A stretch of DNA of 64,000 nt from a virus (IMGVR_UViG_3300028048_002144); one strand, 5' to 3'; positions 1 through 64,000 are shown, counted from the stretch's first letter. Notes: generated by a model from the letters alone, not told the origin. Numbers and translations are program-made.

Positions 1-1
1 A

Positions 2-1006
2 TAAGGTTAATCCTTTCGCTTCATCACACATTTCATTAAATCCACTAAAGTTATATTTAAGCAAATCTGCATTCTTATACATTATCTTTATCATATCAAT
101 TTCTTCTTGCGTTAATTCTTCATTCACATCTTTAGCAGATAAGAGTTCATATAAATTCTCAATATAACTTAATTTATCTTTTATAAGTCCTTTTGTTGTG
201 TTAGATAAAATATGATCTATATTAATTGAATTATTAAAATCTTCAACAAAATATGTAGGGACCTTTTTATCGCCTAAATACTTATTTATGCTCTTTACGA
301 AAATGTCTTTTATGATTACTGCTAAATTATATTCAATCATCGTTAATACTACGAAATCTTCGTCTTTTATCTTCTCATATTCACTTTCGCTTAAAAGCAT
401 CTTTAAATATCTTTTAGCTTCTACATCTGGATACATAGAAGTTTTATCTTCATTGTATCTAAATCTATTCTCAAAATATATAAATGATAAAGGAATAGAT
501 TTTATCTTTCTTTTACCTAAAGCATAATCTGAAAATACATTCTTACACATATCCAGCTGCTCAGCATCTAAAGTTTTATTGTTTCTCATCTTACCTTTAT
601 TATAGAGGATTTGTGTTAAATAATATCTTATACTTTGGTTTTTTGAAGAGTCCTTCTTTTTATTTATTTCCTTATATCCGAAATTTTCGATCTTCTCAAC
701 CGTAAAATGATATGGTAAATCTAATTTGTCTAATTCCCTTTTCAGTCCTTTTAGTATAAAATCATATAAATCATTACATACTATATCTATTTTCTCTGTT
801 GAGATTATCAGATTAGGGATAAAGTAATTTAATGCGTATTGTTTTTGCGTCTTTTGATTTGACTTCAGCATTAGTAAATAATAAGCAGGGATATCTAATA
901 GATTATTCCCTCTTGCTAAACTATATACTGCGTTTTCATATATTTGTATTTGATCTTCAAATTTAAGTGCTTTTTGTACACTAATTTTTAAATTATGAGC
1001 TTGCAT
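2..1006 (-). CDS. hypothetical protein, truncated at window edge (MQAHNLKISVQKALKFEDQIQ...)
   Basis: ATG at 1006 after GAAAGAGG RBS; frame read by eye appears open to the window start; absent from ORF track because no stop in window. Confidence 0.75.
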   Translation of the reverse strand, partial: MQAHNLKISVQKALKFEDQIQIYENAVYSLARGNNLLDIPAYYLLMLKSNQKTQKQYALNYFIPNLIISTEKIDIVCNDLYDFILKGLKRELDKLDLPYHFTVEKIENFGYKEINKKKDSSKNQSIRYYLTQILYNKGKMRNNKTLDAEQLDMCKNVFSDYALGKRKIKSIPLSFIYFENRFRYNEDKTSMYPDVEAKRYLKMLLSESEYEKIKDEDFVVLTMIEYNLAVIIKDIFVKSINKYLGDKKVPTYFVEDFNNSINIDHILSNTTKGLIKDKLSYIENLYELLSAKDVNEELTQEEIDMIKIMYKNADLLKYNFSGFNEMCDEAKGLTL

Positions 1007-1076
1007 AGAAAACCTCTTTCTTTTTTTGTAAAAAAATCGTTCATATTTTAAATAGTTAGATATTGAAAGAAAGGAG

Positions 1077-1412
1077 TTGATTAATATGTTTTTTACACAT
1101 AGTCAATCCAAAAATTCTTTCGGGTTCGTGTTTACAGCTTTCAAATTGTCTGTTAAGTTAACTGTATTTATCTGGATATTTGCACAGTGTTTAAAGATTA
1201 AACCTATGCTTGCCCAGGAACTAAATAACGGTTTTAATTTTACTCAGACACAGAATCCAGCAGTTGTAACAATGAACACCGAAACCCCGAACTCTTTCAA
1301 TATATTTAATGGTTTAAGTAATATTAAAAAGGACTACGATAGCCTTTTTGATACTTGGGAAGAAACAAAAATAATTCTTTCTAACCCAGATTACTTAAAT
1401 ACAATGAATTAA
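1077..1412 (+). CDS. hypothetical secreted/membrane protein
   Basis: AAAGGAG RBS, TCATATT motif at ~1041, hydrophobic N-region, terminator follows. Confidence 0.6.
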   Translation: MINMFFTHSQSKNSFGFVFTAFKLSVKLTVFIWIFAQCLKIKPMLAQELNNGFNFTQTQNPAVVTMNTETPNSFNIFNGLSNIKKDYDSLFDTWEETKIILSNPDYLNTMN

Positions 1413-1420
1413 GTTAGAGT

Positions 1421-1456
1421 AAAAAACGGTAGTCTTATAATTTGGCTACCGTTTTC
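1421..1456. terminator. bidirectional intrinsic terminator
   Basis: AAAACGGTAGTC-loop-GGCTACCGTTTT between convergent genes. Confidence 0.75.
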
Positions 1457-1458
1457 TT

Positions 1459-2259
1459 TTATTGATTTTCACTTTCGTTTATCATCTGTTCTAATTCTTT
1501 CATCATATTTTGCTCTTCTTCAGTTGAATTCGTATCAGACGTATTTTCTTCAGCATGTTCTTGAACATAGTTTTGCATTTCTACTTGTTTTTGATTATCA
1601 TTCATCTTTACGATGAAATTTAACAGCTCTGAGCCATTATCTTCATTTATCGTGTAATAACAAATATCTGTTTTATTATCGAATTCTTTTATATACAAAA
1701 CAGTATGATCAGATGTATCTACTATTTCATATAATCCATTCTCCATCTTTTTAATATCTGGATTATTTTTATTAAGTGTTGGCATAATGTAGAACACATT
1801 TGTTTCGTCTTTTACATATACGTAATTCTTATCAAAGTTCTTTTCTTTAATAAGATCCTTTATCTTTAGTTTCTCAAAAGATAGATTTTCTGCCGGAATA
1901 TTCTTTTCTTTTGCATACTCTACAAAAGTCTTATATCCTAAATCCTTACCAGTTTTAAGATATATACTTTTGACTTCATCTGGTATGTCGTTCATATAAT
2001 CTAGTGATTTGTCTTCTGGTTTTTCTTTACCTATTGCCATTGATACAGCATCCTGTAATGTAGGTTTCTTCTTTGTTTCAAATTTCTGTTTGAATGCAAA
2101 CATACCCATTTCAATTGATACACATAATATTGTTATAACAATTGTAACTATTACAATCGTTCCTATCAGTGAACGAGTTCCTGCCTTATCCGAGTCTTCT
2201 CCATTACTACGTCTTTCCTGTATTAACTGATTTGCGTTTATCTTTTTATTTTTAAACAT
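1459..2259 (-). CDS. membrane-anchored hypothetical protein
   Basis: 266 aa, single N-terminal TM (LIGTIVIVTIVITILCVSI), RBS and promoter motif upstream. Confidence 0.75.
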   Translation of the reverse strand: MFKNKKINANQLIQERRSNGEDSDKAGTRSLIGTIVIVTIVITILCVSIEMGMFAFKQKFETKKKPTLQDAVSMAIGKEKPEDKSLDYMNDIPDEVKSIYLKTGKDLGYKTFVEYAKEKNIPAENLSFEKLKIKDLIKEKNFDKNYVYVKDETNVFYIMPTLNKNNPDIKKMENGLYEIVDTSDHTVLYIKEFDNKTDICYYTINEDNGSELLNFIVKMNDNQKQVEMQNYVQEHAEENTSDTNSTEEEQNMMKELEQMINESENQ

Positions 2260-2370
2260 ATTTCCACCTTTTTAAAAATCTCTTTTATCTAAATATGACA
2301 GAACTGGCTAACGACATAAAAAAAACACCCCTTATATTAATAAGGAGTGTTTTTCAATCTTTTACTGTTT

Positions 2371-2859
2371 TTAGAAAACGATTACCTTTCTTTTATCAGC
2401 TTTAAGATTGTTGATTTCTGGTTCTCTATCGGAAATCACATCAGCAATTTCATCAATAGCTTTGAACTCATCAATTACTTCTTCAACAAATGCAGCAATT
2501 TCTTCTGCAGTCTCTTCAATATCGTCAGTTGGATCAGATACATAAACATCAAGTGGTAATTCTGCTTTAGCCATCATTTTCTTTACAAAGAAGAACTTAT
2601 TAACAAGTCTCTTACAAGTCTTGGCATAATTTCTTTCAATGTATTCTGGTTTATAAGCCAACTTCTGGTTGTAGAAATAGAAGATTGTCTCACACTTCTT
2701 GTAGTCATAATAGCAATCAAGAAGTTCAATAATGTTCTCAAGCGGATATGTAAACTTGTTGTTTCTTGGATTTGTATATCCGTTCTCTTCCTCTGATGCG
2801 ATATAAAGTGCTACATTTTCGTTGCTCTTGTTTTTGAAGTCATAATAGTTGTTGTACAT
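2371..2859 (-). CDS. hypothetical protein
   Basis: 162 aa, AAGGGAG RBS, conserved leader upstream. Confidence 0.75.
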   Translation of the reverse strand: MYNNYYDFKNKSNENVALYIASEEENGYTNPRNNKFTYPLENIIELLDCYYDYKKCETIFYFYNQKLAYKPEYIERNYAKTCKRLVNKFFFVKKMMAKAELPLDVYVSDPTDDIEETAEEIAAFVEEVIDEFKAIDEIADVISDREPEINNLKADKRKVIVF

Positions 2860-2970
2860 TTTATTCTCCCTTCTCTCTGCCTCATTTCGCAGAAAACAAA
2901 AAGTCAGGAGTTGTACTTACTCCTGACTTTCATTAAATACTTTACAATATTTATATGACAGATTTTTTAT
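2860..2970 (-). promoter_or_regulatory. promoter plus 5' leader with terminator-like hairpin (copy 1)
   Basis: TCTGTCATAT motif, then AAAGTCAGGAG-loop-CTCCTGACTTTTTGTTTT; near-identical copy at 63663-63770. Confidence 0.65.
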
Positions 2971-2990
2971 TATTTTTCTTACGTTTTATT

Positions 2991-3536
2991 TTACTTCATT
3001 TCATAGCCTTCTTTTATAGTAATAGTAGAGAAACTTTCAATAGTTGAAAGCTTTTTCTTTAGTTCGTCAATTGTCTTGCCATGATATCCGATAAGAATGC
3101 CTGGATTAGATGAAACTAATAATATATCTACCTTATTAGACTCATCCTTAGAAAGTACACACTGAATATTAGCGTATTTCTGAAGGTTGTTTTTATGAAC
3201 CCATTCCTGTATTTCATATAAAATTTTATTGATTCCATTTATTTCATATAAATTTTTGTTATTCGTATGGTCGTTATGAGGTACATCAGCTTTTCTTTCG
3301 CTCTTTGTCATATTATTGCATACAGTATCAATCATCTTCTGCTGCGTTTGAACGATTTCAAAAAGTTTATCAATGCAGTCATACATAATCTCACGTTCAT
3401 TATAACGATGATGCCAGCTGCTCGAACCATGACTATGATCAGTATTTCGGACATCACTTAATCGCCAGTCGATTGATTCGATACACTTTGCAACACTCTC
3501 TTTCATGTTTTTAATATAAGCTTTGTCTATTGCCAT
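2991..3536 (-). CDS. protein with C-terminal KH (ribosomal S3-like) RNA-binding domain
   Basis: ILLVSSNPGILIGYHGKTIDELKKKL fits the KH GxxG loop; start MAIDK after AAAGGAG. Confidence 0.65.
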   Translation of the reverse strand: MAIDKAYIKNMKESVAKCIESIDWRLSDVRNTDHSHGSSSWHHRYNEREIMYDCIDKLFEIVQTQQKMIDTVCNNMTKSERKADVPHNDHTNNKNLYEINGINKILYEIQEWVHKNNLQKYANIQCVLSKDESNKVDILLVSSNPGILIGYHGKTIDELKKKLSTIESFSTITIKEGYEMK

Positions 3537-3660
3537 TATTTTTTCTCCTTTCAAACTTTAAAATTCTAGTATTAATATGAATGATTTTTATAATAAAAAA
3601 AATACCCAGGAGCTATGCTCTAAGATATTTTTCTTATTGTCTTATTAATCACCCTTAAAT

Positions 3661-3957
3661 TTACTTATGCATTGCCTTTTTCTTCTCTGCAATAATCTCT
3701 TCTACACATTTTCTAGCAATTCCTAAATGTATTAGATACTGACCAGCATTAGGATCATTATCTTTATTGATTCGATATTTCTGTTCATGCTGTTCTATTA
3801 CTCTTTTAGTTTTCTCCAGACTGTCAATTGGTATTCCAAAAGCTGTACAGTCTAAAGAGCCTGTATTAGAAATTATATTTTCACTCTTAATCTGGAGAGA
3901 TTTATCACCCTTAAATGCATCTGATAATGCTCCAATAAGTTCTGCTCTATTATCCAT
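3661..3957 (-). CDS. hypothetical protein
   Basis: 98 aa, GAGG RBS, operon-like spacing. Confidence 0.7.
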   Translation of the reverse strand: MDNRAELIGALSDAFKGDKSLQIKSENIISNTGSLDCTAFGIPIDSLEKTKRVIEQHEQKYRINKDNDPNAGQYLIHLGIARKCVEEIIAEKKKAMHK

Positions 3958-3959
3958 TC

Positions 3960-4550
3960 TTATTCCTCATTTTCTAAAAAGTTGACATTTAAACTTAATA
4001 ATTCACCAATAAAAAGTTTTTGTATATAATCTTTATCCCTTTTAATAGGATAATTTATATTGAAAAAATCATCAGAAAGGTTTTCTAACATTTCTACAAC
4101 ATCATCTTCTGAATTAATATCGGGATTAATATCAGGTACAGAGAGTCCTAAAAAATGCAAATTAGGTTCTGGACCAGCTGCTAGTGATACATAAACTTCA
4201 TACATATCGGCATCTAAAACTCGACAGACAATTCTAAGTCCATATTTTAAAACACCTCGTACATATGGTTCCCAGTATTCAGCTTTACCTTTAGAATAAA
4301 AATGAAGATCATTACTAAAATCTTTAAGTAATGGAAATTGTTCTAGTGGATATACTCGAACATACTCTTTTACTGTTTTTACTGCAGCTTTATTTTCTGC
4401 TACAGTAATACATTCTTTTAAATAATTTAATTCATCTTTAGTGAAGTTTATATTAGTATTATCTTCTTGAATTGCCTGTGTTATATGATTTAACATATAT
4501 CTACTAGGGTGTGCTTTTGATATTACTTTTACCATTTTCATCCTCCTCAT
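3960..4550 (-). CDS. hypothetical protein
   Basis: ~190 aa ORF coupled to neighbours. Confidence 0.7.
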   Translation of the reverse strand: MRRMKMVKVISKAHPSRYMLNHITQAIQEDNTNINFTKDELNYLKECITVAENKAAVKTVKEYVRVYPLEQFPLLKDFSNDLHFYSKGKAEYWEPYVRGVLKYGLRIVCRVLDADMYEVYVSLAAGPEPNLHFLGLSVPDINPDINSEDDVVEMLENLSDDFFNINYPIKRDKDYIQKLFIGELLSLNVNFLENEE

Positions 4551-4986
4551 CTAATCTTTTCTTTTCACTTTCTTTCATCATTTTTTCCAATTTAGGTGTT
4601 AATGGTGTTTTAATTATTTCCAAAGCATTATTTTTTAGAGCTTCTCTATAATCATCTCCATCATATAAGACTAAGATGCATAGTTCATAACTATAAGGCA
4701 GCACATCTTTTACTAACTTTTCTAATTCATCTGAATGTTCTTTTATAAATTTAGAACGTTTATTTAGTAAATATTTGCTAATTAACATAGGACCAAATAT
4801 CACAACATAGAAACCCCAAGAATAAAGTAAAATGCACGATATTGTTGGATTTATACTTTGCCCAATTGGTGTGTCATATATAAATTTTATAAGTCCCCAA
4901 AATAATAGGATATTACACAAATACATTAAGAAAAATGTGCAAATATCTTTGTTATGTTGTTTTATAACAAATTTCGTATTCATCAT
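4504..4986 (-). CDS. hypothetical membrane protein (2 TM)
   Basis: two hydrophobic stretches, AGAGG RBS. Confidence 0.7.
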   Translation of the reverse strand: MMNTKFVIKQHNKDICTFFLMYLCNILLFWGLIKFIYDTPIGQSINPTISCILLYSWGFYVVIFGPMLISKYLLNKRSKFIKEHSDELEKLVKDVLPYSYELCILVLYDGDDYREALKNNALEIIKTPLTPKLEKMMKESEKKRLDEEDENGKSNIKSTP

Positions 4987-4996
4987 ATTTATCCTC

Positions 4997-5293
4997 TTAT
5001 TCTTTTAAAAACTTTCGATAAATGTTATCAATTTCTTCTTTTGTGGTTGTAATATTTCTATCTTTCCCTTTATTGATTATGTCTTCATAATCTCCTGGGA
5101 TTAACTTATAATCACAAAACCTAGATGAATGTATGGACCACAAAGAATACAATTCTTTTTGCACAAAATTTATCTTTTTATACAGTTTTGCTCTCGGAAC
5201 CTCTACAAAAATTATGAAATATATAAATCCTGCTATTGCTGTTGTTATAGCAATTGTCGATACTATGTAAAAAATGGTATATATCGTATTCAT
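4997..5293 (-). CDS. small membrane protein sharing a C-terminal module with the HAD protein
   Basis: N-terminal TM; AAAGGAGG RBS. Confidence 0.7.
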   Translation of the reverse strand: MNTIYTIFYIVSTIAITTAIAGFIYFIIFVEVPRAKLYKKINFVQKELYSLWSIHSSRFCDYKLIPGDYEDIINKGKDRNITTTKEEIDNIYRKFLKE

Positions 5294-5313
5294 ACAAAGC
5301 CTCCCTTTATTAC

Positions 5314-5769
5314 TTATTCGTGGATCTCGTTCTCTGACTTCTCAAACTTTACTTTTAGTCTTTCGTATTCGGCACGTTCTTTCGCTTCTTCTTCTAATTT
5401 CTTCTGCTTTTCTTTAGTTTCTCTCTCGGCAGCTTCTAGTTCTTTTTCCTGCTGACGAAGTTTATAATATTCATGTCGTGCTTCTTCCTGATCTAATAAA
5501 AGCCATTCTGATTTAATATCTTCGCATTCAGAATAAGTATCTCCATTAGCTCCAGAAGTTCCACTAACAGACAAATCGCAGCCTAGCTTATATGAGTTTT
5601 GATGATATATATGATGCTCTTTTAAAATATCAATTTCGTTTATATCTTCTACTTCACGCAAAATATCTGATAGTCTATCTTTGATAGCCTCATACTTTTC
5701 AACTATTTCTTTTATTTCTTCTGTTGTAGTTATATCTTTATAACCTATTACCTTAATTGGGTTTAGCAT
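5314..5769 (-). CDS. hypothetical coiled-coil protein
   Basis: 151 aa, GAGGAG RBS. Confidence 0.7.
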   Translation of the reverse strand: MLNPIKVIGYKDITTTEEIKEIVEKYEAIKDRLSDILREVEDINEIDILKEHHIYHQNSYKLGCDLSVSGTSGANGDTYSECEDIKSEWLLLDQEEARHEYYKLRQQEKELEAAERETKEKQKKLEEEAKERAEYERLKVKFEKSENEIHE

Positions 5770-5785
5770 TGTTTTCTCCTCATCA

Positions 5786-6556
5786 CTACTTCAAAAACAA
5801 TCGGAAAATACCATCAATTTCTTCTTTTGTAATTGTAAGATCTTCGTTTTCCCCTTTATTGATTATGTTTTCGTAATCCTCCAAGCTTAACTCAAAATCA
5901 CCAAATGCAGGTTGATGCGTATCATATAAGGAATTTAATTCTCCAAGTATAAATTGAACTTTATTTTTAGGTTTTGTTATCTTTACTACACATGCACTAG
6001 GACTTGGTTTCCCTATTACAAAACATTCATTTTTAGACTTCTCTTCATTCGAAAATTTATCCAAAAATGTAGTTACATGATACAAATCTACTCTTCTATC
6101 AAACTCATTTAATTCTAAGATTTCTTGTTCAATATCAATAAGTGATTCCAAGTTATCATCTATATACGCAAAATGCTCTCTATAATTCTTTTCTTCATGA
6201 CAAATTTCATCGACTAAAAATTTAATTACTGTTCCTTTCTGATCCGAACTATTAACTCCCCAGAAATCATCTCTATCTACAACGTCAGGCATATATCTAT
6301 CCAGGAAGTCTAATTTAGCAAATATTTCCTGGCTACCTCTTGAACAAGAAGACAAGATTAGAATTCTATTGCCTTCATCTTTTAGTCTTTTAATCACGTT
6401 AATTACCGGCACAAAAGGCTTACTATATTCGTCATAACAGGCTCTTATCTTTCTGATATTATTTTCAAAATCATTAGGATCTACCATGATAGTGCCTTCT
6501 TTGTCATTAAAACGAGGAGTAGAAATAACACCATCGAAATCAAAAATATAAATCAT
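5786..6556 (-). CDS. HAD-superfamily hydrolase
   Basis: motif I IFDFDGV, motif II ILILS, motif IV YIDDN. Confidence 0.8.
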   Translation of the reverse strand: MIYIFDFDGVISTPRFNDKEGTIMVDPNDFENNIRKIRACYDEYSKPFVPVINVIKRLKDEGNRILILSSCSRGSQEIFAKLDFLDRYMPDVVDRDDFWGVNSSDQKGTVIKFLVDEICHEEKNYREHFAYIDDNLESLIDIEQEILELNEFDRRVDLYHVTTFLDKFSNEEKSKNECFVIGKPSPSACVVKITKPKNKVQFILGELNSLYDTHQPAFGDFELSLEDYENIINKGENEDLTITKEEIDGIFRLFLK

Positions 6557-6947
6557 AAAGTGTCCTTCTTTCTAATAAAAACTACTCACATATTTAATAT
6601 GACAGTTCGTGAGTTTATTTCTTATTTATTTACCTATTTCTCTTTTTGTCTCCATATATAATTATGGTAATTCTGGAAATAAATAAGCATAAAGAAACAC
6701 CTAGTCTCATACAAGGCTAGGTGCTGTAATTTATTCATATGATTTAATTAATAATCAAAGGTTCTTTTTCTTCCAGACGCAAATATTCTTTATAATACTC
6801 TCTATCAGACGTAAAACCTTTTTCTACAAAATGATTGACAACTTTTTCAAAAGCATCTTCTTTTGTGTCAGCCTTTACATAACCATCATGTCCTTCGAAA
6901 TAGAAATAAAACATATACAAAACCCCTTTCTATAATTTTCTTTTTAG

Positions 6948-7031
6948 TGGATAGGGTAGGACTTGAACCTACAATGTCAATAAGACGACAGTTTTACAGA
7001 CTGCTGCATTACCAATTCTGCTCATCTATCC
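6948..7031 (-). tRNA. trnY: tRNA-Tyr(GUA)
   Basis: GCAGT-CTGTAAA-ACTGT anticodon arm, long V-arm, GGTTCAAGTCC T-arm. Confidence 0.9.
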
Positions 7032-7051
7032 ATATTCTATTCAATGTCTAT

Positions 7052-7246
7052 TTATTGTAAAAAATACATAATTAAAATTGAAGCTCCAAACAATATAAAA
7101 GCTTTAAGCATAGCTTGTATACTATCAATTTTTCTTTCATCTTTTGTATTTTGATAAGATAAATAAGGAATAAGTCCTTTAAATACAAAATAAACCATTG
7201 AAATTGATGTACCTACTATTGCTGATATAAATAAAATAGTTTTCAT
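7052..7246 (-). CDS. small 2-TM membrane protein
   Basis: 64 aa, GAGG RBS. Confidence 0.6.
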   Translation of the reverse strand: MKTILFISAIVGTSISMVYFVFKGLIPYLSYQNTKDERKIDSIQAMLKAFILFGASILIMYFLQ

Positions 7247-7290
7247 TTTCTTTTCCTCTTTTAATAAGCATTAAGATAAATACATTTAAA

Positions 7291-7379
7291 AGTAGGTGAT
7301 CGGAATCGAACCGATGATCTATAAATAAGACGTACAGTTTTGCAGACTGCCTTCTCGAACCAACAGAGAATTCACCTAC
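7291..7379 (-). tRNA. trnC: tRNA-Cys(GCA) with atypical long variable arm
   Basis: acceptor GTAGGTG/CACCTAC, U73, GCAGT-CTGCAAA-ACTGT, 18-nt variable region. Confidence 0.8.
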
Positions 7380-7557
7380 ATATATAATTATTTTTCTTTG
7401 GTAGTTTGCAATATTGGATATTTGTTCTAGGTTTAGGGCATTGTTCTAATGGTTTCCATTTGAAGCTATCCATTAAATATCCTAGAACACATTGCATTTC
7501 GTATTTGCTACAAGGACTAGATTCAAGTGCTCTACATCCATCACATGATTTTTTCAT
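7372..7557 (-). CDS. small Cys-rich protein
   Basis: 61 aa with CxxC and further Cys; AAGG RBS. Confidence 0.55.
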   Translation of the reverse strand: MKKSCDGCRALESSPCSKYEMQCVLGYLMDSFKWKPLEQCPKPRTNIQYCKLPKKNNYICR

Positions 7558-7559
7558 AA

Positions 7560-7856
7560 TTATCCTTCTTTACTATCTATCCATATAAGTGTAGCTGGAG
7601 CAATTACCAGATAAAATATTGCAATTTTACTAAGAGTTTTCGGTATCAACAAAAAAATTTTCGGAATTAAAAAGAAACACAATAGATCAATAAGATAAAG
7701 TCCTGCTATCATGCGTGGAACAAATCTTTTTGCATGTTCTTCCATTTCATGTTCAGCCTCTCCAATCTTTGTAGTTTTCTCTTCTGGAGAAAGTTCTTCA
7801 TTAGTTATTGTGCTTGTCACTTTTGTTGCAAACTTCATATATTCCTTGAGAAACAT
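7560..7856 (-). CDS. hypothetical membrane protein
   Basis: 98 aa, GGGAG RBS, 2 TM. Confidence 0.65.
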   Translation of the reverse strand: MFLKEYMKFATKVTSTITNEELSPEEKTTKIGEAEHEMEEHAKRFVPRMIAGLYLIDLLCFFLIPKIFLLIPKTLSKIAIFYLVIAPATLIWIDSKEG

Positions 7857-7877
7857 TTCTTTACTCCCTATTAAAAT

Positions 7878-8210
7878 CTACCAGCCTATTGTTAATAAAT
7901 CCAAGCATGTTTCATTATCATGTGTAAATTCTTGATATCCTACTACAATCATTTCCGGATCATAAGAGTCATAGTCTAAAGGATTAATCTTTCCATTTTC
8001 GATTTTAAACACACCACAAAAACCAAACACATTTGACCATCCAGGAATTTTACTTACATCATGTAACTGGATTACAGCATATTTATCCGAAAATAAATCT
8101 GTTTTATCAAACTCAGTTGGCTTTTCTAAAAATGAAAAATCTTTATAGTCATCAGTATTTAATACACGTTGTTTAAGTTTTTCAAAGGTTTCTTTTTCAT
8201 TCATTATCAT
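7878..8210 (-). CDS. hypothetical protein
   Basis: 110 aa, translationally coupled (ATGA overlap). Confidence 0.7.
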   Translation of the reverse strand: MIMNEKETFEKLKQRVLNTDDYKDFSFLEKPTEFDKTDLFSDKYAVIQLHDVSKIPGWSNVFGFCGVFKIENGKINPLDYDSYDPEMIVVGYQEFTHDNETCLDLLTIGW

Positions 8211-8506
8211 GCCTCAAAACAATTTTTATTAGTTTTTGTTTCTGGGTTTTCTGCTAATATTGAATCAAGAATTACTACTCGTGTTCTTTTGGTTTGTTGT
8301 CTAAATTTTTCTAAATCACGATCATCACTAACAAAATATGTATCTGTGTAATTACACTCTAACTCTCTTTTAACAACATCAGAAACAGATTCATATTGCT
8401 GACGTTTTGCGTATCGCAAAAATGCTGCTTTAGCAGCTTCGAAAAAGGGATCTCCTTCTTCTTTTTTAGGCTTAAAAAGATTTTTTATACAAGATAATAC
8501 TTTCAT
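8207..8506 (-). CDS. hypothetical protein
   Basis: 99 aa, AAGGAG RBS. Confidence 0.65.
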   Translation of the reverse strand: MKVLSCIKNLFKPKKEEGDPFFEAAKAAFLRYAKRQQYESVSDVVKRELECNYTDTYFVSDDRDLEKFRQQTKRTRVVILDSILAENPETKTNKNCFEA

Positions 8507-8545
8507 ATTTTCATTCTCCTTATAAATTCAATTATGTTTCTAACA

Positions 8546-8842
8546 TTAATTGTCCTGTAATAATATAATAAGATTTTTCAGAGCTTCTTCTGGAGTATTG
8601 CCTTTACCGATAATATAATCGTTTACATCATGGTCAGGATCATTTCCTTCCCAAAAGTTTTGGCATTCAACATCTCCTGCATCAACAGGAAGTTCAAAAA
8701 ATATATATGATGGAGATAGATTAAACGCAAGAAAGCAAGCTCCCGAATATGCTCCACCATATCTGTCTTCGATAATGCAAAGAGGACATGGTATTTTTAA
8801 ATTTATAAGTTCAGATGATTTCTGGTTTAAATCTTTATTCAT
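8546..8842 (-). CDS. hypothetical phage-like protein
   Basis: true start MNKDL after AAGGAG; the longer track ORF overlaps tRNA-His. Confidence 0.7.
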   Translation of the reverse strand: MNKDLNQKSSELINLKIPCPLCIIEDRYGGAYSGACFLAFNLSPSYIFFELPVDAGDVECQNFWEGNDPDHDVNDYIIGKGNTPEEALKNLIILLQDN

Positions 8843-8865
8843 ATTTTCGTTCTCCTTATAAAAAG

Positions 8866-8951
8866 GGTGAAGGAGGAGACTCGAACTCCCACGAGCATTA
8901 CACTCGGCAGATCCACAATCTGCTGCGTCTTCCAATTTCGCCACCAACACC
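8866..8951 (-). tRNA. trnH: tRNA-His(GUG) with atypical long variable arm
   Basis: G-1:C73, GCAGA-TTGTGGA-TCTGC, V-arm CGAGT-GTAAT-GCTCG; two U:U mismatches in acceptor. Confidence 0.8.
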
Positions 8952-8954
8952 CTA

Positions 8955-9029
8955 TTGCAGAACTGGGAGTCGAACCCAGTATCTCGAGATTATGAGACTC
9001 GAATGGTATATCCGTTCCACTCTTCTGCC
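8955..9029 (-). tRNA. trnM: tRNA-Met(CAU), initiator-like
   Basis: CTCATAA loop, G1:A72 mismatch, A73, GGTTCGACTCC T-arm. Confidence 0.75.
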
Positions 9030-9067
9030 ATGTTATAAAATTATTACAACTAGATTTAGGAAGGTCT

Positions 9068-9138
9068 CTCCCCAGTACAGGACTCGAACCTTGATTTCTT
9101 CGTTTCCAAAGTGTTCTACCGATTGAACTAACCGGGGA
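9068..9138 (-). ncRNA. tRNA-like RNA with GAAA tetraloop replacing the anticodon loop
   Basis: TCCCCGG/CTGGGGA acceptor, G73, normal D-arm, CTTTG-GAAA-CGAAG arm, TTCGAGT T-loop. Confidence 0.65.
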
Positions 9139-9163
9139 TTCGCCTTCCATGTCTAATTGTTTA

Positions 9164-9236
<73 letters not shown>

Positions 9237-9250
9237 CTATTAATAATTAA

Positions 9251-9356
9251 TGTCTACGGTCCGAAAACGCCTCGTCTGCAGCCGATACCTTTTATACTGA
9301 AATAACAGTTTAAGCATGGCCAAAAACTGTGCAAACGTATACACAAGGAATAGACA
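9251..9356 (-). ncRNA. candidate structured RNA between tRNAs
   Basis: nested stems TGTCTA/TAGACA, CGTTTGCA/TGCAGACG, CAGTTT/AAACTG. Confidence 0.4.
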
Positions 9357-9360
9357 GTAG

Positions 9361-9433
9361 TGATTCCTGCGAGAATCGAACTCTGCATCTTAGCCTTGAA
9401 AGGGCTATGTCATAACCATTAGACCAAGGAACC
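9361..9433 (-). tRNA. trnE: tRNA-Glu(UUC)
   Basis: TAGCC-CTTTCAA-GGCTA; one bulge in T-stem. Confidence 0.88.
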
Positions 9434-9543
9434 ATGACTCGTTGTTTAGCTAATTTTTAAGTGGACAACGATAACCACTCGCACTAAATTGTAAAACATA
9501 AAGTTTCATTTAATAATTCAAGTTTAGCCTACTTGTTTATTTG

Positions 9544-10545
9544 TTATCTATCGTCTCCGATATCAAAATCGTCCATAGAATCCGAGATATCTTTTTCCTT
9601 TTTGATATTCGGTTCTGGCTTTTTGTAACATATATCTCCACGTTCTAAATGTATTTCTAAAGCGTGATCCAAAATACGTTCTTTTCTTTCTTGTATCATT
9701 GTCTTATAAAAATTCTTACGAGTATCTGATATGATAGGTGTCTCATCAATGATTTTATTGATTTTATCCATATCAATATTTGGAACGATTTTCGCAATTG
9801 CTCTTACACAATTAATATCATCACTTGAATTAAGCATCTCGTGATAAGTGTATTTTTCTGCATGCTTAATGTCATCTGTTTTTAATAGTGCTGCTTTAGG
9901 AAAATCGTACATTCTTCTATCGATTTCTTCCCTGCTACTTAGAATTTTTTCAAATGCCTTTTCAGCCAATCCAGGATATAAAGAACTACCACAATCATAA
10001 ACAGGTGCTAAACGAATTGTTCGTTCTTGTTCATTAACAAGATATCCCCAGTTCCCCTTATGGCGATCAAAATTGCCAATCAAAGCATCTGCAACAAATG
10101 TATCCCAATACCTAGCTATCGATTCATCTCTAATTACGGATAATAGAGATCGATCTATGGTTCCATATATTTGATTGTATGTTGGTATGCGACCAATCTC
10201 GTTTTTTCTATATACAGTACGCATAAACCAATCGAACTCCTGAAGCTTTTCACCTGGTTGTACAAAGTCTTTACATGCAACAACCGGTTCATCCTCATAC
10301 ACACCTAATAAAGTATCGTGTGTTGGTAATCCCAAAGATCCTACTATATGGCTACCAATGTATTCTGAGAATACGCTGTTTGAGGTGCTTGTTGTCAAAT
10401 CATTAATCTTTTGTTTTTCATCGGCAAATTTAAGCATATAATGTTCGCCATTATAAATGATTGATTTCTTAGAATCTGAACCACCATAATCACGCAAACC
10501 TTGTTGTGCATATGTAAAATCAATGATTTGTTCCATATATACCAC
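9544..10545 (-). CDS. HipA-family Ser/Thr kinase
   Basis: YGGSDSKK loop, YMLKF, SEYIGS, IGNFDRHKGNWG catalytic loop, LAPVYDCGS. Confidence 0.85.
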   Translation of the reverse strand: MVYMEQIIDFTYAQQGLRDYGGSDSKKSIIYNGEHYMLKFADEKQKINDLTTSTSNSVFSEYIGSHIVGSLGLPTHDTLLGVYEDEPVVACKDFVQPGEKLQEFDWFMRTVYRKNEIGRIPTYNQIYGTIDRSLLSVIRDESIARYWDTFVADALIGNFDRHKGNWGYLVNEQERTIRLAPVYDCGSSLYPGLAEKAFEKILSSREEIDRRMYDFPKAALLKTDDIKHAEKYTYHEMLNSSDDINCVRAIAKIVPNIDMDKINKIIDETPIISDTRKNFYKTMIQERKERILDHALEIHLERGDICYKKPEPNIKKEKDISDSMDDFDIGDDR

Positions 10546-10741
10546 CTCTACAGTAATAATCTTTTAAAGCTTCTTGTTGTTCTCGTGTCAAATCGATATC
10601 ATATGAATTAATATCCGAACGAAGATTGTCCATGTAACAATCTGGAAGCTCGCCACCACTGTTTAAATACTCTAACAATTCATCGATATCTCTTTGAATC
10701 AAATACGGAATATTAAAATCGAACTTCTTTGCATAATACAT
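10520..10741 (-). CDS. small acidic protein, putative antitoxin of the HipA-like kinase
   Basis: start MYYAKK after AAAGGAG; overlaps kinase start; own TGnTATACT extended -10 at ~10806-10814. Confidence 0.55.
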   Translation of the reverse strand: MYYAKKFDFNIPYLIQRDIDELLEYLNSGGELPDCYMDNLRSDINSYDIDLTREQQEALKDYYCRGGIYGTNH

Positions 10742-10860
10742 ATATTGTGCTCCTTTTAAATATGTATATCTTTTTATTTGAAACAAAATAACGTTCCATA
10801 TAATTAGTATAACATTATCATTTCTACATTATTTACAAAAATAGATTCGATTTAAAGGAA

Positions 10861-10917
10861 TAGCGATAACCGGATTCGAACCGATACCTTGCAAATGCAC
10901 CATTACACCATATCGCC
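10861..10917 (-). ncRNA. 57-nt mini tRNA-like RNA lacking anticodon arm
   Basis: GGCGATA/TATCGCT acceptor plus A, D-arm GTGT-AATGGT-GCAT, ATCGG-TTCGAAT-CCGGT T-arm; 9 nt between D and T arms. Confidence 0.65.
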
Positions 10918-11144
10918 ATCAGACCGTTTTTAGTCGCCTTTAAAGTTTAATCTCAAAGGATCTCTTGAGTGCGTGATCAAACTCTGTGTCTTTTAATGCC
11001 CTATAGGCTCTGTTCTTTAATGCCCTGTAGGCATGATACTATGATAGGTTTATGGTCTCTTATCCCCGACCTCTCGGATATGTTTAAAGTCTCTAACCCG
11101 ACTAATTTTGAATCGTCCACTAAAGCAGGACCTCTCTAATTTTA

Positions 11145-11489
11145 TCAACTATTTTTAACTAGGATATTCTTCATAAAAATATAGTCATTCAAAAAATCTT
11201 GTATTTTAGCCTTAACCTTTATTGATCCTAGAGTATCTTTCGTTCTATTCATTGTTGAAAATACTAAATCTCTTCTTTTTACATCATCATCAATAAAATA
11301 ACGGGTATCACAATGAAGAGAATTACAAAGTAGTTCTAAATCAAAAGTATTAATTTCTTCGTAAGCAAGTTCATTAGCAATTAGTTTCTTAATTACATCT
11401 TCATCTACAAAAGACTCTTTAGATAAAATAGAACAATCAATATTCAACATATTCATTCTTTTACGCAATTCATTACCAATGTACTTCAT
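11145..11489 (-). CDS. XRE/HTH-like transcriptional regulator
   Basis: IGNELRKRMNMLNIDCSILSKES...LELLCNSLHCDTRYF resembles Cro/XRE fold; AGGAG RBS. Confidence 0.6.
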   Translation of the reverse strand: MKYIGNELRKRMNMLNIDCSILSKESFVDEDVIKKLIANELAYEEINTFDLELLCNSLHCDTRYFIDDDVKRRDLVFSTMNRTKDTLGSIKVKAKIQDFLNDYIFMKNILVKNS

Positions 11490-11538
11490 ACGTAAACTCC
11501 TATTTAACTATGCTTACAAAAGATATCAAAAATATTAT

Positions 11539-11920
11539 TTATCGTGTTTTAGATGATAGAATTTTCATCCAAATCAATCTATATGTATGAATTAAAGACT
11601 CTGTGTATTCTTGCATTTCTTTTAGAATTTTTGGATCTTCAATATGCTTAGGATACCCATATTTTGTTGCATTTAAAAACAAGTGTATCTTAACGTATTT
11701 CTCTCGTATTTTTAATTCTTCCTCAGTCGTATGGTTACCAATATGTATTCCATACTGACCAAACTATTATTTTTAACCAAAACGGAACTTTTTTCATTTC
11801 TTGAATCATTTCTGGGTGATCTATAATATAAATAATTTTACATTTCTCAAGATAAATACGAATAAGAATAAGAATAAGAATTACTATAATTGCTCCAATT
11901 GTAATAATAGTTTCATTCAT
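11539..11920 (-). pseudogene. frameshifted membrane-anchored protein
   Basis: MNETIITIG frame stops at 11735; a second frame (GIHIGNHTTEEELKIREKY...KTR) runs to 11539 without its own start. Confidence 0.4.
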
Positions 11921-11953
11921 TATTGCAATATCTTCCCTTTCTAAAACACTGAG

Positions 11954-12037
11954 CAGGCGTGGAGAGATTCGAACTCTCAGTATCCTTTCGGAGTCATGGT
12001 TTTGGAGACCACTGCTGTTCCGTTGAGCCACACGCCT
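11954..12037 (-). tRNA. trnW: tRNA-Trp(CCA) with atypical long variable arm
   Basis: AGGCGTG/CACGCCT, G73, GTGGT-CTCCAAA-ACCAT, V-arm TCC-GAAA-GGA. Confidence 0.85.
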
Positions 12038-12092
12038 ATAAATAAGTATCAATATTAAGCAATTGTCTAAAATACGAGGTCTCAATACATCA

Positions 12093-12177
12093 GGAGCGTT
12101 GCAGGGAATTGAACCCTAAACTAGTATTTTCCTTCGGCTCAGAACCGCTGTGCTATCCGTTACACCAAACAACGCTC
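12093..12177 (-). ncRNA. atypical tRNA-like RNA (CAGCGGTYCTGA family, copy 1)
   Basis: 8-bp acceptor GAGCGTTG/CAACGCTC, D- and T-arms present, no canonical anticodon arm. Confidence 0.6.
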
Positions 12178-12274
12178 ATATAGGTAATTTAGGCATTTTG
12201 CCAGGGTTTTATGTTGCCAGATGCCTCCATCTTAGCGCAATCTTAAAACCACAACCTATTTACCCACATTTTAA

Positions 12275-12358
12275 CGCAGTATCCAGGACTCGAACCTGGA
12301 AACCATTTCTGGATGCTTGATTAGTAGTCAAGTGCTGTACCAATTGAGCCAATACTGC
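12275..12358 (-). tRNA. trnS: tRNA-Ser(ACU) with long variable arm
   Basis: CTTGA-CTACTAA-TCAAG, V-arm CCA-GAAA-TGG, G73. Confidence 0.75.
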
Positions 12359-12525
12359 ATAATTAATGCAGCTCCTCTTGTCTCGAACCTTTACAGATAG
12401 GAAAGTTAGCTATTCTTTCGTTCGTCTGTTTTCCCCAGATCAAATATGCTGGTCTGTCAGGGGACTCAAGGATACTGCTTTAACTAGGTCGTAATGCCTA
12501 AAATACGAGGTCACAATGCCCCAAG

Positions 12526-12597
12526 CGACTCTACTGGGAATCGAACCCAAATCTTCGGATAGACAGTCCGACATAATAGCCGTTATACCATAGAGCC
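12526..12597 (-). tRNA. trnD: tRNA-Asp(GUC)
   Basis: TCGGA-CTGTCTA-TCCGA, G73. Confidence 0.9.
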
Positions 12598-12859
12598 ATA
12601 GTGCCTACCAATTCACATTATCATACATGGGGGGAGGTTCAAATATGTATGAATATGCTATAAGCTCGGCTTTGCTTCCATTTCAAAAGGAGAATTCTAA
12701 TAATGAAAATAAACGCAGTAAACTATAAACAAAATGAAAGGGGAATACTAAAACAAACACAAAAAAAGTGAATGGTATTTAGTAAACATGCGCTTATTCT
12801 ATTATTAGAGTGCATCTAATGGGATTCGAACCCATACTCTATTGCTAGAAAGGGATTTT

Positions 12860-13545
12860 CGTACCACTATATCTTTCAATACCCATCTGTGTATATGGTT
12901 TGTGGTCTGGAATCAATCTTTGCCCACTACTAAAAGTGTTGGGGCAGGACATGTATATTCTCTACGCACTCACTTAATAGTGATTGGCACGGTATTGCTA
13001 CTAGGAAAAGTTTCACCGTTTAGTGTCCATTCAGCGTAAATATTCCTATTTACCTGCTCATGCTTACCAGAGTAATTCAACTTCTTTTAGTCTGTTTTCC
13101 ATTCGATATAAAAGTTTATAACTATGACTACCTACTTTTCCTGAACATGATTTACTACAAGTTAAATAACGTGTTCTACCACGATTTATATCAACATAAA
13201 ATCTTGTCCATTTATCGCTTTTCATAACAAACTTAGCACCACAAATAATACAGGTTTCAATTGTATCTTTGTATTTTCTAGAATGTTGTTTTTGATGCTC
13301 ACCATGAACTAAAATTTCTAAATTAGATAAATCATTATTATCTGGGTTTTCGTCTTTATGATGAACATCTTCTTCTGGCTTTAATGGCCTGCCTAGCTTC
13401 TTCGCCATTAAAATTCGAGGATATGAAATTACATGTGGTTTGCCATTTTCATCTACACAGTAAGCTCTCCACCTGCCATCCCTGCATTTGTAAGCTTTTT
13501 TAATAAAAAGATCCATATGCTATCCTCTCTAAGGCCTTACTATCT
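12860..13545 (-). mobile_element. group I intron (IC3/trnL-type) carrying a homing endonuclease ORF
   Basis: inserted after U34, terminal G; P-like CTAAACGGTGAAAC, Q-like AATACCGTGCC, R-like GTAGAGAAT, S-like AAGATTGATTCC; P3 GGACA/TGTCC. Confidence 0.85.
13064..13516 (-). CDS. intron-encoded HNH homing endonuclease with C-terminal Zn-finger
   Basis: EEDVHHKDENPDNNDLSNLEIL HNH motif; CIIC...CSKSC; GAGAGG RBS. Confidence 0.85.
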   Translation of the reverse strand: MDLFIKKAYKCRDGRWRAYCVDENGKPHVISYPRILMAKKLGRPLKPEEDVHHKDENPDNNDLSNLEILVHGEHQKQHSRKYKDTIETCIICGAKFVMKSDKWTRFYVDINRGRTRYLTCSKSCSGKVGSHSYKLLYRMENRLKEVELLW

Positions 13546-13831
13546 AAGTCCCTCGTGTCTGCCAGTTCCACCATAGATGCATATTTGTCTACTTAAAGAA
13601 CCATTAGAAATGTAGACTTTATTCTTTTTAATATAAGGATTTATGTTAATCGTACTACCCTATATTTGGAACCTGGTCAAAAATAAATAATAGATCAAAA
13701 TAATAATAATATTGGTTAGTTAACCTTCGTCTCTAATTCTGTTTGTAAATCTTCTTAAACCCATATCATAAGTCTTCCTTTCTGTAGCCTATTTTTTATT
13801 AATAAAATGAGTTTAATGCTTCATTTTTTAA

Positions 13832-13903
13832 CAGCCCATACTGGATTCGAACCAGTGCATCAGGGAGTCAAATTCCCCTGCCTTACCGCTTGGCTAATGA
13901 GCT
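13832..13903 (-). tRNA. trnQ: tRNA-Gln(UUG)
   Basis: GGGGA-ATTTGAC-TCCCT; Gln-type D-arm GCCAAGCGGTAAGGC. Confidence 0.88.
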
Positions 13904-14076
13904 AGATTGTGGGGTTTATCAAACCCCACATGTAAAGATTGAGTTATCTCAAAAAAATAATGAGATAAAGGGTAGGTAGGATTTCTACCATGAAAGAAAG
14001 TATAAAATCAACATTGAGATATCAAAAAGTATCAAAAATATATCTCGAACTATAGTGAAATGGATACTTTTTATAG

Positions 14077-14150
14077 CGGATTCGCCAGGACTCGAACCTG
14101 GGACATCATGATTAACAGTCATGCGTTCTAACCGACTGAACTACGAATCC
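14077..14150 (-). tRNA. trnN: tRNA-Asn(GUU)
   Basis: CATGA-CTGTTAA-TCATG, G73. Confidence 0.92.
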
Positions 14151-14335
14151 ATACAGGAAACATCACTTTGATAAATGACGTTTCCAGGACATCCTTCTAC
14201 AACATGGTAGACGATTATTCGAGGATTTTGATACCGCAGTTCCACAACTGCGTACAACAAACAGAAAGGAAGGTGACGTTACGTGAAGTGCGACCCCTAT
14301 CTGTCTATTGCATTAAATTGTAAGAGACAGAGTGT

Positions 14336-14943
14336 TACATAAACACTCTATAAGAATAACTGCCGAACTCGTTTTACTAACTTCGCTCTATTCTTAATAG
14401 CACCACTATATTCGATCACATGGAAGATACATGCGAACCTAAATTGTACGGGTTTAGGCTATGTACCCTGGCAAGCCATGAAAGGACTGATACCTTTAAC
14501 TTTCACCACCATTCGCATTAAAATAACAGATCCTTATAAATCTTCTGTTTTTAAGATTTTAATGCAAGCATTAGGCTACTCGTACAGACTTCTATTCTTA
14601 TTGGTAAGAATTTCTTCTTACATCTATGCTTTACCTACTTATTTGATTATTCCAACTGCAGTATCCCTTGTTATCACACGCAGGGCTTACAGGGTTCCCT
14701 ACCTATTTCTAGTGGGCTTATTATCGCAGGTGATAGTTTGTCTTATCTTTAGCTTCGTCTATCAAGATATGCCATAACCAACGTTTGAGAGGTTCCTCTC
14801 TTTTATCTCTATTATTACTAATAAAGAAGTGGGCTCTCACATACACTATCGCATATGCTTATCCTTTGATTGCATTATGCCCTAGCAGAGTTGGCGACTC
14901 TTCTGCACTAGGATGGCAATTATTCTTATAGAATGTTTATGTA
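14336..14943 (-). ncRNA. large structured RNA, ROOL-like (~608 nt)
   Basis: 29-bp terminal helix that is perfect (2 G:U) only on the minus strand; many internal hairpins; inside tRNA array; family assignment from size and context only. Confidence 0.6.
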
Positions 14944-14978
14944 TTTTTCAATGTGCATATTAAGCTATTAAAAGCTTA

Positions 14979-15058
14979 GGGGCACCTAGAGAGTCGAACT
15001 CTAACCGGTGTTTTGTCTTTCAGGACCGCTGATGTGCTACCGTTACACTAAAATGCCC
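14979..15058 (-). ncRNA. atypical tRNA-like RNA (CAGCGGTYCTGA family, copy 2)
   Basis: GGGCATT/GGTGCCC acceptor plus C, D-arm GTGT-AACGGTA-GCAC, TCAG-CGGTC-CTGA short arm, TAGAG-TTCGACT-CTCTA T-arm. Confidence 0.6.
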
Positions 15059-15185
15059 ATACTCAATGTTCTATTTAATGTGGGAACAAAGAAGCCACAG
15101 GGTAAAAGAAATGAATGAATTAACAATCCAAGAAATCTTTGATATGAAGTCTTGAAATGATGCTGCCGACAATAACGACAGCAAG

Positions 15186-15259
15186 TGGACCATGTTGGAC
15201 TCGAACCAACGACAGCTCGCTTATGAGGCGAGTGGTCTAACCAACTGACCTAATGGTCC
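15186..15259 (-). tRNA. tRNA(CAU), probably Ile2 (lysidine), else elongator Met
   Basis: GGACCAT/ATGGTCC acceptor, CTCGC-CTCATAA-GCGAG. Confidence 0.85.
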
Positions 15260-15387
15260 ATGCGAGAGACCAAAAATAAACAAGAGAAAGGAGACTGGTC
15301 TCTCTAAAACTATGAAAAAAATATTGATTTATTAAAGCAGAAAGCCCTATGCTCATATAAAACTTACGATAAGACCTTCTGCCTTAA

Positions 15388-15469
15388 TGACCCTGATGGG
15401 ACTCGAACCCACATGAGCTACGCTCGCATGATTAAAAGTCATGTGCCATACCAATTAGGCGACAGAGTC
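15388..15469 (-). tRNA. trnK: tRNA-Lys(UUU) with atypical long variable arm
   Basis: CATGA-CTTTTAA-TCATG, V-arm GAGC-GTA-GCTC, A73. Confidence 0.85.
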
Positions 15470-15552
15470 ATAGTGCAGATATTCTCTGCACTAAAAACGT
15501 ATTTTGAAAGGAGTATATGCAACAGATGATTTTACTTTATCTATCTTGTTGA

Positions 15553-15575
15553 CATATTTAATATGACAGATATAC
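15553..15575 (-). promoter_or_regulatory. putative promoter of the RNA operon
   Basis: TCTGTCATATTAAATATG, the element-wide motif, at the head of the array. Confidence 0.55.
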
Positions 15576-15605
15576 TCCCTTTTCTTCATTTTTGTTATGA
15601 TTTTT

Positions 15606-15956
15606 TTAAAAGAAATTAAAAATTAAATATATAAGACCAATGGACGCAGTAATTACGCCTGCTAGTTTAAGTAATTCCTTTGATATTCTGAATAAATCTT
15701 CAAAAAAGCATCGAGTAACGCTTTTCTTATATTTATATATACCCGTATATTTATGATCCTTTACAAAACTAGGTTCATAGAAGTAAAAATATCGTCTATT
15801 TCTTACTCTGGTAAGCCTAGGATTACTAGAAAATGGATATTGTGTTCCGAGTTTTAATTCGCCCAGATCTTTATCTTCTCTTATCCATTCAATTTTGTTT
15901 TTGCCTTCTACAAATTCTATTGGCCTTATGTTCTCTATATTTGCTTCGTATCTCAT
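15606..15956 (-). CDS. hypothetical protein with C-terminal TM
   Basis: 116 aa, GGAG RBS, promoter motif upstream. Confidence 0.65.
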   Translation of the reverse strand: MRYEANIENIRPIEFVEGKNKIEWIREDKDLGELKLGTQYPFSSNPRLTRVRNRRYFYFYEPSFVKDHKYTGIYKYKKSVTRCFFEDLFRISKELLKLAGVITASIGLIYLIFNFF

Positions 15957-16057
15957 AAATACTCCATATTCTTTTTATTTTTCTGGCTATCTTTAATATG
16001 AAAGATGCATAAAAGTACAAAAAATACCTCCAACACAAAGTTGAAGGTATTTTACAA

Positions 16058-17173
16058 TTACTTAAAGATAATGATAACATCATCTCCCATATCAATATGA
16101 TCAATATACTCGTTGTTCTTATTCTTCAGGATCTGGAGCGTAGCGACTACTTCTTTCTTGTTGACAGAAACAAAGTCAAACTGAGCATCCTTTGAATCTG
16201 GGATAGTTGCAGGCTGTACAGAAGATTCATCATTGCTTTCTTCGTTATTTTCTATTTCTGGTTCAGAAGTTTTCATATCTTCTTCTGTATTAATAGAAAA
16301 TGCATCAAACAAGTCTTCCATATCAGCAGCAGCTTTAATCGTATTATCCTTCTGATCTGGTTCAGATGGTGTTGAAACTGGCTCTGGAATTACAGGTGTT
16401 TCTTCTGGTGCTTTTTCCTCTGTAATCTTTTCATCCTTTTTCTTTGAACTAAAATCCTTAAATCTTTTAAGTGTTTCAGCCTTTAGATCAGCGTGGCTTT
16501 CCTGGTAATTAAGTTCATTAATTAGTACACAAAGCATACTTGCATCGCCTAGCGCAGAATGAGGTTCATGAATTGTTAATCCTAAACTATCTGCGGCTAG
16601 CTGCTGATTAATCTTCTTATTAGATCCAAAGAATTTCTCGCTAATAGCCTGGGCATCAATGACACAAATATCATCAATAATAGAAATATCTGTATTTTCA
16701 TTTACGCCCTGCTTAATCAATGTCTGAGAAATAAGTCTTACATCAAAATTGGAATTGTAAATATATACTTTCTTATTTCTAAGGATTGATAAGATTTCGC
16801 CCCAGCAGTTCCTAAACTTAGGAGAGATTTCTAACATCCAATCCGGCAGCTTGTTCTTTGCTGTTGCAAAGGTATTACTTTCACAATCTGGTTTAAATGT
16901 TTCATGGTACAACTTCTCTCCATTTACACCAGTAATACCAATTTCGATAACTTCATCAGTATTAGTCAGGCCTGTAGTTTCTGTGTCCAGGAAGACAACA
17001 TTATCCGAAAGATCACCTTTGTTTTTTACAACAAAGAGTTCTTCTTTTACTACTCTTTCGTAAAATGCTTTGTATTTGTCCTGGTTCTCCTGATCTTTAA
17101 ATTTATAGCCAGAAGGTGTTAATTCTCCACCTAAATGAATGGCCATTTTATTTAAAGTATTCATATCAATCAT
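16058..17173 (-). CDS. DEDDh 3'-5' exonuclease (DnaQ-like) with acidic tail
   Basis: ExoI LDTETTG, ExoII YNSNFD, ExoIII HSALGD. Confidence 0.88.
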   Translation of the reverse strand: MIDMNTLNKMAIHLGGELTPSGYKFKDQENQDKYKAFYERVVKEELFVVKNKGDLSDNVVFLDTETTGLTNTDEVIEIGITGVNGEKLYHETFKPDCESNTFATAKNKLPDWMLEISPKFRNCWGEILSILRNKKVYIYNSNFDVRLISQTLIKQGVNENTDISIIDDICVIDAQAISEKFFGSNKKINQQLAADSLGLTIHEPHSALGDASMLCVLINELNYQESHADLKAETLKRFKDFSSKKKDEKITEEKAPEETPVIPEPVSTPSEPDQKDNTIKAAADMEDLFDAFSINTEEDMKTSEPEIENNEESNDESSVQPATIPDSKDAQFDFVSVNKKEVVATLQILKNKNNEYIDHIDMGDDVIIIFK

Positions 17174-17248
17174 TATACTTTCTCCTTTCTTATCTATAAA
17201 AGTCTATCTTTAATATGAATTATTTTTATAGCAAAAAAACCCTGGAGT

Positions 17249-17806
17249 TTAATCCAGGGCTTTACTCTTCAATTCTGCTAACAGTAAAATTTCTTTTGCG
17301 GTCTTATCTACATCATTCAAACGAAGATTATTACAATCTATAATAATATCTTTTTTTAGAGGTATAGAGAAATCTTTTTTATCTGCGATAAGTCTACGTT
17401 CTATTTCCTCTGTAGAGTCTCCTCTTAATTCAGCTCTCTTTTTGATGTTTTCATCAGAAAGATCTAAATACACTCCAATAAAGTCTTTATTCAGTTCTTC
17501 CAGCTTCTTAACTCCATACGGGTTTAATACAATAACTGTATTATCTACAATTGAGTTCTTAGCACTTCCATACTGGCAGTATCCGAAAGCTGCATTATAT
17601 TCCGCTGTTTCAATAAAGAACCCTTCGTTTTTCTTCTGGTTGAATTCATCATTATTTATAAAATGATAGTCAATACCATCTACTTCATTTGAACGTATAG
17701 GTCTAGTTGTGTAAGTAACCACTCTTTTTAGTCCTAACTTCTCTAGTTCCTTTGCAATAGTAGTTTTTCCGCTATTAGTTTTACCAAAAATAACTAATGG
17801 TTTCAT
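17249..17806 (-). CDS. gmk: guanylate kinase-like protein
   Basis: P-loop GKTNSGKTT; YTTRPIRSNEVDGIDYHF signature. Confidence 0.85.
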   Translation of the reverse strand: MKPLVIFGKTNSGKTTIAKELEKLGLKRVVTYTTRPIRSNEVDGIDYHFINNDEFNQKKNEGFFIETAEYNAAFGYCQYGSAKNSIVDNTVIVLNPYGVKKLEELNKDFIGVYLDLSDENIKKRAELRGDSTEEIERRLIADKKDFSIPLKKDIIIDCNNLRLNDVDKTAKEILLLAELKSKALD

Positions 17807-17865
17807 TAAGTGCTCCTTTCTGCTTTTAAATTCTATTTAGAATATGACTTATAATTTTGGTATTT

Positions 17866-18700
17866 AGACATATGGGTGCAATATATGTTCCCATTTGTCT
17901 CAAGTTTTAATAAAAATCTTAATTACAGACATTTGGGTAGTGAATTATAGACATATGGGTACTATTTTCACGTTAACCTTATAATAAAAGCCTTAAATAG
18001 TACCTATTTGTCTCTATTTATAAAACGCCAGTTGTTGTTTTGTATTTTTATATACAACAATTAGTTATTTATTTAGGAGAATTAAAAAGCCTTTATTTTC
18101 AAGGGATTCTAGCATTTATTAAAGACATTTAGGTATTTAATTTAAGACAAATACGTATTATATGATTGACAATCAAGGCATAAAATCGAGACATCTGGGC
18201 ATTCTAAATTACTGACAAATAGGGGCTTTAATTGAGACATATAGAGCTTAATTAAAGACATATAGGGTGTGTTTTATTTCTACTAAAGACAAAATGGTAT
18301 TCTTTTATAAAATAAGGACAAATAGGTAGTTATTTATAGGTTTAATTGGTTTTTCTATGGATTGTTATTACTTTTATTAGATTATATATGCACCCATTTG
18401 TCTCAAGTTTTATTGGTTATAGAAAATAAAGACATTTGGGTACTATAATCTGAGACATTTAGGGAGTCATATTTTTAATTTGAGACATCTGGGTACTGCT
18501 TTTTATCTTTACGTATAAATTCAAATTAAGACATCTGGGTGCTTCGGCTAATTGCACATACACCCATTTGTCTTAAATTAATTAAATAGAGACATTTGGG
18601 TGTTATAATTTAAGACATTTGGGTACCAGAAAAATTGAAATTAAGACATTTGAGTACAGACGAGCACCTTTTTGTCTTTTCTTTTTTAGCATTTTTGTCT
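17866..18700. repeat. iteron array / replication origin
   Basis: about 25 copies of AGACA(T/A)(T/A/C)TGGGTAC-like motif in both orientations, part at ~22-bp spacing, directly upstream of rep. Confidence 0.88.
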
Positions 18701-18762
18701 ATTTCTTTTATATCATTTTTCATTTACTCTATATTAGTAGATTTGTATATTAGGTAGGTATT

Positions 18763-19989
18763 ATGGATAAGAAAAATATTAAACCTTTTAAGCAGGAAAA
18801 TTTATTAAAGTCAAATTTCTTCATTGGCATGAAGTATAAATCAAAGCCTTTGGAAGATAAAATCGTCTTTTTAAGTATGCTTGCAATTCAGAAAAATGAA
18901 TTTGAAGAAAAAGAAGATGGTCTTTATGTGAAGTTACGTGCTTCTGAGATTAAGAAATCACTTAATATTAAAAGTGGCCATTTTTACACTAACTTAAAAA
19001 GTGCAGCAGCTGCTCTTACTGCGACTAATTATGGTTACGTAGATGATAACTCTGAGCAATTCGTTTTTATTACTATTATCAATAAAGCAGAATACAAGGA
19101 CGGGGAATTAATTCTTAGATTCCCGAAAGAGCTTAAAAATGAATTAGTTGGAGTTAGAAGAAAATTTACTAGTTTGCCTAAAGAGTCAGTTATGTCTCTT
19201 AATAAATCTTATACATATCCTTTATACCAATTGCTTAAAAGCCAGTGCTATTATCCAGCTACATATAACGGCCCTAAAGAAAACGTTTTCGCTGTAGAAA
19301 TCGGTTTGTCAGAGCTTAAGTTAGATATGGGTGTCGTTAATTCTAACCTAAAATCTGTTCGAGACGTTTTATCCTTTAGTAAAGGTAGTCCTACTGATTA
19401 TGATAAAGCAGTAGACAAGTCTCCAGAACAGTTATATAGGCGCTGGGGAGATTTTAATAAAAGATGTCTTAAACCGGCTATAGAAGAAATTAATGAAAAG
19501 ACTGATATTTATGTAGAATATACTAAAATTACTAGCGGTTATGGTGGTAAAGTTAAAGGTGTTGATTTTACTGTTTGGCTTAATGGAGCAGAAAAACAAT
19601 ACATAGATAATAAAAAACGTGTTGTTTTAGATGAAGATGAAACTATTCAGATCAAGATGGATGATAGCGATAAGTTTATGTTCCATGTTAATGTTATGAA
19701 TTTGTTTGCTGATTATGCAAAGTTACCTTATGAGGATATTGTTTCTATCTCAGAAGAAGCAGAATATAATATGGAGAAAATTAACCAGGCTAAAAAGGCT
19801 TTACAAGCTAGTAATTCTGTTATTGATAATATAACTGGTTGGATTATAACTGCGATCCGTGATAGTTACACAGCTAATAAGGTTAAACAAAATAAAACCA
19901 CTTTCAATAGTTTTTCTGAAAGAGAAGATATGTCTGAAAAAGATATTTTAGAATTGAACGGAAATATATTCGAAAATAATAAAGAATAA
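18763..19989 (+). CDS. Rep_3-family plasmid replication initiator
   Basis: LLKSNFF start, FT-L...SL-KSYT-PLYQLLKS, DFNKRCLKPAIEEINEKTDI motif; adjacent iterons. Confidence 0.88.
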   Translation: MDKKNIKPFKQENLLKSNFFIGMKYKSKPLEDKIVFLSMLAIQKNEFEEKEDGLYVKLRASEIKKSLNIKSGHFYTNLKSAAAALTATNYGYVDDNSEQFVFITIINKAEYKDGELILRFPKELKNELVGVRRKFTSLPKESVMSLNKSYTYPLYQLLKSQCYYPATYNGPKENVFAVEIGLSELKLDMGVVNSNLKSVRDVLSFSKGSPTDYDKAVDKSPEQLYRRWGDFNKRCLKPAIEEINEKTDIYVEYTKITSGYGGKVKGVDFTVWLNGAEKQYIDNKKRVVLDEDETIQIKMDDSDKFMFHVNVMNLFADYAKLPYEDIVSISEEAEYNMEKINQAKKALQASNSVIDNITGWIITAIRDSYTANKVKQNKTTFNSFSEREDMSEKDILELNGNIFENNKE

Positions 19990-19992
19990 AAT

Positions 19993-20027
19993 AATATCTC
20001 CCCATTATTATGATGGGGAGATATTTT
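19993..20027. terminator. bidirectional terminator
   Basis: AATATCTCCCCAT-loop-ATGGGGAGATATT. Confidence 0.75.
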
Positions 20028-20048
20028 ATGTTTACATATATTCTTTAC

Positions 20049-20810
20049 TTACGATAATCTTGCAAAATCAAACTCGTCTATAAAGTCTAATTTCTTTCTA
20101 TCCTCTTCTCTTGCGTTTATTAGGTTCGTAAAGGTTCCTGCTTGTTCCAGGCTAATATTTATAGGGCTATTACGCTCAAAGCCTTCTATGGCCGAAATAA
20201 CGCCATACAGGTCCTTATCTACTATTTTATAGTTATTAGGACCAAGTATTTCGTTTAATTTTTCTTTAATCGATGAATCCAGGATAGTATTTTTATCTGG
20301 CTTATAAATAATATGCTTTATGCAATTACTATCTATTTCTGCCAGATCCATAATTTCCTTTAATGCTGGGTTCATATATTTACAGTTAGAAAAACCATGA
20401 TCCACCGATAAACACTTATCGTTATATGAACTCTTAATCACGAATTTAGGTACATCATAAGTTACCTTTCCGATTCCATCTAAAAAGTATATAGGATAAA
20501 TACCCTTTTTGCCTATAATGATTAAACTATAGAATTTTGCAGTATTAAAAGACCTAAATGGCGTAACGGTGCAAAGATACCCATAGGTATTTTTCTGCAT
20601 CCATAATTTACTTTCATTCAAGAAAGTGTCGATCATATCATATGTATTATCGTATACTCTCTCGTACATTTTATCGCCTAATTCTTTAGCTCTCTTTTTT
20701 CCGTCTTTTAATAGTATAGGAGAAGCAACCACTCCTCCTAATACTAAAAAGATTACCACAAACAAAAAGATTTTTAATATTAGTAATAGTATCTCTAACA
20801 TAATTATCAC
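20049..20810 (-). CDS. membrane-anchored degenerate NERD-like protein
   Basis: N-terminal TM; LIIIGKKGIYPI aligns with the neighbour's NERD core but lacks D/ExK. Confidence 0.5.
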   Translation of the reverse strand: MIIMLEILLLILKIFLFVVIFLVLGGVVASPILLKDGKKRAKELGDKMYERVYDNTYDMIDTFLNESKLWMQKNTYGYLCTVTPFRSFNTAKFYSLIIIGKKGIYPIYFLDGIGKVTYDVPKFVIKSSYNDKCLSVDHGFSNCKYMNPALKEIMDLAEIDSNCIKHIIYKPDKNTILDSSIKEKLNEILGPNNYKIVDKDLYGVISAIEGFERNSPINISLEQAGTFTNLINAREEDRKKLDFIDEFDFARLS

Positions 20811-20816
20811 CTAGTA

Positions 20817-21749
20817 TTATCTTAGTTCTTCGCTTCTATCTGATGCGAACTTAATCTGATCTTTTTTCTCTTCTTCAGTTACATTCATCTTCTCTCTAAA
20901 GAAGGCTTCTAGCTTATCAACCTCAGTATCGGTTAATGGACTGGCCTGGATATTTCTTTCCTCTTCTCTAATAGTACCAAGCACTTTATCTTTTAATGTT
21001 TCATACTTAGACATCTTTTCCTTTGTATCGTCAATAACAATTGGTACATTCTTAGTGTTTTCTCGCATATCTCTAAGTTCTGTGTATGCTCCATATACTA
21101 TCATTGAACGGAATTCAACGTTCATATCATTAAGGTACTGCTTAAGAACATTAATATGAGTTTCATTCTGCTTAATAGGGGAATACTTGAAGGTAGATTT
21201 ATTACCTCTAGTAATTACTTCCCAATGCTTATCATCTGTAGCAGTTACCTTACCGTTATAATCTTTTGCTTCAATAACCCAAACAGCCTTGTTGCCAATT
21301 ACGATATCATCAATCTGAGTGTATTTACCATTCTCAGATAAATATATTCCGTGTAAATCAGAGATATTTTCCTCTAATACGTCCGGATTTACAGAATCTC
21401 TGTGGAATTCTTCTTTAGCATTTTTATTAACGCTATAATCATAGCTTGTATCAATATCATTAGTAGCAGCAGTATTATTCTGCATATACATCTGACGGAA
21501 TTTATCGTTCTCTGCCTTTTCTCTCATACCAATAAATGCGCCATTGAAAATCTTCTTTCCAATCTTATAAACAATTAATGCCAGGAGCAGGATCCATACG
21601 CCAAAAGATACTGCTGGTATAGGACTATTATCTTTAATAACCTGGATCTGGTATTGTAGATCAAAAAAGTTCTTTCCAGACATTGGTGCATCAAATGGTA
21701 ATATAAAAGCTCCTAATATTGATAATAATATATACCCTATTTTTAACAT
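20817..21749 (-). CDS. membrane-anchored NERD-domain protein
   Basis: TQIDDIVIGNKAVWVIEAKDYNG and SPIKQNETHI motifs. Confidence 0.8.
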   Translation of the reverse strand: MLKIGYILLSILGAFILPFDAPMSGKNFFDLQYQIQVIKDNSPIPAVSFGVWILLLALIVYKIGKKIFNGAFIGMREKAENDKFRQMYMQNNTAATNDIDTSYDYSVNKNAKEEFHRDSVNPDVLEENISDLHGIYLSENGKYTQIDDIVIGNKAVWVIEAKDYNGKVTATDDKHWEVITRGNKSTFKYSPIKQNETHINVLKQYLNDMNVEFRSMIVYGAYTELRDMRENTKNVPIVIDDTKEKMSKYETLKDKVLGTIREEERNIQASPLTDTEVDKLEAFFREKMNVTEEEKKDQIKFASDRSEELR

Positions 21750-21931
21750 TGTTTCATTCTCCTTTTTATTTTGTTTTTGAGTATTTATAAAAAACCTTTT
21801 ATATTATACTGCAATTTTTATATTTATCTATATATAATATGACCTTAACAATACGTTTTTTGTGATTTTTTGAGCAAAAAATATACCCAGGGAATTCCCT
21901 GGGTATACTTCTACTCGATTTTTAAAAACTA

Positions 21932-24900
21932 TTAGAAATAACTAACTGATGAACTTTGATTAACTAATGGTGCTGATTCATCGAATCCATCAATATCAGC
22001 GATTGTATCTGGATTTAAGCTATAGTATTTTGTACTATCAATTTCAGCCAACTCTTTATCCATACAAAGTCCTAATGTTTTAATTGTAGAATCTTTTCTA
22101 TTCTCATCTTTAGAGAATGGCTCTTTATTATTAGGAGCCATATTTTGACGCATAGCTACAGACTCGTTTATATATGTTGATGAACGTATATTAGTTAATG
22201 TACTTTGCAAGTTTAGTAAATCGTTAGGAGTAGCTTTATTTGCTGCCTGAGCATCAATTGCTTCGCCTAATACATCTCTAGCATTATTATCTGGTTTTAA
22301 TTTTTTGCTTTCAGCGATCTTTCTACTATTCGCTTCAGCTTCAATCTCTGCTATTGATCTTTTTACAGATAATGTCTTTTTCTTTAGGATATAAATATTT
22401 TTACTGTTTCCATCTGCAGTATATTTATAGAATGGCATCATTTCATATCGTACTTTACGTGCTTTAAATGGTGCTATACCTCTCAAGAAGAAGATACACT
22501 GATCATTATCCATTGTTCTTAATTCATCTGGAGTCATTAATGCTCTCTTAGATGCACTATCTGAATAACTTACTGAACCCTTACCATTTTTAGATATAGA
22601 AGTATTACGTTTTATAATAGTTGTTTCACCTAAATACTTAGATATATATTCGAGCGTTTCTGGATCATTAGAACCTAAGAATAATAATGAATCACAGTTA
22701 CCTATAATTGTACCGTAGTTATCTTTATAGATATTCTTAATCTGTCCAATATTCTGAAGAATAATAGTAGCTGAGATTTCATACTTTCTCATTGTTGCTA
22801 GTTTTTGCTCAAAGTATGGGATTCGACCTACGTTAGCAAACTCGTCTAACAGGAATCTAACGTGGAATGGCAACCATTTACCAGCTCGTGTAATCTTACA
22901 ATTTTGCATTGCTAGTATCTTTGATTTAGCAACTTTTTCTTCACTATATGTTTTAAATAATTCAAAATGTTCATTTAACACATTTTCATCCGTCAGATCG
23001 TATTTAGAGGTAATATCTACTTCTTCCTTTGGTGGCTCCTCTTCAACCTTTTTCTTATTATTCCCTAAATTAGAGATAGCACTTAAAATGCCCTTCTTAG
23101 CTTTAAGTTCTTCTTCCTTTTCATCATTTTTAACTTCTTTTTCTGGTTCTTCAGGAACAACTTTTGGTACGTAAATCTCGTATTTTGAACCTCTCTGAAT
23201 CATTACCGCATGTTTTGCTCTCTTTACAAAGTATTCAGCTTCTTTTTTAGCTTCATCGTTTTCTTCGCCAATACTATCGTCTGGTCTTGTTGCTTCGTCT
23301 TCGGCATCATCATTTACTCTATCTTCACCAGTAAGAACTTTATATTCTTTCTTACCTTGTACTATGTTATCTTCATCAATGAATATTCCATTATCTTCAT
23401 CAAGGGTTAATCCGTCATTTTGCTGTCGTTTTTCATCTTCTTTAATCTTAGTCTCCTTCTTGAAAATGCTTATTATTTTATCAAGAATAGACTTTTTCTT
23501 TTCTTTTGTTTCTTCCTCAGCTTCTGTTTCCTTTTCGCCCTGGCCGATAACTTTACCATTCTTGATTACGAAAGCCTTTGATATTTCATTAGTTTCAACA
23601 ACTTCTTCTTCAACATGTTTATTCTTTATAATCTTTATACGTTCTCCAACACTGTCTTCTATCATATAATTTCCCTGACATAAAGCATTAGCCTGGAAAT
23701 ACAGTGTCTGGAACAGCTGAGTATAAAGAATAGCGGCCAAGAAGTTAAATGAATCATGTTCCTGTGGCAAAATTGCAAATAATGCAGTCTTTTCCATTCC
23801 GACTTGTTCAAGGTTAATTGTATCTTCAGTAAGAAGATCTGCAATCTCTTTTGAATCGAGCGTAGAAAGTCTTGATAATGCAGAAATAAGAATACTCTGT
23901 AATGTTTTTCCAGCAGCTGACTTAAACTTATGATACTGTCGTATAGAAATATCTACACCATAAGGTTCATGGTATTTATAAAGATTAGCTTGTCCTCTTG
24001 GAGGTTTCCCTAATTGGAAATTACCGTTTTCGTCAAAATACCATCCATCAGACTCAATAGCCTGGAAGTATTTATCAGTTTTATTCATTTCAGTTGTTGA
24101 GGAGTCTTCACTAACTTTACAATCTTCCATTAACTGAACTACAGACAATAGGTTCTGTTTCAAACCTAATTCTGGTCCATGTAACCATAACAAATAAATA
24201 AAGGACTGTATCATCAACTTCTGTGCTTTTTCCCAGAAGTCATCTCCACCTTTGGCATTTGCATCTTTAGTATTTTCAAGGATAACGTCTGTCAGAATAA
24301 GTACATCAGTATCAGTATGAATATATCTCATAGGATTAAACTTATCTGATTTTTCCATCTCATATAAGTTAAAGACTTTAATCTTATATCCCATACTCTC
24401 TAGCAAATGTCCGGTATCTTGTAATAATTCTCCCGATGGATCGGAACAAACAAAAGATGTATTTAGCGGCATTAACGCAAGATTAGGCTTAACAAAGAAT
24501 CTTGATTTACCTGTACCAGCACCACCAATTACAACGACATTATTGTTTCTTCTTGTCTGTCTAGTATCCATTGACATATAAACAGTATCTGAGAAAATCA
24601 TATCCTTTGTTGGTTTTTCAAGTGAATATGCTCCAGCAGAATATGTATAATGACTATTCCATACTGTTAGTTTTGGATCTTTTTCAGTATACCAGGCTGC
24701 AGTACCATCTTCTGTACCTTTTTTTGCATGTCCATTCTTCCACATTTCTTGTAAATACGCATATATCATTACCATTGATATTGAACTAAGTATTACAAGC
24801 AAATTTGTACCTAGATTAACTGGCATAGCTGGTAAGGAAAATGGATTGGCTGATATTCCTTCCATTGTTTTACCGAGTATAGTGAACGTAGTATCTATTG

Positions 24901-25024
24901 GCGAAGCCAATGCTTGATATGCGCTATACTGTACGCCTACATATATGCCTACTGCATATATTATTCCCCACATTATTATAAATTGGAGATTCAGGCTTTT
25001 TTCTGTACCTTTTTTTAAGTCCAT
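21932..25024 (-). CDS. virD4: VirD4/TraG type IV coupling protein
   Basis: 2 N-terminal TM, Walker A GGAGTGKS, SDPSGEL, DDFWE, Walker B FLLDEFAN, RALMTPDEL. Confidence 0.92.
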   Translation of the reverse strand: MDLKKGTEKSLNLQFIIMWGIIYAVGIYVGVQYSAYQALASPIDTTFTILGKTMEGISANPFSLPAMPVNLGTNLLVILSSISMVMIYAYLQEMWKNGHAKKGTEDGTAAWYTEKDPKLTVWNSHYTYSAGAYSLEKPTKDMIFSDTVYMSMDTRQTRRNNNVVVIGGAGTGKSRFFVKPNLALMPLNTSFVCSDPSGELLQDTGHLLESMGYKIKVFNLYEMEKSDKFNPMRYIHTDTDVLILTDVILENTKDANAKGGDDFWEKAQKLMIQSFIYLLWLHGPELGLKQNLLSVVQLMEDCKVSEDSSTTEMNKTDKYFQAIESDGWYFDENGNFQLGKPPRGQANLYKYHEPYGVDISIRQYHKFKSAAGKTLQSILISALSRLSTLDSKEIADLLTEDTINLEQVGMEKTALFAILPQEHDSFNFLAAILYTQLFQTLYFQANALCQGNYMIEDSVGERIKIIKNKHVEEEVVETNEISKAFVIKNGKVIGQGEKETEAEEETKEKKKSILDKIISIFKKETKIKEDEKRQQNDGLTLDEDNGIFIDEDNIVQGKKEYKVLTGEDRVNDDAEDEATRPDDSIGEENDEAKKEAEYFVKRAKHAVMIQRGSKYEIYVPKVVPEEPEKEVKNDEKEEELKAKKGILSAISNLGNNKKKVEEEPPKEEVDITSKYDLTDENVLNEHFELFKTYSEEKVAKSKILAMQNCKITRAGKWLPFHVRFLLDEFANVGRIPYFEQKLATMRKYEISATIILQNIGQIKNIYKDNYGTIIGNCDSLLFLGSNDPETLEYISKYLGETTIIKRNTSISKNGKGSVSYSDSASKRALMTPDELRTMDNDQCIFFLRGIAPFKARKVRYEMMPFYKYTADGNSKNIYILKKKTLSVKRSIAEIEAEANSRKIAESKKLKPDNNARDVLGEAIDAQAANKATPNDLLNLQSTLTNIRSSTYINESVAMRQNMAPNNKEPFSKDENRKDSTIKTLGLCMDKELAEIDSTKYYSLNPDTIADIDGFDESAPLVNQSSSVSYF

Positions 25025-25684
25025 ATAATTTTCCTTTCGTATTGAGTTTTATTATTCTTTTTACTATTATTAATATGAAAGATTAACTTTTGTTCAGTGC
25101 CACTGATTTCATTAGTCTTTTTAATTTGAATAATCTTTTTATTTCTTTTAGTTTTTTTATTCTTTTTGAATCTTCTAATGCCTTTATAACTTCTAATGTA
25201 AATAAAGAATCTATATGTAATGAATAAGGTGTGTAATACATAGAATACATAGCCTTTAAAACAATCATTCCCATTAAGAAAATCATTTACAATGTTTTAT
25301 CTGATTACAATAATAATAACGATATATTTGTTGGAAATATGATATTTAGAGCAAATGAAGAAAATAAATAAGTCGGAGAATATAAAAGAATTAAATGTAT
25401 TAGTAGATATAGGCTTAATAAAATAAATGAGAAACCCAAAAGAAATATAAGAAACAAAAGAAACGGATAATATAAGCGTAATAGTAAAATTAAATATAAT
25501 AAAAAATACATTTTTAGTCGTTTCTGTATAACAAATCAAAAGAATAATTGATGCAGATTTATTAGATGAAAGAGTAGCATTAAGTAAATCGATGTTTTTA
25601 AAAAGAAGATACAAAATAACACATATAATTCTTGTATAAAAATTAGATAATTAATATAATATATTTTTAGCAAAGGAGAATTAT

Positions 25685-26440
25685 ATGAAGACTATTATGA
25701 TTTCAAATCAGAAGGGTGGAGTAGGAAAGACTACAACCACTTTAGAATTGTTATATTTATTTGGACAGGATTATAAAGTTCTGGGAATAGACCTAGATCC
25801 TCAGATGAACCTTACATTATATTGCGGGGCCAAAGGTGAAAAGACAGCTAAAGATGTATTAGATGGAGATGCATTATTAGAAGACGCAGTAGTAAATGTA
25901 GGAAATTTTGATTTACTTATGGGTGATCCTAACTTATCTAAAGCAGATAAATTATATGGAGATGCAGATGATATATTCTTACTGAATGATATATTAGAAT
26001 ATGCAGACTATGATTTCGTGTTTATAGATTCAGCTCCTGGTAGATCAACTTTATTGTACATGGAATATATAGCTTCTGATTACTCTATTATACCTACAGA
26101 ATGTGATGAGGGTGCTATTGAAGGTATTATCAATACTAGAGAAGATATGAAGAGGTTCCAGAAAAGAGGACAGTCACACGTTAAGATTTTAGGAACTATA
26201 CTAACCAAAACTGAAAATACTTCTCTTCATCAGATGGCATACCAGGATTTAAAAGATATTCATGATAAGATCGGAGCAGATCCTTTTAAAACAGTTATAA
26301 GGAAATCTATTGTGGCTTCAGAAACTAAAACTGCCAGAATGAGTATTAATGAATATAAAAAAGACAATAATGTAGCTAAAGATTATCGTATGTTATATAA
26401 AGAGATTTTAGATAGAATCGAGAAAGATAATGAGCAGTAA
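25685..26440 (+). CDS. parA: ParA/Soj partition ATPase
   Basis: NQKGGVGKTTT, IDLDPQMNLT, YDFVFIDSAP. Confidence 0.92.
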   Translation: MKTIMISNQKGGVGKTTTTLELLYLFGQDYKVLGIDLDPQMNLTLYCGAKGEKTAKDVLDGDALLEDAVVNVGNFDLLMGDPNLSKADKLYGDADDIFLLNDILEYADYDFVFIDSAPGRSTLLYMEYIASDYSIIPTECDEGAIEGIINTREDMKRFQKRGQSHVKILGTILTKTENTSLHQMAYQDLKDIHDKIGADPFKTVIRKSIVASETKTARMSINEYKKDNNVAKDYRMLYKEILDRIEKDNEQ

Positions 26441-27161
26441 TAGAGATAAAATTAAGCAGCTTAGGGCTAAACGAATCGAAGAATTAAAAAGCAAGGAAAT
26501 CGAAACTCCAGCAGAAGACTTTTCTAAAAGAGTAATCGACAACGGATCTGCTACTAAAACCCAAAATACAGGGAATAAGATAGCATCAAAAGAAGATACT
26601 GTTAATACAGTAGAAGAGAAAGTACAGGTTGATGCTAAAGGCAACAAGCCTATAAATAAAGAAAATACTGTTCAAGGCGCATTAATTAAAAAAGAGGAGA
26701 GCGCTGTCTTACCTTCAGAAGATAATGAAGGCTCTGAATATCATTTCTGTTATTTAAACAAAGGAGATAAATCAGTATTTCCGTGGCTTGCTACAAAGTT
26801 TGATTCTAAAGAGTGGGAGAATACTAAAAATCAGTCAATTTGCGTTACAGACAAGACATTTAAGTTCCTTAAAATCAGAAGTAAACAGTTATCAATACCA
26901 GCAAGAAGATATTTAGCTATTTTGATTGAGGAAATGTATAATCGTATTTCAACTGGTGATATTCCTAATGCTTATGAGATAAATTTATCTGAGTTACCAA
27001 GAAAACCTAAATCATATCTCTTACCGGTTACGACAGGAGATTATATTAAGAAAGCATCAGAGATTATTGGTTTAGGAAAGTCTGAGCTTATAGAATGGAT
27101 TGTTGATGAAGAAATCAACAGGGAAAACCAGTTAGGTAATCGAGTTAATTTAGAAAAATAA
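26430..27161 (+). CDS. putative ParA partner / centromere-binding protein
   Basis: overlaps parA; disordered N-terminus, two ribbon-helix-helix-like C-terminal segments. Confidence 0.55.
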   Translation: MSSNRDKIKQLRAKRIEELKSKEIETPAEDFSKRVIDNGSATKTQNTGNKIASKEDTVNTVEEKVQVDAKGNKPINKENTVQGALIKKEESAVLPSEDNEGSEYHFCYLNKGDKSVFPWLATKFDSKEWENTKNQSICVTDKTFKFLKIRSKQLSIPARRYLAILIEEMYNRISTGDIPNAYEINLSELPRKPKSYLLPVTTGDYIKKASEIIGLGKSELIEWIVDEEINRENQLGNRVNLEK

Positions 27162-27245
27162 GATAGAGAAATAATAACATAAATAAGAGCCTCACTATAT
27201 TGATAAGTGAGACTCTTATTTTTTGGACAAAATGCAAAATTTTGT

Positions 27246-27725
27246 TTATGTAATATTTGCTGCAAGATTTACAGAGGTAAGTCCGATACAATAACAAATA
27301 TCGCAGGCAGTAAGATATTGATTACTGTCTTTTCCATATCTGTTTTTTATATCCTTGAGCCTTTCAAATACAGTTACTTCATTTCCTTTACTATCAACTT
27401 GCATATCTGCCATGTTTAATATTATATATTCATCTGTTATTTCAGTCGGATACTTACCATGTTCTTTAATTGCCTTATATAAAGGCTTTATTAAGTCGGA
27501 GCCAAAAGGGTCTTCATTCATAAACATTAACATTTTTGCACTTATATCTGGGTGCTCTGATTGTTTTTCTGAAAATTCATACCCAACATCATGAATCCAA
27601 CCCAGCATAAAACATTTATAACAAAAATCCTCTTCATAACCCATATCTTTCGCTATTTTATAAGCTTTACGGGCAACTCCTATAATATGATGAAGACGAT
27701 CTTCTGATATACCGATATAATCCAT
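27246..27725 (-). CDS. HD-domain protein
   Basis: H...GWIHDVG...H...D. Confidence 0.8.
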   Translation of the reverse strand: MDYIGISEDRLHHIIGVARKAYKIAKDMGYEEDFCYKCFMLGWIHDVGYEFSEKQSEHPDISAKMLMFMNEDPFGSDLIKPLYKAIKEHGKYPTEITDEYIILNMADMQVDSKGNEVTVFERLKDIKNRYGKDSNQYLTACDICYCIGLTSVNLAANIT

Positions 27726-28068
27726 ATTATTTACCTCGCATTCTTAAGATTCAAACCAATTAGGTGTTGTCTCACATGTTAATATACGTTCGAATTCTTT
27801 CATTCGCTGAATTTGGCTCACAGGCAAAAGAACGACATTTGTATGGTTTGAAATTGTTCTTGATCCTGAATAACCTATACAGCTTATATTTACATATTTA
27901 TAATTCATAGTTTCCTTCATAGTTTTTCCTTTCTAATTCTAAATGCAAAACATTTAAAACTTTGCATTAACTATTGAATATTTGCGTTAAAAATTGTAAA
28001 TAACGGTCGAACAGAAGTAGTTGAAACGTCTTTCAATCTATCGGAAAAATATAAATTTTTAGGATGTT

Positions 28069-28770
28069 TTACAAAAAATTATTCATTTCTTCATTTTCCC
28101 ATGTTTTGTTATAGTTGCCATTCGGGTATAATTTTGGAACTGTTGGTTCATCAATTATATTTGTTTCTCCATGTATGCTTTTCTTAAATCGTACGCCTTT
28201 ATAAAAAGCATATTCGTAGCTGCCATTTCTATACCAATCTAAGTTATTTAATAGTTCCCAAATTTTAGGATCATCGCATAATTCTTTAAAATCTGGAGTA
28301 AAATACATAGATACTGAGCGTCTTTTAAACAGCCCTTTAGTGGTCTCTATAAAATCTATTAATTTCTTATATGTTAAATGCTCATCACCGGCAATTTTTA
28401 CGTTGATTTTATCTCCATGAATTACCCAGTAATCTAATTCCTTTTTACTATGAACAGTAACCTGTATATAATCAAAATCATCATATATATCAGAGATAAC
28501 ACTTTTTAATTTTCCGTTAGTAGACATAATAATTTTAAATCCATACTTATGTACAAGCCTTGCTATTTTGATTAACTTTTCTGAACCAATACAAGTCGGC
28601 TCTCCACCTAATAAAAGAATTTCTAATTCTTTATCTGTCTTTTGTCTTAACTTTTTTAAAAAATTTTCTTCATCTGATATTCCTCTGAATTTATCAATAC
28701 AGAATGGACAATTCATATTACATTTATGAGTCACTACAATATCTGCATGATCTAAGATGATATTTCCCAT
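28069..28770 (-). CDS. radical SAM protein
   Basis: CNMNCPFC, LLGGEPT, MSTNG. Confidence 0.85.
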   Translation of the reverse strand: MGNIILDHADIVVTHKCNMNCPFCIDKFRGISDEENFLKKLRQKTDKELEILLLGGEPTCIGSEKLIKIARLVHKYGFKIIMSTNGKLKSVISDIYDDFDYIQVTVHSKKELDYWVIHGDKINVKIAGDEHLTYKKLIDFIETTKGLFKRRSVSMYFTPDFKELCDDPKIWELLNNLDWYRNGSYEYAFYKGVRFKKSIHGETNIIDEPTVPKLYPNGNYNKTWENEEMNNFL

Positions 28771-28870
28771 ATCCCAGCCTTTCTTATATTTTATGTAATT
28801 GTCTTATAAATAATATGACATATATCAAAAATAGGCTCAGAAAAATCCGAGCCTATTATATTTATATATC

Positions 28871-31771
28871 TTAATACCAAGCATAAAAACCAATTAATTG
28901 CTTTGCATCCCATTTTTTCGCCCATGCATCATCATTTAATGGATGTCGTTTTAATAAGAAATATGAATATTCATGATATGGATCTAAATTATCTGGTACA
29001 TTTAAAGAATCTATTTTTTCATAATCATAAGTACCATCAGGTTTTTTCTTTAATTTAACGTGTGTGCCTGAAGTATTTCCTCCGGCAGTAACATAGCTTT
29101 GTCCATTGTCTACCGTAGTCATATAAACTTCTACGTGTCCACCTTTAACAGTTCCAGACTGATGTACTCCATCAAATTTTTCTTTATTATATGCATAAAT
29201 TGCTATATAACCTGGTTTAGCTTTTGAAGGATCTTTTCTGAATTCTTCCCAGCTTAAGAAAGCATTTTCTTGAACAGCTAGGTTGTACCATTGTAATGAA
29301 CCAGAGTACACATCTTTAAATTCACTACCATCTTTATGCGTTCCACCGCCATTAATCATGAAGTATGAACATGTATCTGCGCACCAGTCTTCGTGAGGCT
29401 TACCAAATGCTTGTTTAGTAAAGAAATCAACCGCTCTAGTACCATCTAAGGCATTTCCAACTTGATTGCCATTAGCATCTTTTCCGTATAAAACTTCAAA
29501 TACTTTTTGGCAAACAGAATTGTCATCTATAGTATCTCCTACGCCTTCTTTATCGAATTTAATATTCCATAATACCTTATATTTATCGAAGTATTCTTCA
29601 GCTTTCTTTTTTCTTGCAGCTATAGCTTTTTCATCACCCTCATCTTCGTATTCACGTATATAATCTGTATACATGATTTCTGCTGCTGAATCACAGGCAT
29701 CATATTTATCATAATTATCTAATCCATGTAATTTGCTATAAATTCCAGTACCAAAGAAATTTGATATTTTACTACTGAATTTTTCCGATGTGGACCATAA
29801 GAAATATTGATCCTGGGTTTGTATTGCAGATAAGACATCTTGGCTTGTTGGCTCTGGTAAATGGTTTTCTTTTGCGTATTCTGGTACTGATTTAACCATG
29901 AATCCAAAACCATCTCCAGTAAATTCTTCTGTCCAACCATATAACCAGTTTCGAGTTAACTCATTTACACCACGTTCGAAATCATCATCTGTTGCATTTT
30001 CATTCGCATCATCAAGAGAATTTGTTTTAGCTTTTGAATATCTGGAACTGTAAGGATCTATTCCGTATCCAGAATCTGTTTCATAATACATATTAGATAA
30101 GATTCCACATATTGTTCCAAAGGAGAAATCTCCCTTTAAATCATCATAGACTTTCTTACAAATTGCATCTTGACCAACTCTTTTTACTTCTTCGGGATAG
30201 CTTTTCCTTTGTTGCTCTGTTCTAGCTAATCGTTCATTAGTTGCAGCTTTATCAGCAACTGATAAACCTATAAGAGGGACAAGAACAATTGAAGCTATAA
30301 TAATTAATGGAACTATAGCTGGAGTAATTAAAGCTATAATTTTAGCTATCAATTGAGCAAATAATTGAGCCATTCTTTGTCTTAGTCTAGCTAATAAAGA
30401 ATTTCTGAGCATTTGTCTAAATTGTGCTTTTGCTCTCTCGACCGGATCTATAAATTTTCCTAACGGAGTTTTTTTAAGAAGTTTCTTTGCGCCCTTTTTA
30501 GCCTTTTGTTTCGTCTTTTTCTTTAAAGCTTTAGTTTTCTTCTTTATTACTTTGCCAGGAGTGTTTATCTTTTCTTTTAATTTCTTACCAGCTTTTTTAG
30601 CAGCTTTTTTATCGAGGCCTTTTTTCTTTATTAAATATTTTTGGTATCTTATCTGCATCACTTTAGATGGAGCATAAGATGCCACTCTATATGTAGCTTG
30701 TGCACCTAATCCAATTTTTCGTATAGTGTTATAACCTTGATACGTTTCATTTGGTGCTAATTGCTTTCTTAAAATTCTTTTTCCGGTATATTTTGCATTT
30801 TTAAGAAGGTTTTTCAATTCGCTTGGAGCAGTAGCATCTGCCTGCGCTAATTTCTTTAAGAAATCTAGCTCCTGTTTTGAGACTTTCGCTAAAGGTCCTT
30901 TTCCTCTTTTAGCTAAACTTATATTATGGAGTAAAATAGATTTGGTCATTTGATGTGGTTTTACGACATTGCCATGAGTATCTAAGAATTTTACATTTCT
31001 ATATTTTGGATCAGTTGCTAAGTATGATTGTACAGAGTGCCATACATTACCAAATTCGTTTACTTTATCAATCTTAAATTGGCTTTGGAATCCTTCCATT
31101 CCATAAGTCAAACTTGAACTCATCTGATCATTTAATGTTTTTAATGATACTGTAGATATTATTGTACTTTTTCTTGAGCCATATTCAGTTCCTAGGTCAA
31201 TATTTATTCCATTAGCATTTCCAAGATTGATATTATATGTTTTAAGCTCTTGTCCAGGCATTGAAGCTTCAAAATTTAAGAATGCATTCGTCTGTCCGTT
31301 GCTTTTTTGAAATACAATATTAGCGTTTGATACAGAATTATGATCTAAAGATGATAAATTCATATCTACTGGTTTAAAAAAAGCATTTCCTTTATCATCA
31401 AGTCTATGTGTATCAAAAGCACCATTTTGGATAATCTGATGCGCTGCGTTATTAGAAAATCTATCTATAGCTTGTGTTATTTCATTCTGGCTAAATTCAT
31501 AGTGAGTATTTATAGTTTCCATACCCAGATTTTGTAATCTGGTATTTAATGTTCTTAATGTTTGCGTATCTGAAGTAAAATCTCGGACATTGTTATAGTA
31601 TTCTTGGTTACTAAACATATGCCCTAAATCTCGTGGGATATCTGCTACAGGTGCTATAGCTGTATACATCATCATAGCACCAGTTCCAGTATCGCCTAAA
31701 TGATTTTTAGCATTAGTAGATGCACTTTTTGCAACTACGTCTATATTGTCTATAACTTTACCTAACCCCAT
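28871..31771 (-). CDS. conjugation peptidoglycan hydrolase (lysozyme-like plus CHAP)
   Basis: TM at ~aa 470-505; ICGILSNMYYET lysozyme-like motif; WCADTCSY...GHVEV...GGNT CHAP motif. Confidence 0.7.
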   Translation of the reverse strand: MGLGKVIDNIDVVAKSASTNAKNHLGDTGTGAMMMYTAIAPVADIPRDLGHMFSNQEYYNNVRDFTSDTQTLRTLNTRLQNLGMETINTHYEFSQNEITQAIDRFSNNAAHQIIQNGAFDTHRLDDKGNAFFKPVDMNLSSLDHNSVSNANIVFQKSNGQTNAFLNFEASMPGQELKTYNINLGNANGINIDLGTEYGSRKSTIISTVSLKTLNDQMSSSLTYGMEGFQSQFKIDKVNEFGNVWHSVQSYLATDPKYRNVKFLDTHGNVVKPHQMTKSILLHNISLAKRGKGPLAKVSKQELDFLKKLAQADATAPSELKNLLKNAKYTGKRILRKQLAPNETYQGYNTIRKIGLGAQATYRVASYAPSKVMQIRYQKYLIKKKGLDKKAAKKAGKKLKEKINTPGKVIKKKTKALKKKTKQKAKKGAKKLLKKTPLGKFIDPVERAKAQFRQMLRNSLLARLRQRMAQLFAQLIAKIIALITPAIVPLIIIASIVLVPLIGLSVADKAATNERLARTEQQRKSYPEEVKRVGQDAICKKVYDDLKGDFSFGTICGILSNMYYETDSGYGIDPYSSRYSKAKTNSLDDANENATDDDFERGVNELTRNWLYGWTEEFTGDGFGFMVKSVPEYAKENHLPEPTSQDVLSAIQTQDQYFLWSTSEKFSSKISNFFGTGIYSKLHGLDNYDKYDACDSAAEIMYTDYIREYEDEGDEKAIAARKKKAEEYFDKYKVLWNIKFDKEGVGDTIDDNSVCQKVFEVLYGKDANGNQVGNALDGTRAVDFFTKQAFGKPHEDWCADTCSYFMINGGGTHKDGSEFKDVYSGSLQWYNLAVQENAFLSWEEFRKDPSKAKPGYIAIYAYNKEKFDGVHQSGTVKGGHVEVYMTTVDNGQSYVTAGGNTSGTHVKLKKKPDGTYDYEKIDSLNVPDNLDPYHEYSYFLLKRHPLNDDAWAKKWDAKQLIGFYAWY

Positions 31772-31791
31772 TATCTTCCTCCTTTCTTACC

Positions 31792-32604
31792 TTACATTGT
31801 TTTCTTTCTTATATGTTTTATTATTAAAGTAATTACTGTTCCTATTACTAAAATTACCCCTCCAGCTATCACAGTTGGAATGGCTTTATTTTTAGTTTTA
31901 GGCTCTTCTTTAACAAAAGACATTTCTTCTTTAGGAATTTTTTTAGAGTTATCTGATTCTGTTATTTTTACTTGCCCATCATCCTGCACATTTTTAGCCT
32001 TTACAGTATTGTACATATCATCATACCCAGCTTTTCTTTCTTCATCAGAAGGGTGGTCCATTGTATTTTTAGTAGATCCCGTATCTTCATATACCGAAGA
32101 CATCATATTCTCTCCGTTCTGATATCCAGGGATTTTAGTTTTATTATTTTCGATAAAATCTTTATCCCCAAATAAAACGGTATATTCTACAGATTGTCTC
32201 CCTACAATACTAAAGTTCGGATCCTGGTTAGAATATGTATTCTCTCCATTCTTAAAATCATTTCCATGATTAATAGTCCAGATTTTAACTCTATAATCAC
32301 TATCTCTTAATCCGGTTACAACCTTTTTGAAATTATCTTTAGCTGTAATTTCTCCAGAAGAAACTAATACATTTCGTTCTTTTTTCTCGAATATAGAATA
32401 GTTAATGCTTATATTAGCTGCATGTTTGTCTTGTACTACGCAGTTTATTGCTAAAGCTCCAGTAAGGTTTTCCAAAGGCATAGCTTCATACGTACTAAAG
32501 CTATCTGCATATACTGTGTTTATTGTTTTCATAGGTGTTAGACCAACTACTAACGCTGAAACGGTTATAGCTACTTTTTTAATCAATTTATACATAATAA
32601 GCAC
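31792..32604 (-). CDS. secreted protein with C-terminal membrane anchor
   Basis: signal peptide ending VYA; C-terminal TM plus basic tail. Confidence 0.7.
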   Translation of the reverse strand: MLIMYKLIKKVAITVSALVVGLTPMKTINTVYADSFSTYEAMPLENLTGALAINCVVQDKHAANISINYSIFEKKERNVLVSSGEITAKDNFKKVVTGLRDSDYRVKIWTINHGNDFKNGENTYSNQDPNFSIVGRQSVEYTVLFGDKDFIENNKTKIPGYQNGENMMSSVYEDTGSTKNTMDHPSDEERKAGYDDMYNTVKAKNVQDDGQVKITESDNSKKIPKEEMSFVKEEPKTKNKAIPTVIAGGVILVIGTVITLIIKHIRKKTM

Positions 32605-32606
32605 CT

Positions 32607-33257
32607 CTACTCTACGTTGTTATATTGGTTAACCAATCCTATATTTACAGCCTGTCTATTCTTGATTTCTTCTTTGTCTTTTTCTGTGAAATCATAAATA
32701 TCAACATCATCTTCATCGAATACTAATCGTATAGTATCTAATTTCTTAATATTGATATTTGAAGGCATTAGTAACCAGTATTTAGGATTAACAAAAGATA
32801 CATAGCATTCATCAGCTGCTTCTGTAGGAATAATGTTTAAGAAGAAGTATTCTGTACAAGATGGATCGTTCATCATATCTTCTCCATAAGCACTTAATAC
32901 CTTCCAGACAGATAACATTTCTGGTGTAGTGTCAGATTTAAAAACAAAATCTAACATTATAGTTCCTTTACCAGCAGATAGTTTAACTTCACCCTGAGTG
33001 ATTGCTCGTTCTGCTGCAGTTCTATAATTAAGTTTGTTGTCAGCATCTCCACCTAAAAATTTCATGATACTCAAACTAGCACGGGCTTTTGGTTGATCAT
33101 CCTCATCTAGCCCCTGGACCATTTTTAATACTCTATATTCCTTCTCTTCTGTTTTTTCATTTTCTATATTGGTATTTTCCTTGATATTTTCCATAGAATT
33201 GCCCTTTCTAAAAAATCTTTTTCTTATAAAATATGACAGAAGAAAAGCACCTAACAC
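32607..33257 (-). CDS. hypothetical protein (likely start MENIK)
   Basis: GAAAGGG RBS before MENIK; promoter motif at ~33232. Confidence 0.65.
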   Translation of the reverse strand: MLGAFLLSYFIRKRFFRKGNSMENIKENTNIENEKTEEKEYRVLKMVQGLDEDDQPKARASLSIMKFLGGDADNKLNYRTAAERAITQGEVKLSAGKGTIMLDFVFKSDTTPEMLSVWKVLSAYGEDMMNDPSCTEYFFLNIIPTEAADECYVSFVNPKYWLLMPSNINIKKLDTIRLVFDEDDVDIYDFTEKDKEEIKNRQAVNIGLVNQYNNVE

Positions 33258-33277
33258 ATTGTGTTAGATGCTTTTTG

Positions 33278-34069
33278 TTACTCAATAGAACTTTCTCCAG
33301 TGCTATAATCAATTTTTATATTTGGCTGAACATTATATACATATCTGCAAAAATGAAAATTACCTTTATCTTCTACAGACATACATTCCATTAATACTCC
33401 TCTAGCGACTAATTCGTTATCCTTAAATATTGGAGTTACCCTATATCTCACATGGTTATTAGTTTTTCGTAAATAATCTGTTACACTTTCTTCTAGTGGT
33501 AACATCCCTTCTGTATTTAGGTATCTCGTACCTGTGATCAGATTGTTCTCATTAGCATTCTGGCCAGTTAATGCATACATGATTAAATGGCAACGGTTAT
33601 ATAAATATAAATCCTTAATTACTCCAGGATATTTTACTGTATGCCATCCAGAAGGCTTTATTTGCCCTATATAGCCCCTCTTCTCTTTAGGCATATTCTC
33701 CTTGCTTATAAGTACGTCACAGCCAGTACAGCGCCCAAGAGAGTCTAATTCACCATATTCTTCGTATGGTTCTATTTCAGACATAGAATTTGGAATATCA
33801 AAATAAGGGAAATTATTATTTACTTCTACACTAGGCTGACCACTATACTCAGGAATATCTTCGAATTTAAAATCTTTCGAGGTTTCTATCTCTGTGTTGT
33901 CAGAAGGAGAGGATTCCTTTTTATCTTCATATTCCTTTACAGTTATCCCTTTTGTAGACGTATTAGATGTTTTGTTTAAAACACCCATTTTATTAAAAGG
34001 ATTTGAAATAATACATAATAAAATTACGCCTATAAGTACACTGAGCGTTCTATATCTTTTATTTTTCAT
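33278..34069 (-). CDS. membrane-anchored DNA/RNA non-specific endonuclease (EndA-like)
   Basis: LDSLGRC, KPSGWH, YNRCHLI, NLITGTRYLN. Confidence 0.88.
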   Translation of the reverse strand: MKNKRYRTLSVLIGVILLCIISNPFNKMGVLNKTSNTSTKGITVKEYEDKKESSPSDNTEIETSKDFKFEDIPEYSGQPSVEVNNNFPYFDIPNSMSEIEPYEEYGELDSLGRCTGCDVLISKENMPKEKRGYIGQIKPSGWHTVKYPGVIKDLYLYNRCHLIMYALTGQNANENNLITGTRYLNTEGMLPLEESVTDYLRKTNNHVRYRVTPIFKDNELVARGVLMECMSVEDKGNFHFCRYVYNVQPNIKIDYSTGESSIE

Positions 34070-34184
34070 AAGTTCTCCTTTCTTTATGTAAGTTCTATAT
34101 GGAATATGAATTATTTTTAGGGAATTATTGTTAACAAGAATAAGAATAAGAATAAAGGTTTTGAATAAGGGTAATTATTTTTAA

Positions 34185-34904
34185 TTAAGAGATTCTCTTT
34201 TTAGCGATATTGAAATAATCTTCGTTTTGTTCGATTCCAATGAAATTACGATTAAGATTTTTACAAGCAACACCAGTTGTGCCACTGCCCATACAATTAT
34301 CTAGCATGGTATCTCCTTCATTGGTATAGGTTTTGATGAAGTATTCGCAAGCTGCTACTGGCTTTTGTGTAGGGTGTAATTTACTTTTTTGCGTGTCCCA
34401 TTTGAATTTTAGTATATCTCTAGGGTATCTATCTGTATTTCCTCCACCAGATACTCCTGCTTTTGTGGCTCCATAATTACTTCCGTCATCACTATGTTTT
34501 GTATATGAATGTACGGGTGTATGTCCGGTTGTTTTCTGGGGATTATATGTAGGTAGTTTCTTATAGAATATCAGAACATTTTCATGGGCCTTTAGTGGCA
34601 TTTCCTTTGCATTTAGAAATCCAGTTCCTTTTGTTTTTTCTATGATCCATTCATATCTAAACATATTAGGATTTGACATAATAAGATATGCTGAGAATGG
34701 TACTTGGCTCCATAAAGCTATAACTCCATTATCTGTAATTATTCTATTGTATTGTTTCCACAATTTATCCATAGGAATAATATTATCCCATTCATTTCTT
34801 GCGGTAGTACCGTATGGTAAATCGCAGAGAATTAAGTCTACCGACTTATCGGGTATAGACGGTAGTATATCTAGGCAATCGCCTAGTCGTAAATCGATTT
34901 GCAT
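34185..34904 (-). CDS. orphan N6/N4 DNA methyltransferase (beta class)
   Basis: DLPYG, HPTQKPV, LDNCMGSGTTG. Confidence 0.9.
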   Translation of the reverse strand: MQIDLRLGDCLDILPSIPDKSVDLILCDLPYGTTARNEWDNIIPMDKLWKQYNRIITDNGVIALWSQVPFSAYLIMSNPNMFRYEWIIEKTKGTGFLNAKEMPLKAHENVLIFYKKLPTYNPQKTTGHTPVHSYTKHSDDGSNYGATKAGVSGGGNTDRYPRDILKFKWDTQKSKLHPTQKPVAACEYFIKTYTNEGDTMLDNCMGSGTTGVACKNLNRNFIGIEQNEDYFNIAKKRIS

Positions 34905-35021
34905 ATAAAGTGTCTCCTTAAAAACAAAAAAAGACCTATCAACAGATTTTTCTGCTGATAGGCCTTAATAACCTTTTACTATTTATCACTATATTTTTAT
35001 TTTTCTTAGTATCTTTACATT

Positions 35022-37454
35022 TTAGAATAAACTCTTTCTATCAGTTTTTTGTGTATTATGCTTTTTCTTATCATCTGGTTTAGTTGTAAATAACTTATAC
35101 AACAGTAGATTCTGTGGGAATTCATTTACAAATGGTATAGTTACACCATCTTTTCTAATAAGTCCCTGCCCAAATGGTGATTCATCAATAAATGCTAACT
35201 GAGATTCTGATAAGTTATAATGGTCTCTCAAAATCTCAATACCAGTAGGCTTCTGCGACAGAATCATCATGAATGATGAGTTATCAAGTACACTAAATCC
35301 AGCTTCACTATTAAAGTCTACAATACTCTGTGTAATAGCTGTTGGAACGCCATCCCACTTTCTAGCTCTTCTCCAGATTGTAGATAAGTATTCAGCAGCT
35401 GTTGGAGTCTTTAATGCGTGATGTGCCTCATCAATATAAATACGTGTTCTCTTTCCTTTCGCAAAGTTAGCAATAATCGTATTCCAGATGTGGTCAAGGC
35501 ATACCATGTATCCAGTTTCCTTTAGTCCAGATCCTAATGACTTGATATTGTATACTGTAAATCTGTTATTTACCTCAATATTTGTCTTATGAGCAAATAT
35601 ATCATGAGTTGTAGTATAAAGTTCAAGCTGTGCAGCCAGGTCAGGCGCATATGGGTTATTTTCACTTCTTATGGCATCAATGAAATCTATAAGTGTTGGT
35701 GAGAACTCTGGCTGACAGGTAATACTCTTGTCCTGCAGTAATCTCATTTGTTCAAGATATGGTCTATACATCTTTACTACTGCACTAGAAATCAAACTCT
35801 GTTCTGGAAGTGTCAGTGATCTTGTTTTACCTATCATAGTATCCACTAGTGATAAGATATAATCTGATTTTACCTTTACAGGATCCAGATTAGTCTGATT
35901 ATCTTCATCACCGTACTGTAAGTCCATATCGAATGGGTTCAAGAATAATGTTGAACCTTGTGCAAGTTTAATTTCTGCTCCATTAAATGCTTTTATTAAT
36001 TCTGAATACTCTCCTTCAGGATCAATAATGATAATATCATCATCTGTATTTAAGAATACACTTGCAATCTCTTGCTTTGCAGCCATTGATTTACCAGAAC
36101 CAGGAGTACCAACGATAATTCCGTTAGGGTTATTTCCTTTCGTTCTATCATAGATAAGCATATTCTTTGTATTAGCATTTAATCCGTAGTAGATACCACC
36201 TTCATCCATAAGTTCTACAGAATTAAATGGAATAAACAATGCTACGTTATCAGATGGCATTGTAAAAGGTGTGATTCCATCATCTCTACACAATGGAAGA
36301 ACAGTCTTAAATCCGTCTTCCTGTCTAAATGATAATCTATCTGCCTTAATGATGAATGTATTTAATTCGGTAAGCAATGTTTGCTCATTCATATTTAATT
36401 CATCTAATGTATCAGCAGTAATTAAGAATGTGCAACTGAATAAGAACAGCTTCTGATCTCCAGACTGTACTTCTTCGATTAATTCATTAGCTTGCTCATG
36501 TGCATACTTTAATTTTGGAGAAATCAAATCTCCACTATATCCAGCTTTAAATGCCTGTTTTTCTGCATCAATTACGTCACCACGGATTCCAGTAGCTTTA
36601 TCATTCAGCTTTTTGATAGCTTTATCCTGAGATAATGGAATAATGTTATATGATGCAACTACATTTATTGGCAGTGAAGCTATTGAACTTACAACATCAG
36701 TATTTAAAAGGCTAGGATAATTCTTTACGAATATTGTTCTCGCATATAAATTACCCATTCTAAAGTCATTGATTGAGTTGAAATAGAATCCAGATGGAGC
36801 AATGAAATCTTTAGTTGAGTCGCCACGTTTAGTTAATGTAGCGATATCTATTCTCTCGTCACCCTTGATCTCTTTATTAGTAATCATTTCCTGGATAGTC
36901 GTTAATCTATCTTCAATAGTCTGTGTTTTTACAATAGGCTTAGATGTTTTTGCAAGTCTAGTAAGCTGCTTCTTAATTTCAGAATCATTTCGACCTAACT
37001 GGATTCTTGCTTCTTCTACATCTACAGCTTCTACACCTATTACTAAGTATTTATCTGTTATGATATTATTTCTTCCAGATTTACTCTGTATTTCGAGAAG
37101 TTTATTATAATCTTCTCTATATTCATTGTATGAATCACTTTTCATTCTGATCTTAACTTTTTGAATAGCTGTTTCGTTATCTATTGTTTTATTATGGATA
37201 ACTAACTGTATTCTAGTATTAGATGAAAACGAATTTAAAAATCTAACATAATTGTCGAAGATTTTTTCTTGTTCAACATCAGATGCAGCTGAAAAATTTA
37301 TATCATCCAGCTTATATGCCTTAGTAAAGAACTGTGGTTTTGATTCGATAATACCATCATCATATATGCTGTAATATGGTATAGTCTCTTGTGCTGTTCT
37401 TGGCTTTGGTTCTTTCGCCTTTTTAGGGCTTTTTTTGATATTAACAAAACTCAT
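35022..37454 (-). CDS. virB4: VirB4-family conjugation ATPase
   Basis: YYGLN, GTPGSGKS, IIDPEGEY, IYIDEAH, RRARKW. Confidence 0.92.
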   Translation of the reverse strand: MSFVNIKKSPKKAKEPKPRTAQETIPYYSIYDDGIIESKPQFFTKAYKLDDINFSAASDVEQEKIFDNYVRFLNSFSSNTRIQLVIHNKTIDNETAIQKVKIRMKSDSYNEYREDYNKLLEIQSKSGRNNIITDKYLVIGVEAVDVEEARIQLGRNDSEIKKQLTRLAKTSKPIVKTQTIEDRLTTIQEMITNKEIKGDERIDIATLTKRGDSTKDFIAPSGFYFNSINDFRMGNLYARTIFVKNYPSLLNTDVVSSIASLPINVVASYNIIPLSQDKAIKKLNDKATGIRGDVIDAEKQAFKAGYSGDLISPKLKYAHEQANELIEEVQSGDQKLFLFSCTFLITADTLDELNMNEQTLLTELNTFIIKADRLSFRQEDGFKTVLPLCRDDGITPFTMPSDNVALFIPFNSVELMDEGGIYYGLNANTKNMLIYDRTKGNNPNGIIVGTPGSGKSMAAKQEIASVFLNTDDDIIIIDPEGEYSELIKAFNGAEIKLAQGSTLFLNPFDMDLQYGDEDNQTNLDPVKVKSDYILSLVDTMIGKTRSLTLPEQSLISSAVVKMYRPYLEQMRLLQDKSITCQPEFSPTLIDFIDAIRSENNPYAPDLAAQLELYTTTHDIFAHKTNIEVNNRFTVYNIKSLGSGLKETGYMVCLDHIWNTIIANFAKGKRTRIYIDEAHHALKTPTAAEYLSTIWRRARKWDGVPTAITQSIVDFNSEAGFSVLDNSSFMMILSQKPTGIEILRDHYNLSESQLAFIDESPFGQGLIRKDGVTIPFVNEFPQNLLLYKLFTTKPDDKKKHNTQKTDRKSLF

Positions 37455-37894
37455 TATTCCAATCTCCCTTTTACATTCTTAGTCATTTTCTTGTATTCTT
37501 TTAGTTCCTTCTCAGTAAAGTCCGGCAATCTATGCATGTTGTATTCAACTTCGTATGCATTGATCTTGTAATATGGTCTCTTTTTATTGAACATATTACT
37601 GATAACTATTACTAAAAATTTTTCCATTGGTATACCGTATGGTTTTTTAAAGCCACAAAAGAATATCGGTACTCCAAATATCGCTCCTACAATGAGTGAA
37701 AATACATCTATAAATACTGTTCGTAATAAAAAATAAATCGAAACAGATACTACTCCACCAAGTACCAAACAAATAAGTTCTCTTAATTTGAAAGGCCCCA
37801 TAAATTTTGGTTCGTAGGAGTCAATATCTCTTATCATTTCTCGCTCTATTGACATAATATTTCCTTGCCTTTCTTTAGATTCCAAATACATCAC
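37454..37894 (-). CDS. prgI: PrgI-family (VirB3-like) protein
   Basis: DIDSYEPKFMGPFKLRELIC, 2 TM, directly upstream of virB4. Confidence 0.85.
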   Translation of the reverse strand: MMYLESKERQGNIMSIEREMIRDIDSYEPKFMGPFKLRELICLVLGGVVSVSIYFLLRTVFIDVFSLIVGAIFGVPIFFCGFKKPYGIPMEKFLVIVISNMFNKKRPYYKINAYEVEYNMHRLPDFTEKELKEYKKMTKNVKGRLE

Positions 37895-39155
37895 TAGTTA
37901 ACTGTGATGATTTTGCCATTAGCCCTATAGTGGTTATAGGTAAGATAAATCTCGCTACTAAAGCATCACCCGTTCCCGAGGCTGCTTCCATGATTGAACT
38001 ACTTGCCATTTGTGATATAACCAGAATTAAAACTAATACTCCACCTTGTAATACTACTCCTAAGTATTTCTTCATAAATCGTACTGCTGGGGAAGACATT
38101 ATTCCTCCAGAAGAGAAGAAATCGCTTATAGCTATTGGTGCGAATATTGTGTATAAAAGAAGCTGTATAGTTCTTCCGGCTAGGAAAGCTATGCTAATAG
38201 CATTTAAAAATGCATATGCTGTTCCACCAGCTTTTAGTGATTTTGTTTTGTCTTTTATATCACCTATAGAAAATGGTGCACTTGCATATGTAGCTGTTAC
38301 TTTACTTTGTGCTGCAGAATTATTCTCTAAGATTTCAGATTTAATCTCTTTCTTTAATAAACCAGATTGAATACCAGTCTTATCTGGAGATGTATAATCT
38401 CGCATATGCTTATTGTCAATGATACTTTTATCGCCAATCTCAACAAGGTTACTCCAACCATATCCATTAAATTCTTGTTTTAAGAGATCATTATTGAGTC
38501 GTAAGAATCCTACTCCTACCGAATCACCATTTTTATTTCGATTAACTAGTAAAGGATATTCTGGATATTTGCCATCTTTTCTTTCCTTGCCAGTTGCTTT
38601 CCGTTTATAACTTTTTAGGGTTGAATATTCATAATCATTTCCACTACCATATTTAGCCCCTATATTTGAGTATAATACTATTTTCTCATTTGATTGGTCT
38701 GGGTTCGTAAAGCCATTTAATGCCATTTTACTTATTCCATAACCCACTTGATTTAATCCCGTAAATAGATTAAATCCTTCTATGATAAACACCATTGCCG
38801 TGATAAACTCGATTGCCGATCGGACTAACATGTGTTGCGTTAACTGATCTTTGGTTAACTTATCTATTAAGGCAAATAACCACCACATAACCGTTAATCC
38901 TACACCTACTACTGCTAATGCTTTATATGCAGGCTCACATTTTTGCCATGCACTAGATAGTGGTCCGTTCATGACATCCATATATTTTAATGCTGTAGCA
39001 TATGTATCTGGGCTAGACACCTTTACATATTCATGTGAAAATTCGGCTAGTCGGTAGGCTCTTTGACAATTTAATCCAGAGCCATTAGTTATACTAGACA
39101 TGGAGTTTTCATTCATTTGTTCAAATAATGAACTAAACCATTCTACTATCTTCAT
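37875..39155 (-). CDS. VirB6-like polytopic T4SS protein
   Basis: GRTIQLLLYTIFAPIAIS...RFMKKYLGVVLQG; multiple TM; synteny. Confidence 0.75.
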   Translation of the reverse strand: MKIVEWFSSLFEQMNENSMSSITNGSGLNCQRAYRLAEFSHEYVKVSSPDTYATALKYMDVMNGPLSSAWQKCEPAYKALAVVGVGLTVMWWLFALIDKLTKDQLTQHMLVRSAIEFITAMVFIIEGFNLFTGLNQVGYGISKMALNGFTNPDQSNEKIVLYSNIGAKYGSGNDYEYSTLKSYKRKATGKERKDGKYPEYPLLVNRNKNGDSVGVGFLRLNNDLLKQEFNGYGWSNLVEIGDKSIIDNKHMRDYTSPDKTGIQSGLLKKEIKSEILENNSAAQSKVTATYASAPFSIGDIKDKTKSLKAGGTAYAFLNAISIAFLAGRTIQLLLYTIFAPIAISDFFSSGGIMSSPAVRFMKKYLGVVLQGGVLVLILVISQMASSSIMEAASGTGDALVARFILPITTIGLMAKSSQLTSDVFGI

Positions 39156-39227
39156 TAAAAATACCTACTTCCTTATAAAATAAGGCTCCGATAATCAATA
39201 GATACCAGAGCCTTATTCCTATTTTTC

Positions 39228-39647
39228 TTAGCTAATATACTGTGATGCTCCACCACCTACAGCATTGAAGAATGTCTTGATTACCTGTAAAATAGCAATA
39301 AGGATAATCGCAATTCCTACGTTTACTGCATTCTGCTTTGCTCTTTCACCGTTCTGTTCGTTCATTGCGGAGAACCACTGTACAATAGACATAATTCCAT
39401 ATACTGCTCCGACACCCTGGACGATCATAACTGCGTAGTTTACTACTACCTTGATTCCACCTTTGATGTTAGGATCATCTGCACATACTTGCATTACTCT
39501 TAACAATGGTGTACTCAGAACTGCTGTTTCAGCCATTACTTCAAGTTCAAGCTTCTTATCAGCAATTCGGTCTTTAATTTTTGTTAAAGCTTTCATGTTG
39601 TTCCTCTTTTCTTTTTCTCTGTTGCTGAGTTTCGTGCTTACTAGCAC
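39228..39647 (-). CDS. VirB2/pilin-like T4SS membrane protein (likely start MKALT)
   Basis: two hydrophobic helices, upstream of VirB6-like gene. Confidence 0.55.
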   Translation of the reverse strand: MLVSTKLSNREKEKRNNMKALTKIKDRIADKKLELEVMAETAVLSTPLLRVMQVCADDPNIKGGIKVVVNYAVMIVQGVGAVYGIMSIVQWFSAMNEQNGERAKQNAVNVGIAIILIAILQVIKTFFNAVGGGASQYIS

Positions 39648-39683
39648 ATATATATTATGACTACTTTTTTGCCATTTTTATCA

Positions 39684-40436
39684 CTACTGCGCAGGAGTAG
39701 GTATCGCATCCTTTTCCTGGATTCCATTTACAGGAGATTCTATAATTTTGTCGTTATGTTTTATTTCAGTAAACATTGTTTTCATACCATCGTATGCTTG
39801 TTTACCGAAATCAGTTTTAGTAAATACAAAAAATCCGACTAAGAATACTACTGCTCCTACAAATAGTGTTTTGGCTAATTCTATTGCCCAACCATAATTT
39901 TTAGCTTTCTTTATAGGCGTTTCTGTATATTCGATTTTTGGTGGGATATATGATTCTTTTGGCGGTTCCTTTTTCTTGTCTTTAAGGTTTTCGCTCAGTT
40001 CTTTGATAGCATCTACTACTTCATTATTAGATGTATTATCGTTTTTTCTTCTTTTCTTTTTATTTCCAGAAAAGCTTTTACCCATCACCATTTCGTATCT
40101 GTCTTTTAATACTTCTTTTAAATCGGCATCTGGGCAAGTAAATTCCTGGTTATCAATGTTTACGTATATTACTCCACCAGTTTTATCAGAGTCTTCTACA
40201 TAATCGTATACGACTCCTTCTTCAATTAATGCAGCTAAGACTCTTGTATATAAAGCATTTACTTCGTCTATTTTTTCAATAGGCTCATTCTTATTTATAC
40301 AATCATCTTCCGTCTGCTTTTTTAGTATCATGAGATTTTTTAAAATCATCATGTAATAATGCTTTTTTTCATATAGAAGATTATTGACTGTCCCAGTCTT
40401 ATTCGCTATCTCCTGCATAGATCTCAAACCTCTCAA
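39684..40436 (-). CDS. hypothetical protein with C-terminal TM
   Basis: 250 aa ORF in operon. Confidence 0.65.
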   Translation of the reverse strand: MRGLRSMQEIANKTGTVNNLLYEKKHYYMMILKNLMILKKQTEDDCINKNEPIEKIDEVNALYTRVLAALIEEGVVYDYVEDSDKTGGVIYVNIDNQEFTCPDADLKEVLKDRYEMVMGKSFSGNKKKRRKNDNTSNNEVVDAIKELSENLKDKKKEPPKESYIPPKIEYTETPIKKAKNYGWAIELAKTLFVGAVVFLVGFFVFTKTDFGKQAYDGMKTMFTEIKHNDKIIESPVNGIQEKDAIPTPAQ

Positions 40437-41001
40437 GAATCAAATCATCTCTTTTGATCTTCTTATTATCGTCTCGCTCCTTAAACTTTGTCTGGATACT
40501 GCAAAAAGCTACAATATCATTTCCTTCTTTTAATTCGTTTGTCTTATAAAAATCGCTGTCAGCGTTATAGATTGTTACTTTGACAGTATTTTCCTTACAA
40601 GATACAGTTAAGGTCTTGATATTATCAGTTAGTTCATTAATAGCTACAATCTGTCCAGATACCTTAACTGTGTTTTCAAATGCCTTATCAGTAGCAGGAG
40701 ACTCTAAAAGGCTCTTTGCTTTCTTGATCTGATATCCACTGAATTCCTGACTGATCTTAAAAGAATTGTTATCATTGTTTTTAATCTTGATAGTTTCAAT
40801 AGAACCTAGAATTTCAACTCGGTCCTTCTTCTCAAACTTTTCAGCTTCTTTTGCGTTCTCGCCAGTAAATACAACTGTAGGGAAATTAGGTACCTTCTTT
40901 GTTTTGGTGTATACCTGCATTACTACAATTCCTGGCATCTTTTTGATGTTAGTGATTTTTCCTTTAATCACTCCCATATTCTCGTTCTTAACTCTACTCA
41001 T
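40399..41001 (-). CDS. tandem OB-fold ssDNA-binding-like protein
   Basis: two repeats of N-V-I-G-I...V(E/A)-GSI(E/Q)T pattern typical of SSB OB folds. Confidence 0.6.
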   Translation of the reverse strand: MSRVKNENMGVIKGKITNIKKMPGIVVMQVYTKTKKVPNFPTVVFTGENAKEAEKFEKKDRVEILGSIETIKIKNNDNNSFKISQEFSGYQIKKAKSLLESPATDKAFENTVKVSGQIVAINELTDNIKTLTVSCKENTVKVTIYNADSDFYKTNELKEGNDIVAFCSIQTKFKERDDNKKIKRDDLILERFEIYAGDSE

Positions 41002-41026
41002 TTTTCTTTTCCTCTCTTTAATTTGA

Positions 41027-41452
41027 TTAGTTTAATAAAAAATTTGGTAATAATATAATGAAAAGCACTGCCATAATAAGTAGATATAATTTATCTTTAG
41101 TATCTACCTCTATATAGGTGCCATCATTTACGGGTAAATATCCTATAGGAATTCCTTCTAAACGGTCATATACGTTTATTATTTGCCCTCTTTTAGTCTT
41201 TAGGGCATTTATAGGTGAATTCCCAAACAAACGTCTTCTGGTTAAGAAGATGTGGCCTTTTACCTCACCAGGAGGTAACGTATAGCCTTTTATTTGCTCA
41301 GCTTTTAAAAACGTTACCCCTCTTTTGGTTTGGGTAATAAATTTATAATCATCTTCGTCATAGCCATATTTGAAGAAATCTTCTTTAAAATTAGAATTTT
41401 CTTCTAAATATGTATTCAATAAAATTGATTTTCTCTTCTCTCTTTTTCTCAT
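41027..41452 (-). CDS. hypothetical protein with C-terminal TM
   Basis: 141 aa, AAGGTG RBS. Confidence 0.65.
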   Translation of the reverse strand: MRKREKRKSILLNTYLEENSNFKEDFFKYGYDEDDYKFITQTKRGVTFLKAEQIKGYTLPPGEVKGHIFLTRRRLFGNSPINALKTKRGQIINVYDRLEGIPIGYLPVNDGTYIEVDTKDKLYLLIMAVLFIILLPNFLLN

Positions 41453-41462
41453 AGCTCACCTT

Positions 41463-42821
41463 TTAATTATCAACTCGTGTACCATCTTCATAGATTCTGA
41501 ATGTGCTTGTAGATAAATCACAGTCACTATAATTATTAGTGTTCTTTAAGATGATTCGATAAAGTCCTACATCTAATCCCTCTAAAGTAATAGTCTTATT
41601 TACATTTTCCTTTAAAGTTTTTATCTTTTTAGGCTTATCAATTGTTCCATCTTCTTTTATCTTCGCATAGTAAAGAGTTGGTTTCTTCTTATTGTCTGGA
41701 TCTCTCTTTGCTCCAATAGCGACTTTGATGGATACTTTATCAAATGCTTCATCATCACTAGTTATATTTACATCTCTATAAAGAGTAGATGTTTTATCCT
41801 GTACAGAATCGTAATCGCTATATTCAACGTCTGGAGCATCTTCATCTTTCTTTGCAGGGTTAAATGTTTCTTCGCCCTTATCGTCATACTGGATAATAGA
41901 TTCGTTTTTATTCTTTTCACCGTCTTCTGGATTTACATATTTAAAGATTCCGAAATCATTTATAGAATAATATCCGGTCTTTAAATACTCTGGGAGCTTA
42001 ATCTTCATTACTCCGTCTTTTACGAATTCATATCCTTCACATTCGAAGGTACTCTTTTCCATTGATGAGAAAATTCTAGTATCTGCCTGTACTTTCTTTA
42101 CATATCGTTTAGTTCCGATATATACTTCCATTTCATACCAGGAGTTTCTCTTTAGACCTTTTATAGTTCCACTTTTTGATACATCATCTTTAGTGATGTT
42201 CTGTTTTCCTAGTTTTGCTATAGATACTGCAGGCGGTTCATCAGCATCAGATTCAAAAGCTCCTTTAGCAAAACTCATAGTAGAACCGTTCTTAATTCCG
42301 CATCCGTCCTGCGCTTTAACTATGTACTGATCGATATTGTCGATATTTCGATACAGTCCATAAATTCCAACACTCACTCCGTGATCATAGAAATGTTCTA
42401 GTGTTAGTTTATCTGGCAATTTTTCCTGGGATTTGAATATTAGTTCATCTCCCTTTCTCAATGTTGGTATTTTGTCGTCATTTTTAGCTAACATCCAAAA
42501 TATTCTTTTACCACTTCCGATATCAGTTGTACTTCCAGTTACAGCTCCTTCTTTGTATACTGGAGTGAAAATTTTATTTTTATAATTCTTGAATTTAGAT
42601 GTATCTACAGAAATATCTGAAGCTAAATCTTTTTGCTTGGAATCATGCCATACATAATAAGCTTTATCCATTAATTCATTTGAATCATTAGTAGCAAATG
42701 AATCATCCGTTTTTAACTTTTCTGTTTCAGCATTCTTACTATTTCGTATAATAGAACATCCACTCAAGGTTCCGAGTAACAACGGGATAACTAATAACCC
42801 GCAAAGTTTTCGTTTATTCAT
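41463..42821 (-). CDS. lipoprotein
   Basis: MNKRKLCGLLVIPLLLGTLSGC lipobox; native RBS displaced by an insertion. Confidence 0.75.
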   Translation of the reverse strand: MNKRKLCGLLVIPLLLGTLSGCSIIRNSKNAETEKLKTDDSFATNDSNELMDKAYYVWHDSKQKDLASDISVDTSKFKNYKNKIFTPVYKEGAVTGSTTDIGSGKRIFWMLAKNDDKIPTLRKGDELIFKSQEKLPDKLTLEHFYDHGVSVGIYGLYRNIDNIDQYIVKAQDGCGIKNGSTMSFAKGAFESDADEPPAVSIAKLGKQNITKDDVSKSGTIKGLKRNSWYEMEVYIGTKRYVKKVQADTRIFSSMEKSTFECEGYEFVKDGVMKIKLPEYLKTGYYSINDFGIFKYVNPEDGEKNKNESIIQYDDKGEETFNPAKKDEDAPDVEYSDYDSVQDKTSTLYRDVNITSDDEAFDKVSIKVAIGAKRDPDNKKKPTLYYAKIKEDGTIDKPKKIKTLKENVNKTITLEGLDVGLYRIILKNTNNYSDCDLSTSTFRIYEDGTRVDN

Positions 42822-43047
42822 AAAATTATTCAGGTGCGGAAACCCACTACCTTTAGGTGGTGGGAGGAGCACCGTCCTCCTTTCGTTATGATATAGAATC
42901 TTGTCTCTCTGTTAAAAACAGTTTTGGCTTTTCTACCAACTGTATTCTCTCGTAACGTAGTGCTAACGAATTTCTGCTGTTGCACTTAGGCTAGTCAACT
43001 TTGGGCTTCTGCAAGCCCATTCCCTTTAGGGAATGGGTAGTTGACAT
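42822..43047 (-). mobile_element. internally deleted IscB-type IS200/IS605 element (truncated omegaRNA)
   Basis: GTCAACTACCC-hairpin-GGGCTTG...GTTGACTAGCCTAAG...CTACGTT start; CCCACCACCTAAAGGTAGTGGG end hairpin; no ORF. Confidence 0.75.
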
Positions 43048-43056
43048 GAAACACCT

Positions 43057-43650
43057 CTAATTTAACCTGATCATGCCCTCTACATCATTAGGGTTTATAT
43101 CTTCCTCGCTATCAAATTTCTTAATATGATTTAATGCCATGTTTAGCTGAGCATATTCAGCGCTTTCTGGCTGCTGATCTAAGAATATGAGTGCATTTAT
43201 TTGTGATTGATATATAGCGTCTTCTTTTTCTTCGTTATTATTAGCTAAAAAGTACGCCATTTCTTTTGCATCTTGGTTCTCAAGAGTATTTACGCACTCT
43301 AATATCTTTACCCATTTAGGAATTAAATTAATTGCATCCTGGATAAAAATTCGATATCTACTAAATGACTCTTCTAATTCAGCATTAGATAAATTTTCAT
43401 TAAGAGTTTTGATCTGGATAGTTACGCCATTTTTATTCGCTTCATTTAATGGAATCGAAAGCTCTAATGGTTCTACAGAATGAATCTTGCTTTCTTTTCC
43501 ATCTTCATCCTTTAATACAAATTCTAATCGCAATTTTGAAGTGTCTTTATTACAGTACACTCTTAATATATTTCCAAATTCATCATCGTATCGGCAAACG
43601 CCTTTATCTAAAAATAGATTCTTCTTTAAAACTAACATTCTTTCCTCCAA
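43057..43650 (-). CDS. hypothetical protein
   Basis: ~190 aa, promoter motif at ~43704. Confidence 0.65.
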   Translation of the reverse strand: MEERMLVLKKNLFLDKGVCRYDDEFGNILRVYCNKDTSKLRLEFVLKDEDGKESKIHSVEPLELSIPLNEANKNGVTIQIKTLNENLSNAELEESFSRYRIFIQDAINLIPKWVKILECVNTLENQDAKEMAYFLANNNEEKEDAIYQSQINALIFLDQQPESAEYAQLNMALNHIKKFDSEEDINPNDVEGMIRLN

Positions 43651-43787
43651 TTTTTGGTTGCGTATATTTTTGATATGTTGTTTAGAAATCTTTCTATATT
43701 AATTATGACAGACTGCCAAATCTACATTTGGGCATTATAAAAGCCTGTGCAAGTGGTTAACTTGCAACAGGCCCTTTATTAATATGC

Positions 43788-45281
43788 TTAATACACTCCT
43801 AAGTCTCCGAAGTTTCCCATGAAGGCTAGGAAGAATACTACCATGTCTATCATTAGTTTAGCTCCACCAAATATTTGTGGAGATAAGAATAACATGTACA
43901 TACCGGCTATTGAGTTTTCATTAGCTAATCGCTCGGCTTTGTCTAACATTAAGTTATTTCGATTAATAATGTCTCGTATCTGCTGATTAACATCTCCACC
44001 AGATCCATTAGATATTGCATAGAACAACTTCATAGATGATGTTATTTCAGGCATATCAAAGAATTTCATGAATTCTATATATGGAAGTGATGCGTTAGGG
44101 TTTTCAGTTAAAGCATTACTTAACTTGATAAGTTCTGGCTTTAATACCTCTCCAGCAGAATTAATACTCTTATACAATGCTACCTGTACGTTATTTGACT
44201 GCATAAGAAGTGCCATTTCCATTAGCCATCTAGGGAACTGGATAGTAATTTCTTTCTTTAAGAGCTTTAATCTCTTTGCGTATACAATCTTATGTCTTAA
44301 TAGAATGAATACAGCGAAGAATGCAGCTAATACTAAAGCAAACCATTCAGCAGTATAAAAAGCTAATAATACTAAAATAATGGGAATTACTAGCATCTTT
44401 AAACTCTTCATAAATTCCGTTTTAGCATCATAGTTCATTATATACTTATAGTATCGTCTTACTTCGTTAGGGTTCATATTCTCTGTTCCTTTTAACCAGG
44501 ATACAGAAATACTTTTATCTGTAAGGTAATATATAAACAAACTAGCTATGAATAATAAAGTAGATGTAACCTGTGTCAGAACCAAGTTCGAGATATTTAC
44601 CTGGGATGGTAATATTCTCTCCATGATGATACAGATGAGATATGATGTAATGATTGACATCATAATTGTCGTTTTCTTCTGTTTCTTTTCCTTCTGGAAG
44701 TCAAGTGTTCTGTCTACCCATTTAGTTCTATCAACAAGAAGAAGTTCAATAGTATCATCTACATCTCCTCCTCGTCTTTCAGCTTCAATTAGTACCTTAT
44801 GTGCCTGCTTCATCTTGTTACAATCATATTCTTTTTCGATATGATCAAGTGCAACTTCGATATTCTTATCTGTTACTAACTGCTCTGCTTCTCGGATTAA
44901 CTTTCCCATTGGCCCATTTGCAAATAATGGTTCTACTTCCTTTAGAGATGTTAGTATTTTCTTATTTCCTCTGAATGAATAAAGCATTTGTTCTATATAC
45001 TGAGATACATCAGAGAACTTCTGCTGTTCAAATCTCTGCTTATATGCATTCATTATAATGGCTGGTAAGAATATAAATCCGGCCATTAGAGTAATAGACA
45101 TAAATGGTGGTGTTAGCTTAAACATGAATCCAGCTACTACAGTTAAGAAGAAATATACAAGGAAAATTATAAGGATACTTTTTACGGATATCTCATATCC
45201 ATAAGTCTTTACCTCTGAACTTATATTCTTCCAACTCATATAGTGGATTAAGCTTTGTATCTTTTTCTTTAGCTTTTCCAT
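43788..45281 (-). CDS. fused TadB/TadC-like pilus platform protein
   Basis: two T2SSF-like halves with TM pairs, downstream of CpaF ATPase. Confidence 0.7.
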   Translation of the reverse strand: MEKLKKKIQSLIHYMSWKNISSEVKTYGYEISVKSILIIFLVYFFLTVVAGFMFKLTPPFMSITLMAGFIFLPAIIMNAYKQRFEQQKFSDVSQYIEQMLYSFRGNKKILTSLKEVEPLFANGPMGKLIREAEQLVTDKNIEVALDHIEKEYDCNKMKQAHKVLIEAERRGGDVDDTIELLLVDRTKWVDRTLDFQKEKKQKKTTIMMSIITSYLICIIMERILPSQVNISNLVLTQVTSTLLFIASLFIYYLTDKSISVSWLKGTENMNPNEVRRYYKYIMNYDAKTEFMKSLKMLVIPIILVLLAFYTAEWFALVLAAFFAVFILLRHKIVYAKRLKLLKKEITIQFPRWLMEMALLMQSNNVQVALYKSINSAGEVLKPELIKLSNALTENPNASLPYIEFMKFFDMPEITSSMKLFYAISNGSGGDVNQQIRDIINRNNLMLDKAERLANENSIAGMYMLFLSPQIFGGAKLMIDMVVFFLAFMGNFGDLGVY

Positions 45282-45298
45282 ATGTGGATCCTTTCTGA

Positions 45299-46783
45299 TT
45301 ACTTCTGGCTTTTATATGCCATAATCTTTTCCTCTATTGAATTTTCATCTTGTATTAGTTCTGGTTCAAGGGCAGCCATTTTTATATTTTCATTATTATT
45401 CTCATCTGAATTATTCTTGTTTGGTTCAGTATCATTAGCCTTTACAACATCAGTAGCTTTTAAATTAAGCTTATCTCCCCAAATAGCTGCAGCTTTTTCT
45501 TTGTCCATTTTATCTTTCTTTGTTTCTTTATAGCCCTGCTCTATTAAGTTTTCTTTTACAAGCTCATTTTCAAATGGATTTGTAATCTGGGCATTCTTGA
45601 ATTTCTTCTTTATCTTTGAAGGAATTACTGTTCGATAGAATTCTCCATCATCTAATAACAGATAACATTTATTTTCCCCTTCATCATTTGAGAAGAATCC
45701 GATCTGATCGATATATCGTCTCTGTCCACCTTTTCCATCTGGTTTCATAGATACCATGATCGCTACATCTATGAATTCATATACGTTATTCTTGAATCGC
45801 TTCTCTACAATACTATCATCAATCATGTTTACCATTCGTTCTGGTACTTTTCTTACATCATCTGTATGTAGTGTAGTGATTCCGTTTACACCAGTAGTAA
45901 ATCCCTGCATAAGATACTTAACTTCGTTTGCTCTTGTTTCAGCGATCATTATCCAGTCTGGATTCTGCTTTAGTGATGCTACAATTGCGTCTGAATATGT
46001 AATATCTTTATTAGTCTTCATTTCAATTACATCTGCAGTTGGATTCAAGGCTTTATAATGCCATTCAAGTACATCTTCAATAGTGATTACTCTTTCGAGA
46101 TCAGGGATATACTTTGAAATAAATTTTGCAAGCTCTGTTTTTCCGGCTCCAGGGTTTCCACAAATAATTACATTCATATGTGCTTTTACGAAATTAGCAA
46201 GCAAACATAATACTGGTTCGCTTACATAAGCTTCTTCAAGAGCTTTACCTTCTTTGATTCGTTCTACTACAGGTGTCTTTCTGATACAGATAGATAATCC
46301 TGTCTGAGCAATAGATGGATGCACAGATGAAAAACGAAGATCTTTTGTTTCAGCTTCCAAGAATGGATTCTTCTGATTGAATTCCTGGGACTGGATATTT
46401 GCTACGTTCTGCGCAAGCTTTGTCATAGCTTCGATTGTTAATTTACTCTTATCGAAGTATTCTGGTGTATGTCCATCTTCGATTTCTTTTCCATTTGCAT
46501 CGTATTTCGCTAACATATCCTCTCCGTCTTTAGCTTTCCAATGACGGTTATAGATATCTGTTAATACTAATTCTCCATTGTTATAGTCTACGTCAGTTAT
46601 ATCTGTATTCTGTACGTAACCTTTAATGGATTCGAAATCCTCTATAAACAACTGAAATCCAGCATGTGTTTCTGATGCCTGGACTCCTTCTTTCTGTTCG
46701 ATCTTTTCTTTTATTGTGAATGCGTCATCTGAAAAAACGTTTTTATTATCAATCGTTTCTTCGGGTATTTTTTTATTGAACAT
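45299..46783 (-). CDS. tadA: CpaF/TadA pilus assembly ATPase
   Basis: GNPGAGKT, ITIEDVLE, LKQNPDWIMIAETR, ITTLH. Confidence 0.85.
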   Translation of the reverse strand: MFNKKIPEETIDNKNVFSDDAFTIKEKIEQKEGVQASETHAGFQLFIEDFESIKGYVQNTDITDVDYNNGELVLTDIYNRHWKAKDGEDMLAKYDANGKEIEDGHTPEYFDKSKLTIEAMTKLAQNVANIQSQEFNQKNPFLEAETKDLRFSSVHPSIAQTGLSICIRKTPVVERIKEGKALEEAYVSEPVLCLLANFVKAHMNVIICGNPGAGKTELAKFISKYIPDLERVITIEDVLEWHYKALNPTADVIEMKTNKDITYSDAIVASLKQNPDWIMIAETRANEVKYLMQGFTTGVNGITTLHTDDVRKVPERMVNMIDDSIVEKRFKNNVYEFIDVAIMVSMKPDGKGGQRRYIDQIGFFSNDEGENKCYLLLDDGEFYRTVIPSKIKKKFKNAQITNPFENELVKENLIEQGYKETKKDKMDKEKAAAIWGDKLNLKATDVVKANDTEPNKNNSDENNNENIKMAALEPELIQDENSIEEKIMAYKSQK

Positions 46784-46863
46784 ATTTTTTCCTTTCTTTT
46801 AAAAAAGAGGCTCTAGTAATAGAGCCTCTATCTTTTTGCCTTTTTAGGGCTTTCTTACAGTTA

Positions 46864-47067
46864 TTATGGGTTTGGTTTAGCATCTGGAGTATTGATACTT
46901 GAATTATTCTTCTGCTGGAGAGAATCTGTCTGTGTCTTGAAGTCACTTACGATTCCCTTCATATTTGCATCAATTGTTCCTCTCAAGGAAATTACAATTC
47001 CGATCAGAATAATACATGCTACTGCAGTGATAATCGTTGGTCCCCATTCACGTAAAAATGATACCAT
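46864..47067 (-). CDS. Flp-like pilin
   Basis: 67 aa, short leader then hydrophobic helix, first gene of the tad unit, AGGAGG RBS. Confidence 0.55.
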   Translation of the reverse strand: MVSFLREWGPTIITAVACIILIGIVISLRGTIDANMKGIVSDFKTQTDSLQQKNNSSINTPDAKPNP

Positions 47068-47342
47068 AAGTCTTTTCCTCCTAAGTTGAATAAAAAGTTT
47101 ATATTAGCAAGGGCTTAATTGCTTTTAACAAAATCCCCATTGCTCTTTTAGTTTTTTGCGGTAATCTGGAGTAACAAGAAACATCAGAAAAATCTTGTTA
47201 CTCCTTCTACCTTACCGAGTTAGTTTTGTTCGGAGCTTTGCTTTTGTTAGATAACTTGGACCTATCCTTCCTTATTATCTTCGCATTGCTCTTACTATTA
47301 AAAATATGACAGATAGATAAATCTGCTATATTTTATCGAAGC

Positions 47343-47891
47343 TTACACATACGAATTCTGTAAAAACTCTATTGTTTTTTCGTGGTAATTAGCATTCTCC
47401 GTCTTACTCATTAAATCGAACGCTTCTTCTCTAGTTAATGCGTCTCGATATGGTCTTGACGATGTTAATGCTTCATACACATCTATCGTATGCAGGATCT
47501 TTGCATATTCTAGTATCTTTTCCGTTTTCTTAAATTCAACCGGCATTAATGTTTCAGGATTTTCAGTATGATGATACAGTATGATGTATCGAACTTCTTC
47601 ACTTATGTTCGTTTCATTTAATAGTTCAAAACTAAAATATGCATGGTAGTTAACTATCTTTCTTTCAAGATTAGTTAATCGTCCAGGTTTATTCAGAATG
47701 CTTTCTGATAGGTAATATTTTCCTACGTCATGGAATAATGCTGCGGTAGATAAAACCCCTTCATCTAAATTTAGGGTTTGTTCTAAAACCTTCGCTATGT
47801 TATACATTCTGATACTGTGTCTTCGGGTAATTAAGGGTAATCTCTCTACGAGTTCACTTTCCTTATCTCCCCACTGGTCAAAATTTTCCAT
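47343..47891 (-). CDS. HD-GYP-type phosphohydrolase (GYP motif degenerate)
   Basis: HSIR, ALFHDVGK, ILNKPGRLT, YHH-E, DVYEALTSSRPYR. Confidence 0.8.
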   Translation of the reverse strand: MENFDQWGDKESELVERLPLITRRHSIRMYNIAKVLEQTLNLDEGVLSTAALFHDVGKYYLSESILNKPGRLTNLERKIVNYHAYFSFELLNETNISEEVRYIILYHHTENPETLMPVEFKKTEKILEYAKILHTIDVYEALTSSRPYRDALTREEAFDLMSKTENANYHEKTIEFLQNSYV

Positions 47892-48261
47892 CTATTTCTT
47901 AGCAGGATACCTCGATTTTTATAAGTCAAGAATCCCCTACGTCTCCTTTCTGTAAATTACTGATATGTTTATTGCTATAAGCCGGTACATACCAACCGTA
48001 ATGCAGCCTTCGCCAATGTTATTATGAGGTTTTTGTAAGCAACACTGTTCCTACCCATCAGAACTGTTTAATCACTTACCTTAGAGCTACAGACTAGGCT
48101 GTACATCCGTAGGTAACTATACATGACAATGAAACTGCTAATGTTTCATTGTATATTCTCATATAACGTAGTCAGTTAAGACTTAGGCTAGTCAATTAAG
48201 GCTTTTACAAGCCTCCACTTCAATGATTATGAAATAATCGTAAGTGGTGGGTTATTGACAT
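47892..48261 (-). mobile_element. ORF-less IscB-type element with full-length omegaRNA (HEARO-like)
   Basis: GTCAATAACCC...GGCTTG...TTGACTAGCCTAAG...CTACGTT...CCTACGGATG...CCTAGTCTGTAGCTCT...AACATTGGCGAAGG; RBS GAAAGGAG runs straight into right-end hairpin. Confidence 0.8.
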
Positions 48262-48367
48262 ATAATTTCCTTTTAGTTTTTGTTTACATTTTTAATATGA
48301 CAGATGTATATTTTTATATTTGGGCATGAAAAAAGACCGTTATTTTAAACGGTCTTTTATTAAAATA

Positions 48368-48706
48368 TTAACTTCTATATGTTGCAGCAAAGAATCCTAT
48401 TAAAATATTATCATCTCTCATCACCTCATAATTTGTTTCTTTGTAATAAGTGTCCTGTGTCAACCAATCGGTATATATTCGATAGATAATCCTGGCTATT
48501 TTAAAACTTCTTTCATCTACTGATAAGTCTTTATAAGTATTCGATGATCCAAATTCTTCGTTCCAAATCTTATCTACTAATTTCTCTGCTCGATCAGATT
48601 CAGACATATCAGTATCAAAAAGAAATAAATTAAGCAGTTTTCTTTTGCATCTTGTTTCGCTCATACCATTAAGTTTTAAATACACAGTGCTGGTCACTAA
48701 TCCCAT
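48368..48706 (-). CDS. hypothetical protein
   Basis: 112 aa, coupled to upstream gene. Confidence 0.65.
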   Translation of the reverse strand: MGLVTSTVYLKLNGMSETRCKRKLLNLFLFDTDMSESDRAEKLVDKIWNEEFGSSNTYKDLSVDERSFKIARIIYRIYTDWLTQDTYYKETNYEVMRDDNILIGFFAATYRS

Positions 48707-49059
48707 AGCTTCCTAACCTCCAATTCTTTTCCATGCTCCATTAAGTATGGTTTAATATCATGAATAAGCTTAACAGCGTTTTCTTCTAATAGATTTATGC
48801 TTGCAAATGCGATAGATTTTTCATCACAGCTTTCTAAAACAAGATAATATTCTCTCTTACAAGAAAATATTGTTGTTCTAATATTCTTATATCTAGGTTC
48901 TGTTTTGATGGTTTCGTTTATCGAAATTAAATCAAACAGGTTGCCTTTAAATATAAAGCGATGAACTTCTTTGTTATTGACACGAGTATTTACTTTTTCG
49001 TTTTTAATTTCTTCTTTTGTAGAAGAATTAAAATCTTTAGGCGAAAATGTATAGTCCAT
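48697..49059 (-). CDS. stand-alone MecA C-terminal-domain-like protein
   Basis: RFIF..LFDLISI...TTIFSCKREYYLVL...INLLEE...YLMEHGK resembles MecA ClpC-binding domain. Confidence 0.6.
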   Translation of the reverse strand: MDYTFSPKDFNSSTKEEIKNEKVNTRVNNKEVHRFIFKGNLFDLISINETIKTEPRYKNIRTTIFSCKREYYLVLESCDEKSIAFASINLLEENAVKLIHDIKPYLMEHGKELEVRKLWD

Positions 49060-49087
49060 CTATTTTCCTTTCTATTTTAGGTTATTC

Positions 49088-49561
49088 TTACAATTCATCC
49101 GCAAGATATTCAAATTCACATCTTACTAGATTTTCTTTAGTGAATTCATAAGATGTATAACCCTGCTCTACTAATTTCGTATCAGTTAGTGGTGTATTAG
49201 CTTCATGGATCAGCTCTACATCTCTCTGTTCTAACATTTGATTACCTCTTTCGCAATCAAGATAAGAAAAAGCTAATTTGAAATAATTCTTTTCCAAGTC
49301 CTTAAGCTCCTCTTTCTTACCTAACTCAATTAGAGCAATCTTTGCCCAAATGCCAAAATAAGTTAGATTACAGATAAATGCGTTTCTTCCAGTTCCAGAA
49401 AAACCAAGTTCGCTATATGAATAATCATCTTCATCTTCTAGGTTTAATGCAAAGCTATATTCACCAATTTCCTGCGTATCTTTTATAATTGTCCAGAATT
49501 TCTTTAGATCCATAGTTGTCTTAACTTCTACTTCTCCATAACAATCAGATAGATTTGCCAT
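49088..49561 (-). CDS. acidic hypothetical protein
   Basis: 157 aa, AGGAG RBS. Confidence 0.7.
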   Translation of the reverse strand: MANLSDCYGEVEVKTTMDLKKFWTIIKDTQEIGEYSFALNLEDEDDYSYSELGFSGTGRNAFICNLTYFGIWAKIALIELGKKEELKDLEKNYFKLAFSYLDCERGNQMLEQRDVELIHEANTPLTDTKLVEQGYTSYEFTKENLVRCEFEYLADEL

Positions 49562-49562
49562 T

Positions 49563-49832
49563 TTATTTTCTCCTTCTTTTTGCTTCTACTTTTTCTTTAT
49601 AATCTCCAAAGCTTACTCGTAGTCTTTTTGTCAGCTTATTTGCTATATAGACTACAATTCCCTTGCAGCCATTCTCTTTTAGCTTCTTTTTCAGTTCATC
49701 AAGTCCATAACCACATTCATTACGAGACAAATTCCTCGTCTTATCCCAGGCTTCTCTCTTACTATTAGCTATCATAGTGATACTATTTATCTCTTTCGTT
49801 TCTTTGTCCTCAAAATCAATTGCATATAACAT
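49563..49832 (-). CDS. hypothetical protein
   Basis: 89 aa, AAGGAG RBS. Confidence 0.65.
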   Translation of the reverse strand: MLYAIDFEDKETKEINSITMIANSKREAWDKTRNLSRNECGYGLDELKKKLKENGCKGIVVYIANKLTKRLRVSFGDYKEKVEAKRRRK

Positions 49833-49858
49833 GTTTTTCTCCTTTTAAATTTAGATAC

Positions 49859-50245
49859 TTACATTGAAAGCATTATTACTGACTGCTTAATATGTTCAAT
49901 ACAATTACTGTAGTAGCATTTATTAGGGTTTAATCTACTTACTCTTATTTTCGTTTTTGCTCCCATATCATTAATTGATGATAAAGAGTCTCTTACCTCT
50001 TCAATATATGTTTTGTCTTTTACGGTATATTTCATCACAGGGTAATAAAGCGAATATGAATAAGTGTTCCCATCTACATTTTCTCCAGAATGGTCTTCTC
50101 TCTTAACTTCAACAAGTTCAGCTTCTGTCTTATGTGTAGTGAACAGTCTTATAAAATGCATTATTCCTAAAAATATGCTAGTAAGAATCTGTGCAGGGAA
50201 TGCCATACAAAGTATTGCTGCAATAATTATCATTACTATTATCAT
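49859..50245 (-). CDS. DUF3592-like membrane protein
   Basis: TM then AELVEV...YYPVMKYTV...YIEE pattern. Confidence 0.55.
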   Translation of the reverse strand: MIIVMIIIAAILCMAFPAQILTSIFLGIMHFIRLFTTHKTEAELVEVKREDHSGENVDGNTYSYSLYYPVMKYTVKDKTYIEEVRDSLSSINDMGAKTKIRVSRLNPNKCYYSNCIEHIKQSVIMLSM

Positions 50246-50571
50246 TTGTTTTCTCCTTTCAAACTTTAAAATTCTAGTATTAATATGAATGAAAAATACA
50301 AAAAAATACCCAGGAGCTTCGCTCCCAGGTATTTATGTTTGATTAAAAACATAACCATTCATCCGCTATCTCATAAATAGCTTCTTTTAAGTCTTCTATG
50401 AATTCTCTCATCTGTTCTTAATTTCCTTTTTCTTTTCTTCCCACTTTCTTTCCTGCTCTTCGGTCATTACTACACAGTATGTTCCGACTTGTGATCTTAA
50501 AACATCAGAACCAACTACCTCTGCACATACCGTAGCAAGTTTTAGTGTGGGGAATGATGTTATTGTTATCA

Positions 50572-50775
50572 TTATTCTTCCTCATAATCTACATATATCT
50601 CTACGTAGATACCATCTTCATCAATTGCCTTTAAATAGATAACCGTATTCTCGTTATATTTAGCATCTATCGAGTCTTTACCGTTATATTTACCGATAAT
50701 CTTTCCATTCTGATCTCCGAGTGTGATGTTTAGATTTTCATTTAATCCAAACAGCATTTCTAATGTAATTTCCAT
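50572..50775 (-). CDS. small acidic protein
   Basis: 67 aa, AGGAGG RBS. Confidence 0.65.
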   Translation of the reverse strand: MEITLEMLFGLNENLNITLGDQNGKIIGKYNGKDSIDAKYNENTVIYLKAIDEDGIYVEIYVDYEEE

Positions 50776-50784
50776 CTAAACCTC

Positions 50785-51012
50785 CTATAGACTATGAATC
50801 TTATCTGATGTATATTCTGATCCGAACAACATCTTCTGACATTCAACACAATATCCAGTCTTTATAAACTCCCTTTCTATAGGATTCAATTCTGGAAATA
50901 CTCTCTGAATGAGTTCAGTACCGTTCATATATCTATCGTATTTTTCTATATCTACAGGCATTGAATTTGCTTTACCACATAGTGGGCAACGCTTTACTAT
51001 TTTTTTCTCCAT
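50785..51012 (-). CDS. small Zn-ribbon protein
   Basis: CPLC...CVEC; AAGGAG RBS. Confidence 0.7.
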   Translation of the reverse strand: MEKKIVKRCPLCGKANSMPVDIEKYDRYMNGTELIQRVFPELNPIEREFIKTGYCVECQKMLFGSEYTSDKIHSL

Positions 51013-51025
51013 ATTCTTTCTCCTT

Positions 51026-51676
51026 CTATGCTGCAGTTATCATCCAATCAAGTCCCAATGTTTCAGATGATAGCAAGGCCTTAAATTTAATCTCTATTTC
51101 TTCTTTTTCTTCTACACAAAATTCATACATACAATCTATAAAATATTCGGTACCAGAAATTGCATCTAGTGCCTGCTCTAGTAGTTCGTCTTCTATCTGA
51201 AGGAAAGCACTGGCATTTTTTCGGTTATATAATCCTGCTAAATAGAAAATTCTAAGATTAGGATTATATGTGTTGCAAACTTTATAGAGTTTTGTATTAA
51301 TCTTGCCGGATCTGATTCCCTGGTCTAATACTTTTCTGGATATCTGATAACAGCCATGCATATTCTCACAGGAATCATCTTCGTCTACATATTCCTCTAC
51401 AATATCTTCGGGAATATCGAATTCGAAATAGCAAATACAACTTTCTTTTGAGTTAGTTAGTGCTGCAGCTATCTGCGCTGATTCTACTGTTTCAATCAAT
51501 ACTTCATATTCATCTTCATCATCAGAATCATAGTTACTAGAAAAATCTTCTCCTTTTCGCATATACAACATATCTTCATCTGATACGTCCCAGATAGTTT
51601 TTACTTCGCCTAGGAAACTACCTTTTTCTTTTATCTTCATAGCATTCTCATATGCTGTTCCATGATAAAACTTCAT
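51026..51676 (-). CDS. acidic protein with N-terminal YHGT (ADP-ribosyltransferase-like) motif
   Basis: MKFYHGT...IKEKG. Confidence 0.5.
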   Translation of the reverse strand: MKFYHGTAYENAMKIKEKGSFLGEVKTIWDVSDEDMLYMRKGEDFSSNYDSDDEDEYEVLIETVESAQIAAALTNSKESCICYFEFDIPEDIVEEYVDEDDSCENMHGCYQISRKVLDQGIRSGKINTKLYKVCNTYNPNLRIFYLAGLYNRKNASAFLQIEDELLEQALDAISGTEYFIDCMYEFCVEEKEEIEIKFKALLSSETLGLDWMITAA

Positions 51677-51801
51677 TTTTGACTCTCCTTTCTGTCTTTA
51701 AAATTTCATTTAGAATATGAAAGATTTTTATATATAAAAACACCACCCTGCTCTCATAACGAGATTAGGATGGTGTTATTTTTGTAGTTATTCTTATTTA
51801 C

Positions 51802-52491
51802 TTAATTCTTTAGGTTGCCAACAGTCCACTCTGTCACATCATTAGGTTCGTTACCAACAACGACACGAATAATGGCTGCATATGTTCCGTCATCAGAGAT
51901 CTTAAAGAAGACATTTTCTCCTTCAATTTTTTCATTCTCTTCAAGTTCGATTCTTTTCTCTTCCTCAAACTGTCTTCTGAGTTCTGCTACAGCTTCTTCT
52001 TCTGTATCAAAGAGCCATACAGGAACTTCGGAATCAAAAGAGTAATGAACAACAAGGGGATATAAATCCCTCTTAGATATCTGTTTGGATTCATCGAAAT
52101 CTTCTGGGAAGGTAACTCCAGCAGCATTATATAGGCAATCAAATATATCAAAGCCTATTTCATTGCCACAAGTATCTAAGCCACCGTCATCGCCAACAGC
52201 GACAAGTTTCCAGGCGTAATCTTCTTCATCTACATCTTCATCAAGTGTAGCGATAAATTCTTCATCGAATTTATTAAGAACGGCCATGAAACGTTGTTCA
52301 TCCTTATACCAGTATGGCTCCCATTTCATATACCACTTGTAAATAGTTGTACCATCAGAAAGAGTCTTACGAGCCTGGGGATCAAAATTATCTCCTACTG
52401 TATCGCTTCTATGTTCTGACTTAATAAATTCATCAATCGCTTCTGTTACTTTTCTTCCAGTCTGAAGACCAATGTTGTACCACTGTCCCAT
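51802..52491 (-). CDS. highly acidic hypothetical protein
   Basis: 229 aa, D/E-rich, AAGGAG RBS. Confidence 0.7.
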   Translation of the reverse strand: MGQWYNIGLQTGRKVTEAIDEFIKSEHRSDTVGDNFDPQARKTLSDGTTIYKWYMKWEPYWYKDEQRFMAVLNKFDEEFIATLDEDVDEEDYAWKLVAVGDDGGLDTCGNEIGFDIFDCLYNAAGVTFPEDFDESKQISKRDLYPLVVHYSFDSEVPVWLFDTEEEAVAELRRQFEEEKRIELEENEKIEGENVFFKISDDGTYAAIIRVVVGNEPNDVTEWTVGNLKN

Positions 52492-52510
52492 ATTTTCTAT
52501 TCTCCTTTTC

Positions 52511-52795
52511 TTATTCTTCTACAAATTCTGGGAAGTCGATTAAGAGATTTTTATTCATCTCATCGAGTTCTTCTACTTCCTCTTTAGTGAATCCTACTTC
52601 CTCTGTCAAGTAATCGAAGAATTCTTCTTTACTCATCGGGGAAGCTTTACTAGATACAATCTCAAAGATCTTCTGTAGCGGATCATCTGCAATGTATGTA
52701 AACAAGATTTCCTCTGCAGTAAGATCTAATGTCTCATATGCTTTTACCGTGAGATTTTTAGCTAATCTCTCTTTTCTTTCTTTGTTTAAACCCAT
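52511..52795 (-). CDS. acidic hypothetical protein
   Basis: 94 aa, GAGG RBS. Confidence 0.7.
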   Translation of the reverse strand: MGLNKERKERLAKNLTVKAYETLDLTAEEILFTYIADDPLQKIFEIVSSKASPMSKEEFFDYLTEEVGFTKEEVEELDEMNKNLLIDFPEFVEE

Positions 52796-52806
52796 ATATC
52801 TACCTC

Positions 52807-53079
52807 TTATTCTTTACTTGCCTTCTCTACTTTTTCAGATACTTCCTGCAAGTTATACCAGAGAAGAATCTCTACTGCCTTATCTAATCCAGCTTTAAAT
52901 TCATCTGTACCAGAAATGTATGCGTACATTAAGTCTTCATACATGGTATGTGTTGTTGTTGCAGGATCTGTTAGTAGCTCTGACATTACTTCTGGAGCCT
53001 TATTACCTATTCGGTCCAAAAAGGCGTTTAATTCGCTTCGATCCATGTCTTTTATCTGTTTCATGTTATCTCCTTTCAC
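52807..53079 (-). CDS. acidic hypothetical protein (likely start MKQIK)
   Basis: AAAGGAG RBS, promoter motif at ~53100. Confidence 0.7.
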   Translation of the reverse strand: MKGDNMKQIKDMDRSELNAFLDRIGNKAPEVMSELLTDPATTTHTMYEDLMYAYISGTDEFKAGLDKAVEILLWYNLQEVSEKVEKASKE

Positions 53080-53271
53080 TTTTTAAAAATTCATATAGAA
53101 TATGAATGATTTTTAGATGATTTTTTAAGAGTAAATGGGAAGGTTAAATGGATTATTATTAAATGACTGCTTGGGAGTTTAGATTATGTAGGCAGCAGCT
53201 AAAATATTAATAATAAAAAAATACCCTAGCTTTATAGCTAAGGTATTTTATGATTACTTATTAGATTTAGA

Positions 53272-53934
53272 TTATTCATTAGATTTTTCTTCTGATTCAG
53301 AATCTTTTTTACCAAATATCTTCTTCCATTCTTTAAATGCTGTATGGTAGATATCATCATCAAAGAGTAATGGTGACATAGTAAATCGGACCATATATGA
53401 GTCTTCATGTCCATATAATAGTTCATCCACATGCATTTTATCTTCCCAGAAACTTTTATAACACTCTGACTTTCTCCAATACTCTACCTGTTCATCTGTA
53501 GAAATGTCTTCTTCATCGAGCCAATCGTGTTTCTCTAACAGTTGTTCTTTTGTCATCGTTTTAAATGGTTCTGCGTATTCTGGAAAACCAAGATTGTCAT
53601 AACACTCCCAGTCATAATCCTGATCACATGAGTTCTGATAATGCCACTCCATCGGGAATAGTGAGTTCATCTCTTTAATATAATCAGTTCCTACAATGCA
53701 AAACAATTTTAAAGATGGGTAATACACAAAACGGAATGTAAACATCTTTCTTAAAATATCAATGAGACTAGAAGCGCTTTCGATACGCTTTGGATCACGA
53801 TACGTAAATGGAGTATTTTCTTTTATGTACTCTCTCATATTTTTACATGCAGCATCACAAAATGATTGTGCAATCGGATATATATCTTCCTGCTTCTCTA
53901 CCTTTACCATTGACAGTGCTATATATTCGCTCAT
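53272..53934 (-). CDS. hypothetical protein
   Basis: 220 aa, AAAGGAG RBS, promoter motif at ~53972. Confidence 0.75.
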   Translation of the reverse strand: MSEYIALSMVKVEKQEDIYPIAQSFCDAACKNMREYIKENTPFTYRDPKRIESASSLIDILRKMFTFRFVYYPSLKLFCIVGTDYIKEMNSLFPMEWHYQNSCDQDYDWECYDNLGFPEYAEPFKTMTKEQLLEKHDWLDEEDISTDEQVEYWRKSECYKSFWEDKMHVDELLYGHEDSYMVRFTMSPLLFDDDIYHTAFKEWKKIFGKKDSESEEKSNE

Positions 53935-54044
53935 TTTTTCTCCTTTCAGGTCTTAGTATTTGTTATCTGTAATATGAATTATTTTTAGCGAGTTTTATAT
54001 AGGCCTATATAGGCAAGGGCAAGAGAAAAGATATTTATATACGT

Positions 54045-54505
54045 ATAGAATAATATCTTTATACAGATAGAGATACTGCTCTTATATAAGCAGGGGAATA
54101 ACATTCTTATATAGGCAAGGAATAATATATCTATACAAGCAGATAATAATATTCTTATATAAATAAAGGATAATACGCCTACACCAGTAAGGATAATATG
54201 CTTATAAGGGTGAGAAATATCTTTTATTACCTATAATCTGGTATATATTGAATATCTTTAAATTTATTTTTGTTACATTTATTACCTATATACTGATAAC
54301 AAAAGTAAATTATTTTTCTTTTAGCTTGGGAATTACTATTCTTTTAATTACCTTTATACTGGTATTAAACTTATGGAAAAATATATTTATAGTGGGGCGA
54401 AGATATTCTTTTTATTACCCATATACTGATAATATTTATTGGCATTTTAAGGATTTTCTTCTTCGTAAAGTGATTTTTTATTACCTATATATTGATAATT
54501 TATGT
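54045..54505. repeat. two degenerate repeat arrays upstream of relaxase (candidate oriT region)
   Basis: ~24-bp TATATAGGCAAGGAATAATATTCT-like tandem units, then five ATTACCTATATACTGATAA-like sites spaced 55/66/67/66 bp. Confidence 0.55.
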
Positions 54506-54993
54506 ATTCGCTGCGTTTATTTATATTGCCCAGGAGACAGATATGTATGGGTGTGCGAGGATATATTAATAGACGTATGTGGGCGTATATGCTCTTTTAG
54601 GCCTGTATTAGCTTTATATGGGCCGGAATGGGTATTAAGTGGTGAACGGGTTAGATATTCTTTTGATAGGCGAATATAGATGATTTAGGGTGACTAGAAG
54701 TATTGTTGGAGGTGGGATAAGTATTATTAGGGTTGAGAAAAGTATTATTAGGGTTAGAACGGGTATATCTATGCATCTCAGGAGAAGTAATGGCTATGAT
54801 GATGGCAGAAATAGTGGCTTATGGTTATATCATATTTATTCTCTTATTCATAACCGAAGGGTATTCGTTTTTAATCATATGAGAAGTAATATTTATGGAG
54901 AAGTGTATGATATACTACACTTCATTAAAGTGTAACACTTTTAATTTGTCATATTATATTTACAACGAATTAAATAGAAAAGAGGTAAATATT

Positions 54994-56064
54994 ATGGCTA
55001 ATACATTTGTTGTTAAAATAGAGAAGGCAAAATCCAACAGAACTAAATCTGTTGGAAGTATTGCACGAAGATATGAACATAATTTAAGGACTACTCATGT
55101 CCCTGCTAACGTAGATCCGGAGCTTTCATATCTTAACAGAACACTTATAGAACTCCCAAATGGGAAATCATATAGTGACGTATACGAGGAGGCTATAGCA
55201 GAATGTTATAAGAATGGTACTATGTCTGGGAAAATCAGAAAAGATGCAGTTCTAGCCTGCGAATGTGTAATCAATCTAAATATATCGAAAGATGAAAATA
55301 TAGATTATGAAAAGTGGGCTAAAGACAGTACAGAATGGCTGAAAGAAACCTTTGGTGAAAATAACGTTAAATCAGCTGTTTTACATATGGACGAATCCAC
55401 TGGTCCTCATATTCATGCTTTTATAGTGCCGATTAATGAAAAAGGCAGATTGAGTTACAAATCCTTTATTGATGGTAAGAAGGATTTATCTTCTTTACAA
55501 ACCCAATATGCTGAAAAGGTAGGACACAAATACAATTTAGAGCGTGGACAAAAGTATTCTAATATAAAAGCCCAGACTATGTATCAATTTAAAAATGCTA
55601 CTATAGGGAAGGCGCTTATTAAAGAAGAGGATTATAAGCCTAGAGAAGAAGAATTAACCAGAGATAATACTATTACTTATGATTATGTAGATCGTATTAA
55701 GGAAGTCGCCCAAACAGAACGATTCCAGCATTTAGATGAAATGAATAAGCTTATTCAAAAAAGTAGTGATGAACAAGCTATCCTTCGTCAGCAAATTGAA
55801 GAACTAAATTTACAGAATATGTTACTTCGCAATCAGCATGAAAAAGAACGTGAAGATAAAACTAAATTAAAATATATCCTAGAAAAAGACGATATATCAT
55901 TTGCAGAAGCTATTAAAATGATAAAAAGCTTTAAGTACCTACAAAATGGATTAAAACTAAAAGAAAATGCTGAAATAAAAGAACAGGTTAATAACATTAT
56001 AAAGTCAGAAAGAAATAAATCTAAAAACAAGGAAAAAGAAATTGACAAAAAATTAGGTCTTTAA
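54994..56064 (+). CDS. mobV: MobV/Pre relaxase
   Basis: EHNLR, NVDPELSYLN, IRKDAV, FGENNVKSAVLHMDESTGPHIH; C-terminal coiled coil. Confidence 0.9.
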   Translation: MANTFVVKIEKAKSNRTKSVGSIARRYEHNLRTTHVPANVDPELSYLNRTLIELPNGKSYSDVYEEAIAECYKNGTMSGKIRKDAVLACECVINLNISKDENIDYEKWAKDSTEWLKETFGENNVKSAVLHMDESTGPHIHAFIVPINEKGRLSYKSFIDGKKDLSSLQTQYAEKVGHKYNLERGQKYSNIKAQTMYQFKNATIGKALIKEEDYKPREEELTRDNTITYDYVDRIKEVAQTERFQHLDEMNKLIQKSSDEQAILRQQIEELNLQNMLLRNQHEKEREDKTKLKYILEKDDISFAEAIKMIKSFKYLQNGLKLKENAEIKEQVNNIIKSERNKSKNKEKEIDKKLGL

Positions 56065-56114
56065 TAAAATAGCTTTATTATCAAAAAACAAAATAAAAGA
56101 AAGGTTATGAAGAA

Positions 56115-56420
56115 ATGGAGAAAGTAGATTTACAATTAACTGTTTTTGATAATCATATTCATTTAGAAAATCTTGATACTACTAAAAAAATCATATTATT
56201 TAGACCACATACATATTCAATTGATATTTTCACTAAGGTAACGCCAGGAAAGAAATTTAGATACTTATATGATGTCACAGGGTCCGATATGGATATTTAT
56301 GACGATGGATTAGTTGAATTATTTAAAATGAACAATATATCCTCGGAAACGTATTTATATTCAAACGATATAGGTATATATGTAATGGCTCTACCTAAAG
56401 AAAAAATCATAGCAAATTAA
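56115..56420 (+). CDS. hypothetical protein
   Basis: 101 aa downstream of mobV, terminator follows. Confidence 0.6.
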   Translation: MEKVDLQLTVFDNHIHLENLDTTKKIILFRPHTYSIDIFTKVTPGKKFRYLYDVTGSDMDIYDDGLVELFKMNNISSETYLYSNDIGIYVMALPKEKIIAN

Positions 56421-56431
56421 AACAAAAAAAA

Positions 56432-56465
56432 GAAAAAGCTAGGAGTTAATCTCCTAGCTTTTCTT
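56432..56465. terminator. bidirectional terminator
   Basis: GAAAAAGCTAGGAG-loop-CTCCTAGCTTTTC. Confidence 0.75.
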
Positions 56466-56500
56466 TTATCTAAGTATTATTTAATATCTTACTTAATATC

Positions 56501-59500
56501 TTATGGGAATATAGTCCAAGAACCAATAAGCTCTGAATTTCTATTATATCCACCTGCTTGTGGGCAATATACCCAAGCTCTACCTCTATAAGAACCGATT
56601 GACCATCCTCTACCGAAGTTATCTCCAGTATTTGAACCATGTAGTTCCCCTACACCCGCATTTGCTCTAACTGCGTCAGAAGAAATTTGATATGGATGAT
56701 ATCCGCCCCTACTTGTAGCGGTTCCTGTATGAGCATTTGAAGATTTCCAATGAGCATAAAGTGTTATATTAGATGTCCAAGTATATTTATTTGTATTAGT
56801 AATCTTAGTACCACCACTTGCAGCGGTGTACCAACCATCAAATGTATAATCAGTTCTATACTGTGGCGTACAAAGTCTATCCCAGTAGCCTAAATCGTGT
56901 CCACCATATCCATGCCATACTTCTGTATCCCAATACTGAGTACCATTCCAGATACCAGATGAAGCCTTAGAAGCTGATGGTAAGGATAAGTTACTGCCAT
57001 AACTAAATGTCTTTGTTGTAGTATTACAGCTACCGCCATTTGCGTTAAATGTAATAGTATAAGTATTTGCCTTAAAATTAGCAGTTAAATGAATATCTCC
57101 GAGTACATTTCTATTAATTACAGGATTAATAGTTGGTTTGTCAAATCCAGTTCCAGTCCATCCAGTAAATGTATATCCGGCTTTTGATACACTAGGAATT
57201 GTAAGCTTCTGTTCTTTATTATGAGCATCTGGAAGATTAACTCCTTGTGCAGCTTTTCCACCATTAAGGTTATAAGTAATCTTATAAGCTATTGGTTTCC
57301 ATACAGCTGTCATAAATACATCATCATGACATGTTTTAAGAACAGTAAATGACATTATTCCATTATGTGATGTAAGAGAATTTGCTCTTATTCCTGCAGA
57401 AGCAAGTTGAGTATTGATCTCGTCTAATGTCTTACCTTCCCAGAAACTCTTATCGAAGGTATAATTGCCTACATTAAGTGACCATCCTTCGAATTCGTAT
57501 CCTGGTCTATCTGGTAATACATTATATTCTTTCTCTTCACTATACTTAAATGTATCAATATCTTTAACAATTCTGTCTTGTGATAAATTACCGTCATTAT
57601 CATATACAAAGTTATTATCATCTTCATTTACAATATAAGTTGCTTCTTCATAAACTGGACTAAATGTAATTGTAGCTCCGTCTGTAATAGTAAGTGACTT
57701 ATTAATTTCTTTAGTGAATATCTCTCCAGTTGCATTATTCTTCCAACCAACAAGATTAAATCCAGGCTTAATTGTAAGCTGACTGAATTCTGTATCAGTT
57801 ACTCCGAATGTATGTGCAATTAGAGGTTTTACTTCATCATACTTTATTTTAGCAGATAATGTCTTTGATAAGCCAGTAAGATTAATTGTATAAGTAATAG
57901 GTTTCCACTGTGCATATAAAGTAAATGTATCGTTATCAGTGTCACAAAGAGATTTAACTACCTCTCCACCCTTATAGAGTGGTTTATAATTAGCATTATC
58001 ATCTTTGTACGAGTCTGCTTTAGTATCCCATCCAAGGAAGATATATCCTGGTCTGTTAAACATATTCGCAGATACAGTAATATTATCTGGATAATTAATA
58101 TCATTTATTATCTTCTGTGTTGCATCTGTTCCAAAATTACTATCATATGCAAGATTATACTTATTAGCTACCCAAACAGCCTTCATTGTAAGCTTACCAC
58201 CGTTTTGCTGCTCATAGAATTTATCATTAGCCAAATAAATCTTATTTGAATGAGAACTCTGCCAGCCATTAAATGTGTAACCTTTCTTTTCTGGTGTGTC
58301 TGCTAATGTTGTATAACCATCTGGTCCTATAACTGTATCAGTTACAGTTCCTTTACCGCCATCTAAATCATAAGTAAGTGTATAAGGATTATTTCTACCC
58401 CAGATAGCATAAAGGGTAATCTCATTAGATTCACTATCGTTATCTGCAAGGTTTTCTACTACTGCCATATCAGAATAGATTGGCTTACCGTTTGGTACAT
58501 CACTCCATCCCATGAAGTGATATCCGTCTTTAGTATATTCGCATTTCTTGAGTGCAAATGAAACACCATTATGAGCAATAGAATTGTCCATATGTCCAGA
58601 TGCATTTGATGGATCATATATGATTGTGTATGGTGCATTTAAGTCTTTCCATACTGCATATAATTCTACAGATTTAATAGTTTCATCATCAGGAGAAATA
58701 TTAGCCTTTACCTTATTCTTATATTCAACCTTTCCATTAGGAGTTGTACTCCATCCAAGGAATTTATGGTTTTCTCTAGTATATTTATTTGCTGGTAATT
58801 GTGCTTTCTTTCCGTATTCGTACCATTTTTCGCTCATTACTCCATCACCGCCATTGGCATTGAAGTAAACAGCGTATTTGCTAGTATCCTTAATAAGGTT
58901 ATCAAGACCGTCTTCGCTCTTATCCTTATATTTAATATTATCATTAGAATCTTTAGCATAAGCCCTAGATTTGACTAAGATATCATTATAGAAGTTTTTG
59001 AGTGAATCTTCTCTATCGAAGTTCTCTCGTTTCCATGTTCCATCTTCGTTTAATCTATACTTACCATTCTCAAAGTTAGTCATTGCATTCTTATCGATCC
59101 ATTCCTGGCCATTTAAGATATCGTTCTTTCCAAGAGTAAATGCATACATACAATGCTTTAAATCTTCCGATTTAGTCTCTTTAGAGAAGAGTTTATCTTT
59201 GTTAGAATACAGTGCTTTTTCATCATTTAAGAATGATTCTAATACTTTTCTGTAATTATCGTTCCAGTACCATACTGAATAATCTTCAAGTCCACCTTTT
59301 GCATGTCCTTTTGATATAGGCTTCCATGTAGCCTTATCATCTTTCTTTGCATTAGGTGCTTTTGATGGATCATTCTTATCGTAATTATTCTTATCAATAA
59401 ATCTTACATAATTCGCAGTAAATTGATCTTTTCCTGTAGTTTTATCTTTAGCTCTATTTCCGTCATTATCAGTCTCTCTTGTCTTGATAGGATCAGAACT

Positions 59501-62500
59501 ATTTACCCAGACATCTACAGTCTTATCAGTTATATTTCCGGCCCAGTCTGTCGCTCTATAAGTTACAGATACTGAACCTCTTTCATCAATATTCTTAAAT
59601 TCATTTACATTGTAATCAAGAATATATACTACATCATTATCAACTGGAGCATTATTTACACTATCTAAACATGTTGTTTTAAGTGCAGTTCCATCTAAAT
59701 CATCACGAAGTTTGAATATATTGTAATATCCGTCTTCGTTATCATTTATTTCAGCATAATTATTATTGCCTTTTACAATAGCTTTAAATAAATCTTTTTT
59801 AGTAAGTGTCTTTGTTTTATCTGTAGTAATATACAAATTCTTTGAACTTGTGAATACTGGTGATTTATCCCAGATAGCATACACATTAATTACAGCACCA
59901 TTCTTATATTCGCTACGATTTGATTTAATAATATTTTTTAATACTATAGCACTATCTGGTTTTCTCTTAATATTATTTGCTGCATCTGTTAAATCACTTC
60001 CAGATACGTTCAAATTTCTATTAATATTGATTCCATAACCATTATTTCTAGGCTTATTCTGGTTTTTATTTAGATCCCAACCAGTAAAAATATAATGATT
60101 ATTGCTATCTTCTGGTTCAATAAAAATGTTCTTAATCTTATTAGCCTGGTCTTTAGTATAAGCACCCTTAGTTGGGGCATTTGTTGTTTGTCCAAGTGTA
60201 TTCATTCCACACTTATCTCCAATATTTTCATACTGAATTGTTTGTGAAATATAATCATCTGGACGGTTATTATTATTATGATATCTTAATTCATAAGTAT
60301 TAACTTCCCAAATAGCTATAAGATTTATACTTCCTTTAGTACCATTTGTAGGTAGACCAAGGGCTTTCCAAGAAGCTTCGTTAAATCCACCATTTCCGGC
60401 TAAAACTTTACCAGGATCTGCAAATTTATCATTTCTAGTAACATTTCTATTACCTTTGTTGATAGCCCAACCTTTAAAAGTATAACCTTCTCTAGTTGGA
60501 ATTTGGTTAGAGATTTGGCATGGTTTTTCATATGAACCTGACTGGTTAGCAATTCTAGTTCCGCCATTAGAATCATAATTAATATTAAATTCCCAAGCTT
60601 TAGCTTTAAAATTAACTGGATTAGAACCAGGGATTATATGAACATTTTGATTATTTCCTTGTGTGTAACTATAACCAAAGGCAGGTATTGCACTCACTGA
60701 TTGAGTTGTACCAGGGAAATACCAACCTTCTCCGCTTTTACTAATACAATGTTCTGCATTAATAGTCACGTATCCGTTAGGCAAACTAACAGCCTGGTCA
60801 TACCATTCGTTATAATCTTTAGCAGAACCACCACCAAAACGACCTTTAAAGCCTAATCGAGCAGCATAATAATTAGCTTCATCTTTACTATTTGCGTCTG
60901 CATAATGTGAACCATTATATATAAACTCTACTTGATGAGCATTAATGTAAATTGTACAAGATGATAAACCATTACCATGAATATAATTATTTACTGCATT
61001 AATACCGCCAGGGCAATTTGCAGCAATATCACTATAATAATAACGATAATCATTATATCGAATACCATTTGACACATAATCTCGATATGCAACGTCAGGA
61101 AGTGTTGCTGTAAATACACCGTTAATACTAAAGTCTTTAGAATGTACTTGAAATCTTGTACTACCAGTAGCTGCATGAGATTCAGTATGGTGTTCAATTC
61201 CATTAGGTCCAACCGTATAAGCAACCTGTGGTCTTAATAAGTCTGGTATAGTAGGGAATGGTACAGAAGGCTCATCTTCTGAATCTTCGGTCTTAGCATT
61301 CTTAATAATATCTTTTACTCTATTCTCATCTGATAAAATAGCATTAATATTATCATTATCTATAAAACCATTTCCAAAATAAACATCCTTACCAGAGTCT
61401 CCTAAATCACTCGCAGCATTTTTAAGAATATCATTTACATAATAAACATTATTCTTTTTATCAATACCTAAGTTATTAATAGACTTTATTACGTTAGTTA
61501 CTAATCCAGTAGCAAAACTTGTAGCATTAGATGTACCAGAATATCTAACATTGTGTTCAGTATCATCATAATCGCCATAAGTTGAGAAATCTACGTTAGC
61601 ACCAAAGTTTGAATAAGATGCTCGTGATTTATCTACTATTGTGGCAGATATTGTAATTGCATCATTAATGTTAGCTGGACAATAATCTTTAGTATCACTA
61701 GAATAGTTTCCGGCTGCGGTAATTACAGGTATACCATTCTTTTTAGCTTTTTTAATACTATCCTTCAAAATAGATGAAGAACCTTTCATAGTAGAAGGGA
61801 TACAAATAACATCTACTTTCTTTTCGATAGCATTTAGAATAGCTGTGTTAAGTAATGATACATTACTAATACCTTGTGAACCAAAGATCTTAATAGGGTA
61901 AATTTTAGTATTTTCGTTTCCTGTTTTTACGATATCTTCTGCCATCAAAGTTCCATGTCCATTAAAGTCCATATAGTTTTCATAGTCTTTTTCATCATAA
62001 GGAACGAAATTCTTAAAATCACTATTATAAGAAACTAATTTACCATCTAACAACTTATCTTTTGGATTTACACCAGTATCAATAAGAGCAACTATAACTT
62101 CATTACCATTTACTACATTTTCATTAGTAAGAGTATCTACTGTTTCAACATCTTTTTTTACTTCGGAACTATCATTAGTTGTCTTATCATTCGCATCAAC
62201 AGATACAAGTGATAAGTCGTAATCAACTTTAAGCCCCATATCTTTGAATTTGTTATAGGCTGCTTCTGCTGATTCATTATTTTCATAAGTCAAAATATAA
62301 AAATCTGATCCAGCAGTTGTTTCTTTAGCTCCATAAGTATTATTTAATTTTGTTGCTTTAACTATGAGTCGCTTTGAAATTTCTGAAGAAGTTTTGATCG
62401 TGTTATTAAGCTCACTGGCTAATATAGTGTCTGTAGACTCCTTCGTGACTTCTTCTGAAGGAGGCCCTTGCGCTCTTGCATAAATTGGCGTATTAGTGAA

Positions 62501-62581
62501 AATCATCGCTAATGCCAGAACAAGAGATGTCACGTTCTTACATTTGGGCAAATGTAAGCTTTTGTAATGCCTAAAATTCAT
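56501..62581 (-). CDS. large secreted S8 subtilase with Listeria-Bacteroides (InlB B-like) repeats
   Basis: signal peptide; triad LIDTG / GHGT / SGTSNA; many YDxNGG...GYTFxGW...LYAxW repeats. Confidence 0.85.
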   Translation of the reverse strand: MNFRHYKSLHLPKCKNVTSLVLALAMIFTNTPIYARAQGPPSEEVTKESTDTILASELNNTIKTSSEISKRLIVKATKLNNTYGAKETTAGSDFYILTYENNESAEAAYNKFKDMGLKVDYDLSLVSVDANDKTTNDSSEVKKDVETVDTLTNENVVNGNEVIVALIDTGVNPKDKLLDGKLVSYNSDFKNFVPYDEKDYENYMDFNGHGTLMAEDIVKTGNENTKIYPIKIFGSQGISNVSLLNTAILNAIEKKVDVICIPSTMKGSSSILKDSIKKAKKNGIPVITAAGNYSSDTKDYCPANINDAITISATIVDKSRASYSNFGANVDFSTYGDYDDTEHNVRYSGTSNATSFATGLVTNVIKSINNLGIDKKNNVYYVNDILKNAASDLGDSGKDVYFGNGFIDNDNINAILSDENRVKDIIKNAKTEDSEDEPSVPFPTIPDLLRPQVAYTVGPNGIEHHTESHAATGSTRFQVHSKDFSINGVFTATLPDVAYRDYVSNGIRYNDYRYYYSDIAANCPGGINAVNNYIHGNGLSSCTIYINAHQVEFIYNGSHYADANSKDEANYYAARLGFKGRFGGGSAKDYNEWYDQAVSLPNGYVTINAEHCISKSGEGWYFPGTTQSVSAIPAFGYSYTQGNNQNVHIIPGSNPVNFKAKAWEFNINYDSNGGTRIANQSGSYEKPCQISNQIPTREGYTFKGWAINKGNRNVTRNDKFADPGKVLAGNGGFNEASWKALGLPTNGTKGSINLIAIWEVNTYELRYHNNNNRPDDYISQTIQYENIGDKCGMNTLGQTTNAPTKGAYTKDQANKIKNIFIEPEDSNNHYIFTGWDLNKNQNKPRNNGYGININRNLNVSGSDLTDAANNIKRKPDSAIVLKNIIKSNRSEYKNGAVINVYAIWDKSPVFTSSKNLYITTDKTKTLTKKDLFKAIVKGNNNYAEINDNEDGYYNIFKLRDDLDGTALKTTCLDSVNNAPVDNDVVYILDYNVNEFKNIDERGSVSVTYRATDWAGNITDKTVDVWVNSSDPIKTRETDNDGNRAKDKTTGKDQFTANYVRFIDKNNYDKNDPSKAPNAKKDDKATWKPISKGHAKGGLEDYSVWYWNDNYRKVLESFLNDEKALYSNKDKLFSKETKSEDLKHCMYAFTLGKNDILNGQEWIDKNAMTNFENGKYRLNEDGTWKRENFDREDSLKNFYNDILVKSRAYAKDSNDNIKYKDKSEDGLDNLIKDTSKYAVYFNANGGDGVMSEKWYEYGKKAQLPANKYTRENHKFLGWSTTPNGKVEYKNKVKANISPDDETIKSVELYAVWKDLNAPYTIIYDPSNASGHMDNSIAHNGVSFALKKCEYTKDGYHFMGWSDVPNGKPIYSDMAVVENLADNDSESNEITLYAIWGRNNPYTLTYDLDGGKGTVTDTVIGPDGYTTLADTPEKKGYTFNGWQSSHSNKIYLANDKFYEQQNGGKLTMKAVWVANKYNLAYDSNFGTDATQKIINDINYPDNITVSANMFNRPGYIFLGWDTKADSYKDDNANYKPLYKGGEVVKSLCDTDNDTFTLYAQWKPITYTINLTGLSKTLSAKIKYDEVKPLIAHTFGVTDTEFSQLTIKPGFNLVGWKNNATGEIFTKEINKSLTITDGATITFSPVYEEATYIVNEDDNNFVYDNDGNLSQDRIVKDIDTFKYSEEKEYNVLPDRPGYEFEGWSLNVGNYTFDKSFWEGKTLDEINTQLASAGIRANSLTSHNGIMSFTVLKTCHDDVFMTAVWKPIAYKITYNLNGGKAAQGVNLPDAHNKEQKLTIPSVSKAGYTFTGWTGTGFDKPTINPVINRNVLGDIHLTANFKANTYTITFNANGGSCNTTTKTFSYGSNLSLPSASKASSGIWNGTQYWDTEVWHGYGGHDLGYWDRLCTPQYRTDYTFDGWYTAASGGTKITNTNKYTWTSNITLYAHWKSSNAHTGTATSRGGYHPYQISSDAVRANAGVGELHGSNTGDNFGRGWSIGSYRGRAWVYCPQAGGYNRNSELIGSWTIFP

Positions 62582-62720
62582 AGCAAAAGTCCTTTCTAAA
62601 AATATTTATTTGTACTATAAAAATATGACAGATTATCATATTTTGACGGATTTTTTATATAAAAAAAAGAGCAAGAAATTATCTTGCTCTTTTTAGGGGA
62701 GGAAATCACATGAATAAATA

Positions 62721-63662
62721 CTAAGCAGCTACCACATGTTTATGGTCATAACCAGTAATAGTAACGTTATCCACGTTCGCATTAACGTATTTAGCTAGGC
62801 GATATTTGAAAACTTCAACAATATTCTCAAGAGAAACAGCGTATCTTTCATTGAAGTAATTAATAATATCCTCATGTTTAAGGATATCATCATCCTTCTT
62901 TGCAAAATACATGAATAAATAAGCGCCCTGCTTAAATACATCATCTGGCAAACTATCCATAAATTCCTTGAATTCCTTATCCGACATCTTTTTGTCTGGA
63001 TTTGGATTGTCAGTAGTAAAGATATTCTTCATCTTATAGTAGCTTTTAAGAGAAATACATGCAGTTTTAGGTACTGAATCCTCACATTTTCTGTGTGTAT
63101 AAGCATACATATTAGTGTATGCCCATAACTCCTCAACAGAATCAGTCTGCACATCCATACCAGCTTTTTTAGTTCTAATAAAAATCTCATTAGTATACTG
63201 TGTAAGATTTTTATAAGATTTTTTAGCAAGCTGAAGAGCTGCTTGACGAGATCCATGCTTTATAGGGAAACTGTGACAAATTCTCTTTGCAACATCTGTT
63301 GAGTTATAAGTACGAATTAACTCGTCTAACATACCTTTAAGAATAGTCCCGTTAGCTAATTCAACGTTCTCAAAAGACTTTGCATACTCATCATAGCCAT
63401 AATAAGCCTGAGTCTTAACCAGATTGTGACGAAGTATATTCCCGTACAAGCCACATAAACCTCTATAAGCGAGAACTTTACTTCTACCACCTTCTAAGTA
63501 TAGACTAGCATATCCTCTAGCTACAGTAGTCCTACCATATAGCTTAACAAGCTTCTTATAAGACTCTGGCATCTGAGTGGATAGAATAAACTTCTCCTTA
63601 CGACCATTTACATGAATATAAACTACAAGATCCTCATATGTCAATGTACTAGTTCTTCCCAT
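62721..63662 (-). CDS. hypothetical protein
   Basis: 313 aa, AAAGGAG RBS, conserved leader upstream. Confidence 0.75.
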   Translation of the reverse strand: MGRTSTLTYEDLVVYIHVNGRKEKFILSTQMPESYKKLVKLYGRTTVARGYASLYLEGGRSKVLAYRGLCGLYGNILRHNLVKTQAYYGYDEYAKSFENVELANGTILKGMLDELIRTYNSTDVAKRICHSFPIKHGSRQAALQLAKKSYKNLTQYTNEIFIRTKKAGMDVQTDSVEELWAYTNMYAYTHRKCEDSVPKTACISLKSYYKMKNIFTTDNPNPDKKMSDKEFKEFMDSLPDDVFKQGAYLFMYFAKKDDDILKHEDIINYFNERYAVSLENIVEVFKYRLAKYVNANVDNVTITGYDHKHVVAA

Positions 63663-63770
63663 TTTAATTCTCCTTTCTTTCTGTCCTTTACAGAAAACAA
63701 AAAGTCAGGAGATAGGTAACTCCCGACTTTCATTAAATACGTTTCAATATTTATATGACAGATTTTTTTA
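63663..63770 (-). promoter_or_regulatory. promoter plus 5' leader with terminator-like hairpin (copy 2)
   Basis: near-identical to 2860-2970 with different loops. Confidence 0.65.
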
Positions 63771-64000
63771 TCTTTTTAGTAGGGTGTTTAAAATTATATA
63801 ATCCTACTTCTATAACACAATTTGCTTTGAATACAAGTAATTAGGAATATAAGAAGTAAAGAGGATAATGTAAAAAAATAGTTGAATAAAGCTATAACCT
63901 GTAATAGAAGTAAGCTGGTTAATGCTATATAACAAGACTCCATAAGAAGAATAAAATGAGTATATAGGTAATATAGAACCCTATGCCATAAATAATAGCA

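Follow-up and report, generated by a model that had tools for sequence, protein, structure and literature searches.

The promoter-proximal part of a plasmid-borne RNA operon, at positions 12600-15550 of the window (the whole 64,000-nt stretch of DNA analysed), carries between its tRNA genes a handful of short RNA tracts that are complementary to ribosome-binding sites (RBSs); as far as sequence can tell, these tracts are real, enriched, exposed and partly conserved. We regard them as a small set of conserved, probably exposed pyrimidine elements, for which pairing with Shine-Dalgarno (SD) sequences is the leading reading, with a probability of roughly 0.3. The initial annotation had proposed an array of spacer-derived RNAs that silence translation. 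That interpretation is partly supported, and the silencing role itself is unproven.

Operon anatomy and transcribed strand

The region forms the promoter-proximal 3 kb of an ~8.6-kb, untranslated minus-strand RNA operon, which contains tRNAs without CCA, an intron-split tRNA-Leu, a tRNA-like RNA and a ROOL RNA (Table 1). Its carrier is a ~205-kb low-GC conjugative plasmid-like element that encodes Rep3, VirD4 and VirB4. What the initial annotation called spacers includes other RNA genes: on the minus strand, the ROOL RNA, the split tRNA-Leu(UAA) with its HNH ORF and the tRNA-like RNA occupy, together with five tRNAs, ~60% of 12600-15550. The true spacers amount to about 1.2 kb (1197-1211 nt). 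The promoter-like motif GTCATATT has 34 matches in the 64-kb window against 16.9 expected, mostly upstream of minus-strand units, and is identical in the relatives L009 and L010.

We take the array (minus) strand to be the functional RNA strand because of the orientation of the tRNAs, the promoter motif at 15560-15567, better folding on the minus strand, G-U pairs and strand-specific covariation. The Lys-to-Met spacer folds at -38.9 kcal/mol (z=-5.2) on the minus strand versus only -19.6 on the plus strand, and the Met-to-tRNA-like spacer, in which the 15099 tract is partly paired, at -27.0 (z=-3.1) versus -21.1. Foldability as such is not special: control intergenic gaps fold equally well (median z -3.7), and the view that the spacers are unusually structured was dropped for this reason. 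The spacers are bounded by tRNA processing sites, as tRNA-spacer-derived RNAs are, and have the promoter motif upstream. A hairpin stands 1-24 nt ahead of nearly every tRNA, and another, flush with the 3′ end of the upstream tRNA, opens the spacers.

The ROOL RNA scores 205.4 bits against RF03087 (gathering score 99.1) over 14346-14936, covering model positions 1-574. The tRNA-like RNA at 14985-15062 is called neither by ARAGORN nor by Rfam in the window, and its L010 counterpart is called as a tRNA. In tRNA-Leu, ARAGORN places the junctions at gactt-intron-aaaat, with an intron end of ...ggtacg; the intron lies between U34 and A35, the 5′ exon ends in U, and the intron ends in G and contains an endonuclease ORF, as in group I introns of tRNA-Leu(UAA) with a homing endonuclease. 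Since the Rfam Intron_gpI model finds no group I core in it even at E<=10, we can only infer the class of this intron. L011-L016 share the whole tRNA-Leu module at 72-83% identity. The genome and viral contigs searched contain neither close relatives of the flanking exonuclease nor the spacer patterns. When the spacers, the ROOL RNA and the Lys region were compared with phage and plasmid sequences by blastn, the result was nothing or tRNA matches only. L001 and L002, at 99.99% identity, represent one element and add no information.

Table 1 Features of the promoter-proximal operon region, in order of transcription
Feature	Coordinates	Strand	Detail
Promoter-like motif GTCATATT, element-wide	15560..15567	-	Head of RNA operon
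5′ leader with unpaired CUCCUUUC tract (plus-strand GAAAGGAG, 15506-15513), then hairpin 15472-15494	15471..15559	-	P(unpaired)=1.00
tRNA-Lys(UUU), long variable arm	15387..15470	-	59.2 bits; 93% identical in L003
Lys-to-Met spacer: flush 5′ hairpin 15333-15386, variable linker, hairpin 15264-15304	15260..15386	-	
tRNA-Met(CAU), elongator-type	15185..15259	-	69.9 bits; 73/75 identical in L010
Met-to-tRNA-like spacer, unusually conserved	15063..15184	-	116/122 identical in L010
tRNA-like RNA, non-canonical central domain	14985..15062	-	Paralogue of 12093-12175; 55/78 identical in L010
ROOL RNA, 29-bp closing helix	14336..14943	-	RF03087; inverted repeat 14336-14364 / 14915-14943
Conserved hairpin of ROOL-to-Asn spacer: 11-bp stem, three G-U pairs	14254..14311	-	Consensus stem
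tRNA-Asn(GUU)	14076..14150	-	74.2 bits
Asn-to-Gln spacer, composed of hairpins	13905..14075	-	z=-4.6 minus, -4.3 plus
tRNA-Gln(UUG)	13831..13904	-	57.9 bits
tRNA-Leu(UAA), split after U34 by 686-nt intron 12860-13545	12810..13580	-	ARAGORN with introns allowed
HNH endonuclease ORF within tRNA-Leu intron	13064-13516	-	PF13392 (HNH_3), E=2.3e-6
Leu-to-Asp spacer with three pyrimidine tracts	12598..12809	-	-47.7 kcal/mol, z=-4.4; plus strand z=-1.2
tRNA-Asp(GUC), lower boundary	12525..12597	-	55.7 bits

Enrichment, exposure and conservation of the tracts

Seven of the eight SD motifs listed by the initial annotation lie where it had placed them; the remaining one, given as GAAAGGGAG near 15285, is in fact GAAAGGAG at 15286-15293. 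As anti-SD tracts only four to six are convincing, and an array of eight such RNAs is not borne out: the sites at 15099 (only AGGG), 14264 (largely base-paired) and 13975 are weak, the last being the GGTAGG...ATG site of the Asn-to-Gln spacer, which forms a GGTAG/CTACC hairpin stem with a P(unpaired) of 0.56, equal to the spacer average. Enrichment over shuffled spacers, in contrast, is clear for AAAGG[AG]G, the element's own RBS consensus word, which occurs four times on the plus strand of the spacers against 0.26 expected (a 15-fold excess that 0 of 3000 dinucleotide shuffles reach) and 0 times on their array strand. Short SD five-mers show a modest excess on the plus strand of the true spacers (11 versus 4.6 expected, p=0.013), and short SD words are depleted on the array strand (2 versus 7.6, p=0.016). 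Control intergenic DNA between minus-strand genes (4650 nt) has the opposite pattern, with no plus-strand and eight minus-strand copies of AAAGG[AG]G. GAAAGG ranks second in an unbiased hexamer scan (4 observed, 0.49 expected) but would fail correction over all hexamers, so that significance rests on the a priori RBS consensus word. That extended word is absent from the array's other half (set-B spacers), and a claim that the enrichment replicates there was dropped, the short-word excess coming partly from a duplicated 23-nt trailer and a helix flanking a tRNA-like RNA.

On the array transcript the tracts, of the CUCCUUUC type, are complementary at every position to the element's RBS consensus (A)GAAAGGAG, and (C)CUCCUUUC is identical to the 3′ tail of 16S rRNA. 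Across the whole 64 kb, the minus strand has five copies of 16S-tail 8-mers, and three of them fall within the 1.2 kb of spacers. The references for the 16S tail and for boxA (see below) were read from L008, an Enterococcus rrn region and not a comparable array. Descent of the tracts from a 16S 3′ end beside the tRNAs was rejected, their flanks being unlike rRNA.

Four tracts are predicted to be unpaired, with P(unpaired) of 0.91-1.0 versus spacer means of ~0.46, and the motifs lie in loops or linkers as in C-rich sRNAs, two of them in hairpin loops of 16 and 21 nt. Both of these hairpins had been noticed in the initial annotation and are confirmed: 12621-12652 has an 8-bp stem below its 16-nt loop, and 15264-15304 a 10-bp stem below a 21-nt loop that displays CUCCUUUC (plus-strand 15286-15293) with P(unpaired)=0.94. 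The leader hairpin ends 1 nt before tRNA-Lys. The Leu-to-Asp spacer contains CCCCUUUC (plus-strand 12736-12743), CUCCUUUU (12685-12692) and, in the loop of hairpin 12621-12652, CCUCCCCCC, with P(unpaired) of 0.95, 0.60 and 0.91, respectively. At the end of the loop of the ROOL-to-Asn hairpin stands UCACCUUCCUUUC (plus-strand 14264-14276), which nearly copies the 16S 3′ tail and is mostly paired on the transcript (P(unpaired)=0.33).

Sequence comparison lends partial support to three tracts, those of the leader, the Lys-to-Met hairpin and the ROOL-to-Asn hairpin. We read these as at least three spacer elements maintained by selection, each of which displays the RBS complement. The leader tract block is identical at 21 of 21 positions in two relatives, with flanks at ~67%; in L010 the adjoining hairpin is conserved as well (22/22), so that the 43 nt of tract and hairpin are identical throughout, with ~67% identity on either side (14/21 in the adjacent leader, 45/66 in the tRNA). 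Between Lys and Met, the loop tract of hairpin 15264-15304 matches L010 at 13 of 14 positions and the linker at 18 of 28. The stem of this hairpin carries a compensatory change from A-U to G-C, the 5′ hairpin 15333-15386 keeps its pairs through G-U/G-C/A-U changes, and compensatory double changes occur in both. The third hairpin, 14254-14311, is 77.5% identical over 80 nt to positions 2071-2144 of L003, a distant element whose backbone proteins are only ~25% identical.

The block-wise identity to L010 (blocks near 95% and near 65%) may in part reflect recombination mosaicism rather than selection. The sole tract shared with the distant relative, at 14264, is mostly paired in cis, which speaks against an anti-SD reading. 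The Leu-to-Asp spacer is covered by no relative, the divergence of L011 beginning right after tRNA-Leu. Other arrays with the tRNA-Leu module mostly lack such tracts; only L016 has two that resemble the 16S tail, and a generalisation to these arrays was therefore dropped.

Candidate roles of the tracts

If the tracts act by anti-SD pairing, tRNA processing would supply the RNAs. No tRNA of the array encodes CCA, as read from the sequence, and RNase Z and RNase P should therefore free the spacers, by what is known of tRNA processing: cuts by RNase Z after the upstream tRNA and by RNase P before the downstream tRNA would leave fragments capped by hairpins at both ends and possibly stable. Four to six spacers would then expose a (C)CUCCUUUC tract that functions in the array RNA, rather than as the RBS of plus-strand mini-genes, and that would base-pair with SD-type purine tracts, as the C-rich-loop sRNAs of Firmicutes do. 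Partners may be mRNAs of the host or of the element itself, or the ORFs that lie inside the operon. Against the RBS regions of the element (n=31), the spacers reach a pairing sum of -114.5 versus -107.6 +/- 2.0 for shuffles (0 of 60 reach it), an excess that stems mainly from two spacers (z=-4.4 for the leader, and -2.7). Since the best duplexes with these regions are no better in energy than those of shuffled spacers, no specific target is seen, only generic SD complementarity. It also speaks against this reading that an anti-SD of 8-9 nt would be generic and would have the tail of the ribosome itself as a competitor. Rfam covariance models matched no sRNA family above noise level at E<=10. 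In a bolder form, which we consider a long shot, the spacers would be abundant hairpin-capped copies of the 16S tail (one tract reads UCACCUUCCUUUCU versus UCACCUCCUUUCU in rRNA), serving as SD competitors or sponges, or as decoys that attract factors specific for the anti-SD tail; released jointly with the tRNAs and a ROOL nanocage, they would make up a mobile-element module that reprograms host translation initiation.

The initial annotation had also tied the SD motifs to start codons and tiny ORFs, and the RNAs to an anti-start-codon component. Neither link was recovered: a start codon follows at 5-10 nt in 5 of 14 SD-like sites, which is at chance level against a 27% background (p=0.32), and neither perfect GAAAGGAG has a start at the spacing of the element's real genes (5-10 nt after the SD). 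We consider it very improbable that the plus strand is transcribed and the motifs are true RBSs of micropeptide genes antisense to the tRNA operon. Canonical geometry occurs at three sites (GGGGGGAGG-7-ATG, 27 aa; AAAAGGAG-10-ATG, 22 aa; GAAAGGAAGG-9-GTG, 19 aa), and the conserved element of L003 reads AAGGAG-7-ATG and opens a 68-aa ORF whose frame is kept for the first ~15 codons. Yet the ORF lengths differ (19 versus 68 aa), a search of 5.8 billion proteins finds no relative of the 68-aa product, and plus-strand promoter-like sites occur at chance, the single strong one being directed away from the array; folding is better on the minus strand, and the G-U pairs of the conserved stems would be C-A on the plus strand. 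With the start link at chance and no conserved ORF, the mini-ORFs that the annotation wished to see excluded are not supported. A CsrA-type GGA-sponge reading of the plus strand was likewise dropped, there being no sign of transcription from it. That the tracts do nothing at all, being chance pyrimidine runs found by eye in U-rich spacers and conserved through recent recombination, is doubtful but carries real weight: four copies of GAAAGG against 0.49 expected is about the best chance yield of 4096 words, purine and pyrimidine runs are in general 1.2-1.45 times over-represented, the set-B spacers lack the extended word, L003 has 6 sites where 4.2 are expected, and the identity to L010 is itself a mosaic of blocks near 95% and near 65%. 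Chance does not readily produce the 15-fold excess of the a priori RBS word (0/3000 shuffles), a strand pattern opposite to that of control intergenic DNA, the identity island of the leader between its ~67% flanks, the compensatory change in the stem around the 15286 loop, or the recurrence of a tract-bearing hairpin in an element with proteins only ~25% identical.

Two further accounts grant the tracts a function within the operon. A serious rival, though in our view an improbable one, would make the leader tract, and perhaps some of those inside the operon, a boxA-like NusB/NusE loading site for processive antitermination in the style of rRNA operons, with the RBS complementarity incidental. 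It fits the conserved leader tract about as well as anti-SD pairing does: the tract follows the promoter motif of this untranslated 8.6-kb operon at a distance of ~47 nt, is unpaired (P(unpaired)=1.00) and forms a perfectly conserved island amid diverged flanks; CTCCTTTCAAAATAC here agrees with ACCTTTGAAAACTG of the Enterococcus rrn leader at 10 of 13 positions over the core, and the tract at 12685, CUCCUUUUGAAAU, has the same shape. However, the purine kept after UUU (G in Firmicutes, A in E. coli) is C here, and a loosened pattern that admits this C occurs window-wide at chance (2 observed, 2.25 expected). At 15286, 14264 and 12736 the tracts are without the A-rich 3′ half. One tract is displayed in the loop of a covarying hairpin, a placement foreign to boxA, and this account does not explain why 8-9 nt should be exactly identical to the RBS complement. 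The other account, also improbable, has no place for translation: the tracts would be elements for an RNase, an RNA chaperone or an RNA-binding protein, or cis partners of ROOL or the odd tRNAs, that help to fold, cut or stabilise the precursor. The hairpins before nearly every tRNA (at 1-24 nt) and flush at the start of the spacers are in keeping with it, as are structures conserved with covariation and a second repeated leader word, UAGACA, which is even more enriched (6 observed, 0.6 expected) and precedes five tRNAs by 5-21 nt. GUUUDU comes within 1-7 nt after each of the four CCUUUC tracts, but L010 keeps the CU tract while GUUUAU becomes AUUAAU, and the bipartite motif CCUUUC-N1-7-GUUUDU is weakened by this loss of its second half. 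No partner purine tract is found on the array strand, where SD-like words are depleted, and the coincidence with the RBS complement is again unaccounted for.

The tRNA arrays of phages and plasmids are usually taken as codon-supply devices and their spacers ignored. Were anti-SD action to hold, mobile elements would possess, beside their tRNAs, a second, RNA-only lever on host translation, and an effect on translation initiation would offer a lead to the function of ROOL-type operons. A boxA-like role would instead mean that plasmid ncRNA operons borrow the antitermination of rRNA operons.

Comparison with known systems

In the tRNA cluster of phage T4, stable RNAs other than tRNAs lie between the tRNA genes and are released by tRNA processing enzymes. 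The present spacers have no sequence relation to them, and the T4 RNAs have no known anti-SD feature. Elements of the boxA type are found repeatedly in rrn operons, in both leader and spacer, and also in the nut sites of phages. The likeness here is an unpaired U/C-rich element soon after the promoter of a long untranslated operon and repeated inside it, with the 10/13 match to the Enterococcus rrn core; the differences are that UUU is followed by C instead of the conserved purine, that most copies lack the A-rich half and that one copy sits in the loop of a covarying hairpin.

The C-rich-region sRNAs of Firmicutes (RoxS/RsaE, FsrA) carry short unpaired C/U-rich motifs, often borne on loops, that are complementary to the SD, several per RNA (PMC8216469). 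The spacers resemble them in their unpaired C/U-rich tracts, of which the Leu-to-Asp spacer has three; unlike them, they match no Rfam sRNA, would be released from a tRNA precursor rather than from a promoter and terminator of their own, and are plasmid-borne. The 3′ETS of the E. coli glyW-cysT-leuZ operon is described as a tRNA-operon spacer freed by tRNA processing with a proposed base-pairing role (PMC7213987, citing Lalaouna et al. 2015). It shares with our spacers a transcribed position in a tRNA operon between tRNA processing sites. 3′ETS-leuZ sponges specific Hfq-dependent sRNAs, whereas the complementarity seen here is to generic RBSs and recurs in several spacers. ROOL and GOLLD RNAs occur in tRNA islands of phages, prophages and megaplasmids, and their co-transcription has been described (PMC5737381; PMC12286853); the ROOL RNA of this operon (205 bits) likewise lies within a tRNA array and is apparently co-transcribed. 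Those descriptions (PMC5737381; PMC12286853) make no mention of conserved RBS-complementary tracts in neighbouring spacers, whereas here such tracts accompany the ROOL RNA on a plasmid-like replicon with Rep3, VirD4 and VirB4.

The tRNA array and its plasmid-like setting

The window has a low GC content (~32%) and carries nearly all of its genes on the minus strand, the strand of the tRNAs and hence called the array strand here. Among its products are a Rep3 initiator, a VirD4-type coupling protein and a VirB4-like ATPase. By exact-protein look-up, the element was traced to a metagenomic contig of ~205 kb and to another that is 99.99% identical. It is accordingly classed not as a phage but as a large conjugative plasmid-like element. 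It also contains a HEARO RNA (RF02033, 128.6 bits; an IscB/HNH-associated guide-type RNA) at 47998-48259, adjoining a 182-aa ORF (47343-47891). A HipA C-terminal-domain kinase-like gene (PF07804, 9544-10545) is embedded in the tRNA array, and a >90% identical copy sits beside a ClpP-like gene on a 9.8-kb NCBI contig.

Between 12600 and 15550, about 60% of what the initial annotation called spacers consists of other RNA genes, leaving true spacers that total ~1.2 kb. A 29-bp helix formed by 14336-14364 and 14915-14943 closes the ROOL RNA. The complete tRNA-Leu module recurs, at 72-83% identity, in several phage-like metagenomic contigs (L011-L016) next to different tRNAs and thus resembles a mobile cassette of tRNA plus intron; the intron class can only be inferred, because the 686-nt intron is not recognised by the Rfam group I model.

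Several further features accompany the array. The promoter-like motif at its head is overlapped on the plus strand by a near-consensus sigma-70-type promoter, TTGACA-16-TATACT (11/12, 15549-15576), directed away from the array and antisense to a 116-aa gene. The top over-represented spacer hexamer is UAGACA (6 observed, 0.6 expected), which sits 5-21 nt 5′ of five tRNA 5′ ends and could therefore serve as a signal in the leader or for processing. A 23-nt trailer (minus-strand UUGWGACCUCGUAUUUUAGRCA) occurs in two copies with 91% identity (12064-12086, 12495-12517), 17-18 nt downstream of a Gln(CUG)-like tRNA and tRNA-Asp. Long, class II style variable arms are found on tRNAs with Lys, Trp, His and Cys anticodons, and a tRNA-Ser has the anticodon ACU.

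Features of the array, in plus-strand coordinates, and identity to the relative L010
Feature	Position	Strand	Basis or context	Identical in L010
tRNA-Asp, Gln, Asn, Met, Lys	within 12600-15550	minus	ARAGORN and Rfam	
tRNA-Leu(UAA), 686-nt intron after U34	12810-13580	minus	ARAGORN, introns allowed	
HNH endonuclease ORF inside tRNA-Leu intron	13064-13516	minus	PF13392	
ROOL RNA, full-length	14346-14936	minus	Rfam, 205 bits (gathering score 99.1)	
tRNA-like RNA	14985-15062	minus		55/78
Met-to-tRNA-like spacer	15063-15184			116/122
Element-wide promoter-like motif GTCATATT	15560-15567	minus	head of array	
Tract CCUCCCCCC	12629-12637	array	hairpin loop, P(unpaired) 0.91-1.0	
Tract CCCCUUUC	12736-12743	array	P(unpaired) 0.91-1.0	
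Tract CUCCUUUC	15286-15293	array	21-nt loop, P(unpaired) 0.91-1.0	13/14 (loop CU tract)
Tract CUCCUUUC	15506-15513	array	leader, P(unpaired) 0.91-1.0	21/21 (tract block)
Variable leader				14/21
Hairpin before tRNA-Lys				22/22
tRNA-Lys			different Lys tRNA in L010	45/66
5′ hairpin, Lys-to-Met spacer				46/54
Linker, Lys-to-Met spacer				18/28
UAGACA copies	7045, 9150, 9251, 12064, 13586, 14302	minus		
Long-arm tRNAs	15387-15470, 11953-12037, 8865-8950, 7291-7379; L003 2331-2413			
Glu-to-Thr spacer region	9238-9359, 9030-9162; L003 480-1100			

Pyrimidine tracts complementary to ribosome-binding sites

The initial annotation listed eight spacer motifs said to present anti-Shine-Dalgarno (SD) and anti-start-codon sequences on the array transcript; seven lie where it placed them, one was mis-copied, and both hairpins that it described fold accordingly. 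Relative to dinucleotide-shuffled versions of the true spacers (~1.2 kb), short SD words are modestly enriched on the plus strand (11 versus 4.6 expected, p=0.013) and depleted on the array strand (2 versus 7.6, p=0.016). Purine runs in general are over-represented 1.2-1.45-fold in the spacers and SD-core words 2-fold. The real signal is an extended word rather than the short SD words. In real genes of the element, (A)GAAAGGAG precedes the ATG with a gap of 7-8 nt, and the true spacers have four copies of AAAGG[AG]G on their plus strand (0.26 expected; none of 3000 shuffles reaches four) and none on their minus strand, the reverse of 4650 nt of control intergenic DNA between minus-strand genes (plus 0, minus 8). 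Likewise, 8-mers of the 16S 3′ tail GGATCACCTCCTTTCT, taken from an Enterococcus rRNA operon, have five minus-strand copies in the whole 64 kb, three of them inside the ~1.2 kb of true spacers. An unbiased hexamer scan ranks GAAAGG second (4 observed, 0.49 expected), an excess close to what chance can give the top word out of 4096. The extended word is absent from the other half of the array, where the short-word excess stems partly from the duplicated 23-nt trailer and from a helix flanking a tRNA-like RNA.

Four of the tracts, which are CU runs in the spacer RNA, are predicted to be almost wholly unpaired on the array RNA (P(unpaired) 0.91-1.0, table), compared with spacer means of ~0.46; those at 13972, 14264 and 15099 are of average accessibility or paired. 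Coupling of the SD-like sites to start codons does not hold up: 5 of 14 have a start 5-10 nt downstream (27% background, p=0.32), and no usable start follows either perfect GAAAGGAG word. Most spacers fold far more strongly as minus-strand RNA (for example -47.7 versus -36.5 and -38.9 versus -19.6 kcal/mol), and their conserved stems contain G-U pairs that would be C-A on the opposite strand. Plus-strand promoter-like sites show no excess over chance, the single strong one at 15549-15576 facing away from the array. The plus-strand ORF of a conserved element is 68 aa in the distant relative L003 versus 19 aa in the window, and a search of 5.8 billion proteins brought up no relative of the 68-aa product. 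Together these results make plus-strand mini-genes unlikely. Strong folding by itself does not set the spacers apart, since control intergenic gaps reach a median folding z of -3.7.

Conservation in three relatives

Relatives proved scarce; comparative evidence comes from L003, retrieved by a pattern for the long-arm tRNA-Lys, and from L009 and L010, reached through members of the 90% cluster to which the gene upstream of the array belongs. The backbone proteins of L003 are only ~25% identical to those of the window, and its gene order is Lys, spacer, tRNA, ROOL, Asn. It shares with window 14255-14330 an 80-nt non-tRNA element (77.5% identity) that folds into a hairpin whose 11-bp stem includes three G-U pairs and whose loop has the CU tract at its end. 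L009 is 88.6% and L010 82.9% identical, and the mosaic of identity along L010 (table) could partly reflect recombination. Pairs in the 5′ hairpin of the Lys-to-Met spacer are maintained through G-U, G-C and A-U changes, with two double compensatory changes once L009 is added, and the hairpin displaying the 15286 tract has one A-U to G-C compensatory change. Three tracts have comparative support; the three Leu-to-Asp tracts fall outside the coverage of all relatives, because L011, a phage-like contig with the tRNA-Leu module, diverges directly after tRNA-Leu.

The spacer at 15063-15184, far better conserved in L010 than the neighbouring tRNA-like RNA, has no Rfam match and is a candidate for an unknown ncRNA. 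A bipartite CCUUUC-GUUUDU motif was present in 4/4 cases, but L010 does not uphold it. L003 has the long-arm tRNA-Lys at 93% identity, and L010 has another tRNA-Lys behind the same leader. Between the window and L003 the Glu-to-Thr spacer is ~85% identical, exceeding the tRNAs themselves; a tRNA-like RNA (9069-9137) lies within a conserved extended helix, ACAAUUAGA...GGAAGG / CCUUCC...UCUAGUUGU, and the tRNA-Thr counterpart in L003 has a ~150-nt insertion. At 3516-3586, L003 encodes a tRNA of suppressor type whose UUA anticodon reads UAA; an unpaired UCCUCCUC tract precedes it. In L016, a phage-like tRNA array with only tRNA-Leu and tRNA-Asn in common with the window, two 16S-tail-like tracts (ACCUCCUU and CCACCUCCUUUG) in array-strand spacers (5800-5975) hint that the feature may be present elsewhere.

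Candidate roles and known systems

In established tRNA processing, RNase Z cuts after the discriminator base and RNase P at +1. All array tRNAs lack an encoded CCA, and cleavage at each of these sites would release the spacers as fragments, several of which have hairpins at both ends (for example the Lys-to-Met spacer, with hairpins at 15333-15386 and 15264-15304). The exposed CU tracts might then pair with SD-type purine tracts. This is our leading reading, though a tentative one (probability roughly 0.3). In aggregate, spacers are predicted to pair with 31 RBS regions of the element better than shuffled spacers do, with a sum of means of -114.5 versus -107.6 ± 2.0, reached by none of 60 shuffles, but the best duplexes are at chance level. 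Two spacers drive the excess (z=-4.4 and -2.7), and the complementarity is generic to the SD, without a specific target among these 31 regions. No Rfam sRNA family matches the spacers.

A serious rival is that the leader tract is a boxA-like Nus-factor site, as its place in a long untranslated operon, ~47 nt downstream of the promoter, and its 10/13 match to the Enterococcus rrn leader boxA would suit; however, a C replaces the conserved purine, the loosened pattern is not enriched, and the A-rich half is missing from most tract copies. The other rivals to pairing with SD-type purine tracts are chance and elements for processing or protein binding.

The initial proposal holds in part. In place of an array of eight translation silencers, the plasmid RNA operon carries exposed anti-SD-like elements that are few, real and partly conserved, and whose function is putative. 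Excerpts of PMC5737381 and PMC12286853, a comparison short of a dedicated literature search, make no mention of conserved RBS-complementary tracts in ROOL-flanking spacers. What these excerpts do describe, ROOL RNAs adjoining tRNA islands, is the already known arrangement to which this array belongs (PMC5737381; PMC12286853).
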